Below the pieces are notes generated by a model. It saw only the letters and a program-made list of their open reading frames with translations. It did not search any database and was not told where the DNA came from. A program made the translations under genes and the position numbers. Below are positions 1 to 64,000 of a stretch of DNA of 64,000 nucleotides, in pieces (positions within the stretch are counted from its first letter, which is position 1; every line of letters begins with the position of its first letter). This DNA comes from Aigarchaeota archaeon (GTDB lineage: Archaea > Thermoproteota > Nitrososphaeria_A > Caldarchaeales > Wolframiiraptoraceae). The DNA lies in the NCBI GenBank assembly GCA_025059205.1, contig JANXDS010000001.1, forward strand, positions 361,582 to 425,581, written 5' to 3'.

Positions 1-2
1 GC

Positions 3-1430
3 ATATTCCCTGAGACGTAGTGCCAACTCTACCTCAAAGGCTCCGCCGCCGTAGACAACCTTACAGCATTCTCTGACAAGAGAAAAAACTGGAAGCGAAT
101 GCTTAAGGCACCTCTCCACATCGCTCTGTAGTAGATTTGTCACGCCTCTAAGCAGAATGGTAACGCTTTTTGGCTTCTTGCATTTATGGACGAAGATCGC
201 CCTCTTCCCGTCCAAGTCAACCTCCTCTACGATTCCTGCCCACCCAAGGTCTGAACCTTCAAGTAGTGTTGCCTTTGCCGGCAGTGCGTTAACCGCTCTA
301 ACTATTAACTCAACTTCTGGATGCGGAAGTCCATATATCATAGCAATTCCTGCTTTTGCGAGCTGTTCGATAGCTATAGGATCTACCCCTTTTTCTACGA
401 CGACAAAGCCAACGTTGAAGTCCGTAATTTTTTTAATCAGGTCGGAGATGTATGCGTTTTTATCCTCTAGCAACCTCTTTAATCCTACATCACCGAGCTC
501 CAAAGAATAGTCTAGATAACGCCCAATTTTTTCACTCACCCTTAGCTCGTCTTTAATTACGGCGATCCTTGTGTTCTCTATCCTTTTCGGCATACCTGGA
601 TGGGCCATCTCCTTGAAGACAACAACGCCGTCCAAAACAAAAGAGTCTTCAAGTGTTCCACTTTCAACGGCTTTGATATCGACTACTTTATCCACATCGA
701 TAGACGTCAACTCATCTATTCCGACAATCTCCACAACCTTTTGTATGATGCTTGCAAACTTTTGCCGGATGTTTTCAGGTAATCTATTCATCACGCTCGT
801 CTTCATAACTAACATTAGCATTTTTTCACGTTGAGATGAGGCATCAATAGACAGTTGTTCCGCTACGCGTAGGCTTTGGTTGAGCGCATCTATGAGCCCG
901 TCAAGTATTGTCGATATGCTAAGACCTTTCAGCATAAGCTCTCTACACCTCTCCAAAATCTTTCCGCCCAATATGATCGTGTACACGGCACCATCACCAG
1001 CAGTCCTGGACATAGCTAAACCGGCGCCTGCCATGAGTTGGGCTATTGGGTGCACCAATCCCACTTTCTTTAGAATGGTCCGGATGTCGCTTGCTAGGTA
1101 CTTTAGACCTCCTTCATCTGTTATCAACTTACTCGTTCTGAATGGTCCATAAAGCCCTGACACGAACTCAGTCATCCAATGAACTGCAGAAAATTTCTCG
1201 GATTGGGCATCCTCTCCGAGCTTCAGCTCAGAGCTTATGCTGAGCACGGACGCCGGCTTACCGTCGACATATATTGTGGGCTCTGGTACAGATTCGTGCG
1301 ACAGAGGCAACATTCTTTGGTCAAACTTAGCCAGCTTGGCATGACCTCTATCGAACTTCTCGAAGAACAATCTTTGGGAAATTGTTGGTGCAAAATCCCT
1401 ACCCCTAAACCTATGAGCGGATGTAACCAT
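3..1430 (-). CDS. Divergent group II chaperonin (thermosome-like) subunit, running off the window start
   Basis: Manual translation from ATG at 1430 is open to position 3. Chaperonin landmarks: GPFRTSKLI, DIRTIL..VHPIAQLM, AGDGAVYT, LDGVVVFKEMAHPGMPKRIENTRIA, VEKGVDP, KPKSVTILLRG, VVYGGGAFEVELALRLREY. Not in the ORF track because there is no stop in the window. Confidence 0.85.
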   Translation of the reverse strand, partial: MVTSAHRFRGRDFAPTISQRLFFEKFDRGHAKLAKFDQRMLPLSHESVPEPTIYVDGKPASVLSISSELKLGEDAQSEKFSAVHWMTEFVSGLYGPFRTSKLITDEGGLKYLASDIRTILKKVGLVHPIAQLMAGAGLAMSRTAGDGAVYTIILGGKILERCRELMLKGLSISTILDGLIDALNQSLRVAEQLSIDASSQREKMLMLVMKTSVMNRLPENIRQKFASIIQKVVEIVGIDELTSIDVDKVVDIKAVESGTLEDSFVLDGVVVFKEMAHPGMPKRIENTRIAVIKDELRVSEKIGRYLDYSLELGDVGLKRLLEDKNAYISDLIKKITDFNVGFVVVEKGVDPIAIEQLAKAGIAMIYGLPHPEVELIVRAVNALPAKATLLEGSDLGWAGIVEEVDLDGKRAIFVHKCKKPKSVTILLRGVTNLLQSDVERCLKHSLPVFSLVRECCKVVYGGGAFEVELALRLREY

Positions 1431-1786
1431 CTTTAACTAAAACTCGGGCATTCGTATATAAAATTTCCCATTAAAAACTCTGTGGTATGTTTACAAAGCG
1501 TTCATGATGACCCGATTTTAAGACGAATTGCGCTATTCATACGACTCGTCGTGCGGAGTAACGTTAAAGGAGCGACGAAATACTCACCTCAATCTTACTT
1601 GTATGTGGTAGCAGCTATCGTGAAAAAATATTGATAAGCACGTGAGCAATAATATTAAAAGGGGTTTGTGGTTTGCACAACTCCTACGCTTTGTTAAAAA
1701 TGTTAAGAAACACTTTCAATCCTAACAAGATGATCGGGATGCACCTCATAAAAATTCTGAGGTAAACATTCTGAGGTTGTAAGAGG

Positions 1787-3052
1787 GTGGTGACAGATAG
1801 GATGTCGGGTCAACATTTTAGAAAAGATGTTGATGTGTGGAGTTTAGCCGACGAGTGGGGTCCAGAAAAGGTCATACAGGTTTACGACCCGCATACGAAG
1901 ATGCAGGGTGTTTTGGTTATTGACAACACCGCGATGGGCCCAGGAAAAGGCGGAATAAGGTTCCAACCGACTGTAACGCCTCAAGAAGTTTTTCTACTTG
2001 CGAGAGTCATGACCTGGAAGTGTGCTATGGCCGGACTACCGTTTGGTGGCGCAAAAGGAGGTATTAGAGGTAACCCCTTAGAAGTTGATAGGGTAGCTTG
2101 GGTTAGGGCTTTCGCGAAGGCCATTAAACCATACGTACCGCTGCAATACATAGCGGCTACGGATATGGGGACAACGGAGATGGATATGGCTGTGTTTGCG
2201 CATGAGATAGGCGACATGAAGGCTTGTACGGGTAAGCCTACTGAGTTAGGAGGCATACCTCACGAGCTAGGCACTACGGGCTACGGTGTAGCAATCGCAA
2301 CGGACTTGTCGCTTAAGATTCTTAACAAGTTAAACATACTGAATATAGAACCAAAGGAGGCTAGGGTTGCCATACAGGGGTTCGGTAACGTAGGCTCGTT
2401 TACAGCAAAGTTCCTCGACGAGATGGGATACAAAGTTGTTGCCATAAATGATGCATCAGCCTGCATATACGACCCAAACGGTTTGGACATACCGAAGATA
2501 ATGGAAGAACTAAAACTGCTGAGAACAAAAGTGAAAACCCCTATGCTTAAAGATCTGGGCACTGAGCTAAAAGAACATAGGGATAGAATATTCGAGAAAG
2601 AGGCGGACATATTCATACCGGCAGCGACCTCGCATACGATAAATGAACAAACCGTATACAATCTCATCTCATCCAAAGTGAAGATGGTTGTCGAGGCTGC
2701 AAACATACCGACGACGAAGGATGCAGAAAGCATACTACAGAAAAACGGCGTATGGGTGATGCCGGACTTTCTTGTTAACGCAGGTGGCGTTATCGGCTCC
2801 TATGTTGAGTACATAGGTGGAACCGAGGCGCAGGCGTTTGAGTTGATTAAGTATAAAATAACTACTAACGTAAAGAGAGTTCTAATAGAGTCTGCGCACT
2901 CAAATCGTCCACCCAGGGTCGTTGCTGAAGAGGTAGCGAAAAGAAGGGTCAGAAAAGCGATGCTGTTGAGGGAGGGTGCGATAGACGTGGCCACGGAAGC
3001 ATATGCCCGCGAAGAATTGGAGGAGTATATGTGGAGGGCTGAGGACCTGTAA
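1787..3052 (+). CDS. Glu/Leu/Phe/Val dehydrogenase family protein (divergent GDH paralogue)
   Basis: GPGKGGIR, MTWK, GGAKGG, GFGNVG Rossmann motif, VEAANIP, PDFLVNAGGV. Confidence 0.9.
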   Translation: MVTDRMSGQHFRKDVDVWSLADEWGPEKVIQVYDPHTKMQGVLVIDNTAMGPGKGGIRFQPTVTPQEVFLLARVMTWKCAMAGLPFGGAKGGIRGNPLEVDRVAWVRAFAKAIKPYVPLQYIAATDMGTTEMDMAVFAHEIGDMKACTGKPTELGGIPHELGTTGYGVAIATDLSLKILNKLNILNIEPKEARVAIQGFGNVGSFTAKFLDEMGYKVVAINDASACIYDPNGLDIPKIMEELKLLRTKVKTPMLKDLGTELKEHRDRIFEKEADIFIPAATSHTINEQTVYNLISSKVKMVVEAANIPTTKDAESILQKNGVWVMPDFLVNAGGVIGSYVEYIGGTEAQAFELIKYKITTNVKRVLIESAHSNRPPRVVAEEVAKRRVRKAMLLREGAIDVATEAYAREELEEYMWRAEDL

Positions 3053-3107
3053 GCGTTTTTATATTCAAAAGACATTTATGGTGTGAATATGTGCTAAGTT
3101 TATACGA

Positions 3108-4358
3108 ATGGTGTTGAATATGAGTTTCCTGTCGTATGTAACGGCCCAGTTCGAAGAGGCAGCGCAAACGCTAGGTCTAAGTCAGGATCTCTGTGAGGTT
3201 CTGAGGAAGCCTGAGCGTAGTATAACGGTGTCCATACCTTGTAGGATGGACAACGGTGAACTTAGGGTTTTCACCGGCTATAGAGTTCAGCACAATTCTG
3301 CAAGGGGACCGTACAAGGGCGGTATAAGGTACCATCCAGACGTAACTCTCGAAGAAGTATCAGCATTAGCTATGCTGATGACTTGGAAGTGTGCCGTGGT
3401 GGATGTGCCGTTTGGTGGCGCAAAAGGAGGGATAAAGTGTGACCCAAAAACTATGACTCAATCAGAACTCGAAAGGCTTACTAGAAAATATACTATGGCG
3501 ATCGCAAACAACATAGGTCCCTACCTGGACATACCCGCTCCCGACGTTTACACGGATGCCCAGACGATGGCTTGGATGATGGACACGTATAGTAAGATAA
3601 AGAACGAGCCGACGCCCGCGGTCGTGACCGGTAAGCCCATTATCTTAGGCGGAAGCGAAGGTAGGAATGAGGCTACGGGCATGGGTGCGGCTATCATTAC
3701 AAGGGAAGTCAGCAAGCACCTAGGAAAGCCGTTGAAGGGCGCTAGGGTAGTTGTGCAGGGATTCGGGAACGCAGGCTACGTATCGGCTAAGCTGCTTCAG
3801 GATATGGGTTGTAGGATTATAGCCGTAAGCGACTCAAAAGGCGGCATATACTCTCATGAACAACTCAATGTCGAAAAAGTGTTGGAGCATAAAAGAAGGA
3901 CGGGCTCCGTCATAAACTACGAAAAGACTGAGAACATAACGAACGAAGAGCTCCTGGAGCTGGAATGTGACTATATGATCCCCGCTGCTATCGAGAACGT
4001 GATAACAGCAAAGAATGCGGACAGAATCAAGGCGTCAGCCATAATAGAAGCGGCTAACGGACCGACTACTCCAGACGCGGACAAAGTTTTGTACGAAAGG
4101 GGCATTCTCGTTGTACCAGACATCTTGGCTAGCGCAGGCGGCGTGACCGTCAGCTACTTTGAGTGGGTTCAAAACCTCACGCGAACTAAATGGTCAGCCG
4201 AAGAGGTTAGGGCTAACTTGGAGAAGAAGATGGTGAAGTCATTCGATGAAGTCATAAGGTCAGCTAAAGAGTATGGAGTGAATGCACGGCAAGGAGCGAT
4301 GATTGTCGCGGTGAAAAGGGTCGCGGAGGCGATAAAGGCTTTAGGGAGCTGGCCTTAA
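3108..4358 (+). CDS. gdhA: Glutamate dehydrogenase (canonical)
   Basis: GYRVQHNSARGPYKGGIRY, MTWK, GGAKGG, PAPDVYT, GRNEATG, GFGNAG, GGVTVSYFEW. Confidence 0.95.
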   Translation: MVLNMSFLSYVTAQFEEAAQTLGLSQDLCEVLRKPERSITVSIPCRMDNGELRVFTGYRVQHNSARGPYKGGIRYHPDVTLEEVSALAMLMTWKCAVVDVPFGGAKGGIKCDPKTMTQSELERLTRKYTMAIANNIGPYLDIPAPDVYTDAQTMAWMMDTYSKIKNEPTPAVVTGKPIILGGSEGRNEATGMGAAIITREVSKHLGKPLKGARVVVQGFGNAGYVSAKLLQDMGCRIIAVSDSKGGIYSHEQLNVEKVLEHKRRTGSVINYEKTENITNEELLELECDYMIPAAIENVITAKNADRIKASAIIEAANGPTTPDADKVLYERGILVVPDILASAGGVTVSYFEWVQNLTRTKWSAEEVRANLEKKMVKSFDEVIRSAKEYGVNARQGAMIVAVKRVAEAIKALGSWP

Positions 4359-4371
4359 TCAAAATAGGAGC

Positions 4372-5091
4372 ATGCTAACGTTAGAAACCATCAGGATAGC
4401 CCTGATATTGGCGATGATGTGCTATGCGTCCTATAGCGATCTGAGGTTCAGGGAGGTTAGCGACAAGCTATGGTTAATATTTGGCATCATCGGTGCGATT
4501 ATAACGACGTACGACTTCGTTACGGCAGGCCTATCCGACTATACTTTTTTGGGACTGATCTCGATAGGCGTTAGTGCAGCAGTATCCTTCGGTCTGTACT
4601 ACGCTAAGCTATACGGCGGAGCGGATGCAAAGGCCTTAACCGTGATCTCCGTGATTATGCCGATATACTGGCCAGTTGCTGCCATTCATCCCTTTACGGC
4701 AATCTATACCTTCATGAATGGGTTGTTAATATCCGCGGCTTTACCGATAGGCTTTGCCGTCTACAATTTCATACGCGTACTCAAAGGCGATAATATATTC
4801 GAAGGCCTAGAGCACGAGCCTATCTGGAGGAAGATTTTAGCATGCTTCCTTGGAACGCTCTTCTACGATGTGAAGGCCAAGAAGTTCTGGATGCCGATGG
4901 AAATTGTTTCGGAGGGTAGGCGTAGGTTTACGTTCAGCATCATTGTCGACGTTGAGTCGCAGGTTGACGGGGATAGGGCGTGGCTAACGCCGGGCATACC
5001 TTTGCTAGTGTTTATAACGAGCGGCTTCGTTGTCTCCGTATTCTATGGAGACCTGTTGGGACTGATGTTTCGTAGGCTTTTTAGTATTTGA
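4372..5091 (+). CDS. Prepilin/preflagellin peptidase, A24 family (FlaK/PibD-like)
   Basis: ASYSDLRFREV and GGADAK aspartate motifs in a multi-TM protein; C-terminal WLTPGIPLL. Confidence 0.85.
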   Translation: MLTLETIRIALILAMMCYASYSDLRFREVSDKLWLIFGIIGAIITTYDFVTAGLSDYTFLGLISIGVSAAVSFGLYYAKLYGGADAKALTVISVIMPIYWPVAAIHPFTAIYTFMNGLLISAALPIGFAVYNFIRVLKGDNIFEGLEHEPIWRKILACFLGTLFYDVKAKKFWMPMEIVSEGRRRFTFSIIVDVESQVDGDRAWLTPGIPLLVFITSGFVVSVFYGDLLGLMFRRLFSI

Positions 5092-5608
5092 GAATCGCTT
5101 CTATCATCAGCATCTCCAAAGCTGCTGCCGTGAGCAGTAAGCCAGCCACCGCCAAAATTATTAACGGAAGTTTTTTCACCTCAGATCTGAGTCTTTTCTT
5201 AAAGGCTGCGTAGATTATCAGCAACCCCTCCGATGTGGCCAGCCCGTAACCTAAGAATTCTAGAACGCCGTAGGGTGACAATACGGCAAGCCCGGCGAGG
5301 TATATGGATGGTATGCTCGACTGGACAGAGTAGGCCGCGAAGACGATCCCTGTCGAGTATACGATGTACCCTCCGATAAAAGTACCGACTGCCGGAATAA
5401 ACATCAGCAAAGCTATCTGAAAGTTATTCAGGAATATCTTCCAAACATCTATATCTCGAAAGAGTTCGCTAACTTGCTTAATTATCTCTTCACTCTCTTC
5501 TTGGCTTAAAGTTACCGAGGACCCCGACAGAAGAACGATTACCAACGCCAACGTAGTAACGATGACAAAAAGCAACCTCCTTCTAATCGGGATAGAACCA
5601 AGCGTCAA
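5081..5608 (-). CDS. SpoIIM-like membrane protein
   Basis: IFLNN...LLMFIP and PYGVLE motifs; hydrophobic. Confidence 0.7.
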   Translation of the reverse strand: MTLGSIPIRRRLLFVIVTTLALVIVLLSGSSVTLSQEESEEIIKQVSELFRDIDVWKIFLNNFQIALLMFIPAVGTFIGGYIVYSTGIVFAAYSVQSSIPSIYLAGLAVLSPYGVLEFLGYGLATSEGLLIIYAAFKKRLRSEVKKLPLIILAVAGLLLTAAALEMLMIEAILKY

Positions 5609-6702
5609 AGTTCGACTCCAAACCTCCTTGCAACTTGCTCAAGCAACTTCACGTTGCTTATTATACCCTCCCTCATAGATTTTATCCTATCAACCCTCAC
5701 AGGGTCTACTCCTCTCATCATTGCCGTGTAGAAGCTTATGTAATCGCATACAACCATAGCAGAAAGGATCTTGGTTATCTCGTCGTTCCCTTCGCACACG
5801 ATTCTCGATACGGCGATACCGAAACGCTCTCCTAGAACCGTCTCCATGTTATCCAGAGCCTCCCTGATGGCTGGGTGCTCGTCTTTACACCTTAACACAA
5901 TGGCAGTCAAGCAGTTAGCTACCGCCGGGCTCCATCCTTCTATATCGTTATGTAAGATCTCTGGCAAGCACTGATTCACCGCCAGCATCTTGGCATTTTC
6001 ATTTAGCTGGCATTTTAAACGATAGCCGACGGAAGAGAGGGGCCCATGAGAGTATATGAATGGTATCTTATCGTATATGCAGCTCGCAACCTGCTTTGCT
6101 AAGTTCGACTCCAAACCTACATGAACCTCTACGGATTGTTGCGCAAACCTGGCCCTTTCGACCGCGTTCTTAAGCTCATCCGTAGAGATCTTTATGGCTC
6201 CGACTCTTTCTAGGACCGACATGGCCGCACCAAGCATGTAGGGTACAGCCATTCGTGGCAGCAGGCCGGTTCTAACCTCGACCATCGGTATTCTCAGCTT
6301 CTTGCAAATTTTTCCCATCAACCCGCCTGACGTAATGGCAAACATAGACAAACCTGCATCGTAAGCCTTAACCATTGCGGACAGGGTCTCAGCCGTGTTG
6401 CCTGAATAACTGACCGCGACGACCAACGCGTCCTTTGTTATGTAAGAAGGGAAGGAGTAGTCTTTGTGACAGATTATGGGTACGCTCCTACATCTTGTCG
6501 TGATGTCCGATAGAAGGTCGCCGACTATCCCAGAACCACCAACACCTAAAAACACAACGGAATTTATTTCATGATGTAGTTTGAGCAAAACGGCCTCGGC
6601 GGATCTCATCCCTTCACAAAATCCATCCAACTCCGTTCTCAGCTGGGCTAGGAACTCCTTCGCCTCAGGTCTTTCGTACAAGCCAGGTTCGTCTAACCTC
6701 AT
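5605..6702 (-). CDS. Bifunctional phosphoglucose/phosphomannose isomerase (SIS domains)
   Basis: GVGGSG, SYSGNTAET, ENAK, PEILHNDIEGW. Confidence 0.9.
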   Translation of the reverse strand: MRLDEPGLYERPEAKEFLAQLRTELDGFCEGMRSAEAVLLKLHHEINSVVFLGVGGSGIVGDLLSDITTRCRSVPIICHKDYSFPSYITKDALVVAVSYSGNTAETLSAMVKAYDAGLSMFAITSGGLMGKICKKLRIPMVEVRTGLLPRMAVPYMLGAAMSVLERVGAIKISTDELKNAVERARFAQQSVEVHVGLESNLAKQVASCIYDKIPFIYSHGPLSSVGYRLKCQLNENAKMLAVNQCLPEILHNDIEGWSPAVANCLTAIVLRCKDEHPAIREALDNMETVLGERFGIAVSRIVCEGNDEITKILSAMVVCDYISFYTAMMRGVDPVRVDRIKSMREGIISNVKLLEQVARRFGVEL

Positions 6703-7532
6703 TGCTCGACAGTTCCGCCCAACGCCACTATTTTTTCCTTTAGCTCCTGCACGGCCTGTTCTATCTCTATTTCGATCCTCTCAGAGGAGGGAGCGGTCGC
6801 CGTCAGATGTAACTCTATTATGGATACGCCGGATTCTCTACCCTTTGGGTGCGATTTTATGTAAACCGTAGGATGTCTTGATATAACTTCTTTTATTGCA
6901 GGGGCTAGCGCGGACTCTATGATGTCCTTTGCTATGAGTATCTTCTCGACGGTGTACGTGCGTTTTATTGATTTTTGGATTATCGGCAATAGCTCGTTCT
7001 CAAAGATATCCATCAACTCCGCCGGAACGCCGGGTAGGCAAGCTATCCTTTGACGGCCGAATTTTACAAGTACGCCTGGTGCCGTACCCACACGATTCCT
7101 CAAGGGTATGGCGCCCGCTGGAAGTTCGGCCATCTTCCTCCGCTCTGGCGTTATTTCCAAACTCTTGATTATGCCGCGCTCGAACATGTCCTTGTACTTT
7201 TCCACTATCATCTGATACGCTTGCTTGTTCAACTTTATTGGCCTCTTTATGGCCTTAGCGACACCAATTAGCGTCATATCGTCAAAAGTGGGTCCAAGAC
7301 CGCCACTCGTTATTATCCACTCCGTATCCCTTTTCAGAGCCTCCCTCACGGCCGATGAGATCTCAGATAAATCGTCCCTAACGTCTGTAATCCTTCTAAC
7401 GAATCCGCCGATCTCTGTAATCTTTTTAGCTAACCAGTTCGCGTTCGTGTTAACAACCCTGCCTATCAGCAACTCGTTTCCGATACTTATTATCTCGAAA
7501 GTAGTCTGTTTATTTCGAGTCTTACGAACCAA
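6699..7532 (-). CDS. CinA N-terminal / molybdopterin-binding-domain protein
   Basis: SIGNELLIGRVVNTNANWLA, SGGLGPTFDDMT, LPGVPAE. Confidence 0.85.
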   Translation of the reverse strand: MVRKTRNKQTTFEIISIGNELLIGRVVNTNANWLAKKITEIGGFVRRITDVRDDLSEISSAVREALKRDTEWIITSGGLGPTFDDMTLIGVAKAIKRPIKLNKQAYQMIVEKYKDMFERGIIKSLEITPERRKMAELPAGAIPLRNRVGTAPGVLVKFGRQRIACLPGVPAELMDIFENELLPIIQKSIKRTYTVEKILIAKDIIESALAPAIKEVISRHPTVYIKSHPKGRESGVSIIELHLTATAPSSERIEIEIEQAVQELKEKIVALGGTVEQ

Positions 7533-7630
7533 CCGTTAGCACCAAGATACATTTTATAGATTTATGCCTTAAACCTTTCCTAAATTCATTTGACGGCAAA
7601 ATTCATATAGAAAAACTAGTCAACTTTGGA

Positions 7631-8323
7631 TTGCGGCCTGGGATGTTGGGACACCGCACGATTAAGATGCCTGACAACCTTATAGCTGTTGAAACTAAGA
7701 AAGCATTCGCTGAGTTGTCCCAGAGAAATCTTGATGACGTTGCCAGAAAATGCGCTGTCGCATACATACCTCCCCGTGAGTCGAGTGCCAAAGGTAGGTT
7801 CATAATAACCTTCCTCAACAGGACGTACTCAGTCGAGGTTTCTGAAGAGCGCGTCGTTGACCTACTGACCGACAAACCCGCGGCCGTAAACGTTCAGTAT
7901 ATAATCCTCAAATACCTCGTAACCGGCGATGGTACGCCGCTAAGCGCTACATGGGTTAACTATAAAGACATTGCCGGAGCAACTCCATACATCAGGGAGT
8001 TTGAAGATTTTGTTTTAAAACGGTTAGTCAAGAGGTTCGGCAATATGGTGGACGCATACGAATACGCCTGCAAAATACTGGGCGGAAAGCGGGAAAAATT
8101 GGGAGGCGTAAGTTTTTCTTTCCTAATACTTCCGAGAGTCCGAATACTTTGTCAGCTTTGGGCGGCCGAGAAGCAGGAGTACGTACCGGCGGTGGCTAAT
8201 GTCTCGTTTAGCGCAAATTCTGAAAAGTTCCTTCCTGCTCGTGAACTTGGTATGGCGTCGCTGTTGTTGGTGGATATGTTAGAAAAAGAAGCGAACAAAT
8301 ACGCGCAACCTGAACGTTTTTAA
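7631..8323 (+). CDS. DUF3786-like protein (start codon uncertain)
   Basis: FIITFLNRTYSV, ILKYL, WVNYKDI, LPRVRILCQLW pattern recognised by eye. Confidence 0.6.
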   Translation: MRPGMLGHRTIKMPDNLIAVETKKAFAELSQRNLDDVARKCAVAYIPPRESSAKGRFIITFLNRTYSVEVSEERVVDLLTDKPAAVNVQYIILKYLVTGDGTPLSATWVNYKDIAGATPYIREFEDFVLKRLVKRFGNMVDAYEYACKILGGKREKLGGVSFSFLILPRVRILCQLWAAEKQEYVPAVANVSFSANSEKFLPARELGMASLLLVDMLEKEANKYAQPERF

Positions 8324-8874
8324 GGTTTATCCTCCAGCATGTTTTTAACTATCAGAAATTCTTCCTCGACGTATCCTCTCGCGTTTATTACCCTTGCCAA
8401 AATAAAGAGGAAAGTAGAAAGCCTATTCAAATACGCAAGTAGTGTCTTGTTTACATAGAAACTTGATTTTAGAGATACGACCCTCCTTTCAAGCCTTCGA
8501 GCAACGCACCTAGCCATGTGTAGTATTACGCTGCTTGCGGTCCCATAAGGTATTATGAATCCGGTTGCCGCACGTACTTCGGACTCATAACGCTCGATTA
8601 AGCTTTCAAGCTCCTTTAGCATGTCTCCGTCAACTATCGCTTTGTACGCTGAGGTTCCGATAGAGGCTATCTCAGCACCTACGAGGTACAACGACTTTTG
8701 CATGTGTAGGAGGACATCTTTTAGGTCTTCGTACCCAGTAATTGTCCTGACGAGGCCTATGATAGCATTCAGCTCATCGAGTGTTCCCAGCACCTCGACT
8801 CTTAGGTCGTCCTTTGGGACCCTGACACCTCCCAGAAGCTCGGTGGTACCATCGTCGCCGCTACCGTACTTCAA
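8320..8874 (-). CDS. pduO: Cob(I)alamin adenosyltransferase, PduO type
   Basis: GDDGTTELLGGVRVPKD, GTLDELNA, ARRLERR, YLNRLS. Confidence 0.9.
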   Translation of the reverse strand: MKYGSGDDGTTELLGGVRVPKDDLRVEVLGTLDELNAIIGLVRTITGYEDLKDVLLHMQKSLYLVGAEIASIGTSAYKAIVDGDMLKELESLIERYESEVRAATGFIIPYGTASSVILHMARCVARRLERRVVSLKSSFYVNKTLLAYLNRLSTFLFILARVINARGYVEEEFLIVKNMLEDKP

Positions 8875-8905
8875 CCCATCATCAACCCTTTCCGTAGGTA
8901 TGCCG

Positions 8906-19602: not shown

Positions 19603-20376
19603 TCAGAACATAAAGACAAGAACGGCGAAGAGAGAAAGCGATGAGCCAAACATCAGGACCCACACCTTAAAGCTCCATTTTATCACCTTAGCGCCGTCGA
19701 ACGGCTCGAACGGCAATAGGTTAAAGAATGCGATCCACGCGTTGGCAAGGGCTATACCGTAAGTTACGTACCTAGAAAAACCGAGCAAACTCATGATGAG
19801 AAGGGCTATCGACATAATTAGGTTGGACAAAGGCCCTGGGATAGCAACCTTTCCCATCAGATCTTTGTCGATAAAACCAGAAAGATGAACGGCTCCCGGT
19901 GCTATGAACTTGATAGGCAAAAAAGGTACGAGTGAAATCATCGTCAATAATACGCCGGACGCGTTCAACCTAAACTCCGCGTAAATTCCGTACCTTCTAG
20001 CGGACAGCTTATGAGCGAGCTCGTGAACCAAGAAGGAGGCGGCAAAACCGATCGCGAGTAATGAACTTTCCGGCGAAAGGACGTTATAAGCCGTGAAGGA
20101 GTATCCGACGGCCAAGACCAACAAAGTGGCAAGGATGAGCTGGAAAGTCTCAGCCCTCATAAATTCAACACCATACATGCCAAAACTTTTAGGAGGCTTA
20201 TGCTCTAAATTCCGTTTATCAAGACTAAAATCGACCTTCCTGTAGCTGAACGGATATTTAATGGCCGGACAGTCGTGCTGTTCGGGCAACCTATGCTGAC
20301 CACAAAAATATCCGCCGCAGTAGCTACACCTGTACGGAAGTAGTTCTTTTTTACCGCACACCATACAATCCGTCAA
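19603..20376 (-). CDS. AN1-type zinc finger fused to site-2 protease (M50)
   Basis: CxxC..CxxCxxxFCxxHRLPEQHDC; HELAH; NLLPFEPFDG. Confidence 0.85.
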   Translation of the reverse strand: MTDCMVCGKKELLPYRCSYCGGYFCGQHRLPEQHDCPAIKYPFSYRKVDFSLDKRNLEHKPPKSFGMYGVEFMRAETFQLILATLLVLAVGYSFTAYNVLSPESSLLAIGFAASFLVHELAHKLSARRYGIYAEFRLNASGVLLTMISLVPFLPIKFIAPGAVHLSGFIDKDLMGKVAIPGPLSNLIMSIALLIMSLLGFSRYVTYGIALANAWIAFFNLLPFEPFDGAKVIKWSFKVWVLMFGSSLSLFAVLVFMF

Positions 20377-20456
20377 ACCGTCCTCACACCGAGACTTCGT
20401 TTTTACGGTGAAAAGAGGAGCAACCGGGTAATTTCTAATAGCGGGAAGACTTCAGT

Positions 20457-20705
20457 CTACTCCCAGACTATGAGCGTGGTCGTCGACCTGATTCTTTGGA
20501 TGTGTCTTATCCTAGATATCATGGTCCTGAGTTTCTCGTGATCCTCGGCCTCTATTCTAACCACTATGTCGTAAACCCCGTACACCCTACAGGCCTCCTT
20601 TACGTTGGGTATTTGCTTCAACTCGGACAATGTCTCCTCTTCGTATCCGGGCTCTACGCTCAGTAATACGTAAGCTATCTGCATACTATGCTTAGCACGA
20701 AACAT
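20457..20705 (-). CDS. Stand-alone Lrp/AsnC ligand-binding domain
   Basis: AYVLLSVEPG, VYGVYDIVVRIEA, IRSTTTLI; no HTH. Confidence 0.85.
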   Translation of the reverse strand: MFRAKHSMQIAYVLLSVEPGYEEETLSELKQIPNVKEACRVYGVYDIVVRIEAEDHEKLRTMISRIRHIQRIRSTTTLIVWE

Positions 20706-20822
20706 TTAATATAAAAATCTTGCTTAACTTTACCCGCATAATACGGGAAACTATCCGCATTAAATCTGCCGCCCGTGCTTTTAAGGGAAGATTTATGATA
20801 GGCTAATCCGCGTGATCGGTAT

Positions 20823-21335
20823 ATGGTTAAATTAATTGCCGGCTTCATCATGGGTATGGCGACGCTTACCTTAGCGTCTGTCGTCCTATTTACGGGCCAT
20901 AGCCCATCGTGGCCAGAACCCGCGAGCTTCCAACTTTTAGTGCTCTCGGTTTTGCTTCAGGCATATACAGCACTCCTGACACCTTTATTCACGGGCTTTA
21001 TGGGTAGTAGCGAAGGTTTGATGTGCCTCTTAATATGGGCAGCAGCATCCGCAATCTCAGGATTGATAGCCGGGAGACTGTCCGCCTCTATAAAGCTAGC
21101 ACTACTCATACCCTCTTCTACTATACTCTCATGGCTCGGCTTGATAGGTATGGTTTTCATGGACGTTTACGGCCCACAATCCTGGTTGGTTAAAGTAAAC
21201 GTATTCATAGAAGATCTTATACCGCCCCATCCGCTTAACCTCATGATGCCGTATATAGTTGTCTTAGTGTTCTCGGGCATATTCGGCTTTCTATCATCGA
21301 TATTCTTGGCACGTGAGGAGACGGTAGCTGCATGA
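20823..21335 (+). CDS. Hypothetical membrane protein
   Basis: 170-aa hydrophobic ORF with several TM-like stretches; no family recognised. Confidence 0.6.
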   Translation: MVKLIAGFIMGMATLTLASVVLFTGHSPSWPEPASFQLLVLSVLLQAYTALLTPLFTGFMGSSEGLMCLLIWAAASAISGLIAGRLSASIKLALLIPSSTILSWLGLIGMVFMDVYGPQSWLVKVNVFIEDLIPPHPLNLMMPYIVVLVFSGIFGFLSSIFLAREETVAA

Positions 21336-21417
21336 AGTGAAGCTATTATAATAAAAAAAGGAAAAAGGATGTATAATAAAAATATTGAAGGGAGCGCAAG
21401 GGTGCTAGTATCCGGTC

Positions 21418-21522
21418 TTATGCCCCTTCAGCGGGGGCTTCTGGTGCCTTTTCTTCCGTGACAACCTTCTTTGCCTTTTTCTTCTTTTTTGCTTTTGTTT
21501 TCTTTGCCTTCTTCTTTGGCAT
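21418..21522 (-). CDS. Lys-rich 34-aa microprotein MPKKKAKKTKAKKKKKAKKVVTEEKAPEAPAEGA
   Basis: Manual translation of intergenic DNA; varied Lys codons; upstream GAAAAATTTTTATA BRE/TATA-like element. Confidence 0.65.
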   Translation of the reverse strand: MPKKKAKKTKAKKKKKAKKVVTEEKAPEAPAEGA

Positions 21523-21668
21523 GGTTATTCACAATACTTTACACAAATTTATTGTATAAAAATTTTTCGAACTTTTGTAACAATACAACAGCGCATCAGA
21601 CTAAGTATCAAAATAGTTATGCTAAGTAATCTTTTTAAGTGATTTAGAATCTGGATGCTCGAAGCCAA

Positions 21669-21998
21669 TTGTCGCAAGTCGACGTATCAGAGTTTAAGAG
21701 GTTTGACCTTAGAATAGGTTTAGTCGAGCACGCCGAAAGGATAGCGGGGACCGATAGACTCATAAAATTACTTGTTAATTTCGGTCCGTTCAAGAAGAAG
21801 GCGATAACCGGCCTTGGCCACATCTACGAACCAGAACATTTCATCGGCAAGAAGTTCGTGTTCTTAGTAAACCTCAAGCCGAAGACTGTTAGGGGCGAGG
21901 TATCCGAGTGCATGATATTGGCGGCTGTAGAGTCGGAAGACGTCATAGCACCGATAATTCCAGAGAGGGACGTGAAGGTAGGGTCTCAAGTATTATAA
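21669..21998 (+). CDS. tRNA-binding OB-fold protein (Trbp111/CsaA/MetRS C-terminal-like)
   Basis: FKRFDLRIG, DRLIKL, VNLKP, SECMILA. Confidence 0.88.
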   Translation: MSQVDVSEFKRFDLRIGLVEHAERIAGTDRLIKLLVNFGPFKKKAITGLGHIYEPEHFIGKKFVFLVNLKPKTVRGEVSECMILAAVESEDVIAPIIPERDVKVGSQVL

Positions 21999-22051
21999 GC
22001 TTTACCGGAAACTTCAAAATATACCTTAAAACGCTAGAGTTGGTGTCAAAA

Positions 22052-23347
22052 TTGGCCAGAAGGTTACACGTCGCAGAGGTCTTCGAAGCTCCAGAGAACG
22101 AAGAGGTTGAGCTATTTGGCTGGGTTAGGAACAAAAGGGTGCATGGAGGGTTAGTTTTTCTGGAGCTTAGGGACTCCACAGGAACCATCCAAATAACTGT
22201 GAAGCGTGGACTTGTCGATGAAAAAAGCTTCGCGGAAGCCTCAGACGTTACAAGGGAGTCGTCGGTCACACTAACAGGCATTATAAAGAAGGACCCAAGG
22301 GCGCCAGGTGGAAGAGAAATCCAGTGTAGGTCGTTAAAGGTCATCGGTAAATCGATGGCCGAGTTTCCCATAAAGCCTGGTGCCAGCGTTAAGTTCCTGC
22401 TCGACAACAGGCATCTACACATTAGGAGCCCCAAGGTCGTCGCCATAACGAAGATACGCTCCTTGCTGACCGGCCTCCTCCATGAATGGTTTAGGAAGCA
22501 TGGGTTTACCGAAGTCCACTGTCCTACCTTCATAACGGCCGCCGTCGAGGGTGGCGCGACACTCTTTAAGGTGGATTACTTTGGTAGGAACGTTTACTTG
22601 ACCCAGAGTGTTCAATTCTACCAAGAGGCGGCGATATTCGGGTTAGAGAAGGTTTACACGATACAGCCTAGCTTCAGAGCAGAGCTCAGCAGGACTAGGA
22701 GGCATCTAACAGAGTTTTGGCACGTCGAGGCCGAGATGGCCAACGCGACGCTGGAAGACATGATGAGGGTTGTGGAAACGCTCGTTAGCGATACCGTCAA
22801 GGCGCTAGCGGAGTATTCCGAGCCTTACCTCAAGGTCCTAGGCAAGAATATAAACGCTTCAATCGCAGAACCTCCCTATCCTAGGATAAGGTATGCCGAG
22901 GCTTTGGAAATTCTAAGGAAGAAAGGTTTCAACATAGAATGGGGACAGGATTTCGGAGCCGACGAGGAAAGAGAGCTTTCCAAGGAATTCGATAAACCCT
23001 TTTTCGTTACCCATTATCCTAAAGAGGCAAAAGCTTTCTACCACATGCCGGACCCGTCAGACCCAAGGGTTACGCTCAGCGCTGACCTTCTGGCGCCAGG
23101 AGGTTACGGTGAGATAGTCGGCGGCGGTCAAAGGATTCATGATTACGAGCAGCTCGTCTCGAGAATCAAGGAGGCTGGCCTTAACCCCTCGGATTATGAA
23201 TGGTACTTGGATTTGAGGAGGTACGGCTCGATACCACATAGCGGCTTTGGTCTTGGCCTAGAAAGGATGCTTTGGTGGTTGCTTGGTATGGTACACATCA
23301 GGAGCGTTACGCTGTTCCCAAGAACGCCCACGAGGGTTTATCCATGA
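22052..23347 (+). CDS. asnS: Asparagine--tRNA ligase
   Basis: GWVRNKR, LRDSTG, EGGATLF, FRAELSRTRRHLTEFW, GEIVGGGQR, PHSGFGLGLER; start trimmed to in-frame TTG 22052. Confidence 0.9.
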   Translation: MARRLHVAEVFEAPENEEVELFGWVRNKRVHGGLVFLELRDSTGTIQITVKRGLVDEKSFAEASDVTRESSVTLTGIIKKDPRAPGGREIQCRSLKVIGKSMAEFPIKPGASVKFLLDNRHLHIRSPKVVAITKIRSLLTGLLHEWFRKHGFTEVHCPTFITAAVEGGATLFKVDYFGRNVYLTQSVQFYQEAAIFGLEKVYTIQPSFRAELSRTRRHLTEFWHVEAEMANATLEDMMRVVETLVSDTVKALAEYSEPYLKVLGKNINASIAEPPYPRIRYAEALEILRKKGFNIEWGQDFGADEERELSKEFDKPFFVTHYPKEAKAFYHMPDPSDPRVTLSADLLAPGGYGEIVGGGQRIHDYEQLVSRIKEAGLNPSDYEWYLDLRRYGSIPHSGFGLGLERMLWWLLGMVHIRSVTLFPRTPTRVYP

Positions 23348-23910
23348 ATGACGTATATCCGCCTTCAGAGGATACTTTCCTGCTGATAGATAGTATTAAC
23401 GATATGCCCTACGTCAGAAAAGCTTTGGAGGTGGGCTCCGGTAGCGGTGCGGTTTCCGTAGTATTGACTTATAAGGCCGATTATGTGGTGGCAACGGACA
23501 TTGATTTGAACTCTTGTTATGCTACGCTAGAGCGACTCCGCAAACACGACCGAAGGGCAAGCACTGACGTGGTTTGTTGCGACCTCCTCTCGGCCTTTAG
23601 GGGAGGTTCCGGCTTTGACCTTATCGTTTTTAATCCGCCATACCTTCCCGATGAGTGCTTAAAGGATGTTGCAGTATTCGGTGGTAATTCCGGCGTAGAA
23701 ACCTCAGTCGACTTCCTACACCAAGCCCATCATGTGCTTTCACAATCTGGTAGAATCCTATTAGTAACCTCGAGCGTTTCTGACCTGGGGAAGTTATGGA
23801 AGGCAGCCTCGGAGCTAAAACTCAACCACAGAACGCTCAGGTCCGTTAAGCTGTTCTTCGAGGAAATAAATGTGGTGGAGTTTAAGAAAAGCGTAAATAA
23901 AAAAAGTTAG
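23344..23910 (+). CDS. HemK2/PrmC-like methyltransferase
   Basis: VYPPSEDTFLL, EVGSGSG, FNPPY; ATG overlaps the asnS stop (ATGA). Confidence 0.88.
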   Translation: MNDVYPPSEDTFLLIDSINDMPYVRKALEVGSGSGAVSVVLTYKADYVVATDIDLNSCYATLERLRKHDRRASTDVVCCDLLSAFRGGSGFDLIVFNPPYLPDECLKDVAVFGGNSGVETSVDFLHQAHHVLSQSGRILLVTSSVSDLGKLWKAASELKLNHRTLRSVKLFFEEINVVEFKKSVNKKS

Positions 23911-23937
23911 TAACAGAAGATTAATTACTGTTAAGCG

Positions 23938-24072
23938 TTAAAATTCTTCCTCCTCTTCAAACTCTTCCTCTTCAAATTCTTCCTCTTCCTCAAACTCTTC
24001 TTCAAACTCCTCCTCAAACTCTTCTTCGAATTCCTCTTCTTCCTCAACTGATAATATGCTTGGATATGTCAT
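23938..24072 (-). CDS. Acidic 44-aa Glu/Phe-repeat microprotein MTYPSILSVEEEEEFEEEFEEEFEEEFEEEEEFEEEEFEEEEEF
   Basis: Manual translation; GGTGG just upstream of the ATG; mixed GAA/GAG and TTT/TTC codons. Confidence 0.65.
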   Translation of the reverse strand: MTYPSILSVEEEEEFEEEFEEEFEEEFEEEEEFEEEEFEEEEEF

Positions 24073-24312
24073 ATTAACCACCGTTATTGAAAACTACGCC
24101 CACATCTTGTTTTTAAGGTTTGCGGACGTCCGTTGAGGCATAAAGGTCACATATATTTATTTCGTTCGATTTAACCATCTTAACGCTCAATTTTTTTACT
24201 CCATAAATTTCATAAAGATATAAAAATTTGCCGGTAGACGTTAAGGTTATCATGTTGAATAAGAAAGATAGATCCTCATCAATTTCCGTCATGCGGGTTA
24301 TGCATTAGGTGT

Positions 24313-25131
24313 TTGATAATGTTGTGGTATGAGGTTCTTACGCTAATAGCTCTTGGTTTCGGGATAGGCGGATTGGGAACAGTGATTGGGATAGGTGGTG
24401 GTGTGTACCTTGTCCCGACCCTCGTATTGCTATATGGCTTTGAACCCAAAATGGCAGCCGGGACGAGTTTGTTTTTCGTCTTTCTAAACGTTCTGTCCGG
24501 TAGCATCTCGTACCTTAGACTAAGGAGGGTTGATGTTAAGCTTGGGCTCATGTTCATGGTACCCACGATCCCGGGCGCCATTATTGGCGCATACTTCGTA
24601 GGTTATCTCGGTTCCTTCACATTCAGGCTCATCTTTGCAGCCCTTTTGGTTTGGGCATCGGTTTACCTTTTAATTAAACCTACAGGTCATTCTAGTAACG
24701 TTGATAAGACGAATAAGACAAAAGGATATGAAAGGAAGATCGTCGATTCTAACGGTAAGGTCTACGCGTATTCCGTCAACATACCATTAGGACTCGTGAC
24801 GGGCTTCGTCGCAGGCATGGCGTCCAGCATCTTCGGCATAGGCGGAGGTATATTGCACGTACCCATCATGATACACGTACTCGGTATACCCGTCCACGTC
24901 GCTACGGCTACATCGCATTTCATACTCATCTTTACGACGTTGTTCGGCTCCATCACCCATTCTACATTAAACAACATATCGTTCGGGCATGCCATTCTCT
25001 TGGGCTTAGGCGGTATACTGGGCGCTCAGGTAGGTGCGCGCGTATCCGGCCGTATAGGTGACGTGAAAATTAAGAGGCTATTGGGTCTTACACTTCTGAT
25101 TGTCGCTATAAGGCTGGTGCTACAGTTCTGA
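24313..25131 (+). CDS. TauE/SafE (TSUP) family transporter
   Basis: Duplicated GIGGG motifs, AAGTSL, ATATSH, multi-TM. Confidence 0.9.
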   Translation: MIMLWYEVLTLIALGFGIGGLGTVIGIGGGVYLVPTLVLLYGFEPKMAAGTSLFFVFLNVLSGSISYLRLRRVDVKLGLMFMVPTIPGAIIGAYFVGYLGSFTFRLIFAALLVWASVYLLIKPTGHSSNVDKTNKTKGYERKIVDSNGKVYAYSVNIPLGLVTGFVAGMASSIFGIGGGILHVPIMIHVLGIPVHVATATSHFILIFTTLFGSITHSTLNNISFGHAILLGLGGILGAQVGARVSGRIGDVKIKRLLGLTLLIVAIRLVLQF

Positions 25132-25175
25132 CGGGTATTGAGCTAATCTATCGAAGAGAACAAATAGGATCTAAC

Positions 25176-25302
25176 TGGGGGCGGCCGGATTCGAACCGGC
25201 GATCTCCGGGTTTCTGCACCCTCAAACTGCTTCATAGAGATCTGGAGCCCGGCGCCGTAGACCTTGCTCCCCGGAGAATCTGCTCCTCTGGGCCACGCCC
25301 CC
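25176..25302 (-). tRNA. tRNA-Trp(CCA) with two introns (about 15/16, 21 nt; 37/38, 30 nt)
   Basis: Acceptor GGGGGCG/CGCCCCC+A; T arm GCCGG-TTCGAAT-CCGGC; anticodon stem CCGGG/CCCGG; removing both inserts gives a 76-nt cloverleaf. Confidence 0.88.
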
Positions 25303-25391
25303 CGATTGAGCTTTTACCTAACGCGCTTATAAATTATTTTTTGTGACCGAACGGTAAAGCTAATAATTTTCAGCTCTGTCAATTTATGGTG

Positions 25392-25465
25392 GCCTCGGTA
25401 GCCTAGCCGGGTGGGGCGCCGGCTTGGTAAGCCGGCGGTCGCGGGTTCGAATCCCGCCCGAGGCT
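25392..25465 (+). tRNA. tRNA-Thr(GGT)
   Basis: GCCTCGG/CCGAGGC acceptor; CCGGC-TTGGTAA-GCCGG; GCGGG-TTCGAAT-CCCGC. Confidence 0.95.
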
Positions 25466-25667
25466 TTCAATAATGGAATTGAGGAACGTTTTTCGCTGGA
25501 GCTCATAGAACACCTAGCAAAAGGTGTAACCAGCGAAGATTAGAAGAATAAGACAGCCCAATTCCCGGATTCGAATCTAAGAAGAACTAAACTCCTTCAG
25601 AACTCTCCGTTTGTTTCGGCTAAGCGGTTGATGCTTAGGCTTTAAAGATCATCACAAAAAACCATGA

Positions 25668-26459
25668 TTATTCCGGGGTTATCTCAAATTCACAGTATGG
25701 GTCTCCCTTCGCTATGCATTTCAACTCTTCGGCCTTCATTTGTTTGCCGAAAAGTTGAGCTATAAAGCCTGCGAATACTCCGCGGACGAAGTTGCTGTAG
25801 GGCTTTTTACTTCCTATACCTAACTCGCATTCGAAATTTTCATACGCTCTTATAATAAGTCGACAAAAAGCGGGACTGGCCTCGACGATTTCTAGTTTAC
25901 CGAGGCCTATGCTTGCATATGTGGGCACTCCCAGCTTGTGAATTATTTGTATTGGATCTTTTATTCCCAACCTAGAAGCAAGATCCTGGTGTACTCTTCC
26001 GTACCTTATACCTGCTTGATATCCAGTGTGATACAAGAACGCCTCGCCGGCCGTTCCAAACCGTTCCCTTATCCCAACGATGAACCCCTCGTAGCCAGGT
26101 CTTCGCAATATTATGGCTCTCTCACCGGCTAAGAGGAGCCTGACCGAGAGGTCGTCTGCCACAAAACCCTCAGTAGTTGGATGAATGATCCGCACGCTTT
26201 TAACGCCTTTAATGCTACGTATTTTTTCGGCGAACTCATCTATGGAAATGTTTGCATCAGTTAAGTCTACGAACCCCAACCCGATGATTTTTCCGCCCTC
26301 GACTAAGTTATACTGTATCGTTGGAACCAAAACTTTGTGCTTAAGCCCTAAATCCGAAATTTCCTTCAAGACCATCGGATCAAGTTCTGCCACGACCAGT
26401 ATGCCAAAAACTTTCCTTCCTGGAAGGAAAAGAAACCTGCCTATGTTGAAACCATTCAT
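25668..26459 (-). CDS. ACT-like + V4R domain protein
   Basis: C-terminal FECELG...FVRGVFAG...CIAKGDPYCEF; N-terminal alpha/beta ACT-like region. Confidence 0.8.
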   Translation of the reverse strand: MNGFNIGRFLFLPGRKVFGILVVAELDPMVLKEISDLGLKHKVLVPTIQYNLVEGGKIIGLGFVDLTDANISIDEFAEKIRSIKGVKSVRIIHPTTEGFVADDLSVRLLLAGERAIILRRPGYEGFIVGIRERFGTAGEAFLYHTGYQAGIRYGRVHQDLASRLGIKDPIQIIHKLGVPTYASIGLGKLEIVEASPAFCRLIIRAYENFECELGIGSKKPYSNFVRGVFAGFIAQLFGKQMKAEELKCIAKGDPYCEFEITPE

Positions 26460-26548
26460 GGTGAAATGCCCCTAAAATTAGGGATTTCTTTTCATTTCAT
26501 GATTTAAATTTTTCTATGATGGGTAACGAATCCTAGCACCACGAGAAA

Positions 26549-26562
26549 AAATTGGTGCGGGG
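26549..26562 (-). repeat. Copy of tRNA-Leu 3' end (att-like direct repeat)
   Basis: AAATTGGTGCGGGG is identical to 28042-28055, followed by a degenerate match toward the T arm. Confidence 0.65.
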
Positions 26563-26669
26563 TAGGTTTCAGCATTAATTTACTGGTAGAATTGTTTTTG
26601 TGTATGTGCGACAAGTGAAAGTTAAATTCATAAGACATTTAAGGTCTTTTAATGGTTATGTGGTGACAC

Positions 26670-27749
26670 TTGAAGATTCTGGTTCGTAATCACGGGTCAA
26701 GGAAATGGAAGTTTGCTAAAGCTATCACGGCTCAGGTTGAGTCTGAGCTGCAAAAGTTGCTTGTAGAATCACCATCCCTAATAGCGATTGACGAGATCAG
26801 AGAGGGGGCTGCCCCATTAGTGTTTGCCGTGAGCGAGTTTGGTTTGCCTGGGTCAGGCGCCACTGACGTTTTGGCTTTTAGCCCCCGAGGTGACATAGCG
26901 ATAATAGAATGTAAACTTGCAGCAAACCCTGAGGTTAAGCGGAAGGTAATTGGGCAGATTTTTGAGTATGCCGCGTATCTTTGGGGAATGAGCTACGAAG
27001 AGTTCGACAGCCGTATCCAAAGATTGAAGGAAAAAAGTCTCGCAGATCTCGTGGCTGAGTCCGTGGAAGGAGAATGGGATGAAGAACAATTTAGAGAGGG
27101 TGTCAGAGAAACATTAGAAACTGGTTCTTTTATTCTCGTGATAGTAGTGGACGAAATAAATGAGGAATTAAGGCGGATAATTAGATACTTGAATGAGTGT
27201 AGCAAATCCGCTTTTTCTTTACATGCCTTAGAAATGAAAAGGTTTCAAGTCGATCAACTTGAAATTTTGGTGCCATATCTATACGGTGTTTCGACGAAAC
27301 CCTCAACTTCTCAGGGAAGAGGACAATGGACTGAGGGACAATTCTTCCAAGCTCTAGAGGAGGAAAACGAGCCTAATATTGTAACTTTGGTTAGAGACAT
27401 ATATCAGTGGAGTTTAGAAACGGCTGACAGAATATGGTTCGGCACAGGCAGAGAGGTTGGATCCTTCACATTCCATTATCTCAAAGATGGAAAAACCATC
27501 TCGGTGTTCACAATATACACAAATGGCAAACTTACATTGAACTATGGCTGGTTGAAAAATCAAATTCCTGAGAAAACTCTCAGAGAATTCCATCAGAAGA
27601 TACACGAAATCTCAACACTACAACACATCCCCGCTGATTTTTCAAAGTGGCCGTCCATAAAAGTTGAAGCGTTAATAGAGACACAAAATCTAGAGAAATT
27701 CAAAAATGCGGTTCAATGGTTAAAGATGCAAATCAAACTGCAAATGTAA
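26670..27749 (+). CDS. PD-(D/E)xK nuclease (NucS/Mrr-like) with additional C-terminal domain
   Basis: ESELQKLL, TDVLAF, IIECK, IGQIFEY. Confidence 0.75.
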   Translation: MKILVRNHGSRKWKFAKAITAQVESELQKLLVESPSLIAIDEIREGAAPLVFAVSEFGLPGSGATDVLAFSPRGDIAIIECKLAANPEVKRKVIGQIFEYAAYLWGMSYEEFDSRIQRLKEKSLADLVAESVEGEWDEEQFREGVRETLETGSFILVIVVDEINEELRRIIRYLNECSKSAFSLHALEMKRFQVDQLEILVPYLYGVSTKPSTSQGRGQWTEGQFFQALEEENEPNIVTLVRDIYQWSLETADRIWFGTGREVGSFTFHYLKDGKTISVFTIYTNGKLTLNYGWLKNQIPEKTLREFHQKIHEISTLQHIPADFSKWPSIKVEALIETQNLEKFKNAVQWLKMQIKLQM

Positions 27750-28045
27750 ACTACATGTGCCTAAAAAGCATTTTAGTATGATCTCTTAAAAGAACATTTT
27801 TTTAATGCTACTTTTTCATGTGCCATGAACCGTGCGAGAAACTGCCCAAAAAGTTTTAGACTATATTAAGTGGGGAGAAACAGAGTGCCGAACAATGATA
27901 AGAGGCACAAGGGGCGGCGGAAAAATTTGCAGCCAAGCCAGAGAGAAAAAGAAAGACCTCTTCTATGGATGGTATGACCTCGATGGAGTAGAAAAAGCAC
28001 CAACAAAATAAACAATGATCAAGTGTTTATAATTTACTAGCAAAT

Positions 28046-28133
28046 TGGTGCGGGGGGTGGGATTTGAACCCACGAACCCCTACGGGACAGGGTCCTAAGC
28101 CCTGCGCCGTTGACCAGGCTTGGCAACCCCCGC
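28046..28133 (-). tRNA. tRNA-Leu(TAG), CCA encoded
   Basis: GCGGGGG/CCCCCGC-A-CCA; CAGGG-CTTAGGA-CCCTG; long variable arm; GTGGG-TTCAAAT-CCCAC. Confidence 0.95.
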
Positions 28134-28171
28134 CCTTCTTTCAGAGATTCATAGGTCTAAATTAAGGGTTT

Positions 28172-29035
28172 TTATGTAAAACCTCCTACTATAAAGGAGA
28201 TTAGGGCTATAAACATCCATGCTAAGGATTGGTTCTTCACTTTTATGGCGTTCTCCTTTGTCGGTGACTTAATTATCGAGATCGAAGAGTATACGAAGCC
28301 AGAGTCGCACACGAGCACTATAGGTATGTATAAGGACGAGACGTAACCGAGAACATAGGGTAATGGGCTGAGGCAGACCGCTGAAACGTAAAGGACCGCG
28401 CCTAGCACGGCTGCCTTCTTTTCGCCTATGCTCCTAGCCACGGATCTCACGCCCCTGAGCGCATCACCTTCTACATCGGATATGCCTTTGATGACTTCCC
28501 TCCCGGTATTCGCTAAGAAGGCTAGTAAAGCGAAGATGAGTACCCTTTCTCCGACTGTACCGTCAATCATAAGTGAACCGTATACAAACGGCGCTACGAC
28601 GTTGAAGCTGACCAGCATGTTTCCAGGCAACCCGGTCGTTTTCACGAACGAGTTGTATAGAATGGCAGAGGTGTATGCCACGGTAGCGAAGGCTAAGCAA
28701 ACGTAGGAAGTGAATGTAGCGGCGATTAGACCTAACGCTCCTAAGATGAGGGAAAAGATAATGGCACCCTTAGGTGAGACTATGCCCGAGGGTATCGGTC
28801 TGCTCGGTAAGTTTATCGCGTCAACATCCTTATCGAAGTAGTCGTTTATCGCCATGGAGCTCCCGTTGAGGGAGAATGCGGTTACGAAAGCCAGTATTGC
28901 CTGGTATGCGGTTATGGTCCTGCCCTCTGAGAAAAGCACGCCTACGAGTACTGCTATGAACATCATGATTCCGTTTTGTGGTCTTGTTAACTTAATGTAG
29001 GCGACGAGTTTGTTGAGGTTAAGCTTTCTAGACAT
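28172..29035 (-). CDS. Digeranylgeranylglyceryl phosphate synthase (UbiA family)
   Basis: LTRPQN, INDYFDKDVD, RPIPSG, REVIKGISDVEGD. Confidence 0.85.
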   Translation of the reverse strand: MSRKLNLNKLVAYIKLTRPQNGIMMFIAVLVGVLFSEGRTITAYQAILAFVTAFSLNGSSMAINDYFDKDVDAINLPSRPIPSGIVSPKGAIIFSLILGALGLIAATFTSYVCLAFATVAYTSAILYNSFVKTTGLPGNMLVSFNVVAPFVYGSLMIDGTVGERVLIFALLAFLANTGREVIKGISDVEGDALRGVRSVARSIGEKKAAVLGAVLYVSAVCLSPLPYVLGYVSSLYIPIVLVCDSGFVYSSISIIKSPTKENAIKVKNQSLAWMFIALISFIVGGFT

Positions 29036-29597
29036 TTCTCAAATCGACCTGGCTCGCCAGATAGTAAACTATCTCGTTCCTCCTATCGACGACGGAAATC
29101 ACCATCTCCTTCTTAAGGGCCCTACAGATGGACAAAAGATGCTTAACCTTGCTGAGCTTAATGCTCTTACCTTCGTTCAAAGGCGCTATCAAATACTTTG
29201 CCGCCTCCTTCTGGAACTCGCCCCTTTCAAACACTCTAAAGACCAGGTCTGGACTAATCCCCTCCTTAACAGTGTAACGTCTGTTTCTTAGGTCCCTATA
29301 GATTACGTAATCCCTCCATAATGTCTCGCTTTTGCCCTCGAGGGCGGAGAGTAGCTCGTTAAACGACATATCAGAACTCCCCGAGATGACGGATGCCATC
29401 TTATTCTCGAGTAAGTAAAGGGCCTCTACATTGTTATAGATGATTATTCCGCTTTCCTTGTCAAGTTGACCGTAGCCCTTCGACAACAAGGCTAGAGATT
29501 GCTCCGATACTTCTGTGTAAACCTTCTCACCGTCGAAATACAGTTTGAGTTTAGCTAATGACGTTTCTTCGGGAGGCATGACCGTTCGTCTCCTCAT
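29028..29597 (-). CDS. tRNA splicing endonuclease, probably the structural (non-catalytic) subunit
   Basis: VEALYL and VYRDLRNRRYTV motifs; the catalytic KYG/KFG and downstream His positions are not evident. Confidence 0.75.
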   Translation of the reverse strand: MRRRTVMPPEETSLAKLKLYFDGEKVYTEVSEQSLALLSKGYGQLDKESGIIIYNNVEALYLLENKMASVISGSSDMSFNELLSALEGKSETLWRDYVIYRDLRNRRYTVKEGISPDLVFRVFERGEFQKEAAKYLIAPLNEGKSIKLSKVKHLLSICRALKKEMVISVVDRRNEIVYYLASQVDLRNV

Positions 29598-29635
29598 AAG
29601 AAGTCTCGGTATAAATTCTAAAAACCATTCTGTTG

Positions 29636-29929
29636 CTACTTAACTATGCCTACTATTAAGCCTACGAGGAGGCCGGCGGCCAGCATGGGATAAGCCTTCA
29701 AAATACTGAGAAAGCTCTCTGCAACCCCTTCTAAGGACTTCAGGATAGCGAAGACCTCGCCAGGGCTTGGCAATATGAATCCCGCTATCGTTATACCAAC
29801 GACGCTCAGTATAATTATGGCAGCTACTATTAGGAGCGCACCCTTTAAAACTTTGGTGACACCGAAGCCTATGAGGAATCCCACCACGAATAGAATTATG
29901 TTAGTTATCAGCACGGCATAATCTATCAT
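29636..29929 (-). CDS. FUN14-like small membrane protein
   Basis: GFLIGFGVTKVLK pattern with hydrophobic helices. Confidence 0.55.
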   Translation of the reverse strand: MIDYAVLITNIILFVVGFLIGFGVTKVLKGALLIVAAIIILSVVGITIAGFILPSPGEVFAILKSLEGVAESFLSILKAYPMLAAGLLVGLIVGIVK

Positions 29930-30019
29930 GAATAAGTCTTACCCCCTAGTTGCATATATCTATTACAGTAACGAAACATCTTTTTTATACCGGCCTAACC
30001 GACAAAAATAGATCGCAGT

Positions 30020-31564
30020 ATGGCTAAGCTGAGACTTCACTGGCTTGAAAGACTCATCCTTCGGACACTGATAGAGAAAGGCAGACCTATGGAATACGGC
30101 GAGGTTGCTAATACGATATCGAAGGATGAAGGCGCCGTGGCTAAAGCCGCGCTCTGGCTTAAGGAGAAAGGGTTGATCGAGATAAGGGAGACATCCATAA
30201 GGATGGCCAAGCTGGGTACGACAGGAATAGAGTATCTCAAGAACGGTCTTCCAGAAAGGAGGCTTGTGAATATCCTGAAAAACGCTGGAGGTTACATGAG
30301 CGTAAGCGAGCTTGAGAAGGAACACCTCTTGCGAGGCGAGTTGGCGGTCGCGATAATGTGGGCTAAGAAGAAGGGTTGGGTAACTATCGAGAACCATGAC
30401 GGCTCTAGAATCGTTAAGCTCGTTGGCGAATTACCCGAGGTTACGGCTGAGGAGGAGCTATTGGAAATGCTTGGAAGAAGTGAATTGAGGGTTGACACCC
30501 TGCCTCCGAAGCTTTTGAATGCTTGCCTCGAACTTTCCGGTAGGCCAAAGGTTGTGGATTTGTACGAGGAGAGGAAGCACACGATGGTTTTGACTGAGCT
30601 AGCGCGCAGCATACCGCCAGAAGAGTTGGAATTAGAGCGGCCTGTGGTCACTAAGTTGACACCTGAGCTGCTGATAACCGGCAAGTGGCGCGATTTTGAG
30701 CTAAGCCCCTTCGATATACACGCACCGACAAAACCAGTTTTTGTAGCAAAGCGTCATCCCCTTACAACGCTCATTAAACTGATAAAGGATGTCTTCATCG
30801 AGCTCGGTTTCGAGGAGATAAAGGGCCCGCTCGTCGAACTCGCGTTCTGGAACTTTGATGCGCTATTCCAACCTCAGGACCATCCAGCAAGAGAAATGCA
30901 CGACACTTTTTACCTGGCGTATCCTAACGTCGGCAGGCTTCCGGAAAAGTTCGTTGAACCAGTGAAACGATCGCATGAGTTCGGTGGCGATACCGGCTCC
31001 AGAGGATGGAGGTATAAGTGGAGCGAGCAGGAGGCCAGAAAACTTGTACTCAGGACACATACAACCGCGACGACCATCAGGCATCTTGCGTACCACAACG
31101 AACCTCCCGTCAAAGCATTCTCGGTCGACAGAATATACAGGAACGAAAAGGTCGACTGGAAGCACCTCGCCGAATTCCACCAAGTAGAAGGAATAATAAT
31201 GGATAAGAAAGCGACGTTTAGAGAACTGATGGGGCTCATAAAGGAGTTCTGCAGCAGAATAGGTCTTAAGGAGATAGTATTCAGACCATCCTACTTCCCC
31301 TACACCGAGCCGTCGGCAGAGGTTACCGTCTACATGCCCGAGAAGCGCGAGTGGTTGGAGCTCTTCGGGATGGGTATATTCAGGCCGGAGGTTACCGCTC
31401 CGTTGGGCGTTAGGTATCCGGTGCTGGCATGGGGTGGTGGTCTGGAAAGGTTAGCCATGGCACTATTCAAACTTGACGACATAAGAACACTGTACGCCAA
31501 CGACCTCGGCTGGATAAGGGATACAGCCAGGGTTTACGTGGACCTAAAAAGCGGAAGGTTATAA
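30020..31564 (+). CDS. pheS: Phenylalanine--tRNA ligase alpha subunit (archaeal long form)
   Basis: FWNFDALFQPQDHPAREMHDTF, LRTHTT, EFHQVEG, YFPYTEPS, WGGGLER. Confidence 0.97.
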   Translation: MAKLRLHWLERLILRTLIEKGRPMEYGEVANTISKDEGAVAKAALWLKEKGLIEIRETSIRMAKLGTTGIEYLKNGLPERRLVNILKNAGGYMSVSELEKEHLLRGELAVAIMWAKKKGWVTIENHDGSRIVKLVGELPEVTAEEELLEMLGRSELRVDTLPPKLLNACLELSGRPKVVDLYEERKHTMVLTELARSIPPEELELERPVVTKLTPELLITGKWRDFELSPFDIHAPTKPVFVAKRHPLTTLIKLIKDVFIELGFEEIKGPLVELAFWNFDALFQPQDHPAREMHDTFYLAYPNVGRLPEKFVEPVKRSHEFGGDTGSRGWRYKWSEQEARKLVLRTHTTATTIRHLAYHNEPPVKAFSVDRIYRNEKVDWKHLAEFHQVEGIIMDKKATFRELMGLIKEFCSRIGLKEIVFRPSYFPYTEPSAEVTVYMPEKREWLELFGMGIFRPEVTAPLGVRYPVLAWGGGLERLAMALFKLDDIRTLYANDLGWIRDTARVYVDLKSGRL

Positions 31565-31602
31565 ACATGTTAAAAATTTAAGAAAGTCGTGATGTAAAGC
31601 AC

Positions 31603-32859
31603 ATGGTCAAAGTTAGCCCGTTTAATCTGTTGGTATTCGGAATAAACCTCGTGCTAATTCCTTTGATGCTTTACATCATGTTTTCTCTCGCAGAACATCT
31701 TAACATCGGCGCTTGGGACTTTTTTCTGACTTTTCTTCCTGCATTCGTTTTAGACTACAGCAGAGCAGTCGGCAAATCCATAATACTGCCCGTCTACGAG
31801 TTGATCAGGAAACCTCCGCGGCCTGCGTATACACCTACTATAAGCGTTATAATACCTGCTCATAATGAAGAGAGAACAATAGCTGCCTGCATATCCTCTG
31901 TACTTGAAAACGATTACAAGTTTAAAGAGGTCGTAGTTGTGGACGACGGTTCTACCGACGGAACGTATATGGTGGCATCGAAGTTTAAAGAGCAGATAAA
32001 GCTTCTATCGAGACCCAAAGGTGGAATTAAGACGTATGCGTTGAACTACGGTCTGGGTTTTGCTAAGGGTGAACTCATAGTAACGGTCGATGCCGACACG
32101 ATCGTCTCGAGAGATGCCCTTAGCAAGATTGCCGCGTATTTTTCTAATCCACGCGTAATGGCCGCGAGTGGAAACTTGAGGGTGGTCAATGCGAACAAGA
32201 ACCTTCTAACCAGGTTACAGTCGTATGAGTACGTGATAGCGTTTGACATAGGTAGGAGGTTACAGGCTCTGTTCAGAACATTGCTCATAATACCCGGCGC
32301 GAAGTCCATCATAAGAAAGCGCATTCTGGAAGCCATCGGAGGGTTCGATCCAGTCCTTGGTGAAGATTTCGACCTTACCCTAAAAGTACACAAGATAAGG
32401 GGCAGGGTTATCTTCATACCCGATTGTTATGCATTCACAGAAGTTCCCGAAACTTGGCGCTCATGGTTCAAGCAAAGGGAAAGGTGGCACAGGAGTCAAA
32501 TTAGGGTCTTGATAAGGCATAGGAACATCTTTTTCAGGAGAGTGTTTGGAACACCCGGCATTCTGGGCGCACCGGACATGGTTCTGATGGACGTACTATC
32601 CGTCATCATTAGACCGACATGGTTCGCATATTTCATATACGTGCACAATGTCGTGAGCATTGGATTTCTATTGTTGTTGTTTTACCTTACGGTAGAACTG
32701 CACACGGTTCTAAGCGCTTTTTCTGTACTCGAATTCTTATCCGACTTAAAGAACGCATACTTGCTGCCTTTGTTTTCGTTGTTCTACAGACCGGTATACT
32801 CCATCGTTAGGTTCTATGCTTACGTAATCGAGCTAATCAAACCAAGCCTTCGGTGGTGA
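31603..32859 (+). CDS. Processive GT2 glycosyltransferase (PgaC/cellulose-synthase-like)
   Basis: DDGSTD, DAD, GED, QRERW (QxxRW); N- and C-terminal TM segments. Confidence 0.9.
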   Translation: MVKVSPFNLLVFGINLVLIPLMLYIMFSLAEHLNIGAWDFFLTFLPAFVLDYSRAVGKSIILPVYELIRKPPRPAYTPTISVIIPAHNEERTIAACISSVLENDYKFKEVVVVDDGSTDGTYMVASKFKEQIKLLSRPKGGIKTYALNYGLGFAKGELIVTVDADTIVSRDALSKIAAYFSNPRVMAASGNLRVVNANKNLLTRLQSYEYVIAFDIGRRLQALFRTLLIIPGAKSIIRKRILEAIGGFDPVLGEDFDLTLKVHKIRGRVIFIPDCYAFTEVPETWRSWFKQRERWHRSQIRVLIRHRNIFFRRVFGTPGILGAPDMVLMDVLSVIIRPTWFAYFIYVHNVVSIGFLLLLFYLTVELHTVLSAFSVLEFLSDLKNAYLLPLFSLFYRPVYSIVRFYAYVIELIKPSLRW

Positions 32860-32860
32860 C

Positions 32861-33841
32861 TTAACGTACTAGCAGATTTTTTATAGTATTGTCTATCGTA
32901 AGAGCGAGATTATCTATCAAAATTTCAACGTCTTCAGCCTCCACTACGGTTATTCCGTAATATTTTGCCAAGGCTTTTGCTTTCTCATTCATCCTTGGAA
33001 CTACAGCGAGTATCGCGTTTCTTATTCCAGTGTCAATAATTTTTGCGTAGAATGCAAGCACATGTACCTCCTCAGTGATATCCATATGAATATCTACGAC
33101 TATATTTGGGGTTTCACGCAAACTGTGCTCATATGGCCATAGAGCTAACGTAAATGTATGCTCAATTCCCGATCTGCCCTTTATCTTATAGTCTTTCTTC
33201 GCAACCCAGCCGAGTGCGGAGACCCTCTGGACGATTGGCGCTAAGTTAAACGTAAATTTTGCTAAGAGTTCGCGCTTAGTATAGTCCAGCGTGTATGTGC
33301 TGACATCCATGTACTTCGCCTCATCTATTGTCTGCTGTTCTTCGCACGTCCAACATTTAAGCAAAATAATCGGGTTCTGTGTTATGTTGCCACAATCATT
33401 ACATACATACTGTATACCGGGCTTTATATAATCGACACCTAGTGCCCTGAGCTTCTTTTTACATTTAGGGCACACATACCCGCGCTCGATAAACACCGAC
33501 TCCAACTCTGTGTATCCGCACGTCAAATGCTGGATGAGCATTCCCTTTCTTAGGTTTAAAGAATTACAATTCGGACAACAGTACATTATCCTGAACGACG
33601 CACCACCACATTTTCTACAAACTACAACGTTCTCCTTCTGCTTTTTTATGAGGAACCCTTCTTCGTGTAAGGCTTCGAGCGTAGGTCGTACGTTGCTCTT
33701 TAATTCAGCCTCCGCATCTGGATATGTTATGCCGAGCTTTGGGTCAACAGTTGCCGAAAGTTCCTTGATAGCACCGTCCCTCATCTTTTGAAGTAGCATG
33801 CGTACTTCGTGCCTCTTCGTTACGGAATATTCGCTACTCAT
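32861..33841 (-). CDS. TackOD1-like multi-zinc-finger protein with C-terminal restriction-endonuclease-like domain
   Basis: CRKC, CPNC, HLTCG, CPKC..LRALGVDY, CNDC, CWTC; C-terminal IKGRSGIEHTF. Confidence 0.7.
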   Translation of the reverse strand: MSSEYSVTKRHEVRMLLQKMRDGAIKELSATVDPKLGITYPDAEAELKSNVRPTLEALHEEGFLIKKQKENVVVCRKCGGASFRIMYCCPNCNSLNLRKGMLIQHLTCGYTELESVFIERGYVCPKCKKKLRALGVDYIKPGIQYVCNDCGNITQNPIILLKCWTCEEQQTIDEAKYMDVSTYTLDYTKRELLAKFTFNLAPIVQRVSALGWVAKKDYKIKGRSGIEHTFTLALWPYEHSLRETPNIVVDIHMDITEEVHVLAFYAKIIDTGIRNAILAVVPRMNEKAKALAKYYGITVVEAEDVEILIDNLALTIDNTIKNLLVR

Positions 33842-33958
33842 TCGTTATTTCAAATTTACTTCGAAGATCTTGATATAAGTACTTTTTCAAACTTATATAT
33901 TCTTAAGAACAAGTTCGGTAGCAGCTTGGTAGTGCCGCAAATTAATTAAAGCGCGTAG

Positions 33959-35644
33959 GTGAACTGGTCTATGCCGATACTCAACCTGAAGCTGGAGAGG
34001 TTTTTTAAACTACTGCACCAAGAACTCGACAAAGATGGCTTGGTAGAGGCCTTGACGGGCATCGGTGTCGCTATTGAGGAGTTGGGAGCGGACTACGTTA
34101 AGGTGGAGTACAACCCAAACAGGCCGGACTTTTCCAGTCCTGTTGGTCTTGCAAGGGCGCTCAAGGGTATTCTCGGGATAGAGGTCGGTATACCCAAATT
34201 TCGTGTACTCCCTCCCAAGACATTCGTAAAGGTCGATAGAAGCGTTAAGAGCGTTAGGCCTTGGATCGTGGCGGCCTACGTTGAGAATCTTAACCTATCG
34301 GCAGAAGACATCGAGGAACTTATAGCTATGCAAGAGGACCTACACTGGGTCGTTGGGAGAAACAGGAGGAAAGTGGCCATAGGTTTACACAACGCTAGCG
34401 CCATAAAGCCGCCGATAATCTACAAAGCGGTGAAAGGTGACGAGATAAGCTTCGTACCACTCAAGGACTTTAAAAGGATGACGCCTCAAGAGATAGTCGA
34501 AAAATGTGAAGTCGGACGTAAGTACGGCCATATAGTGGCTGGAACCGGATTGTTCCCGATCATCATGGACTCACGTGGCGAGGTGCTTTCGCTCCCGCCC
34601 ATAATAAACGCAGCGCTGACTGAGTTGACCGAGGGAACAGAGACGCTCTTCATCGACGTAACAGGAACCGACCTGGAGGCTGTGAGCGGTGCTTTAAACA
34701 TATTGACGACGGCGCTGGCGGACATCGGCGGAAGGATCAGACAGGTGAGAATACTATACGATGACACAAAAATGATAACGCCGGATCTAAGGACAAAACC
34801 TTGGAAGCTTAAGCTAAGCTATGCTAACGAATTACTCGGCCTGAACATCTCTATGAAAGATGCTGTAAGAGCGTTAAGAAAGTCAAGGATCGGTGTTAAA
34901 AAAGTCAGGGGCGACACGATATTCGCCGAGGTGCCTGCATACCGGCTTGACATCATGCATCCGGTTGATCTAGTTGAGGAGATAGCCATGGGCCTTGGAT
35001 ATAAGAACTTACCACCGGTCATACCCAGGACCTTAGTTTTTGGAAAGCATCACCCTGACACAACTTTCGAGGACGTATGTAGGGAAATAATGTTTGGACT
35101 CGGCTTCACGGAGGTCGTAAACTTTACACTATCGAACAGCACGAGAGACTATCTTTGGATGAAAATCGAACCGCAAGATCCCGTGAAGATCCTTAATCCG
35201 GTCTCGGCCGAGTACGACATACTTAGGACGTGGCTCATTCCAGGCCTGCTTTATAATTTAGCTATGAATAAACACAGTCCTTATCCACATAGACTTTTTG
35301 AGATAGGTGATGTGTTAAAGGTTGACGAATCCTTAGACGAATGCGTTAGGAGAGAATCTAGGCTAGCGTTCGTAAGTTCCCATGCAGATACGTCGTTCTC
35401 AGAAGTTAAATCCATCACGGAGGAATTACTGAGAAGTCTCGGCTTAAGGGAATGGGCTTTGAGAGAAGTTAGTCATGCCAGCTTCATCGACGGAAGAGTT
35501 GCAGAGGTTGAAGTGAATGGGGTTAAGATAGGGATAATGGGTGAGATAAGCCCAGAAGTCCTAGAGGCATTCGGTATAACGATGCCCGTAAGCGCGGTCG
35601 AGATAGAGCTACAGAAAGTTCGCGCTTTGCTCAGTGAACTATAA
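33959..35644 (+). CDS. pheT: Phenylalanine--tRNA ligase beta subunit
   Basis: PNRPDF, QEDLH, RRKVAIGLH, SLPPIINA, DLVEEIAMGLGY, LRTWLIPGL. Confidence 0.96.
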   Translation: MNWSMPILNLKLERFFKLLHQELDKDGLVEALTGIGVAIEELGADYVKVEYNPNRPDFSSPVGLARALKGILGIEVGIPKFRVLPPKTFVKVDRSVKSVRPWIVAAYVENLNLSAEDIEELIAMQEDLHWVVGRNRRKVAIGLHNASAIKPPIIYKAVKGDEISFVPLKDFKRMTPQEIVEKCEVGRKYGHIVAGTGLFPIIMDSRGEVLSLPPIINAALTELTEGTETLFIDVTGTDLEAVSGALNILTTALADIGGRIRQVRILYDDTKMITPDLRTKPWKLKLSYANELLGLNISMKDAVRALRKSRIGVKKVRGDTIFAEVPAYRLDIMHPVDLVEEIAMGLGYKNLPPVIPRTLVFGKHHPDTTFEDVCREIMFGLGFTEVVNFTLSNSTRDYLWMKIEPQDPVKILNPVSAEYDILRTWLIPGLLYNLAMNKHSPYPHRLFEIGDVLKVDESLDECVRRESRLAFVSSHADTSFSEVKSITEELLRSLGLREWALREVSHASFIDGRVAEVEVNGVKIGIMGEISPEVLEAFGITMPVSAVEIELQKVRALLSEL

Positions 35645-35678
35645 ACGGTTTTAAGCATGTTCTACCGATTTTATAACT

Positions 35679-35759
35679 GCCCCACCATGCCTTGAGCCGC
35701 ACCAAGAAAGGGTTGCCGCCCTAATCTATGAAGTGCGGTGTTCGTGGTGGGGCAAAATC
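35679..35759 (+). ncRNA. Structured intergenic RNA, H/ACA-guide-like
   Basis: GCCCCACCA/TGGTGGGGC lower stem, internal loop, GCCGCAC/GTGCGGT upper stem, GA/GA k-turn-like motif, ANA box; TTTTAA about 30 nt upstream. Confidence 0.5.
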
Positions 35760-35825
35760 CTATGCACTATTTTTAAATATTCATGTATTAGGTAGCTGCA
35801 TAGGTTTAGAAGGGAAGGGATTTAT

Positions 35826-36917
35826 TTGGATATAGAAACAAGGATCACTTTGATCACTAGAGCGCCGACCGAAGAGGTGATAACGCCTCAAGAATTAAGA
35901 CAGCTCCTCGAAACTAATGATAAACCGATCGCTTACGATGGGTTCGAGCCAAGCGGTTTTGCCCATATACCCTTTGCGGTACTCAGGGCAATAAAGTTGA
36001 AGGACATGCTAGACGCCGGTTGTAGGTTCAAGCTATTGCTTGCCGACTGGCATGCGATGGTAAACAAGAAGATGGGCGGTGACCTGGAGAAGATAAGAAA
36101 AGTTGGTGAGTACCTCGTCGAGGTTTGGAAAGCCTCAGGAATAGACGTCAATAGAGTGGAGATAGTTTGGGCTAACGATATTGCGGCCGATAGAGAGTAC
36201 TGGAAGCTGGTCATAAGCGTAGCGAAAGAGGCCACGCTCAAGAGGTTCCTTAGGTGTCTTCCCATCATGGGCAGACAGGAAGGCGAACTTCAGGAGGCTG
36301 CGCAACTCTTCTATCCAGCAATGCAGGTCGCCGATATATTCTATCTTGGGGTTGACATATGCCAGCTCGGTCTCGACCAGAGGAGGGCCAATATGCTCGC
36401 GAGAGAAATCGCCCCGAAGCTTGGACTGCCAAAACCTGTAGCGGTACACCATCATATGCTTATGGGTCTAACGGGACCCGTGGGAGCAAAGGGTCTTGAC
36501 GACGATTCCGAGATAGATATGCAAATAAGCTCCAAGATGAGCAAAAGCGTACCCGAGAGTAGCATATACGTGCACGACAGCAGGGAGGTTTTAGAAGAAA
36601 AGATTATGAAGGCTTACTGTCCGCCTAAGGATACAAAATCGAACCCGATAATAGAGTACTGTAAGTACATAATCTTCCCGAAACTCGGAAAGCTTTACAT
36701 AGAAAGACCACAAAAATACGGCGGAGACGTGCTCTATGAGGATTTCGAGCAGTTGAAGGAGGATTACGAACTTGGACGCATTCACCCGTTAGACCTAAAA
36801 AGAGCGGTCGTAGACGCGCTAGATAAGATACTCGAGCCGATAAGGGCGTACTTCGAAAATAACAAGAGGGCTAAGGAGCTTTTCGAAACGATCTCAAGCT
36901 ACGAGATCACTAGATGA
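35826..36917 (+). CDS. tyrS: Tyrosine--tRNA ligase (archaeal)
   Basis: YDGFEPSG, LLADWHA, YPAMQVAD, GLDQRR, KMSKS. Confidence 0.95.
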   Translation: MDIETRITLITRAPTEEVITPQELRQLLETNDKPIAYDGFEPSGFAHIPFAVLRAIKLKDMLDAGCRFKLLLADWHAMVNKKMGGDLEKIRKVGEYLVEVWKASGIDVNRVEIVWANDIAADREYWKLVISVAKEATLKRFLRCLPIMGRQEGELQEAAQLFYPAMQVADIFYLGVDICQLGLDQRRANMLAREIAPKLGLPKPVAVHHHMLMGLTGPVGAKGLDDDSEIDMQISSKMSKSVPESSIYVHDSREVLEEKIMKAYCPPKDTKSNPIIEYCKYIIFPKLGKLYIERPQKYGGDVLYEDFEQLKEDYELGRIHPLDLKRAVVDALDKILEPIRAYFENNKRAKELFETISSYEITR

Positions 36918-38120
36918 TTTCCTGAAAATTACGTAGAGCGAATAGAGGATGAACCCTAGAAGGAGAAAGGACCTAGCAATCGCCATCCATTGTATGGGTG
37001 AGTCTATACCCCACGGCTCGACCGTATATTTTATGCCCAGTATGTTTTGTATGAAACCCGAAAACCCTACGACAATTATTGCAGAATTCAAAACCTCAAA
37101 TATTATAAAGAGCGGGTACGGTGCTACGGCTAGAAGCGTAAAGAAAGGAAGGAGCATAATGTTCATCTGTGGTGTGTAGACATAATTTGCGAACAGGAAC
37201 CAAGCCATAACTAACCAGGATGCCAGTATAATTTTGACGTGTTTTTGGAACGAGGTTTTGTGTGCCACGATCAGCGGCATGATGAGCAGCATTGGCATCA
37301 ATCCTGCTGACAGCGCTCTGGCGTTTGGGTCGAACATGTCAAAAAACAATATTTGCCAGTTGCACTCTACGTACCACGAAGCATGGTATTCCCAAAAACT
37401 TAACCAATTTCTCGGATTTAGGAGGATGGCCGGAAGATTCACGAGAAAATAAGTTATGAGTGCCGCTGCGATGAATCTTATTTTTCTTCTAAAATCGCCA
37501 CAAGTCATTAGTATAGCGACCGAAGGAATCGCCGTTATAAAGTTGGATGCGGCTGAAATTCCGAGAAAGATGCCGGAAGATGTGATCCTACCCTCTATGG
37601 ATAGTCTGATTGCCCTTATCATGAAGTAGACTCCCAGGATGTACCAGTTGAGGAGGTTCATGAAAAGCATGCTCGGCGTGATTATAAGGTATGCGTAGAT
37701 CCTTTTCTTCTCGACGCCGAATAGACCACAAAGCCTTCTAACCTCCGAGACCGTTAAGAACGTCAAAATAAACAAGATCGCCGAAGTGATCGTATAGTAA
37801 AGCAAGAGAGCGGTATAGTATTCTTTGGTTAATAGACTTGCCATGAGGCCGGACACGTATGCCAAGGCAGCAGTTATTACCGGGTACTCGAAGAAGACTT
37901 CAGCATATGGAGCTTTTGGTGGAAAACCTTCTAACCTGACTTGGTACACTGAGACTATGTCGCTGTAGATATGGCCACCACCGTAGGGTATGTGAAGCCA
38001 GAAACCGATAAGAAATATGAGAATAGTTACGAGTAAAAATAAACAACGTTCTTCAAGTTCATTACTTATTGAAGTTTTGAGCTCGTCCAATTCATTCGTT
38101 GACTTTTGAGCTTTTAGCAT
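36894..38120 (-). CDS. GT-C fold membrane glycosyltransferase (GT87/DUF2029-like)
   Basis: YSDI and FEYPV motifs in a multi-TM protein. Confidence 0.65.
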   Translation of the reverse strand: MLKAQKSTNELDELKTSISNELEERCLFLLVTILIFLIGFWLHIPYGGGHIYSDIVSVYQVRLEGFPPKAPYAEVFFEYPVITAALAYVSGLMASLLTKEYYTALLLYYTITSAILFILTFLTVSEVRRLCGLFGVEKKRIYAYLIITPSMLFMNLLNWYILGVYFMIRAIRLSIEGRITSSGIFLGISAASNFITAIPSVAILMTCGDFRRKIRFIAAALITYFLVNLPAILLNPRNWLSFWEYHASWYVECNWQILFFDMFDPNARALSAGLMPMLLIMPLIVAHKTSFQKHVKIILASWLVMAWFLFANYVYTPQMNIMLLPFFTLLAVAPYPLFIIFEVLNSAIIVVGFSGFIQNILGIKYTVEPWGIDSPIQWMAIARSFLLLGFILYSLYVIFRKSSSDLVA

Positions 38121-38251
38121 ATATTAAAATTAAATGTTTAGACAGCGTGCCGAAGGGTTTAAAAGTAGCCAGCTTTGCTGTTCAAACTAAGAACTGTTCT
38201 TTGTAAGGGGGTGGGACGGACCACTCCTTCACTTCAAAAGAGGTGATCTGA

Positions 38252-38635
38252 GTGAAGGGGTTGGGGCGGCATCTGATAGTGGAACTATATGGGTGTGATG
38301 TTTCAATCCTCGGAGACTTAGAAGCTCTGAGGACGACCTTACTCGAGGCTGCGGAAGCCTCGGGGGCTAAAGTTCTCGGAGAGTTTTTTAAAAAGTTTCC
38401 GAGAGGAGGTGGTGTTACCGGTATCTTAGCCATTGCGGAGTCTCATCTATCAGTACATACATGGCCAGAATACAGTTACGCTGCCGTTGACCTATTCACA
38501 TGCGGAGACCACGTGGATCCTTGGAAGGCATACGAGATAATCTGCAGAAATATGAAACCAACCCGTACACACGTCAGGGAGCTTAAGCGCGGACTCATAG
38601 AGGTTGAAGAGATTTGGGAGAAGTCGGAGGAGTAA
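38252..38635 (+). CDS. speD: Pyruvoyl S-adenosylmethionine decarboxylase proenzyme
   Basis: HLIVELYGC, IAE/SHLSVHTWPE, DLFTCG; adjacent to speE. Confidence 0.88.
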   Translation: MKGLGRHLIVELYGCDVSILGDLEALRTTLLEAAEASGAKVLGEFFKKFPRGGGVTGILAIAESHLSVHTWPEYSYAAVDLFTCGDHVDPWKAYEIICRNMKPTRTHVRELKRGLIEVEEIWEKSEE

Positions 38636-39537
38636 ACTGGAGGCTTTTGCTGGAGTGGCAGACACCAACCTCAGCCGTACTCCACCTGATCAAGCGCATC
38701 ATATACAGCGGCAGGACGAAGTACCAGGAGGTCGATATCGTGGATACCTACGACTTCGGTCTATGCCTAGTGCTCGACGGTAAGTTACAGTCATCAAGTG
38801 CAGATGAGAAGATTTACCACGAATCTCTGGTCCATCCTGCAATGCTTACGCATCCAAAACCTTCACGGGTCTTAATAATAGGTGGCGGAGAAGGAGCAAC
38901 ACTCAGGGAGGTCCTAAAGCATAGGACTATCGAGAAGGCTGTAATGGTCGATATAGACGAAGAAGTTATCCAGCTGTGTAAGAGGTATCTGCCCGAATTT
39001 CACATGAACTCTTTTGACGACCCTAGGGCAGAGATCGTGATCGAAGACGGAAGGAAGTACGTCGAGCGACTTCCGGATGGCTCATTTGACGTTGCGATTC
39101 TCGACGTAACGGACCCACTTGAAGGTGGCCCTTCTTATCTTCTGTACACGATAGAATTTTACCGGATGTTGGCGAGAAAGTTGAGCGACTACGGTGTGTT
39201 CGCTACCCAGGCCACGTCCACCTACCACAGCAGGAATTGCTTCACGGCCATCTACAAGACTGTAGCGAGCGTTTTTCCGGTTGCTAGGGCATATCGTGCC
39301 TTCGTACCGTCGTATGCGTCCGAGTGGGGTTTCGTCTTAGGCTCAAAGGCAGCCGACCCGCTCAGTCTTACCCCTGAAGAGATTGGACGCAGGTTGAAAG
39401 AAAGGGGCGCCGTTCATCTTGAATTTTATTCGCCAGACATTCATCATGGACTTTTTACGTTGCCGCCTTATCTAGCTCGGGCTCTTGAGACCGCTAGGCC
39501 GATAACGGATTCTAGCCCTGTTTTTATGCCGGCTTGA
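38614..39537 (+). CDS. speE: Polyamine aminopropyltransferase (spermidine synthase family)
   Basis: LDGKLQS, YHESLVHP, GGGEGATLRE, LDVTDP. Confidence 0.93.
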   Translation: MGEVGGVNWRLLLEWQTPTSAVLHLIKRIIYSGRTKYQEVDIVDTYDFGLCLVLDGKLQSSSADEKIYHESLVHPAMLTHPKPSRVLIIGGGEGATLREVLKHRTIEKAVMVDIDEEVIQLCKRYLPEFHMNSFDDPRAEIVIEDGRKYVERLPDGSFDVAILDVTDPLEGGPSYLLYTIEFYRMLARKLSDYGVFATQATSTYHSRNCFTAIYKTVASVFPVARAYRAFVPSYASEWGFVLGSKAADPLSLTPEEIGRRLKERGAVHLEFYSPDIHHGLFTLPPYLARALETARPITDSSPVFMPA

Positions 39538-39589
39538 TTCATCATAACTTCACAAACTCTTATATATTGGACGGAATATCCATCCATCT

Positions 39590-40261
39590 ATGCTAGGCGT
39601 GATAGCCCGTTTATCAGGTAGAATATGGAGCGAAAAGACCGTCGACGAGGTCCTATCAAGGAGGTTTAAGCTCTTCGTCTTGCTAGGGATATTCTTCACG
39701 GGTATTTTCTGGGTATACAGGACTGTGGCCGGAATAGAGTTTTTGCCCAATCTAGAATGGGTAATACCAACACTCGTGACCGTCGGCTCTTTCTCGCTTC
39801 CCTTGGGAGGAGGCACCTTCTGGAGGGCGCTTAATAGGTACTTTGGCGTCTTAGCGCTTGCCGGCGTGGTAGCCTTCGACCTAATCTTTTTTGGTCCTGA
39901 ACTTTGGCACGTATGGGTCTTCAAATGGTCCGGATTGACCTTCGCCTGGCTCCTTGGTATGAGAAACAGGCTTTCTATGTTTGATAGATACAAAAGGTTA
40001 CTCGGTAGTACCCTTCTCACGACGGCAATGGCCATATTGCTTTTCGATTTTTGGACGGGCGTTATAGGTTGTGGACTATGGATCGGGTCTCTTTGGTTAT
40101 CCTTCATCGGTCAGATACCCTTCACCCTATACCATCTTGCGTCTTTGATTTTTGTCCCACCGCTCGTGGCACTCGCCAAACTGCTAGTAAAGGTTAAGGT
40201 CCCAGTAGCCCTTGCAGCCCGCTCCAGACTAGGGGTAGCCTCGGGTGAAGTTTGGAGGTGA
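39590..40261 (+). CDS. Membrane protein resembling an ECF S component (cobalamin-type)
   Basis: PNLEWV motif after TM1, IPFTLYH near the C-terminus, about 6 TMs; coupled to a DUF4430 gene. Confidence 0.5.
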   Translation: MLGVIARLSGRIWSEKTVDEVLSRRFKLFVLLGIFFTGIFWVYRTVAGIEFLPNLEWVIPTLVTVGSFSLPLGGGTFWRALNRYFGVLALAGVVAFDLIFFGPELWHVWVFKWSGLTFAWLLGMRNRLSMFDRYKRLLGSTLLTTAMAILLFDFWTGVIGCGLWIGSLWLSFIGQIPFTLYHLASLIFVPPLVALAKLLVKVKVPVALAARSRLGVASGEVWR

Positions 40262-40755
40262 GTGCTTTGGTTAGAAAAGAATTCCAAGCGATCATAATCG
40301 CGTTTGTGGTTCTGAGCCTTGCACTGGTGTACGTGGGCTACCAAGTCTACGATCTACAGATACAGTTTACCGAACAGGTAAAGAAAACCGGCGTACTCGT
40401 CGAAACGTTGGTCACACGTATAGATGAACTCGAAGGACTAATACTCAAGGTCGAGGTTACTATAGATAGCGGTAACGCGACGAAAACGGAAGTTATCTGG
40501 TTGACAAAAGGAGCGACAGCCCTTGAAGCCCTGAGGAGAATAGCAGTCGTGGAAACAAGATACTTTGCCGGACTTGGCGAGTTCATAGAGTCTGTTGACG
40601 GACTAAGGAACAACCCAGAAATCGGCAAATACTGGATGTGGTACATCTGGAACGAAGAAAAAGCTAGATGGGAGTACGCAACGGTTGGCGCTGGCAGCTA
40701 TAAGCTAAGAGATGAAGACAAAATAATGTTTAGGTACGAAGTCCCGACCTGGTAA
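40252..40755 (+). CDS. Membrane-anchored DUF4430 (transcobalamin C-terminal-like) protein
   Basis: GATALEAL, FIESVDGL, YWMWY, GAGSYKLRDED..FRY. Confidence 0.8.
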   Translation: MEVSALVRKEFQAIIIAFVVLSLALVYVGYQVYDLQIQFTEQVKKTGVLVETLVTRIDELEGLILKVEVTIDSGNATKTEVIWLTKGATALEALRRIAVVETRYFAGLGEFIESVDGLRNNPEIGKYWMWYIWNEEKARWEYATVGAGSYKLRDEDKIMFRYEVPTW

Positions 40756-40818
40756 GCCCTAATCTAAAATATTTTTTAAGCAATAGCTTTAAATCTGAAA
40801 CGTAGAGTAGCTTTAGGT

Positions 40819-41919
40819 TTGACGGGGAATATCATAGGCGAAAGGTTCGTCGTCGTAAGCTTTGGCGAGAGTCACGGAAAGTGTGTTGGGACGGTAATCG
40901 ACGGCTGCCCAGCGGGTTTGGAGCTTTCAGAGGCCGACATCCAAGCCGAACTCGACTTAAGAAAGCCAGGAGTGTCCGGCATTACGTCAGCTAGAGCAGA
41001 AGAGGATAAGGTTGAGATACTCTCAGGTGTGTTCGATGGTAGGACGACGGGCTCGCCTATCTGCATGCTTGTATGGAATAAGGACGTCGATTCGGAGCCT
41101 TATAGGATGTTCGTGAATAGGCCCAGACCGGGACATGCGGACTACGTCGCCCATGTGAAGTATGGTGGTTTTGCAGACTGGCGAGGTAGCGGAAGGTTTT
41201 CCGGCCGAATTACTGCGGGTCTAGTCATGGCTGGCGCGGTCGCCAAGAAGTTGCTCTCGAAGACGCTGGGAGTTGAGATTATGGCATACACGTTGGAAAT
41301 AGGTGGTATTAGGGCTAAAGACTTCACGTTGGACGACATCAGGAGCAAAAGGTATCGTAACGAGGTTAGGTGTCCGGACGAGGTTGCCGCCAATGAAATG
41401 ATCAAGAGAATAAACGAGGTTAAGGGTATGGGCGATAGCCTCGGTGGCATAGTCGAGTGTCAGGTGCTTGGACTGCCGATAGGTCTGGGCGAGCCAATAT
41501 TTTCATCACTGGATTCCGATCTGAGCAAGGCACTCTTTGCGATACCGGCGGTTAAGGGTGTAGAGTTCGGTGTGGGTTTCGCTGCTGCCAGGTTGCTGGG
41601 TTCGCAGAATAACGACCCGTACACCGTCGTGGATGGAAAAGTCGTAACTGTTACGAATAATGCTGGCGGTATACTAGGCGGGATATCAACGGGCATGCCG
41701 TTGATCGTTAGGGTTGCTTTCAAACCTCCACCGTCGATAGCTAAGAGACAGACCACAGTGGACCTGAGCAGCATGAAAGAGGTCGATATCGAAATAAAAG
41801 GTAGACATGACCCGACGGTCGTTCCTAGGGCCGTACCCGTTGTGGAGGCTGTCGTCGCGATCGTGTTAGCAGACCATGCGATAAGGGCTGCGTTCATACC
41901 GCCTGTTTTGAGAGGTTAG
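40819..41919 (+). CDS. aroC: Chorismate synthase
   Basis: FGESHG, RPGHAD, AVKGVEFG, NNAGGILGGIS, KPPPSI, RHDP. Confidence 0.96.
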   Translation: MTGNIIGERFVVVSFGESHGKCVGTVIDGCPAGLELSEADIQAELDLRKPGVSGITSARAEEDKVEILSGVFDGRTTGSPICMLVWNKDVDSEPYRMFVNRPRPGHADYVAHVKYGGFADWRGSGRFSGRITAGLVMAGAVAKKLLSKTLGVEIMAYTLEIGGIRAKDFTLDDIRSKRYRNEVRCPDEVAANEMIKRINEVKGMGDSLGGIVECQVLGLPIGLGEPIFSSLDSDLSKALFAIPAVKGVEFGVGFAAARLLGSQNNDPYTVVDGKVVTVTNNAGGILGGISTGMPLIVRVAFKPPPSIAKRQTTVDLSSMKEVDIEIKGRHDPTVVPRAVPVVEAVVAIVLADHAIRAAFIPPVLRG

Positions 41920-41927
41920 CGAAAAGG

Positions 41928-42089
41928 ATGTGCAGAGATAAAGAGGATGTCAAGTGTCCGAGGTGCGGATACGAGCTGGTAATACCCCTTAAACCACAAG
42001 ACAGCAAAGTTGAGAGCGTATGGGATGTTTGGTGCCCGCGTTGCGGTCATTTGTGGGCTTTGAAGCAGCCTATCAGGGTTGAGGCTTAG
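41928..42089 (+). CDS. 53-aa CPxCG zinc-finger microprotein
   Basis: Manual translation: MCRDKEDVKCPRCGYEL...WDVWCPRCGHLWALKQPIRVEA. Confidence 0.75.
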   Translation: MCRDKEDVKCPRCGYELVIPLKPQDSKVESVWDVWCPRCGHLWALKQPIRVEA

Positions 42090-42131
42090 TATTAAAGAAT
42101 TAATCGTACTTCGCTTAATAATTCATGAGGT

Positions 42132-42410
42132 ATGCGAACCTCTCGAGAAGTAAATCCAAAAGCATTATTGAGCAAAATAAAGAACACTTCGAGAGGCATC
42201 AAGGTGCGAAGCGCGATAATAGAAATTTTGAAAGAACGTAGGGCTATGTCGACGGTACAAATCGCAAAAGAGGTTGGCCTAACACCATCGGCCGTAAGGA
42301 GACACCTCAAAAATATGAACGCGGAGGGCATCGTCAAAAATCTGAAAGGTAGGGGCAAGTCCCTCTGGACGCTTACAGGCCTGGGTCAGCAGGCTATAGA
42401 CGAGGTCTAA
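42132..42410 (+). CDS. Winged-HTH (ArsR-like) transcriptional regulator
   Basis: MSTVQIAKEVGLTPSAVRRHLKNM..EGIV. Confidence 0.8.
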   Translation: MRTSREVNPKALLSKIKNTSRGIKVRSAIIEILKERRAMSTVQIAKEVGLTPSAVRRHLKNMNAEGIVKNLKGRGKSLWTLTGLGQQAIDEV

Positions 42411-42580
42411 AACGGCCAGAGTCTAGCGACTACCAAAACCACAACGATCACCGCGACAGCAAAAACGATCACAACCTCGGGCCTGAGCTTAAAGCCTTTG
42501 GACTCCTCACCGAAGAATGCTAACAATCCTGCCATCGTGGCAGGCATCGGTGCTTCTCTACGTCTTTTCTTAGAACTCAC
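42407..42580 (-). CDS. secG: Preprotein translocase subunit Sec61beta
   Basis: Manual translation MSSKKRRREAPMPATMAGLLAFFGEESKGFKLRPEVVIVFAVAVIVVVLVVARLWPF. Confidence 0.88.
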   Translation of the reverse strand: MSSKKRRREAPMPATMAGLLAFFGEESKGFKLRPEVVIVFAVAVIVVVLVVARLWPF

Positions 42581-42615
42581 GCAAGATTATGTGCCTTAGT
42601 TGTATTTTAATTTTG

Positions 42616-43626
42616 CTAGGTCTTCTTTTCTTCGTAGTAGGATAAGGGTACGAGAGCCCCGACAGATTCGAGATTTGTAGCCGCGAAACCCCTCCTCTCT
42701 AGCTCTTTGGCAAGACGCTTGCTGTAACCATGCATCGTGTAGACTTTCTTAGGTGCACATGCCTCGACATGACTTACCAACCCTCTAAAATCGGCATGAC
42801 TGCTCAGCGGGAATGCGGCGTCGTAGTATTCGAACCTGTACCTAAGCGCCCAACCTGTCGCTATAGCCCATCTCATCCTTCTGCCGGTTGGAACGTTAGT
42901 CCTATAGTTGCTCACGTAAACACACTCGCCAGTCCTTAAGGCCTCCTTACCAGCGGTTGTGCTTTTACGAAGATAAGAAAGACCCAAACCAAACTTATTA
43001 TAAACCTCACACGCTCTAGCAACGGCATCATTCACGACCACGGGTATCCCTAGATATTTATTAACAAGCCTTATGATTTCCTGAGACTTTCCGACAAGGT
43101 ATGTCCTGAAAGCAGGAACACTCCCGCCTTTTAGACATCCACAAATCCACTTCACAATATTAGAATAGATCACTTCCCTATCAGGGAACACGAAGTTAGG
43201 GTCGCCGTATGTCGCTTCCAGAATCATGGTATCGACGTTTACAGGTTTGGCCGCTCTTGTAACGAGCGTATCATAGACGTTCACGTCTCCACTAAAAAGT
43301 ATCGCTTTACCATCGCATTCGATCACGTACTGGCATGAGCCCAGTATGTGGCCGGCGTTCACCGCGGCCAACCTTACAGACCTTACCTGCGTCGCTTTCT
43401 CGAATTCTAAGGTACGCGCGCTTTTCTTAAGGCGTCCTAAGGCCTTTAAGAGCTCATAGGTTTCAGGACTCATCAACGTGTTAGGTTCGTTCACCTTCGT
43501 AGTATGGTCCACGTGCGCATGGGTTATGCACCTCAAAGAGATGTCCGAGTAATCTCCGGCCGCGTCGAAGGCTAACATAGTGTCTTTGCATGCGATGAGC
43601 GCACCGCTTTCATAGGATGCTCTCAT
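42616..43626 (-). CDS. MBL-fold/beta-CASP-like nuclease
   Basis: THAHVDH, AGHILGS, SGD, EATYG, SSHADF. Confidence 0.85.
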   Translation of the reverse strand: MRASYESGALIACKDTMLAFDAAGDYSDISLRCITHAHVDHTTKVNEPNTLMSPETYELLKALGRLKKSARTLEFEKATQVRSVRLAAVNAGHILGSCQYVIECDGKAILFSGDVNVYDTLVTRAAKPVNVDTMILEATYGDPNFVFPDREVIYSNIVKWICGCLKGGSVPAFRTYLVGKSQEIIRLVNKYLGIPVVVNDAVARACEVYNKFGLGLSYLRKSTTAGKEALRTGECVYVSNYRTNVPTGRRMRWAIATGWALRYRFEYYDAAFPLSSHADFRGLVSHVEACAPKKVYTMHGYSKRLAKELERRGFAATNLESVGALVPLSYYEEKKT

Positions 43627-43785
43627 AACTACGGCTCAGCACCACTCTTTGAACAAACCTAGAGATGGTATAAAACCTTTAGTTCCGTTGTTTGGTCGCA
43701 TTATGACACCCGTCGGATAGAAAAAGATAGATTAATTTAACGTTTCGTTCTCGGAATAATTACTGAGTCAAGGGCGGGCACGGTC

Positions 43786-45552
43786 TTGACGAGTAACGGA
43801 ATCTCGGCTATGGCTTCAAGATACAGGCTGCTCTTCAGGATGCCAAGCTCAAAGGTCGTTATGAGTTTCATGGTGTCATTTTCATTACTGACGGCTTTAC
43901 TCATATCTCTACGCGTAGGAGTACCGAGTCTTGCAGCATATCTCTGCGTTTTGCTGATATCGTCGTCTTTGGGCATAAACGTGCTCTTTAAGAAAACTCT
44001 ACTAAAACATGAACCCATATTTTCGCTTAATAGAATCAACGCGCTATCGTTCGTCCAGATGGTGCTTTTATTCTCTGCTACGCTCATAGGATTTCTAATA
44101 TCGCTCATCACGAACGACAGCTGGCATATGATCGTACTGGTGTACGTTGGACTACACATATCAACTTTTCTGGGTTCTTCAACCCTCTTGTCGCTTAGGT
44201 TCAAACGTCTTTCACTGTTCTATGTTTTTTCACCGACGCTCATACAAGCTATAGGTATAGCGTTCATTCTAGGACTCAATCCCAGCATAGCGGCTTTACT
44301 CATCTTAGCGTCTTACGGTCTTGGTATCGCGTTCTCGATATTAACGTTGTTCATGATGGAGACGTTCGGGAAAATCTTAGGACAATCGCCTCTCAAGCTT
44401 CTTAGAGGGTTTGTCCTCAGCATGCTTGAAGGTGACGCATCTTACCTTGAAGGAATATTATACAAAATCGGTAAGGCGACCGATATAATCGTGGACACGA
44501 TAATCTTCAGGGACAAGAAGGAAAAAACTCACATACTCTCCGTCATTGTACCGCGCTTTCACCCTGGACCCGTAAGGTCGATAGGGGGTAGCATCACACC
44601 GTACATGATAGAGAGGGCGTTTGCCGCTTTCGGCTTGGAGGCGATAGTTCTCAAAGGATTAGCCGGACACGAAATGGACATAGCCTCACGTGAAGATGGT
44701 TTAAGGTTAGCTAAGCAAGTCCTTGACTCTTCGCTTAAAGCACTGAAAGAAGGCGATTTCAGCGGAATAGTCTTAAAACCAACGACGATAATCTCGGGTA
44801 AAGCATCGGCAAACGTGTTCGCTTTTAATGGTGTAAAGATTGCCATAGTAAGTCTACATCCTAACCCCATGGAGGATTTATTGCCCAACATAGTATCACA
44901 AGAATCTGATAAAATAGTGGTCGTTGACGCACATAACTCCTTCGCGGACAACGGTGATAGCCAATTTAACTCAGACGTTCACGACGTTGTAGATTTAATG
45001 AAAAAGGTAGAATCTCTTCCTTTAAATGAAACCTACAAGGATTTCTACGTAGGTTACGCAAGGACAGTTCCTAAAGAGTATGGTCTGAACGATGGCCTGG
45101 GCCCAGGCGGGATATCGTGTTGGATATTGGGGGTTGATGGTGAGGAATTTGTCTACATCGTCGTAGACGGCAACAATGCTCTACCGCAGGTGAGGTCTTT
45201 AGTGCAGAACGTGCTGCTCAAAGAAGGCGCATCAGGTAGCGAGTTGTTAACGACGGATACGCATCTAGTTTGTGCTATAAGCCTGGGTGGAAGAGGTTAT
45301 CATCCGGTTGGCGAAGTGCTGAAGCCAGAAACAGTCGCAGAGTACGCTAGTACCCTGTATAAGCAGGCAAAGGCTGCTATGAAGTTAGCCGAGGCAAATT
45401 TCCAAAGGTTGGTGGTGAAGGACGTCAGGGTCTTCTCGGAAAGCGTAATCAACTACATGGCGAAGAGCACGATAAGGTCCTTCAGGATTTTTGTCACCGG
45501 AATGCTTTCGAGTATTATAATTTCGATTTTGATGTTGCTGATGCTTATATAA
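43786..45552 (+). CDS. DUF2070 family membrane protein
   Basis: N-terminal TMs; HPGP, VDAHN, DGNN, TTDTH. Confidence 0.8.
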   Translation: MTSNGISAMASRYRLLFRMPSSKVVMSFMVSFSLLTALLISLRVGVPSLAAYLCVLLISSSLGINVLFKKTLLKHEPIFSLNRINALSFVQMVLLFSATLIGFLISLITNDSWHMIVLVYVGLHISTFLGSSTLLSLRFKRLSLFYVFSPTLIQAIGIAFILGLNPSIAALLILASYGLGIAFSILTLFMMETFGKILGQSPLKLLRGFVLSMLEGDASYLEGILYKIGKATDIIVDTIIFRDKKEKTHILSVIVPRFHPGPVRSIGGSITPYMIERAFAAFGLEAIVLKGLAGHEMDIASREDGLRLAKQVLDSSLKALKEGDFSGIVLKPTTIISGKASANVFAFNGVKIAIVSLHPNPMEDLLPNIVSQESDKIVVVDAHNSFADNGDSQFNSDVHDVVDLMKKVESLPLNETYKDFYVGYARTVPKEYGLNDGLGPGGISCWILGVDGEEFVYIVVDGNNALPQVRSLVQNVLLKEGASGSELLTTDTHLVCAISLGGRGYHPVGEVLKPETVAEYASTLYKQAKAAMKLAEANFQRLVVKDVRVFSESVINYMAKSTIRSFRIFVTGMLSSIIISILMLLMLI

Positions 45553-45612
45553 ATATAGTATGCGTTACGTTTTTATTCGATATTTTTGACAAATCTATCA
45601 AAAGGTGTGCCT

Positions 45613-45897
45613 ATGTCACAGACCATAAGGCCTAGCCTGATACTTGTTGGAAGCAAACCTGCGATAAGATATGTAACAGCCTGCATAACCCTCTTCAACA
45701 GAGGATCCGAGTTGGTTGTGCTAAGGGCCAGGGGTAAAAACATAAACAACTGTTTGGAAACGGTCAGGCTTTTACGTAACGGCTTTTTAAAGAACTTAAA
45801 GATTGTCGACGTAAGGATAGGAAGCGATGAGTATGAGACGCCCAATGGGCAAAAGAGGTTCGTGAGTTATATTGAAATTTTCCTAAATAAAGGTTAG
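45613..45897 (+). CDS. albA: DNA/RNA-binding protein Alba
   Basis: ILVGSKP..YV, LRARG, RNGFL, IGS, VSYIEI. Confidence 0.9.
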   Translation: MSQTIRPSLILVGSKPAIRYVTACITLFNRGSELVVLRARGKNINNCLETVRLLRNGFLKNLKIVDVRIGSDEYETPNGQKRFVSYIEIFLNKG

Positions 45898-45988
45898 GAA
45901 AAGGATTCCAATATTTCCGCACCGGCCTGCCCTAACGTTTAAATTTAGCCTTTGTTGAATGGTCTTGAGTACTCAAGAGTGATGACTT

Positions 45989-46267
45989 TTGAAGGTGCCC
46001 GCAACGATTCGTACATACTGCCCTAAGTGTAACACACATACGCAGCATACCGTATCTCTCTACAAAAAAGGCAAAGAGAGAAGTTTAGCAATAGGTGCTA
46101 GGAGGCATCAGAGAGAGCTAAAGGGATACGGTGGTCAAAAATACCCGATCCAACGTGAGAAGGCCAAGACAACCGAACGTAAAACTCTCATACTTAAATG
46201 CCAAGTCTGTGGCTTCCAAGTTTTTAGGGGCGGAATAAGGTTGAAGAAGTTGGAGATCGTGAGGTGA
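45989..46267 (+). CDS. rpl44e: 50S ribosomal protein L44e
   Basis: TYCPKCNTHT, GYGGQKYP, LKCQVCG. Confidence 0.96.
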   Translation: MKVPATIRTYCPKCNTHTQHTVSLYKKGKERSLAIGARRHQRELKGYGGQKYPIQREKAKTTERKTLILKCQVCGFQVFRGGIRLKKLEIVR

Positions 46268-46273
46268 TGGCAT

Positions 46274-46480
46274 TTGGTCGATGAGACCGACTGGAGTAAA
46301 CTCATCCCTAAACCCACGTCAAAGTTCTTATTAGTAAGTTGCGACGAGTGTAACAATAAACAGATAGTGTTCGAGCATGCGAAGACTGTCGTGAGATGTA
46401 AAGTTTGTAACTCAATTTTAGCGAAGCCGAGAGGTGGAAAGGCTCAGATAATCGGAAAGGTGCTCGATGTTTATGAGTGA
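46274..46480 (+). CDS. rps27e: 30S ribosomal protein S27e
   Basis: SKFLLVSCDECNNKQIVF, VRCKVC, PRGGKA. Confidence 0.96.
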   Translation: MVDETDWSKLIPKPTSKFLLVSCDECNNKQIVFEHAKTVVRCKVCNSILAKPRGGKAQIIGKVLDVYE

Positions 46481-47255
46481 AAAAAAGCTACCAGAAGTCG
46501 GCGAGATAGTTATCGGAACCGTGAAGAGTGTTGACAAGTTTGGTGCTTACATTTCGCTAGACGAGTACGAAAATGCTGATGCATTTATACATGTTTCTGA
46601 GATCTCACTAAGGTGGGTAAGGAACATCAGGGATTATCTTAGAGAGGGACAGAAAGCGGTATTCAAAGTGTTGCGTTCCGACCCGACAACGATGCAGGTT
46701 GACCTCTCTTTGAGGAGGGTTTCAAAAAGGGAGAAGGTGGAGAAATTAATTTGGTGGAAGAAGAAGCAAAAGGTCAAAAGAGTGATAAAACTTTTAGCAG
46801 AGAAGACTGGGCTTAATAGGGCAGAACTCGAGAAGGTTTTTCTTGAATCTACAAGGGGGAACGAGATAGAACTCTACGATGCATTTGAGAAGTTATCAAA
46901 GGACGAAGTAATCCCCGATTTTTTAAAAAACTTACCAGAGAATACCCTTAACGTCCTGAAAGAAATCGTAAAGCAGGAGATAAAGAGGAAGAGTGTCGTA
47001 AAGAAGGGCATCCTCACGTTATACTGCCGATCCGGGAATGGGGTTGTAGTCATTAGGGATGCTATCAAAGAGGCCATGTCGCTCGTAGGTAAGGACCAGA
47101 GCGTGAGCGTGACGGTCATAGGACCTCCCAGGTATCTTCTAAAGGTAGAGGCGGAAGACGAAGAAACGTCCGAGAGATTATTAGATCGAGTGGCAGAAAA
47201 ATGTATGGGGTATGTAATTAGCAAGGGAGGAAAGGGAGAGTTCAAGAAAAGTTGA
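46467..47255 (+). CDS. eif2a: Translation initiation factor aIF2 alpha subunit
   Basis: LPEVGEIV, S1 domain, HVSEISLRWVRNI, VDLSLRRV. Confidence 0.95.
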   Translation: MFMSEKKLPEVGEIVIGTVKSVDKFGAYISLDEYENADAFIHVSEISLRWVRNIRDYLREGQKAVFKVLRSDPTTMQVDLSLRRVSKREKVEKLIWWKKKQKVKRVIKLLAEKTGLNRAELEKVFLESTRGNEIELYDAFEKLSKDEVIPDFLKNLPENTLNVLKEIVKQEIKRKSVVKKGILTLYCRSGNGVVVIRDAIKEAMSLVGKDQSVSVTVIGPPRYLLKVEAEDEETSERLLDRVAEKCMGYVISKGGKGEFKKS

Positions 47256-47425
47256 CAAGAATATGGAAGTGTAAGGTATGCGGTAGGTACACACTTTCGA
47301 ACGAAAAGTGTCCACTATGCGGTGGACCCGTAAAAACTCCGCACCCGCCAAACATTAATCTTCAAGATAAGTATATTGATACTGTGGTGAAGTTGAGGAG
47401 AGGGGCGGAATGGAGACAAAGGTAG
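47252..47425 (+). CDS. nop10: H/ACA RNP protein Nop10
   Basis: Manual translation MTRIWKCKVCGRYTLSNEKCPLCGGPVKTPHPP...DKY; conserved position after aIF2alpha. Confidence 0.9.
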   Translation: MTRIWKCKVCGRYTLSNEKCPLCGGPVKTPHPPNINLQDKYIDTVVKLRRGAEWRQR

Positions 47426-48174
47426 TGCTTGAGAAGGGTGTGGATCTTAAGGGCGCATACGTGATAGAGATAGCGCCATCGCCTGGTGCTGCCGGTTTAA
47501 TAGCGGGCGCGTTCTTGATAGATGCCCTAAAGGCTGAGAAGGTTGGTGAAATTCTATCACCGCACTTCCCTCAGGTGAGCCTCGTAAATGAAGAAGGCAT
47601 AGCGTCACCGTCGCGTATAGACCTACACTTTTACTTCGATAAGAGAACAGACCTAAAGCTTTTGTTCGTTATTAGGAATTTTCCCGTAGAAAGCGGCGAC
47701 GGTAGTTATTTAGTGGCTAAAAAGCTCTACGAGTTTTTAAAAACAAAAGGTGTTGAAGCCCTTTATTGTCTAGGAAGTGGAAGGATAACCGGGAACGGTG
47801 AAGTTTTTATCTCAACAGCAAAGTTGGAGCATGCTAAAGATCTATTGAACGCCGGCGCCAAAATGGCACCTAGTCAAGACGTCCTTCCGATAGATAGGCT
47901 GACGTCTTTTCTTTTACTCTTCTTTGCGCGGGATGGAAAGAGAACGTGTTTGCTCTTATCGGACTCGCCGTCCTATATACCAGATCCCAGCGCCGCCAAA
48001 AAATTATTAGAGACACTCCTTAGGGCATTTAAAATGGAACTGGATTTGAGCAAACTGGATGAAGATATAAAAAGGTACCAGCAATTGCTTGAAGGCCTAG
48101 AAAAGAGCGTACTCGGCCAAACTGAACCAGCCCGCGAAGAGAGACCGACGAGAGAACCATTCTACATAGGATGA
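47410..48174 (+). CDS. PAC2 family proteasome-assembly-chaperone-like protein
   Basis: PGAAGLIAG, SPHFPQ, PDPSAAK; conserved position after nop10. Confidence 0.8.
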   Translation: METKVVLEKGVDLKGAYVIEIAPSPGAAGLIAGAFLIDALKAEKVGEILSPHFPQVSLVNEEGIASPSRIDLHFYFDKRTDLKLLFVIRNFPVESGDGSYLVAKKLYEFLKTKGVEALYCLGSGRITGNGEVFISTAKLEHAKDLLNAGAKMAPSQDVLPIDRLTSFLLLFFARDGKRTCLLLSDSPSYIPDPSAAKKLLETLLRAFKMELDLSKLDEDIKRYQQLLEGLEKSVLGQTEPAREERPTREPFYIG

Positions 48175-48185
48175 GTTCGTTACTT

Positions 48186-48386
48186 TTAACGTTCATTATC
48201 TTTAGACTTGAACTTGCCTAGTTCGTTCTTTAGAAGGTCTCTTACTGCCATACGCATCACGGCGCTCCTACTCGGATATAGGCCCTTTTTAACGAGTTCA
48301 TCCATGCCTTCTATCAGGGCTTCTGGCATCTTGACGGATATCAGCTTCATGCCTTTTTTCTCGTGCAGTTTAGTATCTTTTTCCAT
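48186..48386 (-). CDS. Ribbon-helix-helix (CopG) regulator
   Basis: ISVKMP..LIEGMDELV..G.YPSRSAVMRMAVRDLL. Confidence 0.88.
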   Translation of the reverse strand: MEKDTKLHEKKGMKLISVKMPEALIEGMDELVKKGLYPSRSAVMRMAVRDLLKNELGKFKSKDNER

Positions 48387-48541
48387 GACGTATTCCTCCA
48401 TTATCGATCAGCGTTGTTCGCGTCATCATTAATAACGCTTGGATATAAGCTTCATCAGACAATAACAACATGGTCAACGCCAAACTATCGATAGACATTT
48501 TAGAGATATATATTTTCCCTTTCATTTTTGTTTGAAAGAAC

Positions 48542-48751
48542 ATGGTCTACGGGCACGAGGATTTAGCAAAAATTATAAAAGCACATCTAATATCGTTAGG
48601 CGTTTATCCTTCAGATGAAGAAACTTTAAAACTTTCTCGCGATATAAACAACGTTCTTAAGATCTCCAGCATGTTCGATGAAATCTTATCCCATGAAGAA
48701 GAGCCAGCGATATTTTTCTTATTAAGAGTTGAGGACGATGAGAAAACGTGA
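48542..48751 (+). CDS. 69-aa protein overlapping the amidase start; possible GatC/AtzG-like small subunit
   Basis: Size, helical character and overlap with the amidase; no firm motif. Confidence 0.45.
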   Translation: MVYGHEDLAKIIKAHLISLGVYPSDEETLKLSRDINNVLKISSMFDEILSHEEEPAIFFLLRVEDDEKT

Positions 48752-50150
48752 AATTCTCCACCTTTCTATAAAGGAAATCTCGGAGGCCATTAGGACCGGC
48801 GAGATCTCGCCCGTAGAGCTTGTAATGTCTGTCGTTGAGAGGATTAAGCATCTAAACCCTCTGTTGAACGCTTACATCTCCGTATTTGAGCAGTCTGTCG
48901 TCGATGAGGCTTCAAAGGCAGAAGCGGAGATACGTGCCGGAAGATGGTTGGGACCTCTACACGGTGTGCCGCTGTCCATCAAAGACGTATTTTACTTAAA
49001 GGACGTAAAGATGACAGCAGGTTCGCCCATACTTAAAGATTTCATAGCTAGGCATGACGCAACCGTTGTAAGGAAGTTGCGCGAAGCTGGTGCTATATTC
49101 GTAGGCAAGACAAATTTACACGAGTTCGCTTACGGTGTGACAAACGTCAATCCACATTTTGGAGCGACAAGAAACCCGTGGAATTTGAACAGAATCGCGG
49201 GCGGAAGCAGTGGCGGCTCCGCGGCAGCTGTAGCGGCCGGCATGTGCTTCGCATCGCTAGGCACGGACACAGGCGGCTCGACTAGAATACCGGCATCGCT
49301 TTGCGGCATCGTAGGTTTCAAACCAACTTACGGTCTAGTGAGCAAGTACGGCGTCTTTCCGCTCGCATGGTCCTTAGACCATGTTGGGATATTGGCGAGA
49401 AGTGCTTGGGACGTAGGGATCTTGTTAGAGACGATCGCAGGATATGATCCGTTAGATTCCACGACACTTATTTCCAAACCGTTCGAAGTAAAACAAATCG
49501 ATAACTACAACGTAAAAAGGTTGAGGATCGGCGTACCGAGCAGTAGTTTCTTGGAACCGCTCCAAGAAGACGTCAAAAGGCTTTTCTGGAATTCCTTGAA
49601 AAAGTTGGAGGACGAGGGCTGGCAGGTCCATGAGTTCGACTTTAAACACTTTGAGCATGTATCCGCATGTAGGTACATCATTTTGTTGACGGAAGCAGCT
49701 TCTTTACATGCAGGCTGGCTCAAAAAGAATCCAGAGCTTTACAGCGATGAGCTGAGACATAGATTGATGCTTGGTTTGCTGGTTCCGCCAGACGTTTACC
49801 TGAAAGCTCAGAGGGCTAGGAAGGTACTCCTCAAGGAGTTCTTGAGGGCGATGAAGGATCTAGACCTTATAGCGTGCCCGACAACGTCGATAATCGCTCC
49901 GATGATAGGTGAGGAAAAAATCCTGGTGAATGGTGTGGAGTTAAGCGTAAGGCTAGCTTTGCTTAGGCTAACCGAACCATTTAACGCGCTTGCACTTCCT
50001 GCGATATCCGTGCCTTGCGGCATTTCAGAGGATGGTCTGCCGGTAGGCCTTCAGATGGTCGCTAAGCCTTTCCATGACGGTCTGTTACTCGCAGCAGCCT
50101 TAGCTTATGAAGAAATAACCGGCAACAGATATAGAATACCGCCGCTATAG
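48738..50150 (+). CDS. Amidase-signature family amidase (not canonical GatA)
   Basis: GPLHGVPLSIKD, GKTNLHEFAYG, GGSSGGS, GTDTGGSTRIPA. Confidence 0.92.
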   Translation: MRKREILHLSIKEISEAIRTGEISPVELVMSVVERIKHLNPLLNAYISVFEQSVVDEASKAEAEIRAGRWLGPLHGVPLSIKDVFYLKDVKMTAGSPILKDFIARHDATVVRKLREAGAIFVGKTNLHEFAYGVTNVNPHFGATRNPWNLNRIAGGSSGGSAAAVAAGMCFASLGTDTGGSTRIPASLCGIVGFKPTYGLVSKYGVFPLAWSLDHVGILARSAWDVGILLETIAGYDPLDSTTLISKPFEVKQIDNYNVKRLRIGVPSSSFLEPLQEDVKRLFWNSLKKLEDEGWQVHEFDFKHFEHVSACRYIILLTEAASLHAGWLKKNPELYSDELRHRLMLGLLVPPDVYLKAQRARKVLLKEFLRAMKDLDLIACPTTSIIAPMIGEEKILVNGVELSVRLALLRLTEPFNALALPAISVPCGISEDGLPVGLQMVAKPFHDGLLLAAALAYEEITGNRYRIPPL

Positions 50151-51152
50151 CTTTACGTCAACGACCGGACACACGGGGGGCAGTATATCCTTAACCGTTA
50201 ATAATCCTGGTCTCGCCTCTATGACCCTTTGCACAGAGTTTACTACTATGGCTGCGGTTGCGATATCTCCAGGTGTGCCTGTGATGCATCTCCAAGTAAG
50301 ACTGGGCTCGCCGCGTATCTTGATCTCCTCGTAATCCTCTTCACCCACGGCAGCGATCAGCTTCAGTCTAATGAAATCTAATCCGTTAATGTATCCGATA
50401 CCCTGACCCAATATTCCTCTGACGTGCGATTCCTTAATCCGTATATCACCTACAGAGATTTCTTCCTTCGCCAGTAGCGGCTCCGTTGTTTCAGTAACTT
50501 TCTGAAGTCTTACACCGATTATGCTGGCAATCAAGAGTACGGATTCTGAAAAGCCAACGTGACATGTTATGTCACCAGATAGTAGCCTCCTCCTAAACTC
50601 CTCTTGAGAAAGTCCCAATCCTATCTTTTTCTGGAAAGACTTCCTTCTCTTGCTTGCGTCGAGTGACCTAGTGACTTCTATCTTGCTGATCTTTACGCAG
50701 GGTGCAGTAAGTAGCGAAGGCAGAAGGTCCATAAGGAAGCCAGGATTAATACCAAGACCAACGACGCTTACCCCATACCTTTTTGCCTCGTTGTCGAGTT
50801 TAGCCGCTAACTCCGGATATCTATAATACGGATACGCCAACGTTTCGCATGTTGATATCACATCGGCATGATGGACGATCGACAATGAGATCTGGTCATA
50901 CACCTTATCAAGATAACTTCCGGTGGCATGAAATACTACGTCTGGTTTTGTATTCTTAAGCACCGTTTCTGCATCGGACTCGACCTTTATGCCCATGAGC
51001 TTATTTAAACCTAAAACTTGGCCTACATCCTTACCTACGATGCTTGGCGAAACGTCTATCGCTCCTACCAGCTCGTAGCCATTTCTCGCTAAAGCAACCG
51101 AAGTGATCAGCGATCCTATCGGACCTAGACCGTACGAGACAAACCTTACCAT
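50145..51152 (-). CDS. 2,4-diaminopentanoate-dehydrogenase-like / native amine dehydrogenase family protein
   Basis: YGLGPIG, DVVFHAT, ISTCE, GINPGF, HVGFSES, GDIATAA. Confidence 0.75.
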   Translation of the reverse strand: MVRFVSYGLGPIGSLITSVALARNGYELVGAIDVSPSIVGKDVGQVLGLNKLMGIKVESDAETVLKNTKPDVVFHATGSYLDKVYDQISLSIVHHADVISTCETLAYPYYRYPELAAKLDNEAKRYGVSVVGLGINPGFLMDLLPSLLTAPCVKISKIEVTRSLDASKRRKSFQKKIGLGLSQEEFRRRLLSGDITCHVGFSESVLLIASIIGVRLQKVTETTEPLLAKEEISVGDIRIKESHVRGILGQGIGYINGLDFIRLKLIAAVGEEDYEEIKIRGEPSLTWRCITGTPGDIATAAIVVNSVQRVIEARPGLLTVKDILPPVCPVVDVKL

Positions 51153-51205
51153 ACCAGCTACGAGTGTTTTTCGTAAAGTCACAACTATAAATCGTTAACG
51201 GTCAG

Positions 51206-52759
51206 CTAAAGTGCCTTCTTGGCCTTTCCGAGCCCGGCTGGCTCTAGGTTGAACACGATAGTCTTAAGCACGGTCATCTCGTCTATACTATAACCTATGC
51301 CCTCCCTGCCTATGCCAGAATCCTTCACACCACCGAACGGGAAGAAGCCGACACCGTGCCTAGGCATATCATTTATAGTAACTTCGCCAACCTGTAACCT
51401 CTTCGCAACCTTCCACATTCTGTAAAAGTTATTCGTAAATACACAAGAGTCAAGCCCGTACTTGGACCTATACGAGATCTCTATCGCCTCGTCCTCGTTT
51501 TCTATCCTGACGATCGGTATGACTGGACCAAACGTTTCCTCCCATACTATTCTGGCCTCGAGCGGAACGTAGTCGAGAACCGTCGGCTCAAAGTAGCATC
51601 CCCAGTATCTTCCACCCCTAAGCAACTTAGCTCCTTTCTCCAGAGCATCCTTCACCAGATCGTGAACATACTCTACAGCCTTTCTGTTGATCATGGGGCC
51701 CATCATAACGTCCGGATCCCTAGGATCTCCGAACTTCCATCCATCCACCTCTCTCAACAGTTTTTCGACAAAGGCATCCGCAACACTTTTTTGAACTAAG
51801 ACCACGCTTATTGCGTCGCATCTCTGCCCTGCGTTCCTCAAAGAACCCTCAACGCACTTTTTTGCCGCAAGGTTTAGGTCAGCATCGTCGAGAACTACCG
51901 CTAGCGCCTTTCCACCCAACTCAAGGTGCATGGACTTTATTGTCGATGCCCTGTAAAGCTCTTTCCCAGTTGCCGTGCTACCCGTAAACGAAACCAAACG
52001 AACCTTTTCGCTCGATGCCAACAGACTGGCAATCTTACCTGGGCCCGTGACTACGTTCAGACAACCACGCGGCAACCCCGCCTCCTCTAGTATCCTGGCA
52101 AAAAGTAGCTGGCTGAGCGGATCGTCGCTAGCTGGCTTAACCACTACAGAGTTACCGGACAGGAGTGCAGGTATGATCTTCGCCGCAGGTATGTAAAGCG
52201 GGTAGTTGAACGGGCCTATCGCGCCGACTACACCGACGGGCTCGTGAATCACCAGAGCTATCTTTCCAACAGTGTCCTCCGACCAGTCGCCCGGTATATA
52301 TTCGCCGAATATCTTTCTTGCTTCCTCCATTGTCAGCCGCATTCTATCAATCGTTGCCTTCACTTCTCCTAGCGCGTCCCTCCTAGGCTTTCCTGCCTCG
52401 AGTACTAGTGTCTCGACAAAATCTTGGACCCTTTCCTTCATGAGTTCTACCGCTAAGTGGAATATCTCTATCCTGCTGATTGCGGCAATATCTCTTATCC
52501 TTCTCTGGCTTTCTTTTGCTATGTCTATCGCTAACTCCATATCCTTCTCTCCAGCTTTTTGCGCTCTTGCGATAACGCTCTCATCGATCGGCGTGTCTAT
52601 ATCGAAAGTTTCGTTCGTCGAAGCCTTGACCCATTTTCCGTCCAAAAAAATCTTGAAGGTAGGTATGCCGTCAGGCCCTACTTCGTAAATCTCGTCGAAG
52701 AACGTGCCAAGCCTTAGCTTAGGTGTCCCGTATTCTAGTCTCGGCCCTACTACGGACAA
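51206..52759 (-). CDS. gapN: Non-phosphorylating glyceraldehyde-3-phosphate dehydrogenase, archaeal GAPN type
   Basis: GEYIPGDW, PFNYPL, ELGG, GQRCDAI, INDMPRHGVGFFPFGG, REGIGY resemble Thermoproteus GAPN. Confidence 0.85.
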   Translation of the reverse strand: MSVVGPRLEYGTPKLRLGTFFDEIYEVGPDGIPTFKIFLDGKWVKASTNETFDIDTPIDESVIARAQKAGEKDMELAIDIAKESQRRIRDIAAISRIEIFHLAVELMKERVQDFVETLVLEAGKPRRDALGEVKATIDRMRLTMEEARKIFGEYIPGDWSEDTVGKIALVIHEPVGVVGAIGPFNYPLYIPAAKIIPALLSGNSVVVKPASDDPLSQLLFARILEEAGLPRGCLNVVTGPGKIASLLASSEKVRLVSFTGSTATGKELYRASTIKSMHLELGGKALAVVLDDADLNLAAKKCVEGSLRNAGQRCDAISVVLVQKSVADAFVEKLLREVDGWKFGDPRDPDVMMGPMINRKAVEYVHDLVKDALEKGAKLLRGGRYWGCYFEPTVLDYVPLEARIVWEETFGPVIPIVRIENEDEAIEISYRSKYGLDSCVFTNNFYRMWKVAKRLQVGEVTINDMPRHGVGFFPFGGVKDSGIGREGIGYSIDEMTVLKTIVFNLEPAGLGKAKKAL

Positions 52760-52868
52760 ATAAGTTCACCCGTGTCAAACTAAAGGTTCGCTTACCACAT
52801 TAAAAAGCTTTAATAATATATAATAACATTTAAAGAACATTTAAAGAGATTTATATACGTTTTAAAGA

Positions 52869-54422
52869 TTGATGATCTTTGTGAAAGAAGGTAAGTATGT
52901 CGCGGCAGTTGACCAAGGGACGACTGGTACTAGGTGCATGATCTTTGATGTAGAGAGTAACATAATAGGGTGGGTGTACGAAGAACATAGGCAGATATAT
53001 CCGATGCCCGGATGGGTTGAGCACGATCCTGTGGAGATATGGGAGAAAACGCAGTACGTGATTTCTGAGACTTTGAAGCGTTCGGGTGTAGACCCTAAAG
53101 ATATAGCAGCGATCGGTGTTACGAACCAGCGTGAGACAACAGTGGTCTGGGACCCCAAGACGGGAAAGCCTTTGTCGAACGCAATAGTATGGCAGGACAC
53201 TAGAACCAAAGATATATGCGAGCAACTAAGAAGAGAGGATTATGAAAAAACGTTGATACATCCAAAGACCGGTGTATTTTCCTTCACTTACTTCTCCGGC
53301 CCTAAGATCAAGTGGTTGCTCGAGAACGTCCCAGGCTTGATGGAGAAGGCTAAAAAAGGTGAGGTGATGTTTGGAACAATAGATTCTTGGCTCATTTGGA
53401 ATCTAACGGGCGGACCAAGCGGTGGTGTGCACGTGACAGATTACACGAACGCCTCCAGGACGATGCTCATGGACATACATAAGCTCGAGTGGTGCGAAGA
53501 GATACTCGAGCTCCTAAAAATACCGGACGCAATTTTACCAGAGATCAGGCCCTCTTCTGATAAATCGATCTACGGTTACACGAGGTCCGATGGTCCTTTT
53601 GGAGCAGAAATACCTGTTTGCGGGGACCTCGGAGACCAGCAGGCTGCACTCGTAGGTCAAGTCTGCTTTGAGAGAGGTATGGCGAAGAACACATACGGTA
53701 CAGGTTGCTTCTTGCTACAAAATATAGGCACGAAGCCTGAACTCTCAAAGCATGGTTTGCTTACGACGGTAGCGTACAGTATGGAGACGGGCAAGTGTAC
53801 TTACGCCCTTGAGGGGTCGATAGCGGTAACAGGTGCCGCGATACAGTGGTTAAGGGACAACCTGAAGATAATAAGCTCAGCATCCGAGACCGAAGCGATT
53901 GCGAGGTCCGTGGAGCAAGAGGGATCGGGTGGTGTTTACTTCGTACCGGCCTTTAGCGGACTTTTTGCACCTTATTGGGACCTGGACGCTAGGGGTGTTA
54001 TAGTTGGTCTGACGAGGTTCATCAGAAGGGAGCACATAGTTCACGCGACGCTTGAAAGCATATGCTATCAAACGAGAGATGTGCTCGAGTCTATAGCATC
54101 AGACACAGGCAGTAGATTAACAGAGCTTAAGGTAGACGGGGGAGCAGTTGTCAACGACTACCTGATGCAGCTTCAAGCGGACATAATCGGCGCTAAAGTT
54201 ATAATACCAAAGGTCACAGAGACTACTTCGCTAGGTTGTGTTTACGCCGCAGGCCTCGCGGTCGGCTTTTGGAAAGATTTGGATGAGCTGAAAAAGCTTT
54301 GGAAGGTCGATAAGGTATTCCAACCGAGATGGCCCGAGGAAAAAAGGGAGAGGATGTATAAAGGATGGAAGGCAGCAATCGAACGTGCTAAGGGTTGGCT
54401 TAAGGATATAGGCGCTACGTGA
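52869..54422 (+). CDS. glpK: Glycerol kinase
   Basis: [49 protein letters not shown]. Confidence 0.97.
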
Positions 54423-54428
54423 TGTACG

Positions 54429-55715
54429 TTGGGAAGGTATGATGTAATAATAATAGGTGGCGGCGTAACAGGCTTAGCGGTCGCACATGACCTCGCGTTA
54501 AGAGGCCTCAAGCCAGTAGTTTTCGAAAGGAACGACCTCCTAAGCGGCACATCGGGGAAGTATCATGGGCTTCTGCACAGCGGTGCGAGGTATGCCGTCA
54601 ATGACCCTGAAGCAGCTTACGAGTGTGCAGTTGAGAACGAGATAATAAAAAAGATCGCGGGACACTGTGTAGAGGATACTGGTGGGTACTTTGTCTTATT
54701 GGACGAGGAGGAATATTACGATGAGTTTAAGAGAGGATGCAAAGAGAACGATATTCCAATAAAGGACGTAGACGTCGATGAAGCCCTAAAAGAAGAACCA
54801 AACCTTAATCCTAACATTAAAGCAGTAATCGAGGTCCAGGATGCCGTCCTTTATGCTTACAAGTTTGCCGTTAGCTTAGGTTTAGCCGCCAAGATGAACG
54901 GTGCCGATATAAGAATATACAACGAAGTCGTAGGGTTGCTGAGGGAAGGCAGACGGGTTTTAGGTGTAAAGGTTCTTGATAAAATTAACAACGTAGTGTA
55001 TGAGGAGAAAGCGGAAGTGAGCGTCGTAGCAGCCGGCCCTTGGTCAGAAAAGATTGCAAATATGGCAAAAATCCAGAACGTAAAGATGGTTTTAACAGCA
55101 GGTACGATGGCCGTTGTCCCTTATAGGTTGTCCAAGAGAGTTATTAACAAGATGAGAGCTCCGTCAGATGGTGATATAGTCGTACCGTACTACAACAATT
55201 CCATAGTCGGCACGACGGCGTATATAGTAGAGGATCCTGATAACTACACAGTACCACCAGAAGACGTCGAGTTCCTCATGGAGGAAGGTAGCGCTATATT
55301 CCCTGCGATTAAAAAGATAGGGTTCTCCAGGTTGTATTCATCCGTCAGGCCGCTGATATCGTTAGGTGAAGAGATTGATACGAGGAAGATATCGAGGCGT
55401 TATGAAATATACGACCATGAAGATCTGCATAACGTGGAAGGGTTTTTGACCGCCATAGGTGGTAAGTTTACGACGGCGCGCGCTATGGCAGAGGCAATCT
55501 CTGATCTTACATGTAAAAAGCTTGGCGTTAGAAAGGAATGCAAAACAAAAGATACCAAGCTCCCAGACCCGATCGAGGCGTTAAACGCCGGACAGATAAC
55601 GATAAAGGGATTTCCCGAAAGTTTTGTCAAAAGAGTTCTGGAGAAAAGGGGAACGGTAGACGAAGAGTTCTTGATAAATGCTCTTTACCTAATTGTCGCA
55701 TCTTCTCTATGGTGA
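54429..55715 (+). CDS. glpA: FAD-dependent glycerol-3-phosphate dehydrogenase, C-terminally short GlpA type
   Basis: GGGVTG, GTSGKYHGLLHSGARY, RAPSDGD, GGKFTT; 428 aa with no CxC Fe-S tail. Confidence 0.9.
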   Translation: MGRYDVIIIGGGVTGLAVAHDLALRGLKPVVFERNDLLSGTSGKYHGLLHSGARYAVNDPEAAYECAVENEIIKKIAGHCVEDTGGYFVLLDEEEYYDEFKRGCKENDIPIKDVDVDEALKEEPNLNPNIKAVIEVQDAVLYAYKFAVSLGLAAKMNGADIRIYNEVVGLLREGRRVLGVKVLDKINNVVYEEKAEVSVVAAGPWSEKIANMAKIQNVKMVLTAGTMAVVPYRLSKRVINKMRAPSDGDIVVPYYNNSIVGTTAYIVEDPDNYTVPPEDVEFLMEEGSAIFPAIKKIGFSRLYSSVRPLISLGEEIDTRKISRRYEIYDHEDLHNVEGFLTAIGGKFTTARAMAEAISDLTCKKLGVRKECKTKDTKLPDPIEALNAGQITIKGFPESFVKRVLEKRGTVDEEFLINALYLIVASSLW

Positions 55716-55724
55716 TGCAACAAG

Positions 55725-56204
55725 TTGATAAAGATATCCGATAAGTTTGTGGTTAAAGCGGATGTCAAAGACGTATGGTCCGTCGTGAGCAACATGCCTG
55801 AAGTTGTTTCATGCTTTCCGAACGTGCAGAAGATTGAGACACTAAGCGATGGTAGCGTGAAGGTTACGTTTAGGGTTGATATCTCTGGTGCCGAAGATAA
55901 GAGTTTAACTTCGTATCTTTCTAGAATTACCGGTAAGATGGATGTAAAGTATACAGAGTTGAATCCCATGAAATCTTTAAAGGTGAACGCAAAAGGCTCT
56001 GTCGCAGGCGCAAAAGTTTTTGTAAACTTATCAGTTAACCTATCTAGCCTTGCAGACGGCTCTACGCAGGTTGCTTATGACGTAGAAGCGGATGCTGGCA
56101 TGTTGGCGAAGCTATTCAGCATGGGTCTAATACATAAGATAATCGAGAGCAATGCTTCTGCATTCATAAAGAAATTCAAAACAATGCTTGAGAAGAGTGT
56201 GTAA
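55725..56204 (+). CDS. CoxG/SRPBCC family protein
   Basis: VWSVVSNMPEVVSCFP and GMLAKLFSMGL pattern; directly after glpA. Confidence 0.8.
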   Translation: MIKISDKFVVKADVKDVWSVVSNMPEVVSCFPNVQKIETLSDGSVKVTFRVDISGAEDKSLTSYLSRITGKMDVKYTELNPMKSLKVNAKGSVAGAKVFVNLSVNLSSLADGSTQVAYDVEADAGMLAKLFSMGLIHKIIESNASAFIKKFKTMLEKSV

Positions 56205-56210
56205 AAACGT

Positions 56211-56768
56211 TTGCCAACAAGAATAGCAGAGTTGCTAGCTAAGCGGTTAAGACCTGTTGGTGAGCTGCTACCGCATAGTAGCTCTGCCGCGGTTATGCTG
56301 ATGCTGTTTCTGAATAACAGCGACCTCGAGGTGCTTTTCGTAAAACGCAAGGACGACCCTAACGATCCCTGGTCAGGTCAAGTGGCGTTGCCTGGAGGAC
56401 GCCGAAAACCTTCAGACAATTCTATACTGGAAACTGCCGTTAGAGAGACGTTCGAGGAAGTTGGAATAATGGTAGATCCTAGAAGAACGGTACTCGGCGC
56501 TTTGCCGGACGTAAGCTCTTTGAGAAATCCCGATATACTGGTAACACCTTTCGTCGCCCTTCTAGAAGAAAAACGACCGGTCAAGCTTTCTTCAGAACTC
56601 TCTGACTACTTCTGGGCATCCATTAAAGACCTGAGGAAAGATGAGGTCAAAGTTAGCTTACAAAACGGTGAAACGAAAACAGTTAAGGCATACGTTTATG
56701 GAGTCTACGTGATATGGGGGCTAACCGCGCAGATAATCGACTCGCTTCTAAAAATTTTAGAAGATTGA
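56211..56768 (+). CDS. Nudix hydrolase, CoA pyrophosphatase-like
   Basis: SGQVALPGG, AVRETFEEVG, IWGLTA. Confidence 0.9.
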   Translation: MPTRIAELLAKRLRPVGELLPHSSSAAVMLMLFLNNSDLEVLFVKRKDDPNDPWSGQVALPGGRRKPSDNSILETAVRETFEEVGIMVDPRRTVLGALPDVSSLRNPDILVTPFVALLEEKRPVKLSSELSDYFWASIKDLRKDEVKVSLQNGETKTVKAYVYGVYVIWGLTAQIIDSLLKILED

Positions 56769-56898
56769 ATCTCGGATCTGAGCGCGTTCTAATCGCCTAA
56801 ACATGAACTAGAATTTTATGCGAATATACGCCCGGATGTTTCGAAAAATTTAAAGAAAGAAAAGGATATCTTCAAGATTTCCACCAGTTTGTGACGCG

Positions 56899-56991
56899 AT
56901 GAAGATAACGAAGAGGGAAGTGGTAACACTTTCTCTGGTCGCGCTGGAGGCTATGATTATCTACGTGATAATTTACGTTGCGCTAATGTGA
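56899..56991 (+). CDS. 30-aa single-TM microprotein MKITKREVVTLSLVALEAMIIYVIIYVALM
   Basis: Manual translation; stop overlaps the next gene's ATG (TGATG). Confidence 0.5.
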   Translation: MKITKREVVTLSLVALEAMIIYVIIYVALM

Positions 56992-57269
56992 TGGAGAATG
57001 CTAAAATACCCGAAACGAAAAGTCTTATGTCGATGAACTGGATGACTGTTGTAGGTCTAATCCTGCTTCTCGTGGGCGCACTTATAATATTGATGGCAAT
57101 AGGTTTTCTAAGACGCCTGAGCGGTGGTGGAAAGGCCCAGTTTGGCGGCGTAGTTCTCCTAGGGCCGATACCGATAGTCTTCGGTGATAAAAACCTAGCC
57201 AGCATCCTTTTAGTTGTTGCGGTGGTACTTGCTATAACGTTTATGGTAATTGCCTTCTTTCTTTATTAG
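56988..57269 (+). CDS. DUF131 membrane protein
   Basis: GGVVLLGPIPIVFG. Confidence 0.85.
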   Translation: MMENAKIPETKSLMSMNWMTVVGLILLLVGALIILMAIGFLRRLSGGGKAQFGGVVLLGPIPIVFGDKNLASILLVVAVVLAITFMVIAFFLY

Positions 57270-57305
57270 ATAACGCTTCAAGCAACAGGATGCGAGGCGA
57301 TTCGT

Positions 57306-57602
57306 ATGGAAGGTTCCATGAAACAAACCCCGTTGAGCGCTTTCGTGCTGCTAACAATAGGCATATTTCTAATCTTTCTTGCGGTGTTCTTGATAATCGT
57401 AGGTACGTTATTTGTCCTGCCTACAGATGTAAAGGGCGGCGCTCTGTTCTTAATAGGGCCGTTCCCACTCATACTGACGTTCGATAACGTTGCACCTTGG
57501 ATAATGGTGCTCCTGCTCGTCTTACTCATCCTAGTACCTCTGCTACTTATCGTGATATGGTTAAAGTATGGCAGTGTGAAACAAACAAACACCGAGGTGT
57601 AG
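57306..57602 (+). CDS. DUF131-like membrane protein (second paralogue)
   Basis: GGALFLIGPFPLI. Confidence 0.75.
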   Translation: MEGSMKQTPLSAFVLLTIGIFLIFLAVFLIIVGTLFVLPTDVKGGALFLIGPFPLILTFDNVAPWIMVLLLVLLILVPLLLIVIWLKYGSVKQTNTEV

Positions 57603-57604
57603 AT

Positions 57605-58324
57605 ATGCTAACCAGGCGCCGTTTCATTATAATGTCTTCCCTGATCGTTGTCGGAGCATGTCTAACCGTAGGCTACGCAACCACGAAAGAACTCGAGGTA
57701 ACGCGTATAAATCTCGGCCTAAATAGGAAAGTTGTTTTCTTGACGGACCTACATCTACACGAAATTGATGATGTTAAGGAGAAAGTTTTGAACATTGTAG
57801 CGAAGGAGCAACCCGATGCCATTCTTCTAGGAGGAGATACTGTGGATTCTCTAACCTTTAACATGGATGTTGTAAACAAGTACTTTTCGAACCTGGAAGC
57901 AAGGGAAAAGTTCGCCGTTATGGGGAATCATGAATATTGGAGCGGCAAGGCTGGAGAGCTTGCGAGAATTTTAAAGGAGAATGGTTTCGTCATCCTCAAG
58001 GACGCATCAGCACAAGCATCCTTTGGAAAGATATACGGCTTCGACTGGAAGGAAGATAGGAGGTATCCCGAGCTCAGGTTCGAAGGTTTAGTGATCGTTC
58101 ACGATCCGAACGCCGCTTTGAGCATCCTAGACGCGCAGGCCGTATTGGCTGGGCATACACATGGAGGCATAATTATCGCTGGACAACCTATCTACTCGAA
58201 CTCGGTTTACGTAAGGGGGCTCTACAGGCTTAAGGACAACAACATCCTCTACGTTTCGAGAGGCTTGGGTCAGATGTTTCCGTTTAGGTACACTTCACCG
58301 TTAGAACTTGTAATCACCGAATAG
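57605..58324 (+). CDS. Metallophosphoesterase (YkuE-like) with twin-arginine-like N-terminus
   Basis: TDLH, GGD, MGNHE, HDP, GHTHGG, SRGLG; N-terminus MLTRRRFII. Confidence 0.88.
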   Translation: MLTRRRFIIMSSLIVVGACLTVGYATTKELEVTRINLGLNRKVVFLTDLHLHEIDDVKEKVLNIVAKEQPDAILLGGDTVDSLTFNMDVVNKYFSNLEAREKFAVMGNHEYWSGKAGELARILKENGFVILKDASAQASFGKIYGFDWKEDRRYPELRFEGLVIVHDPNAALSILDAQAVLAGHTHGGIIIAGQPIYSNSVYVRGLYRLKDNNILYVSRGLGQMFPFRYTSPLELVITE

Positions 58325-58397
58325 GTATTAATGGTGGCTGTCAGACAAGGCTTAAATTGTAGCCGAAGTAAACAAAATATGGAAGGAGGTTAAGGAT

Positions 58398-58601
58398 CTG
58401 CGGTTCTGTCCAGATTGTGGCGGAACGATGTTCTACGATAGGGAAACCAGACAATATGTGTGCAATAGTTGTGGTGTTTCTTACACTTTACAAGAACTTG
58501 TGATGATAAAAGAAAAGAGGATGTCGCTCAGAGAGGAGCAGGAAAGAAAAAAGCGACAAAAAGAAGAGTATCTGGAGTGGTGGCTCAGTAAGAAGAAATG
58601 A
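58398..58601 (+). CDS. Small Zn-ribbon protein, probable CTG start
   Basis: Manual translation (M)RFCPDCGG...YVCNSCG...EYLEWWLSKKK; GGAGGT 7 nt before the CTG. Confidence 0.7.
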   Translation: MRFCPDCGGTMFYDRETRQYVCNSCGVSYTLQELVMIKEKRMSLREEQERKKRQKEEYLEWWLSKKK

Positions 58602-58611
58602 CGCACTGGAT

Positions 58612-59613
58612 TTAATCGTGAACGATCACAATATCATCCGATGGGCGGACATCTTTAGGTTTCCAAAACGGCTCCCTTAGATAAACTGCCTTAAGGAACA
58701 ACCTTTCGAGCTCCTCGTTAGAAGCACCGTTTCTCATCGGCGTTAAAAAATCAACGTGGTTGTCGTCCCTCATCAAGCAAGGCTTAAACTTTCCGTCGTG
58801 CGTTATCCTAATCCTCGAATCGTTCATACAAAAATCGTAATTCATCATCGGCCTTACGAACTCTACCCAAACGTTTTCTGGTAAAAGATATTGTCGTCTC
58901 ATTTGCAGTTTACGCGTTACACATTTTATTGCCCTGCCTTTCAAGGCTTCCTCGATGGGTTCGAGGTTGTAATAATACTTTTGGAAAAAATCAGCATTAG
59001 ACGCACCACCTTCGTGAACAAGTTCTATCAACTGGAGTATGCAGTTCTCGCGTCCTAGATTTTTTATGAATTTTATCATGTCCTCGACCTCATCCTCGTT
59101 AACACCTTTCATGACAACAACGTTAAGCTTCACGACTTCCATACCGGCATCCAATGCTGCCTTTATCGCATCGATGGTGTACTGTAACCTCTTTCCATCG
59201 TCAACCGGTCCCGTGCCGACTATCCAGCAAAACTTCTGTGCGTTTACGCTATGTAGGCTGATGTTTACCCTTTTTAAACCAGCATTCCGTAACCTACTTG
59301 CAAGCTGCGGGAACCTTGTACCGTTCGTCGTCATAGATATGTCGTTGAATCCTAGGTTACGTAGTCTATCGATTATGTCTATTATGTCGTTTCTTAGCAT
59401 AGGTTCGCCGCCGGTCAGCTTAACGCTTTTTATACCAAACTTCTTCAGAATACCCATCACCCTTTCTATCTCTTCCGGCGTCATCATGGTATCCGCGTCT
59501 TCGTAAACTCCCTCCATATGACAAAAGATGCATCTGAAGTTACACTTAGTGCTTGGTGTGAGCGAAATCCTGACACCGCTTATAAGCCTGCCATATCTGT
59601 CAAATAGTTGCGT
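58612..59613 (-). CDS. moaA: GTP 3',8-cyclase (radical SAM), N-terminus extended to a probable ACG start
   Basis: DRYGR..RISL, CNFRCIFCH, LTGGEP, TTNG, C-terminal FC....RIRITHDGKFKPCL. Confidence 0.9.
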   Translation of the reverse strand, partial: TQLFDRYGRLISGVRISLTPSTKCNFRCIFCHMEGVYEDADTMMTPEEIERVMGILKKFGIKSVKLTGGEPMLRNDIIDIIDRLRNLGFNDISMTTNGTRFPQLASRLRNAGLKRVNISLHSVNAQKFCWIVGTGPVDDGKRLQYTIDAIKAALDAGMEVVKLNVVVMKGVNEDEVEDMIKFIKNLGRENCILQLIELVHEGGASNADFFQKYYYNLEPIEEALKGRAIKCVTRKLQMRRQYLLPENVWVEFVRPMMNYDFCMNDSRIRITHDGKFKPCLMRDDNHVDFLTPMRNGASNEELERLFLKAVYLREPFWKPKDVRPSDDIVIVHD

Positions 59614-59710
59614 GCTTACTCACCCTTTCACAAGGGTATTTTAAAAACAATTCCGCTTTGGCGGCATATAAATGCTATCTCATTCGACATAAAATATCAT
59701 GCTATCGTGC

Positions 59711-62464
59711 TTAGCTAATTTTTAAAAATTTTTCCACGTTTTTTAGAATCTCATGTAACCCTTCAGAGTACGGTGCCCCTCCTTGTCCCAAGTCCGGCCT
59801 CCCCCCTCCCTTTCCTCCAAGCGCTGACGAAATCGTTGACGCAAGGCGACCCGCATCTATGCCTGTCTTTACAGCCTCTTCGTTTGCCATAGTCAGAACT
59901 TTAACAGATTCCGTTCCGGCCAGGAGTATAGTTACGGCAGGCCCGGACACCTTGTTGAGCGCATCGGAAGCCAGCGATATCAGGTAGTCCCTATCATCTA
60001 TCTCCTCGTAACTTTTGAGGACAGATATTCTGCCAACCTTTTCAGCCGTAGACACCAATTCGGCTGCTCTTTTCTTCGCGTAAAGTTCCATGACCCTCTT
60101 GGCAACCTTTCTGACGTTCTTCAGTTCCATCGATAATTCCTCTATCTTTTTGTCTAACTCTGAAGCAGATGCGCCCAAGATCTCTGAAACTCTTCGTATG
60201 GTCCTTTCCTGCTCTCGTATGTACGGCAAAGCGGAAGGTCCTGTCGCAAAGATGATGCGTTCTACACCATCTTGTATCCTTTCGGTCTTTATTATTTTTA
60301 TAATACCCACGTCCTCTGTGTTTGCGCAGTGTAAGCCGCCGCATGCCTGAGCATCCCAGTCAGGAATCTCAACAACTCTTATCACCGCAGAAGGAACTTC
60401 GCCTCCTTGGTAAAGACGGAAGCCATACAATCTTTCGGCCTCGTTCCTATCCATCATATGGACTTGAACTGGTATGCTCTTCTGAATTATTTCGTTCGCC
60501 AAAGTTTCTATCCTTTCAACCTCTTCAGCTGTCAACCTCTTATGATGGGATATGTCAAGCCTTGCTTTATCTGGCTCCTTCTTTGCACCAGCCTGCCATA
60601 TGTGCTTTCCTAAAACTTGCCTCGCGGCGCTTAACAATATGTGGGTTGCTGTATGATGCTTAATTATCCTAGACCTTCGTTCAATGTCGATCTCTCCAAT
60701 GACGCGCTCACCTTCAGTCGGTCTCGCTCCTACAATCTTATGCACGATTACGCCGTTTATGATTTGTGCGTCAACGACCTTACACTCGCCATTGCTGAAG
60801 CGGAGAGTGCCGGTATCACTAATTTGACCACCACTCTCGGCATAGAATAATGTTCTGTCTAGGATCACGTATTCGCCAGAAACCCGTAAAACCTTCGCCT
60901 CGAACTTTCTCTCAAACGGAAAATCATAGAAGAGCTTGATTGTCGGGCTCAAATTCTGTACCATGGACTCTAAATTTTTCTCTATGCTGACGACCGCCGG
61001 CGTCTCTTGGAGGTGCCTAGACGCGACGTACTCATAAAAGTTCTCAGGAACTTCAACCTTGAGCTGCAGTTTTTGGGCCGTACGCTCTACTATCTCCGGC
61101 GTTATGCCCCTTTCATCATAAACCTTAACGAGGAACTCAACGGGGACTACGTCTGAGTGTTTTTTCAAACTTGCCAACTCCTTCTCAACATACGCCGTCC
61201 CCTTCTCTATCGTATCCTCAAATTTCGAAATCTCTGTCATCACTATGTCCAGCACCTCGTCATGCATCTCGGCCAAATGGGGAAAGTCCTTCGACCAGTA
61301 TTCTATCTGCATATCGATCAGGTCCAACAGCTTATCTTTGTGACCTATTGCTTGAAGGACCCTGTACGCTTTCCTGATCAGTAACCTTGCCAAGTATCCT
61401 GATTTGACGTTTGACGGTACTATCCCCTCGGACAGTATGAAGGATATGGACTTTGTGTAGTCGAGCGAGGCGAAGAACTTCTCCAGCGGCACTATTGCCT
61501 TTTCTATAGTCTCTATCGGTATGCCCGAAAGTCTTGAAATCTTTCTCCGGACCTCAGCGATGCTTGTGCCCTCCTTTGGTGTTACTATAGCCGTGTAGGG
61601 CGCGTAGGCATCAAGTATTTTCTCGTCGGGTTGCTCGACATCAAGCATTTCAATTACCTTTCCGTAGAGCTCACCATAAATCGCCTCAAAGGAGCTATAC
61701 GTTCCCTGGCTAAACCATGCGTACCTTTCGATACCATATCCGGTGTCTACGGTTCTTATCGGAATTTCAACAAGCTCGCCGTCTAGAGTTTTGTAATGCA
61801 TGAAAACGAGAGTCGCTAGTTCCAGCCCCTCTGAAACAGTCTCGAAGCAAGGACCTGCGTTTCCGCCTCCAGACCATGCCGACTCCTTGTAGGTTATGCT
61901 CTCCGGTTTTATGCCGAGCTCCTTCGTTGCAAACTCATGATGGTAGTGAACCGTCATGTCTTTCCAGTAGACCTCCTTATCGGGATAATTGAATGCATGC
62001 GCTCCGCCCATCTCGAATATCGTTAAGTGCCTGCCAAACGTAAGGCCGACCTTATCTATGTCGACGAGTCTTATGCAAGGTTGACTTACTACGAGAGGGT
62101 TGGCAGGCGGCGGTGCTATGCCCGACGTAACCCATGGTTGAAAATCCACAATACTTGCCGAGACAAGGTACAGGTCGGTCCTCCACCTAGGCACGACCGG
62201 ATACGGCTTTATGATTTTGTGACCATTTCTCTCGAAGAACTTTAGGAACTTTTCACGCGCATCTCTTAACGTTAGCCTCTCTTTAGTTAGCCTTTTTCCT
62301 ATGAATGTATAAGGAACACACGGCGACTCTCCGCAAACCTCCTTGTCCGCGTCTAGTGTCCAAAAATATTCTCCACAAACGACACACTTTTTCCTAATGA
62401 AACCGTTTTGCAGAAAAAATTCTAAGCGGTACGCCTCAGGCGAAAACTTCATGAAACTTAGCAC
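59711..62464 (-). CDS. alaS: Alanine--tRNA ligase (archaeal)
   Basis: YPVVPRWR, ASIVDFQP, SQPCIR, DTGYGIER, HHTATH, QACGGLH, GGGRPDLGQG. Confidence 0.97.
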   Translation of the reverse strand: MLSFMKFSPEAYRLEFFLQNGFIRKKCVVCGEYFWTLDADKEVCGESPCVPYTFIGKRLTKERLTLRDAREKFLKFFERNGHKIIKPYPVVPRWRTDLYLVSASIVDFQPWVTSGIAPPPANPLVVSQPCIRLVDIDKVGLTFGRHLTIFEMGGAHAFNYPDKEVYWKDMTVHYHHEFATKELGIKPESITYKESAWSGGGNAGPCFETVSEGLELATLVFMHYKTLDGELVEIPIRTVDTGYGIERYAWFSQGTYSSFEAIYGELYGKVIEMLDVEQPDEKILDAYAPYTAIVTPKEGTSIAEVRRKISRLSGIPIETIEKAIVPLEKFFASLDYTKSISFILSEGIVPSNVKSGYLARLLIRKAYRVLQAIGHKDKLLDLIDMQIEYWSKDFPHLAEMHDEVLDIVMTEISKFEDTIEKGTAYVEKELASLKKHSDVVPVEFLVKVYDERGITPEIVERTAQKLQLKVEVPENFYEYVASRHLQETPAVVSIEKNLESMVQNLSPTIKLFYDFPFERKFEAKVLRVSGEYVILDRTLFYAESGGQISDTGTLRFSNGECKVVDAQIINGVIVHKIVGARPTEGERVIGEIDIERRSRIIKHHTATHILLSAARQVLGKHIWQAGAKKEPDKARLDISHHKRLTAEEVERIETLANEIIQKSIPVQVHMMDRNEAERLYGFRLYQGGEVPSAVIRVVEIPDWDAQACGGLHCANTEDVGIIKIIKTERIQDGVERIIFATGPSALPYIREQERTIRRVSEILGASASELDKKIEELSMELKNVRKVAKRVMELYAKKRAAELVSTAEKVGRISVLKSYEEIDDRDYLISLASDALNKVSGPAVTILLAGTESVKVLTMANEEAVKTGIDAGRLASTISSALGGKGGGRPDLGQGGAPYSEGLHEILKNVEKFLKIS

Positions 62465-62473
62465 CTTTCAGTT

Positions 62474-62788
62474 TTATCCAAAGAGCGCACTCAGACCAGC
62501 CAGCGCCTCTTCCTCTTCCTTCTTCCTCGCTTCCTCCTTCTTTTCCTCTTTCGGCTTTGCCTCCGGCTGAGCTGGTGTAGCAGGAGCTGCAGCCGTCGCT
62601 ACAAAGGGTGCCGCCGTGGCACTCTTTAAGACCTCATCTATATTTATTTCGGAGAGCGCTGCGACGAGAGCCTTTACTCTACTGTCGTCTGGTTGTATGC
62701 CCGCCGCAGACAAGACGTTCTTTATGCCTTCTTCGTTCACAGGCCTTCCTGCCTTATGTAGTAGGAGAGCAGCGTATATGTACTCCAT
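62474..62788 (-). CDS. rpl12: Ribosomal stalk protein P1/L12
   Basis: [11 protein letters not shown], Ala-rich hinge, [14 protein letters not shown]. Confidence 0.97.
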
Positions 62789-62905
62789 ACCGTCCTAACC
62801 CACTCAAACCTCTAAAAAGGGCTGGCTCTTAAACCTTTATAGTTTTGGAGGATGGTACTTGAAGACCTAATATTTCCAGAAAACGAGACACTTTTTCCAA
62901 AAATA

Positions 62906-62953
62906 ATTAGTTCAGCATAGGCGAGAAAAAATTTTCCGGCATGCTGAACTAAT
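62906..62953. repeat. Perfect 13-bp inverted repeat with 22-nt spacer
   Basis: ATTAGTTCAGCAT (62906-62918) / ATGCTGAACTAAT (62941-62953). Confidence 0.85.
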
Positions 62954-63073
62954 GGTAGTTAGTAGGATGAAAATGCGGCCCATCACCACCGGCAGCGTAG
63001 TTTAAAAGGGAAACAGAAAGGGCCATTTAGCACCCTAAGTTTAAATTTTTCCTGCTAAGCTTATAATCTTGGT

Positions 63074-63186
63074 AGCCCGGTCGTCTAGCGGCCAAACGCT
63101 GGTCAGACGGGCTAGGGATCGCGGGCTTTGGATCCGCCGCGCGGAGAAGAACCCCGCGGACGCCGGTTCGAATCCGGCCCGGGCTA
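63074..63186 (+). tRNA. tRNA-Gln(TTG) with two introns (21/22 and 37/38, 20 nt each)
   Basis: AGCCCGG/CCGGGCT+A acceptor (A1-U72); both inserts form BHB motifs; mature length 73 nt. Confidence 0.92.
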
Positions 63187-63192
63187 CTATTT

Positions 63193-63474
63193 TTATCTGT
63201 TGACTTCTTCGTTTATCCTTTCGGCCATTACATGGTTCTTGCAGAAGACGACCACCTTTTTAACACCGTCAACCTTTGAAGATATGGCCTTAAGCGCCAT
63301 GGCGTAGCTGTAGGCCATGGGGTTGTAGGGGCTGCTGGGCACGAACTCTATTTGTATAACTCCTTCCTCGACCTCCTTCACGGTGAGCATTGCCTGACTT
63401 TCCACTATGCTCAAGCCCGTGACCGGGTCCTTGAAGCTGCGTAACTTCTCCCTGACTTTTTCTACAAGTGACAA
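63193..63474 (-). CDS. DUF59/SufT-like protein
   Basis: LRSFKDP..GLSIV...PSSPYNP pattern. Confidence 0.6.
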   Translation of the reverse strand: MSLVEKVREKLRSFKDPVTGLSIVESQAMLTVKEVEEGVIQIEFVPSSPYNPMAYSYAMALKAISSKVDGVKKVVVFCKNHVMAERINEEVNR

Positions 63475-63520
63475 GATGCACTATTATTTTCGTGCATGAT
63501 CAAAATAAATGTTTTGAGTT

Positions 63521-63745
63521 TTAGGATGCCGGCCTAAACAGGAATAAGATCAACAACGCAACTATCATGATCACGTATATTATCAGCATCATCCTCTTAC
63601 TCTTCTTTTCCTTTTCTCTACTCAACTCGAGCTTTTCTCTACAATCCGGCGAGCAGGTCTGTTCTTCAGGTGGAATCGCCCGGCCGCATACAACGCAGTG
63701 GCGATGGTCAACTATCTTTGGTTTTTCTTTCTTTTGTTGACTCAA
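63521..63745 (-). CDS. DUF2116 family Zn-ribbon membrane protein
   Basis: HRHCVVCGRAIPP...CSPDC plus C-terminal TM. Confidence 0.85.
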   Translation of the reverse strand: MSQQKKEKPKIVDHRHCVVCGRAIPPEEQTCSPDCREKLELSREKEKKSKRMMLIIYVIMIVALLILFLFRPAS

Positions 63746-64000
63746 TCAACTACACCATCGCACTTTTTTAACATAACGCTCTGTATTAAGTGCTTTTGTT
63801 TTTATACCTCTCTTCTAAACATACGCTGCCGCACTCTTTTACGCATACAGCCGTGGTATGAATGTTCTAGCCCGAAAACCCTCATACGGGACGCAGAGGA
63901 TAGCTCTTCATGGTTCAAAACGAGAGCCTCTTACGGCCAAAGTCCTTACCTACAGGTCTATCTTGGGTGTATCAAGAGCAGAATGTGCCTCCTATTCCTC

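Follow-up and report, generated by a model that had tools for sequence, protein, structure and literature searches.

A lineage of archaeal group II chaperonin-like proteins is linked to a hydantoin-type gene cluster encoding a DUF917 protein, racemases and an importer, and this linkage is the new element reported here. The protein under study, P0001, comes from a hot-spring archaeon, is encoded at the left end of the 64-kb stretch of DNA that was analyzed (the window) and belongs to a distinct, well-supported lineage in Caldarchaeales and Bathyarchaeia. Judged from the aligned sequences, the substitutions in its ATP site are clade-wide and not the work of chance.

The chaperonin-like gene and its lineage

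The coding sequence (positions 3 to 1430, minus strand), defined from the ORF list, Pfam, a HMMER alignment and the full-length record, begins with an ATG at 1430 and runs open to the left edge of the window, giving residues 1-476 of the 609 residues of P0001. The last 133 residues and the C-terminal tail lie beyond that edge. The 476-residue window portion scored 245.5 bits with Pfam PF00118 (Cpn60_TCP1; cut-off 34.3 bits), which places the protein in the group II superfamily and bears out its earlier designation as a chaperonin paralogue. The preliminary description, made from the window, had called for recovery of the C terminus and had left room for pseudogenization of the missing 3' part. 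The full-length product proved to be an intact protein of 609 residues having an extra 36-residue C-terminal extension and a dN/dS of about 0.09.

Intact 609-residue orthologues are present in at least six Terraquivivens-like species (Caldarchaeales). The dN/dS of the whole gene, tails included, is 0.075-0.10, with low dN in both tails; the P0001 gene is under purifying selection. A TATA-like element, GAAATTTTATATA, lies 25-37 nt 5' of the ATG (1455 to 1467, minus strand) and is kept in all Terraquivivens orthologues, which supports both the annotated start and a promoter belonging to the gene itself. The degenerate active-site motifs might suggest a decaying paralogue or pseudogene, but we reject this possibility with near certainty owing to the intact frames of all orthologues, the dN/dS of about 0.09 that extends to the tails, the conserved promoter element and the newly arisen invariant motifs. 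No second chaperonin was found by tblastn in the 64-kb window. When evidence of expression was sought, the sequence turned up only in DNA runs from hot-spring metagenomes.

Members of the lineage come from thermophilic Caldarchaeales (Terraquivivens, Pelearchaeum and Caldarchaeum) and from Bathyarchaeia, and their hallmarks are an N-terminal PLxHExxPxP motif, a C-terminal tail of the YG(L/V/I)E type and a degenerate ATP site. In IQ-TREE analyses using core columns only, the inner clade had support of 100/99, and the split of all tail-bearing sequences from all other thermosomes had support of 99/98. Full-length P0001 gave 322, 316 and 309 bits with the NCBIfam models NF041082 (alpha), NF041083 (beta) and TIGR02339 (thermosome_arch), which is below all three cut-offs (450, 400 and 671 bits, respectively); the canonical control P0431, a Nitrososphaeria thermosome of hot-spring origin, gave 820, 827 and 786 bits. 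These scores put P0001 outside the described thermosome families, and hence membership in a well-known active clade, an outcome that the preliminary description had allowed for, was not what we found. The lineage member P0023 falls just above the thermosome subunit beta cut-off (408 versus 400 bits), and annotations should be read with this in mind, as some members have been named ordinary thermosome subunits after narrowly passing that cut-off. One lineage member is labeled [Eubacterium] cellulosolvens. Searches of the accessible literature for any divergent clade of thermosomes, or for linkage between a thermosome and hydantoin racemase, gave nothing relevant, and the words 'thermosome', 'chaperonin' and 'hydantoin' are absent from the supplementary material of the Wolframiiraptor/Terraquivivens genome report.

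ATP site, terminal extensions and predicted fold

Motifs were placed by HMMER alignment to the Thermococcus KS-1 thermosome alpha subunit (1q3s), and residue frequencies were compared between 24-26 inner-clade sequences and 169 other sequences (all coordinates in this section are on the minus strand). The motif substitutions that had been read from the sequence (GDGAVY, ASDI, GPFRTSK and His444) all reappeared in the 1q3s alignment. GPFRTSK (residues 95-101; 1128 to 1148) replaces GPKGMDK, and position 98 within it, which is Gly in 92% of the other sequences, is Arg in 69% of the inner clade. ASDIRTIL (residues 113-120; 1071 to 1094) replaces TNDGATIL (TNDCATIL in 1q3s), with Asp115 kept and the following Gly116 changed to a bulky aliphatic residue (Leu or Ile). 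The phosphate-binding loop GDGTTT has become GDGAVY (residues 145-150; 981 to 998), which retains GDG, has lost all three Thr residues and no longer fits the GDGTT(T/S) pattern. Positions 148-150 are TT(T/S) in the other sequences versus (A/S)V(Y/S/T) in the inner clade, where Thr is found in at most 3% of sequences at position 148 and in 11% at position 149. By residue comparison, Asn215-Arg216 (783 to 788) occupy the Gly-Lys position of the nucleotide-sensing loop, in which K161 of Mm-cpn acts (PMC5220055).

The catalytic Asp (D393 of Thermococcus KS-1, D386 of Mm-cpn) is replaced by His444 (codon at 99 to 101). ERCLKHSL (residues 439-446) aligns with ERALEDAV of 1q3s, such that His444 corresponds to chain residue 393; the equivalence to D386 of Mm-cpn (3kfb) was obtained by coordinate arithmetic on the alignment. 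Position 444 is Asp in 74% of the other sequences and Gly, His, Ser or Arg in the inner clade, and P0126 is one sampled clade member that keeps the catalytic Asp. In Mm-cpn the D386A protein binds ATP without hydrolyzing it and the ring is locked open (PMC5019054). From these substitutions we infer that P0001 would be incompetent in hydrolysis and would lack an ATP-driven cycle of opening and closing. The glycine-rich nucleotide-pocket motif GGGAFE (residues 461-466; 33 to 50) is retained, as is the ribose-binding acid (Glu546). Given that GDG, Asp115, GGG and Glu546 all persist, P0001 may still bind nucleotide or, using His444 as the base, hydrolyze it slowly.

Residues 1-54 (1269 to 1430) form an N-terminal extension that is missing from ordinary thermosome subunits in the alignment and has a dN/dS of 0.08-0.11. 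Residue 55 pairs with residue 4 of 1q3s, and thus the added segment is about 51 residues, in good accord with the original estimate of about 50, and it is conserved among orthologues. It contains the clade motif PLSHESVPEP (residues 42-51; 1278 to 1307; consensus PLxHExxPxP), recognized by its inner-clade conservation, in which P42, L43, E46 and P49 are each 96% conserved. The C-terminal tail (residues 574-609, GRKLSESEYYYVKRTKGTSPERLRGLRKEYGLETLE), which lies outside the window, fits the consensus LSEPExYYxxR...(K/R)(D/E)YG(L/V/I)E. The new invariant residues of the inner clade are His45, Glu46, Gly135, Glu346, Glu372, Glu581, Tyr584 and Arg587.

The AF2 monomer model (pLDDT 80-81, pTM 0.73-0.75) has a complete predicted group II fold, with an equatorial, an intermediate and an apical domain as well as the lid. 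The built-in lid (helical protrusion, about residues 296-337; 420 to 545) is retained with a small insertion in both the alignment and the model, its tip being of low confidence. The tails had pLDDT values of 27-67 in the monomer and stayed at low confidence upon use of a deeper, clade-only alignment. Foldseek gave TM scores of 0.88-0.90 to closed thermosome and CCT chains. Compared with thermosome subunits (Thermococcus KS-1 alpha, 1q2v/1q3s; Mm-cpn, 3kfb/3ruq), P0001 shares the three-domain fold and lid, is collinear over about 520 residues at about 30% identity (TM 0.88-0.90) and has GDG, GGGA and Asp115 in common with them. It differs at the catalytic Asp, the P-loop Thr residues, the GPKG Gly and the nucleotide-sensing-loop Lys, in having a conserved helical 36-residue tail rather than a GGM-type C-terminal tail, in the approximately 51 extra N-terminal residues and in the location of its lineage within a metabolic gene cluster rather than a housekeeping context.

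Genomic neighborhood and known relatives

Two glutamate dehydrogenase genes (1787 to 4358, plus strand; ORF list and synteny) are divergent from the chaperonin-like gene. This neighborhood is conserved solely within Terraquivivens, where the pair anchors synteny with loci that have the importer/DUF917/racemase cluster next to the chaperonin-like gene on its opposite flank. The cluster was present in all seven of the seven syntenic Terraquivivens-type relatives having enough downstream flank, and by synteny with these relatives the cluster of the source genome probably lies to the left of the window edge.

A locus was scored as linked if its flanks contained a gene for DUF917, racemase, SBP, ABC, permease, NicX or HydA; canonical Thermoproteales subunits were classed outside the clade. 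On this basis 37 of 39 inner-clade loci were cluster-linked versus 0 of 94 other thermosome loci (Fisher p = 7e-31). The linkage was seen in all six of six sub-lineages (60% identity grouping) and in at least eight different gene orders, and at some loci the chaperonin-like gene is in a co-directional operon position, 22-52 nt from a permease or racemase gene. The cluster consists of DUF917 (thiohydantoin-desulfurase-like), one or more Asp/Glu/hydantoin racemases and an importer that is PotABCD-like, except in the P0010 type, which has an NCS1 hydantoin/allantoin-type permease instead of the ABC importer. Some clusters add a hydantoinase-A-like protein, a NicX-like protein and a cyclodipeptide-oxidase-like pair. 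In two sub-lineages the chaperonin-like gene is the last gene of an SBP-ATPase-permease-permease operon. Between the two classes the DUF917 proteins are about 79% similar versus about 38% for the chaperonin-like gene. The cluster genes are thus far more similar than their chaperonin-like neighbor, and no single simple history accounts for the partners. Canonical Nitrososphaeria thermosome genes have housekeeping contexts (RLI, Trm5, IMPDH). The association with uptake and enzyme genes of the hydantoin type suggests a specialized role rather than one in general proteostasis. This linkage and the conserved C-terminal tail, neither of which figures in the preliminary description, tell the most about the protein.

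The BBS6/MKKS, BBS10 and BBS12 proteins are divergent group II paralogues whose ATP-site motifs are eroded and which carry added segments; they are found only in eukaryotes, act with CCT and serve a dedicated client (BBSome assembly) rather than general folding. P0001 resembles them in its eroded ATP site and added segments, but the client system is entirely different and the likeness is at the level of the superfamily. Of the two analogies offered by the preliminary description, that to BBS-type proteins is the better fit. The one with CCT subunits of low activity is weak: the P-loop and the catalytic Asp are present in every one of the eight CCT subunits (PMC5413064), CCT3, CCT6 and CCT8 included, which are ring members that add little hydrolysis, whereas P0001 has neither. 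Group III chaperonins (Carboxydothermus hydrogenoformans) have an altered nucleotide-sensing region, are encoded in a dnaK-dnaJ-grpE operon and have been described as functional, with heat-shock protection upon expression in E. coli (PMC5220055). Both they and P0001 are thermosome-like proteins outside the mainstream, but group III proteins are bacterial and lie in a chaperone operon, whereas the P0001 lineage, compared here by host, catalytic site and gene context, is archaeal, with a degenerate catalytic site and a catabolic/uptake cluster. Its hosts are Caldarchaeales and Bathyarchaeia and its neighbors are importer, DUF917 and racemase genes, rather than bacterial hosts and dnaK/dnaJ/grpE genes.

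Hydantoin-type CDO clusters have been reported in many phyla, including Thermoproteota (PMC10557607 / bioRxiv 10.1101/2023.09.25.559410). The non-CDPS CDO-like clusters described in that report contain the same set found around the P0001 relatives: PF01177 racemase, PF06032 DUF917, ABC transporters and a nitroreductase-like protein with its small partner. In the main text of that report (bioRxiv 10.1101/2023.09.25.559410) the terms 'chaperon', 'thermosome', 'Cpn60' and 'PF00118' are absent, and hence the protein may not be needed for the chemistry everywhere. Relative to the clusters as presented in that main text, the chaperonin-like member is a new element.

Possible roles of the chaperonin-like protein

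Taken together, the lost ATP residues, the conserved tails and the shared neighborhood make P0001 look like a cluster-dedicated chaperonin-like protein rather than an ordinary folding subunit. We give somewhat better than even weight to its being a cage-type protein that does not hydrolyze ATP and is dedicated, as a holdase or as a scaffold for assembly, to the hydantoin-type cluster. By this mechanism thermosome-like rings would probably still form, the cycle of opening and closing driven by ATP hydrolysis would not be run, and the N- and C-terminal additions would project together into the cavity floor. The protein would then act at high temperature and without ATP, whether as holdase, assembly factor or scaffold, on at least one cluster product, in parallel with the dedication of eukaryotic BBS6/10/12 to one client complex. 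A more far-reaching proposal, which we consider quite unlikely, is a 'pseudo-chaperonin', a non-hydrolyzing ring or cage derived from the thermosome in which the tails make a new cavity-floor site and which would be an obligatory structural part of hydantoin/cyclic-amide uptake and conversion in archaea of hot springs. Such a cage might, for example, enclose the DUF917/racemase enzymes, serve as their scaffold or pass imported substrate to them.

P0001 could instead be a non-catalytic structural subunit that, in the manner of a CCT subunit of low activity, tunes ring allostery or client range in an ordinary hetero-oligomeric thermosome serving general proteostasis, the synteny reflecting only co-regulation or chance retention. 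P0001 has kept the fold, the lid and those terminal beta-strands that make intra-ring contacts, and several thermosome paralogues are common in archaea (PMC5220055). However, cluster linkage across two classes in at least eight gene orders is unexpected for a housekeeping subunit, canonical Nitrososphaeria thermosome genes keep their housekeeping neighbors, no CCT subunit has given up the P-loop and catalytic Asp, and the approximately 90 additional residues at the termini of each subunit would leave little room in a shared cavity. We regard this explanation as rather unlikely. An active, specialized chaperonin that encapsulates cluster clients by means of a remodeled pocket and alternative catalytic residues (for example, His444 as base) would account for the retention of GDG (Mg/phosphate), Asp115, GGGA, Glu546 and the lid, and His is a possible base. 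This seems improbable, as the sister sub-lineages have Gly, Ser or Arg at position 444 and there is therefore no conserved alternative base. Moreover, the changes of Gly98 to Arg and of Gly116 to Leu or Ile put side chains into the pocket, the P-loop Thr residues are all lost, and a single change, D386A, suffices to abolish hydrolysis in Mm-cpn (PMC5019054).

It is also conceivable, but decidedly improbable, that P0001 serves no chaperone function and that its chaperonin scaffold now works as a regulator that binds a ligand, or as an accessory, for the pathway or importer. It could sense a hydantoin-like compound in what was once the nucleotide pocket, or its C-terminal tail could dock on the TOBE-domain ATPase. 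The terminal position of the gene in the SBP-ATPase-permease-permease operon of two sub-lineages is consistent with this proposal, and new invariant residues such as His45, Glu46, Glu581, Tyr584 and Arg587 could form a site. Against it, the P0010 type has an NCS1 permease and lacks the ABC importer, which indicates that the constant partners are the enzymes rather than the ATPase; the proposal is also without precedent and, given the low confidence of the tails, without structural support.

Group II chaperonins are regarded as universal, ATP-driven general folding machines. To our knowledge, the eukaryotic BBS proteins are the sole well-known group II relatives that are both eroded in hydrolysis and dedicated to a client. 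If P0001 is a cage-type holdase or scaffold dedicated to its cluster, such specialization would have arisen independently in prokaryotes, and the lineage would offer a simple thermostable system in which to ask what a chaperonin ring does without an ATP cycle. It would also flag an uncharacterized partner of the widespread and functionally obscure DUF917/hydantoin-racemase/CDO-like clusters. Should the pseudo-chaperonin proposal be true, it would provide a prokaryotic example of a chaperonin cage recruited to a metabolic pathway.

The complete gene product and its fold

The chaperonin-like gene lies on the minus strand at window positions 3-1430, where it begins with an ATG at 1430, encodes the N-terminal 476 residues and stays open to the window edge. 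A protein database contains its whole product, P0001, which has 609 aa, is encoded on a 476-kb contig and includes the entire C-terminal equatorial domain. The window product matched Pfam Cpn60_TCP1 (245 bits), and its closest solved structure is Thermococcus KS-1 thermosome alpha (1q3s, about 30% identity). Alignment to that protein upheld the degenerate GDG, TNDG and GPKG motifs of the preliminary description: GDGAVY (residues 145-150), ASDIRTIL, GPFRTSK and ERCLKHSL pair with GDGTTT, TNDCATIL, GPKGMDK and ERALEDAV, respectively. The alignment also bore out the reported exchange of the catalytic Asp for His (His444, codon 99-101, minus strand), which aligns with chain residue 393 of 1q3s and, by alignment coordinates, also with residue 386 of the Methanococcus maripaludis chaperonin Mm-cpn (3kfb), and it put the N-terminal extension, first estimated at about 50 aa, at about 51 residues because query residue 55 pairs with thermosome residue 4. 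The D386A mutant of Mm-cpn binds ATP without hydrolysis and its ring is locked open (PMC5019054). The last 36 residues of P0001, GRKLSESEYYYVKRTKGTSPERLRGLRKEYGLETLE, form a tail that takes the place of the Gly/Met-rich one of ordinary thermosomes.

Six species-level genomes, four of them named Candidatus Terraquivivens (Wolframiiraptoraceae, Caldarchaeales), have orthologues of 609-613 aa with 76-83% identity, so the window derives from a Terraquivivens-like hot-spring archaeon. The sequencing runs that contain the sequence are all DNA metagenomes of hot springs. Pairwise dN/dS values of the window gene against the Terraquivivens-type orthologues were 0.075-0.096, those of the N-terminal extension by itself 0.08-0.11, and the C-terminal tail gave dN of 0.01-0.07 with dS saturated. 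In the window a TATA-like element, GAAATTTTATATA, occupies the stretch 25-37 nt before the ATG; its conservation in all Terraquivivens orthologues speaks for the assigned start codon and for a promoter of the gene's own. Pseudogenisation in the 3' part, a possibility raised earlier, is thus not the case: the low dN/dS, the constraint on both tails and the conserved TATA-like element leave a pseudogene with practically no probability.

Two AlphaFold2 runs (pLDDT 80-81, pTM 0.73-0.75) gave a confident three-domain chaperonin core with lid, for which the top Foldseek matches were closed-state thermosome, Mm-cpn and CCT chains (target-normalised TM 0.88-0.90). The window gene is an intact, selected, full-fold chaperonin paralogue. 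The first 48 residues were modelled at low confidence and the C-terminal tail as short helices at 579-590 and 593-602 (pLDDT about 60-67). Both termini of known thermosomes point into the cavity near the ring interface, and so the two conserved additions would sit together there; by analogy, they may need oligomerisation or a partner to fold.

The tail-bearing lineage

When 1.84 billion cluster representatives were scanned without a profile for relatives of the chaperonin-like protein, about 35 clusters at 50% identity had the same kind of C-terminal tail. In unrooted trees built on core columns alone, with both tails left out and other thermosomes drawn from groups including Euryarchaeota, DPANN, Asgard and TACK, one branch split all tail-bearing sequences from all other thermosomes (support 97 in a quick run and 99/98 in a more careful one), and a distinct inner clade containing the window protein split off with 100/99. 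Tail-bearing sequences may represent either a basal grade or a clade, and the long branches make caution advisable. Named members are Terraquivivens, 'Candidatus Pelearchaeum maunauluense', 'Candidatus Caldarchaeum sp.' and Bathyarchaeia including Hecatellales. The database entry for one inner-clade protein with both terminal motifs, P0129 (581 aa, WP_455367899.1), bears the name 'thermosome subunit beta [[Eubacterium] cellulosolvens]', which would mean that the sequence is a contaminant or that a bacterium has acquired the gene.

As judged from the aligned sequences, the hydrolysis residues are lost clade-wide and new terminal motifs are conserved. Position 444, Asp in 74% of other thermosomes, is G/H/S/R in the inner clade; position 98 (Gly, 92%) is Arg in 69%; position 116 (Gly, 93%) is Leu/Ala/Val/Ile; and TT(T/S) at positions 148-150 is (A/S)V(Y/S/T). 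The N-terminal motif is PLxHExxPxP (P42, L43, E46 and P49 each 96% conserved) and the tail core comprises E581 (100%), Y584 (96%) and R587 (100%), with G135, E346 and E372 as examples of further clade-specific invariants. A near-canonical site is still present in a few basal tail-bearing sequences, such as P0132 and P0137.

On all three NCBIfam thermosome models full-length P0001 fell short, reaching 322, 316 and 309 bits where the cut-offs are 450, 400 and 671; a canonical Nitrososphaeria thermosome reached 820, 827 and 786 bits. With 408 bits the Bathyarchaeia member P0023 narrowly exceeded the beta cut-off of 400, hence its annotation as 'thermosome subunit beta'. In two metagenomic proteins, P0122 (1057 aa) and P0133 (1047 aa), two complete thermosome-like halves follow each other head to tail in one chain (halves 46% and 42%, and 39% and 35%, identical to a Staphylothermus thermosome, respectively); they may be genuine double subunits or may stem from errors of gene calling.

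Genomic neighbourhood

The Terraquivivens gene order is two glutamate dehydrogenases (GDH), the chaperonin-like gene, a solute-binding protein, two permeases, a PotA-like ATPase with a TOBE domain, DUF917 (PF06032/PF20906) and one or two Asp/Glu/hydantoin racemases. The window holds the GDH-GDH-chaperonin part, and synteny predicts the remaining cluster to the left of position 1. Bathyarchaeia proteins of 36-39% identity have the same partners in other orders: the ATPase or DUF917 divergent, the racemase co-directional across a 52-nt gap, or the binding protein convergent. In the Pelearchaeum type (P0125) the chaperonin-like gene ends a co-directional array of nitroreductase-like, DUF6092, DUF917, hydantoinase-A-like, racemase, ATPase and two permease genes, and in the deep-branching P0135 it follows SBP-ATPase-permease-permease after 22 nt. 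In the P0010 type the place of the ABC importer is taken by a Cys/Met-metabolism PLP enzyme and an NCS1 permease (cytosine/purine/allantoin/hydantoin family). As the racemases and DUF917 stay, the enzymes are the constant partners. At locus L010, positions 6744-7934 and 12175-13521 hold the P0010-type PLP enzyme, between racemase and chaperonin-like gene, and the NCS1 permease; the content of this cluster type hints at sulfur-containing hydantoin-like substrates.

When every locus with 3 kb or more of flanking sequence was counted, one or more cluster genes were present at 37 of 39 inner-clade loci and at 0 of 94 other thermosome loci (Fisher p = 7e-31, with loci that are not independent), and in 6/6 sub-lineages at 60% identity. 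At the two exceptions the contig ends 120 bp past the gene (L004) or begins within it (L097). Linkage of the chaperonin-like gene to this one uptake/enzyme cluster is persistent. Canonical Nitrososphaeria thermosome genes neighbour RLI, Trm5/TYW2, geranylgeranyl reductase and IMPDH genes.

Between Terraquivivens and Bathyarchaeia, identity is about 79% for DUF917 (L001 16368-17420 against L011, L012 and L014), about 65% for the ATPase and about 38% for the chaperonin-like protein. These sequence values suggest that the cluster enzyme genes were laterally exchanged in recent times or are very strongly conserved and, being unequal, indicate that the partners did not move simply as one block; linkage kept or re-made despite this argues for selection on the association. 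The cluster DUF917 is a distant relative of characterised thiohydantoin desulfurases (about 98 bits, cut-offs 440-450).

Elsewhere in the window, an ABCE1/RLI homologue (15227-17986, minus strand) has 919 aa against 599 aa at a related Nitrososphaeria locus. Residues 65 and 381 flank an insert of about 315 aa within the Fe-S cluster domain. It starts C-LDPNTPVITETG and ends GLIVHN before a C, a pattern suggestive of an intein (Cys1 ... His-Asn, then Cys+1); Pfam at 1e-5 gave no intein or homing-endonuclease match. ARAGORN called a 92-nt tRNA-Gln(ttg) at 63096-63187 (plus strand) that is absent from Rfam matches at the gathering threshold, which list two other tRNAs, and so it probably contains an intron. 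The minus strand at 8906-11032 encodes a 708-aa chain with LUD, 4Fe-4S and CCG domains (a LutB-plus-LutA-like fusion), whose counterpart is split over two genes in the related genome L002 (382 and 323 aa) and fused in L001 (717 aa).

Possible roles of the protein

A survey of cyclodipeptide-oxidase-like clusters (bioRxiv 10.1101/2023.09.25.559410) describes PF01177, PF06032, ABC transporters and a nitroreductase-like protein with a small partner, the same enzyme set as that around the chaperonin-like gene. According to the survey, such clusters occur in Thermoproteota and the proposed substrates are hydantoin/allantoin-like; a chaperonin is nowhere mentioned in the main text. In the searchable literature we found neither the lineage nor a thermosome-hydantoin cluster link described.

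Group III chaperonins, reported to function as chaperonins, come from bacteria and are encoded in the dnaK operon (PMC5220055); by host and gene context the window protein is not one of them. The likeness to low-activity CCT subunits proposed in the preliminary description did not hold, since those subunits retain the P-loop and catalytic Asp (PMC5413064). The inner clade retains GDG, Asp115, GGGA and the ribose-contacting acid, and we regard a specialised chaperonin still active through other residues as improbable. A structural subunit of the housekeeping thermosome is a somewhat better candidate, albeit an unlikely one, and a non-chaperone regulatory or ligand-binding role is the most doubtful of these three.

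The eukaryotic BBS6, BBS10 and BBS12 are chaperonin-like paralogues with an eroded ATP site and one client system, and the likeness to BBS proteins suggested at the outset seems the best analogy. We lean towards the reading in which the chaperonin-like protein would be unable to run an ATP-driven cycle and would serve the cluster as a dedicated holdase, assembly factor or scaffold, working most like these BBS proteins.

Follow-up and report, generated by a model that had tools for sequence, protein, structure and literature searches.

DSS1/Sem1 (PF05160) is a presumed disordered adaptor, which binds basic grooves and can mimic DNA, and the acidic tail of the ribosomal stalk (aP1, P1/P2) binds ABCE1 and the translational GTPases. 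In the tails of SSB (...DDDIPF), T7 gp2.5 and gp4, the Phe ring and the carboxylate anchor in basic pockets, and the tail, as a mimic of ssDNA, competes for the cleft in which DNA is bound. LysW and ArgW carry an acidic tail that docks on basic enzyme surfaces. Here we compare with these systems a 44-aa microprotein encoded in a stretch of 64,000 nucleotides (hereafter, the window) from a member of the genus Ca. Terraquivivens (Caldarchaeales), which, after a short leader, is made of Glu and Phe only.

Like DSS1/Sem1, the microprotein is small (<90 aa), very acidic and studded with aromatic residues, and its relative from Thermofilaceae, LEEEEEFPEEEEEW, is reminiscent of the DSS1 motif LEEDDEFEEFPAEDW. 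It has, however, no C-terminal helix region, uses only Glu and Phe, and possesses an obligatory terminal aromatic residue. The stalk tail likewise has hydrophobic or aromatic residues behind an acidic stretch, close to the C-terminus, whereas the microprotein has no Leu/Gly motif, ends in ...EEEEEF with Phe as the last and not the penultimate residue, and has only a 9-aa leader where aP1 has an N-terminal dimerisation domain for aP0. Both resemblances had been raised in an earlier note on this DNA; as family membership, neither could be upheld. Ten family members gave no match to PF05160 at E<=10, and the motif LAGLSALFG is found on the genome's own canonical aP1 and is absent from the microprotein. 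In an hmmscan search against Pfam at E<=10, the window protein and seven other stand-alone members remained unmatched, with the reservation that low-complexity filtering may hide weak similarity. The neighbourhood of the gene identified no partner of the DSS1 type (PCI-domain protein, BRCA2 or RPA), and we know of no PCI-domain partners in these archaea.

The tails of SSB, gp2.5 and gp4 are, like the microprotein, acidic runs that end in a C-terminal Phe with its free carboxylate, and an SSB from Acidilobales ends in ...GGGEEEEF. The microprotein differs from them in being a stand-alone 44-aa gene product with no OB fold or other domain, and in its much longer acidic part (35 residues) with seven aromatic residues and no IPF motif.

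LysW and ArgW are also small and have an acidic C-terminal tail, with Trp, and LysW-type zinc-ribbon proteins with EEEEEEF or EEEEEW ends exist. Thermococci, Korarchaeota and Chloroflexota have LysW-type zinc ribbons to which acidic/aromatic tails similar to the microprotein are joined, and in one locus from Anaerolineae a protein of this kind is encoded in front of a KamA-like radical-SAM enzyme and an ATP-grasp ligase. These cases favour a carrier or substrate peptide, whose tail would be recognised by an ATP-grasp enzyme or another modifier (by the logic of LysW/LysX, RimK or tubulin-tyrosine ligase), or a RiPP precursor. We consider this very unlikely for the microprotein, which has no Cys and no CxxC...CxxC zinc ribbon, ends in Phe or, in relatives, Trp and not in Glu as LysW-type carriers do (EDWGE), and has no LysX/Z/Y/J/K neighbours; in the archaeal lineages examined, the conserved neighbours include no gene for an ATP-grasp enzyme, a radical-SAM enzyme or a peptidase. 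The sole match to Zn_ribbon_LysW (29.2 bits) came from a Thermococci protein (L190) that is separate from the microprotein. Judged by its sequence, the microprotein belongs to none of the three families considered, DSS1, stalk tails and LysW.

The Glu/Phe reading frame and its conservation

The ORF occupies positions 23938..24072 on the minus strand (ATG at 24072-24070, TAA at 23940-23938), and its 44 codons translate as MTYPSILSVEEEEEFEEEFEEEFEEEFEEEEEFEEEEFEEEEEF, followed by the stop. The composition given in the earlier note can be read directly from this translation: the 9-aa leader, MTYPSILSV, is followed by 35 residues that are all Glu (28) or Phe (7), with Phe at positions 15, 19, 23, 27, 33, 38 and 44, the last residue. 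The net charge is approximately -28, and in the whole 1.19-Mb genome no other ORF has at least eight acidic residues among its last 15. The Glu/Phe tract is written with 15 GAA, 13 GAG, 6 TTT and 1 TTC codons, and Tandem Repeats Finder detected only imperfect repeats in the ORF (61-95% matches) with periods of 9, 12, 15, 18 and 24. Because the codons are mixed and all periods are multiples of three, the repeat is one of codons, and the earlier note was right that it is not a microsatellite. AlphaFold2 modelled the microprotein as a confident single helix, a result that is unreliable for poly-Glu and speaks neither for nor against a disordered polyanion.

The gene is flanked by a convergent gene for an MTS/HemK-type methyltransferase (23272-23910, plus strand) and by the divergent TauE gene (24313-25131, plus strand); besides these two, its neighbours are AsnRS, a RAM-domain protein, a permease and MoeA. 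The GGTGG reported in front of the ATG is present at 24082-24078 on the minus strand, with a 5-nt spacer, and may act as a Shine-Dalgarno-like site; it is kept as GGTGG or GGTGGG in six of the seven orthologues of the genus and reads GGTGA in the remaining one (L004). Further upstream, a BRE/TATA-like box, CGCAAACC-TTAAAAA (24110..24124, minus strand; -52 to -38 from the ATG), represents a putative promoter of the gene's own. The block CCGCAAACCTTAAAAA upstream of the ORF is nearly invariant across the genus, and a TATA-like hexamer at -47 to -29 was found in 44 of 54 unique family members, versus 9 of 54 in a control interval. On the 3' side, a run of seven T (23899..23905, minus strand), 33-39 nt past the stop and within the last codons of the methyltransferase gene, may be an archaeal oligo-T terminator. 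A scan of the locus for promoters and terminators of the bacterial type, which is not applicable to archaea, found nothing.

The Glu/Phe ORF is kept in 7/7 species of Ca. Terraquivivens; intact orthologues are thus present in all six other species of the genus, and also in another family. Across the seven species, the variable sites in the 16 alignable Glu/Phe codons (10-25) are distributed over codon positions 1/2/3 as 0/0/14. Insertions and deletions in the ORF always comprise whole codons, and the C-terminus is EEEEEF-stop in six of the seven species and EEEF-stop in the seventh. The microprotein is under purifying selection at the protein level, and the suggestion of a genuine protein-level feature is borne out by the orthologues, in which the frame is kept, and by the confinement of variation to third positions. 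The latter, together with repeat periods that are all multiples of three, led us to reject a microsatellite or purine tract. Alternative frames, a K/R-rich one (+1) and antisense ones rich in L, F and K, were also rejected, as the observed substitutions are synonymous solely in the Glu/Phe frame. So was an upstream GTG start (24081), which in relatives either lies in another frame or is cut off from the ORF by a stop codon.

That the tract is no gene, being a conserved non-coding purine-rich stretch or a chance ORF, is extremely improbable. The low complexity, the absence from the called proteins of the collections and the null result of the search for RNA of this gene would all fit such a reading. 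Constraint on a purine tract would, however, let G and A replace each other at the first and second codon positions, where no such change occurs; indels are of whole codons; and the ATG, the SD-like site, the TATA-like box, the leader motif M-x-Y-P-x-I-L and the Phe-stop end are conserved across genera and families. In our assessment, the ORF is very probably a real, translated gene; it is protein-coding, single-copy and has its own putative promoter. Since its composition is extreme and yet constant at the amino-acid level, the peptide must do something specific.

RNA evidence was sought in public data. No run containing the window's own gene was found, and neither the window's organism nor its relative from genus g9 was present in three raw-read hot-spring metatranscriptomes. 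The orthologue of that relative (family f2) is covered by contigs in 17 hot-spring metatranscriptome assemblies, one of them a discrete contig of 294 nt with a depth of 1335, in keeping with expression of this homologue; these contigs are unstranded and may include DNA.

Exact look-up of 20 orthologue sequences in a collection of 15 billion proteins found none of them, which fits the designation of the microprotein as unannotated. A phmmer search against 5.8 billion clusters gave no match to the microprotein, a profile of 23 members gave none against 1.84 billion representatives, and no model of Pfam or NCBIfam matched the family at E<=10. None of the gene finders behind the protein collections searched had called the ORF, and these null results were probably blunted both by low complexity and by genes that had never been called. 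Literature searches by peptide strings and by topic found no description of the microprotein.

Spread of the family and its C-terminal aromatic residue

The microprotein belongs to an undescribed family that is spread through thermophilic Thermoproteota. As a working definition of these hyper-acidic, aromatic-terminated microproteins, we used a length of 30-60 aa, a leader that counts 0 to about 12 residues beyond the initiator Met, a Glu/Asp content above 60%, Phe or Trp set at intervals singly or in pairs, an aromatic residue at the C-terminus, a TATA-like box of the gene's own and one copy per genome; the window protein has all of these features. One copy is present in every sampled genome of two families of Caldarchaeales (f1 and f4): 24 of the 25 f1 genomes sampled and 16 of the 17 f4 genomes have a single EEEEF-stop, and in the two exceptions the gene ends in EEEF or EEDF. 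Thermofilaceae, Acidilobales, Brockarchaeota and other hot-spring Nitrososphaeria also include carriers.

The leader, of 9 aa in the window protein, varies between genera, and the terminal residue is F, sometimes W. Family f3 has an otherwise Glu/Phe version with Trp at its end, and F and W ends interchange both within Caldarchaeales and within a type of micro-ORF that adjoins ABCE1. These ABCE1-adjacent Trp-type relatives share with the Phe type the short leader, the Glu runs, the spaced aromatic residues and the aromatic end, and they too are unannotated and present once per genome in Thermoproteota hosts; the Phe type is longer, has single and not double aromatic residues, and never adjoins ABCE1. 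Most members were found by a pattern of E-runs, then F/W, then stop, so that an invariably aromatic end is an unbiased observation only for the genus, for matches found by synteny and for matches to an internal motif; in the last set, obtained without constraint on the terminus, all members end in Phe. Homology across the wider family is not statistically demonstrable because the sequences are of low complexity, and, judged from the sequences, convergence in place of common descent is possible.

According to record titles, all carriers come from hot-spring or hydrothermal lineages, and those mesophilic members of the phylum that were sampled yielded no carrier. This distribution, along with the extreme charge of a single-copy gene product with its own putative promoter, would suit a non-specific polyanion without a defined partner, acting as a buffer of cations or polyamines or as a heat protectant similar to ‘Hero-proteins’. 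We consider such a role improbable: a bulk polyanion needs neither an invariant C-terminal aromatic residue nor Phe/Trp at regular intervals, and substitutions, by Asp among others, should be tolerated in it, whereas codon positions 1 and 2 never vary in the genus.

Gene neighbourhood and possible partners

The surroundings of the gene raise the possibility of a ligand specific to translation, which would mimic the acidic aP1 stalk tail or eIF3j-like motifs, bind ABCE1 or GTPases and tune recycling or termination. In Ca. Terraquivivens the locus lies among translation genes (for a tRNA-binding protein, AsnRS and a HemK/Mtq2-type methyltransferase), with ABCE1 5.9 kb away on the same strand in 7/7 species; CysRS is upstream of the ORF in Thermofilaceae; and similar micro-ORFs ending in Trp lie less than 900 nt from ABCE1 in 17 of 34 unique cases (Desulfurococcales and Bathyarchaeia), a few of the ORFs so placed ending in Phe. 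Against this, ABCE1 is in the locus of 0/52 unique Phe-ending members. It resides on other contigs or hundreds of kilobases away in every other genus of Caldarchaeales, in Thermofilaceae, Acidilobales and Brockarchaeota, and in 12 genomes of Caldarchaeales the 3.4 kb upstream of ABCE1 contained no acidic ORF. A linkage to ABCE1 in Caldarchaeales was consequently rejected, save for the 5.9-kb spacing specific to the genus, and with the stalk motif residing on aP1 and not on the peptide, a translation-specific role appears unlikely.

In bacteria and eukaryotes, ribosomes are destabilised when the nascent chain begins early with poly-Glu (intrinsic ribosome destabilisation). A leader of 9 aa that runs straight into 35 acidic/aromatic codons is the arrangement expected to provoke this most, and related ORFs precede ABCE1 in some lineages; the ORF could therefore be a cis-acting, ‘hard-to-translate’ element, for which the act of translation is the function. 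However, no Phe-type lineage has a co-directional gene downstream, a sensor of aborted translation would not conserve its last residue and the stop right after it, and selection on amino acids would have to extend to a C-terminal end that is never reached. This reading has, in our view, hardly any likelihood. A leader peptide or attenuator uORF was rejected on related grounds: in all Phe-type lineages examined, the gene that follows downstream is convergent, which leaves nothing for a leader peptide to regulate and favours action in trans.

The sole Lys-rich micro-ORF of the genome encodes an unannotated 34-aa Lys/Ala-rich microprotein, MPKKKAKKTKAKKKKKAKKVVTEEKAPEAPAEGA (21418..21522, minus strand), and lies on the same strand as the sole hyper-acidic ORF, 2.4 kb from it. 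This candidate partner is conserved in 7/7 members of the genus and across Caldarchaeales, and in genera g1, g2, g4, g5, g8 and g12 the two ORFs are 2-5 kb apart on the same strand. The arrangement persists in two families with different intervening genes; in family f2 it is broken. Directly behind a poly-Glu...W ORF of Bathyarchaeia comes one of the MPKKKGKKK type. The phyletic co-occurrence of the two is to be read with the proviso that both detectors are pattern-limited. As the Lys-rich ORF is at the far end of a conserved block on the opposite strand (tRNA_bind, AsnRS, methyltransferase, permease, RAM and Usp), the synteny may be inherited and not functional. We infer a functional link between the two ORFs from their sequence and position, and it should be regarded as putative. 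Another candidate, a 240-aa Mrr_cat/Hjc-like gene located upstream in three genera (as a nuclease with a DNA-mimic inhibitor), was set aside because in the window's genome it is 240 kb away.

The reading that we tentatively prefer, while giving it somewhat less than an even chance, is that the Glu/Phe peptide is a free ‘acidic tail’, which binds lysine-rich surfaces of the nucleic-acid-binding type. It draws on the synteny with the Lys/Ala-rich ORF, on the adjacent ORFs in Bathyarchaeia, and on EEEEF or EEEEEW C-termini, which occur on an SSB, TBPs, a BFN-domain nuclease-type protein and a thermosome of related archaea. The setting of the family, with a Lys-rich microprotein in synteny and, in other lineages, Trp-ending relatives next to ABCE1, also suits the ideas of the earlier note, in which disorder, mimicry of nucleic acid and a chaperone role are putative. 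The acidic Phe-terminated tails of bacterial SSB and of phage T7 gp2.5 work by anchoring through the C-terminal aromatic residue and carboxylate. By analogy, the peptide would act in trans as a polyanionic, nucleic-acid-like ligand of lysine/arginine-rich surfaces, in which the Glu runs would provide long-range electrostatics, the spaced Phe/Trp would serve as stickers, and the C-terminal aromatic residue with its free carboxylate would form the specific anchor. Its clients would likely be very basic nucleic-acid-binding proteins, the first candidate being the co-conserved Lys/Ala-rich microprotein, which might be neutralised, chaperoned or displaced from nucleic acid.

A more far-reaching proposal is that the two microproteins constitute an archaeal polyelectrolyte pair, a couple of free acidic and free basic tails in which the aromatic-anchored acidic peptide would set the amount of the basic peptide that is free to bind RNA or DNA, and likewise that of further basic binders of nucleic acid, perhaps on the ribosome or ABCE1. 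This we regard as decidedly doubtful. The candidate pair resembles that of prothymosin-alpha and linker histone H1 in that a small protein of extreme acidity is matched with a basic one rich in Lys and Ala (here MPKKKAKK...); prothymosin-alpha, in contrast, has neither aromatic residues nor a special C-terminus, and the archaeal pairing is suggested by synteny and charge alone.

Significance for thermophilic archaea

A polypeptide with 28 Glu and 7 Phe in 35 residues is about as extreme in composition as natural ones get, and with it a well-supported gene is added to several major lineages of thermophilic archaea, including cultured Thermofilum, Acidilobus and Caldisphaera species. The Lys/Ala-rich microprotein is probably a second one. 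Both were missed by gene callers, Pfam, NCBIfam and protein catalogues of billions of sequences, and the detection of such genes needs composition-aware rather than profile searches. If the microprotein is a free-standing version of the tails of SSB, TBP and the stalk, it would offer a minimal, synthesisable probe of the basic surfaces that such tails address in archaea, and a candidate archaeal counterpart of the eukaryotic acidic adaptors DSS1 or prothymosin-alpha. Should the polyelectrolyte pair prove true, the two missed genes would represent a widespread and so far invisible regulatory layer in TACK archaea.

Sequence and conservation of the Glu/Phe microprotein gene

The coding sequence extends from ATG to TAA at 24072–23938 on the minus strand and specifies a product of 44 residues, MTYPSILSVEEEEEFEEEFEEEFEEEFEEEEEFEEEEFEEEEEF. 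Translation bears out the composition claimed in the earlier note: a 9-residue leader is followed by 35 residues made up only of 28 Glu and 7 Phe, the latter at positions 15, 19, 23, 27, 33, 38 and 44, the last residue. Synonymous codons are mixed (GAA 15, GAG 13, TTT 6, TTC 1) and Tandem Repeats Finder returned imperfect repeats only, all with periods that are multiples of three, in agreement with the earlier view of a repeat at the protein level. The GGTGG reported ahead of the start is also present, as an SD-like site at 24082–24078 (minus strand), 5 nt from the ATG. A BRE/TATA-like element of archaeal appearance, CGCAAACC-TTAAAAA, is located at 24124–24110 (minus strand; −52 to −38), and a run of seven T occupies the same strand 33–39 nt past the stop. 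On one side of the gene is a convergent methyltransferase of MTS/HemK type, which contains an NPPY motif (23272–23910, plus strand) and comes after AsnRS and a tRNA-binding-domain protein; on the other is a divergent TauE permease (24313–25131, plus strand). Among all ORFs of the genome (1.19 Mb, 45% GC, 35 contigs), it alone has at least 8 acidic residues in the last 15.

Conservation of frame and place in relatives had been set as a check, and an intact orthologue was found at the same locus in 6/6 other species of the genus Candidatus Terraquivivens. The genus orthologues begin with M-[TVI]-Y-P-x-I-[LF]-S-[VI], continue with EEEEEFEEEFEEEF... and end in Phe-stop in all cases; they have in common an SD-like site and a near-invariant CCGCAAACCTTAAAAA block. 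Over codons 10–25 (16 gap-free Glu/Phe codons, seven species) there are 14 variable sites, distributed 0/0/14 among codon positions 1/2/3; for the first 25 codons the distribution is 3/2/20. A purine-tract constraint was rejected, as it would permit G/A exchange at codon positions 1 and 2, and none was seen; read in the +1 frame, the same substitutions are Lys/Arg replacements. An upstream in-frame GTG in the window was also discarded as the start, which we assign to the ATG because in relatives the GTG either is not in frame or is cut off by a stop. The ORF is very probably a translated gene, and that it is not a gene is scarcely credible.

The window's own gene gave no match as RNA in the public runs searched. 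The ORF of its orthologue in genus g9 of family f2 is present in 17 hot-spring metatranscriptome assemblies. In one run, a discrete 294-nt contig (depth 1335) spans this ORF and, relative to the closest reference, is flanked by gaps in coverage; in two further runs it is covered by contigs of 323 and 2081 nt; since the contigs are unstranded and may include DNA carry-over, they lend weak support to transcription of this homologue.

Distribution and novelty of the family

Exact-pattern matches placed the six genomes nearest to the window's own in Candidatus Terraquivivens, together with Nitrososphaeria MAGs; a more distant match was in Ca. Pelearchaeum. The window comes from a hot-spring member of Wolframiiraptoraceae, Caldarchaeales ('Aigarchaeota'), the family name being used as in PMC9246946. 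The internal motif EEEFEEEFEE, which leaves the end unconstrained, was detected in 13 of 76 Caldarchaeales genomes (control matches, zero), always in ORFs of 35–51 aa with a Phe end, and MRLEDLFLEVEDEEEEWEEFEEEEEEWEEEEEF was found beside the methyltransferase in other genera. Across 401 Thermoproteota genomes, the EEEEF-stop pattern matched 81, versus 23 for the reversed control pattern; among sampled genomes it was found in 24/25 of family f1 and 16/17 of family f4, and in the two genomes missed the gene ends in EEEF or EEDF.

The version in family f3, MEEEEGFEEEEFEEEEEFELEEPEEEEEEEW, is a Glu/Phe sequence with terminal Trp, and the f2/g9 members have a GTG start and almost no leader. Beyond Caldarchaeales, single-copy members occur in Thermofilaceae (e.g. 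MKKTAWLEEEEEFPEEEEEWEEEEEEEWEEFEEEEEEFPEEEEEWEEEEEEEEEF), Acidilobales, Brockarchaeota, other hot-spring Nitrososphaeria and Desulfurococcales. Leaders vary by genus (MxYPxILSV, MIWAEF, MELEDRIFK, MKxEFFARI and others), and the aromatic residues differ in count and placement across the family. Constant are the Glu runs, the single spaced Phe or Trp and the aromatic final residue, the last being true by construction for the majority of distant members, found by patterns requiring E-runs, then F/W, then stop, and unbiased only for the genus, the synteny matches and the internal-motif matches. A TATA-like hexamer at −47 to −29 precedes 44/54 unique members (9/54 in a control window), which points to the gene being its own transcription unit in all lineages.

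A phmmer search with the microprotein, an exact look-up of 20 family members in protein collections and a profile of 23 family sequences run against 1.84 billion representatives all gave no match. Pfam and NCBIfam hold no model for the family, and full-text literature searched for peptide strings and related topics yielded no description of the microprotein. The earlier interpretation stands in part: the conserved microprotein gene is genuine (0/0/14 sites), and the likenesses to DSS1/Sem1 and to the ribosomal stalk tail do not amount to membership, as there is no PF05160 match and the stalk motif, absent from the microprotein, is present on the genome's own aP1, with its canonical tail (about 62474–62788, minus strand). 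These genes are a solid new gene family.

Gene neighbourhood, ABCE1 and a lysine-rich companion

In all lineages whose member ends in Phe, the first gene beyond the stop converges on the micro-ORF; it encodes the methyltransferase, AsnRS, or a RAM-domain protein, the last with an amino-acid permease and Usp after it. This arrangement makes it unlikely that the ORF serves as a leader peptide in cis, and favours action in trans; that the ORF acts in cis by being hard to translate is most improbable. Directly upstream on the same strand in Wolframiiraptor, Benthortus and Geocrenenecus is the gene of a 240-aa protein that weakly matches the Mrr_cat/Hjc/NERD-type nuclease fold (loci L095–L111, about 60–230 nt from the micro-ORF); its homologue in the window's genome is 240 kb away (contig C11:141462–142193).

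A ligand directed at translation or ABCE1 is an unlikely role for the product. In an EEEEEW-stop scan, Trp-ending micro-ORFs lay within 900 nt of ABCE1 in 17/34 unique cases, mostly of the M-x-EEEWWEEEEEEEWWEEEEEWEEEEW form (Desulfurococcales) or single-Trp forms (Bathyarchaeia), with a few Phe-ended, and in Terraquivivens ABCE1 is 5.9 kb downstream of the Glu/Phe gene on the same strand (7/7 species). However, the genus is an exception, ABCE1 being hundreds of kb off or on another contig in other Caldarchaeales; it was in the locus of 0/52 unique Phe-ending members, and no acidic ORF occurs within 3.4 kb upstream of it in 12 Caldarchaeales genomes. In Thermofilaceae, Acidilobales and Brockarchaeota there is a single Phe-type gene, remote from ABCE1, and no Trp-type paralogue.

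The Glu/Trp micro-ORFs, e.g. MFEEEWWEEEEEEEWWEEEEEEWEEEEW, are 220–850 nt from ABCE1 in Desulfurococcales and Bathyarchaeia (loci L270, L271, L284, L292, L295, L304, L318, L321–L324, L327, L329, L341, L344 and L354). Phe-ended variants are found at L286 and L361, of which L286 alone has ABCE1 in its locus. Of the seven Terraquivivens species, six have an ABCE1 open frame (window 15227–18007, minus strand) of 922–927 aa and one has a frame of 785 aa; elsewhere in Caldarchaeales, its length is about 600 aa in every genus.

An unannotated 34-aa Lys/Ala-rich microprotein, MPKKKAKKTKAKKKKKAKKVVTEEKAPEAPAEGA (MPKKKAKK...EAPEAPAEGA), is encoded at 21418–21522 (minus strand); it is the sole such ORF in the genome, is kept in 7/7 Terraquivivens species and had no match in a Pfam search. 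Its form, M[PA]KKK[AT]AKK...KKAKK...PAPxxE, K/A-rich at the head and P/A/E-rich in the tail, is conserved across Caldarchaeales. By comparison of coordinates, it shares its strand with the Glu/Phe gene and is 2–2.5 kb from it in genera g1, g2 and g4, 4.5 kb in g8 and g12, and about 5 kb in g5; the two are unlinked in f2/g9. Between the two micro-genes is a block of opposite-strand genes that is not the same in all lineages, and their association may therefore represent inherited synteny. In several Bathyarchaeia, however, a tiny Lys/Gly-rich ORF of the MPKKKGKKKGKGKKEK type comes after a poly-Glu...W ORF, which it abuts or trails by a few nt in four loci and by about 290 nt in L280 (L263 2286–2430; L280 2269–2727; L316 1756–2028; L357 1325–1544; L365 596–736). 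The surrounding genes are heterogeneous, and the two ORFs look like an acid/base microprotein pair.

A possible free-standing acidic tail

Among molecules of such design, the best understood are the acidic tails ending in Phe of bacterial SSB and of T7 gp2.5 and gp4, which occupy basic DNA-binding clefts and recruit partners via the terminal Phe and its carboxylate. On the strength of this match in design, we tentatively read the product as an acidic tail that stands alone, a polyanion resembling nucleic acid that would engage lysine-rich surfaces, with the co-conserved Lys/Ala-rich microprotein as its first candidate client. A non-specific polyanion or heat protectant would need only bulk charge and is quite unlikely: amino-acid identity is invariant, the aromatics are spaced and the aromatic C-terminus is obligatory, so specific binding is favoured. 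AlphaFold2 predicts a single helix (residues 9–43, pLDDT 86), on which Phe15, 19, 23 and 27 would form a stripe; we give it little weight, since poly-Glu helices are a known over-prediction and Phe spacing varies between genera.

EEEEF-COOH or EEEEEW-COOH ends are also carried by an Acidilobales SSB (Ssb-like_OB; L127), crenarchaeal and Thermococcus TBP (L123, L272), a BFN-domain protein (L132) and a thermosome (L066). Such ends on nucleic-acid-binding proteins and a chaperonin suggest a recurrent C-terminal recognition module in related archaea. L146, with such an end, is similar to L132, in which the domain scan identified the BFN domain. LysW-type zinc-ribbon proteins of Thermococci, Korarchaeota and Chloroflexota share these ends, and the Thermococci protein is above the Pfam Zn_ribbon_LysW threshold. 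That the microprotein is a carrier or substrate peptide is nevertheless very unlikely; unlike LysW, it has neither a zinc ribbon nor a terminal Glu. The Korarchaeota and Thermococci zinc-ribbon proteins have acidic/aromatic tails with an EEEEEEF end instead of the EDWGE of LysW (L135 2651–2965; L220 1282–1512; L229; L190 3008–3175). An Anaerolineae MAG (L267 2286–4999) has what looks like a carrier-protein system: a zinc-ribbon protein that resembles LysW and bears the tail ...EEEEEWEEEWGEEEEEEEEW, and, encoded after it, a KamA-like radical-SAM aminomutase and an ATP-grasp ligase.

Unlike SSB, the microprotein has no OB fold; by analogy, its closest likenesses in mode of action would be the SSB-type acidic tail, DSS1/Sem1 and prothymosin-alpha, but it belongs to none of these. 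Common descent is unprovable across sequences of such low complexity. The microprotein fits an undescribed class of hyper-acidic microproteins of Thermoproteota with an aromatic last residue, in which the ABCE1-adjacent Glu/Trp genes are included.
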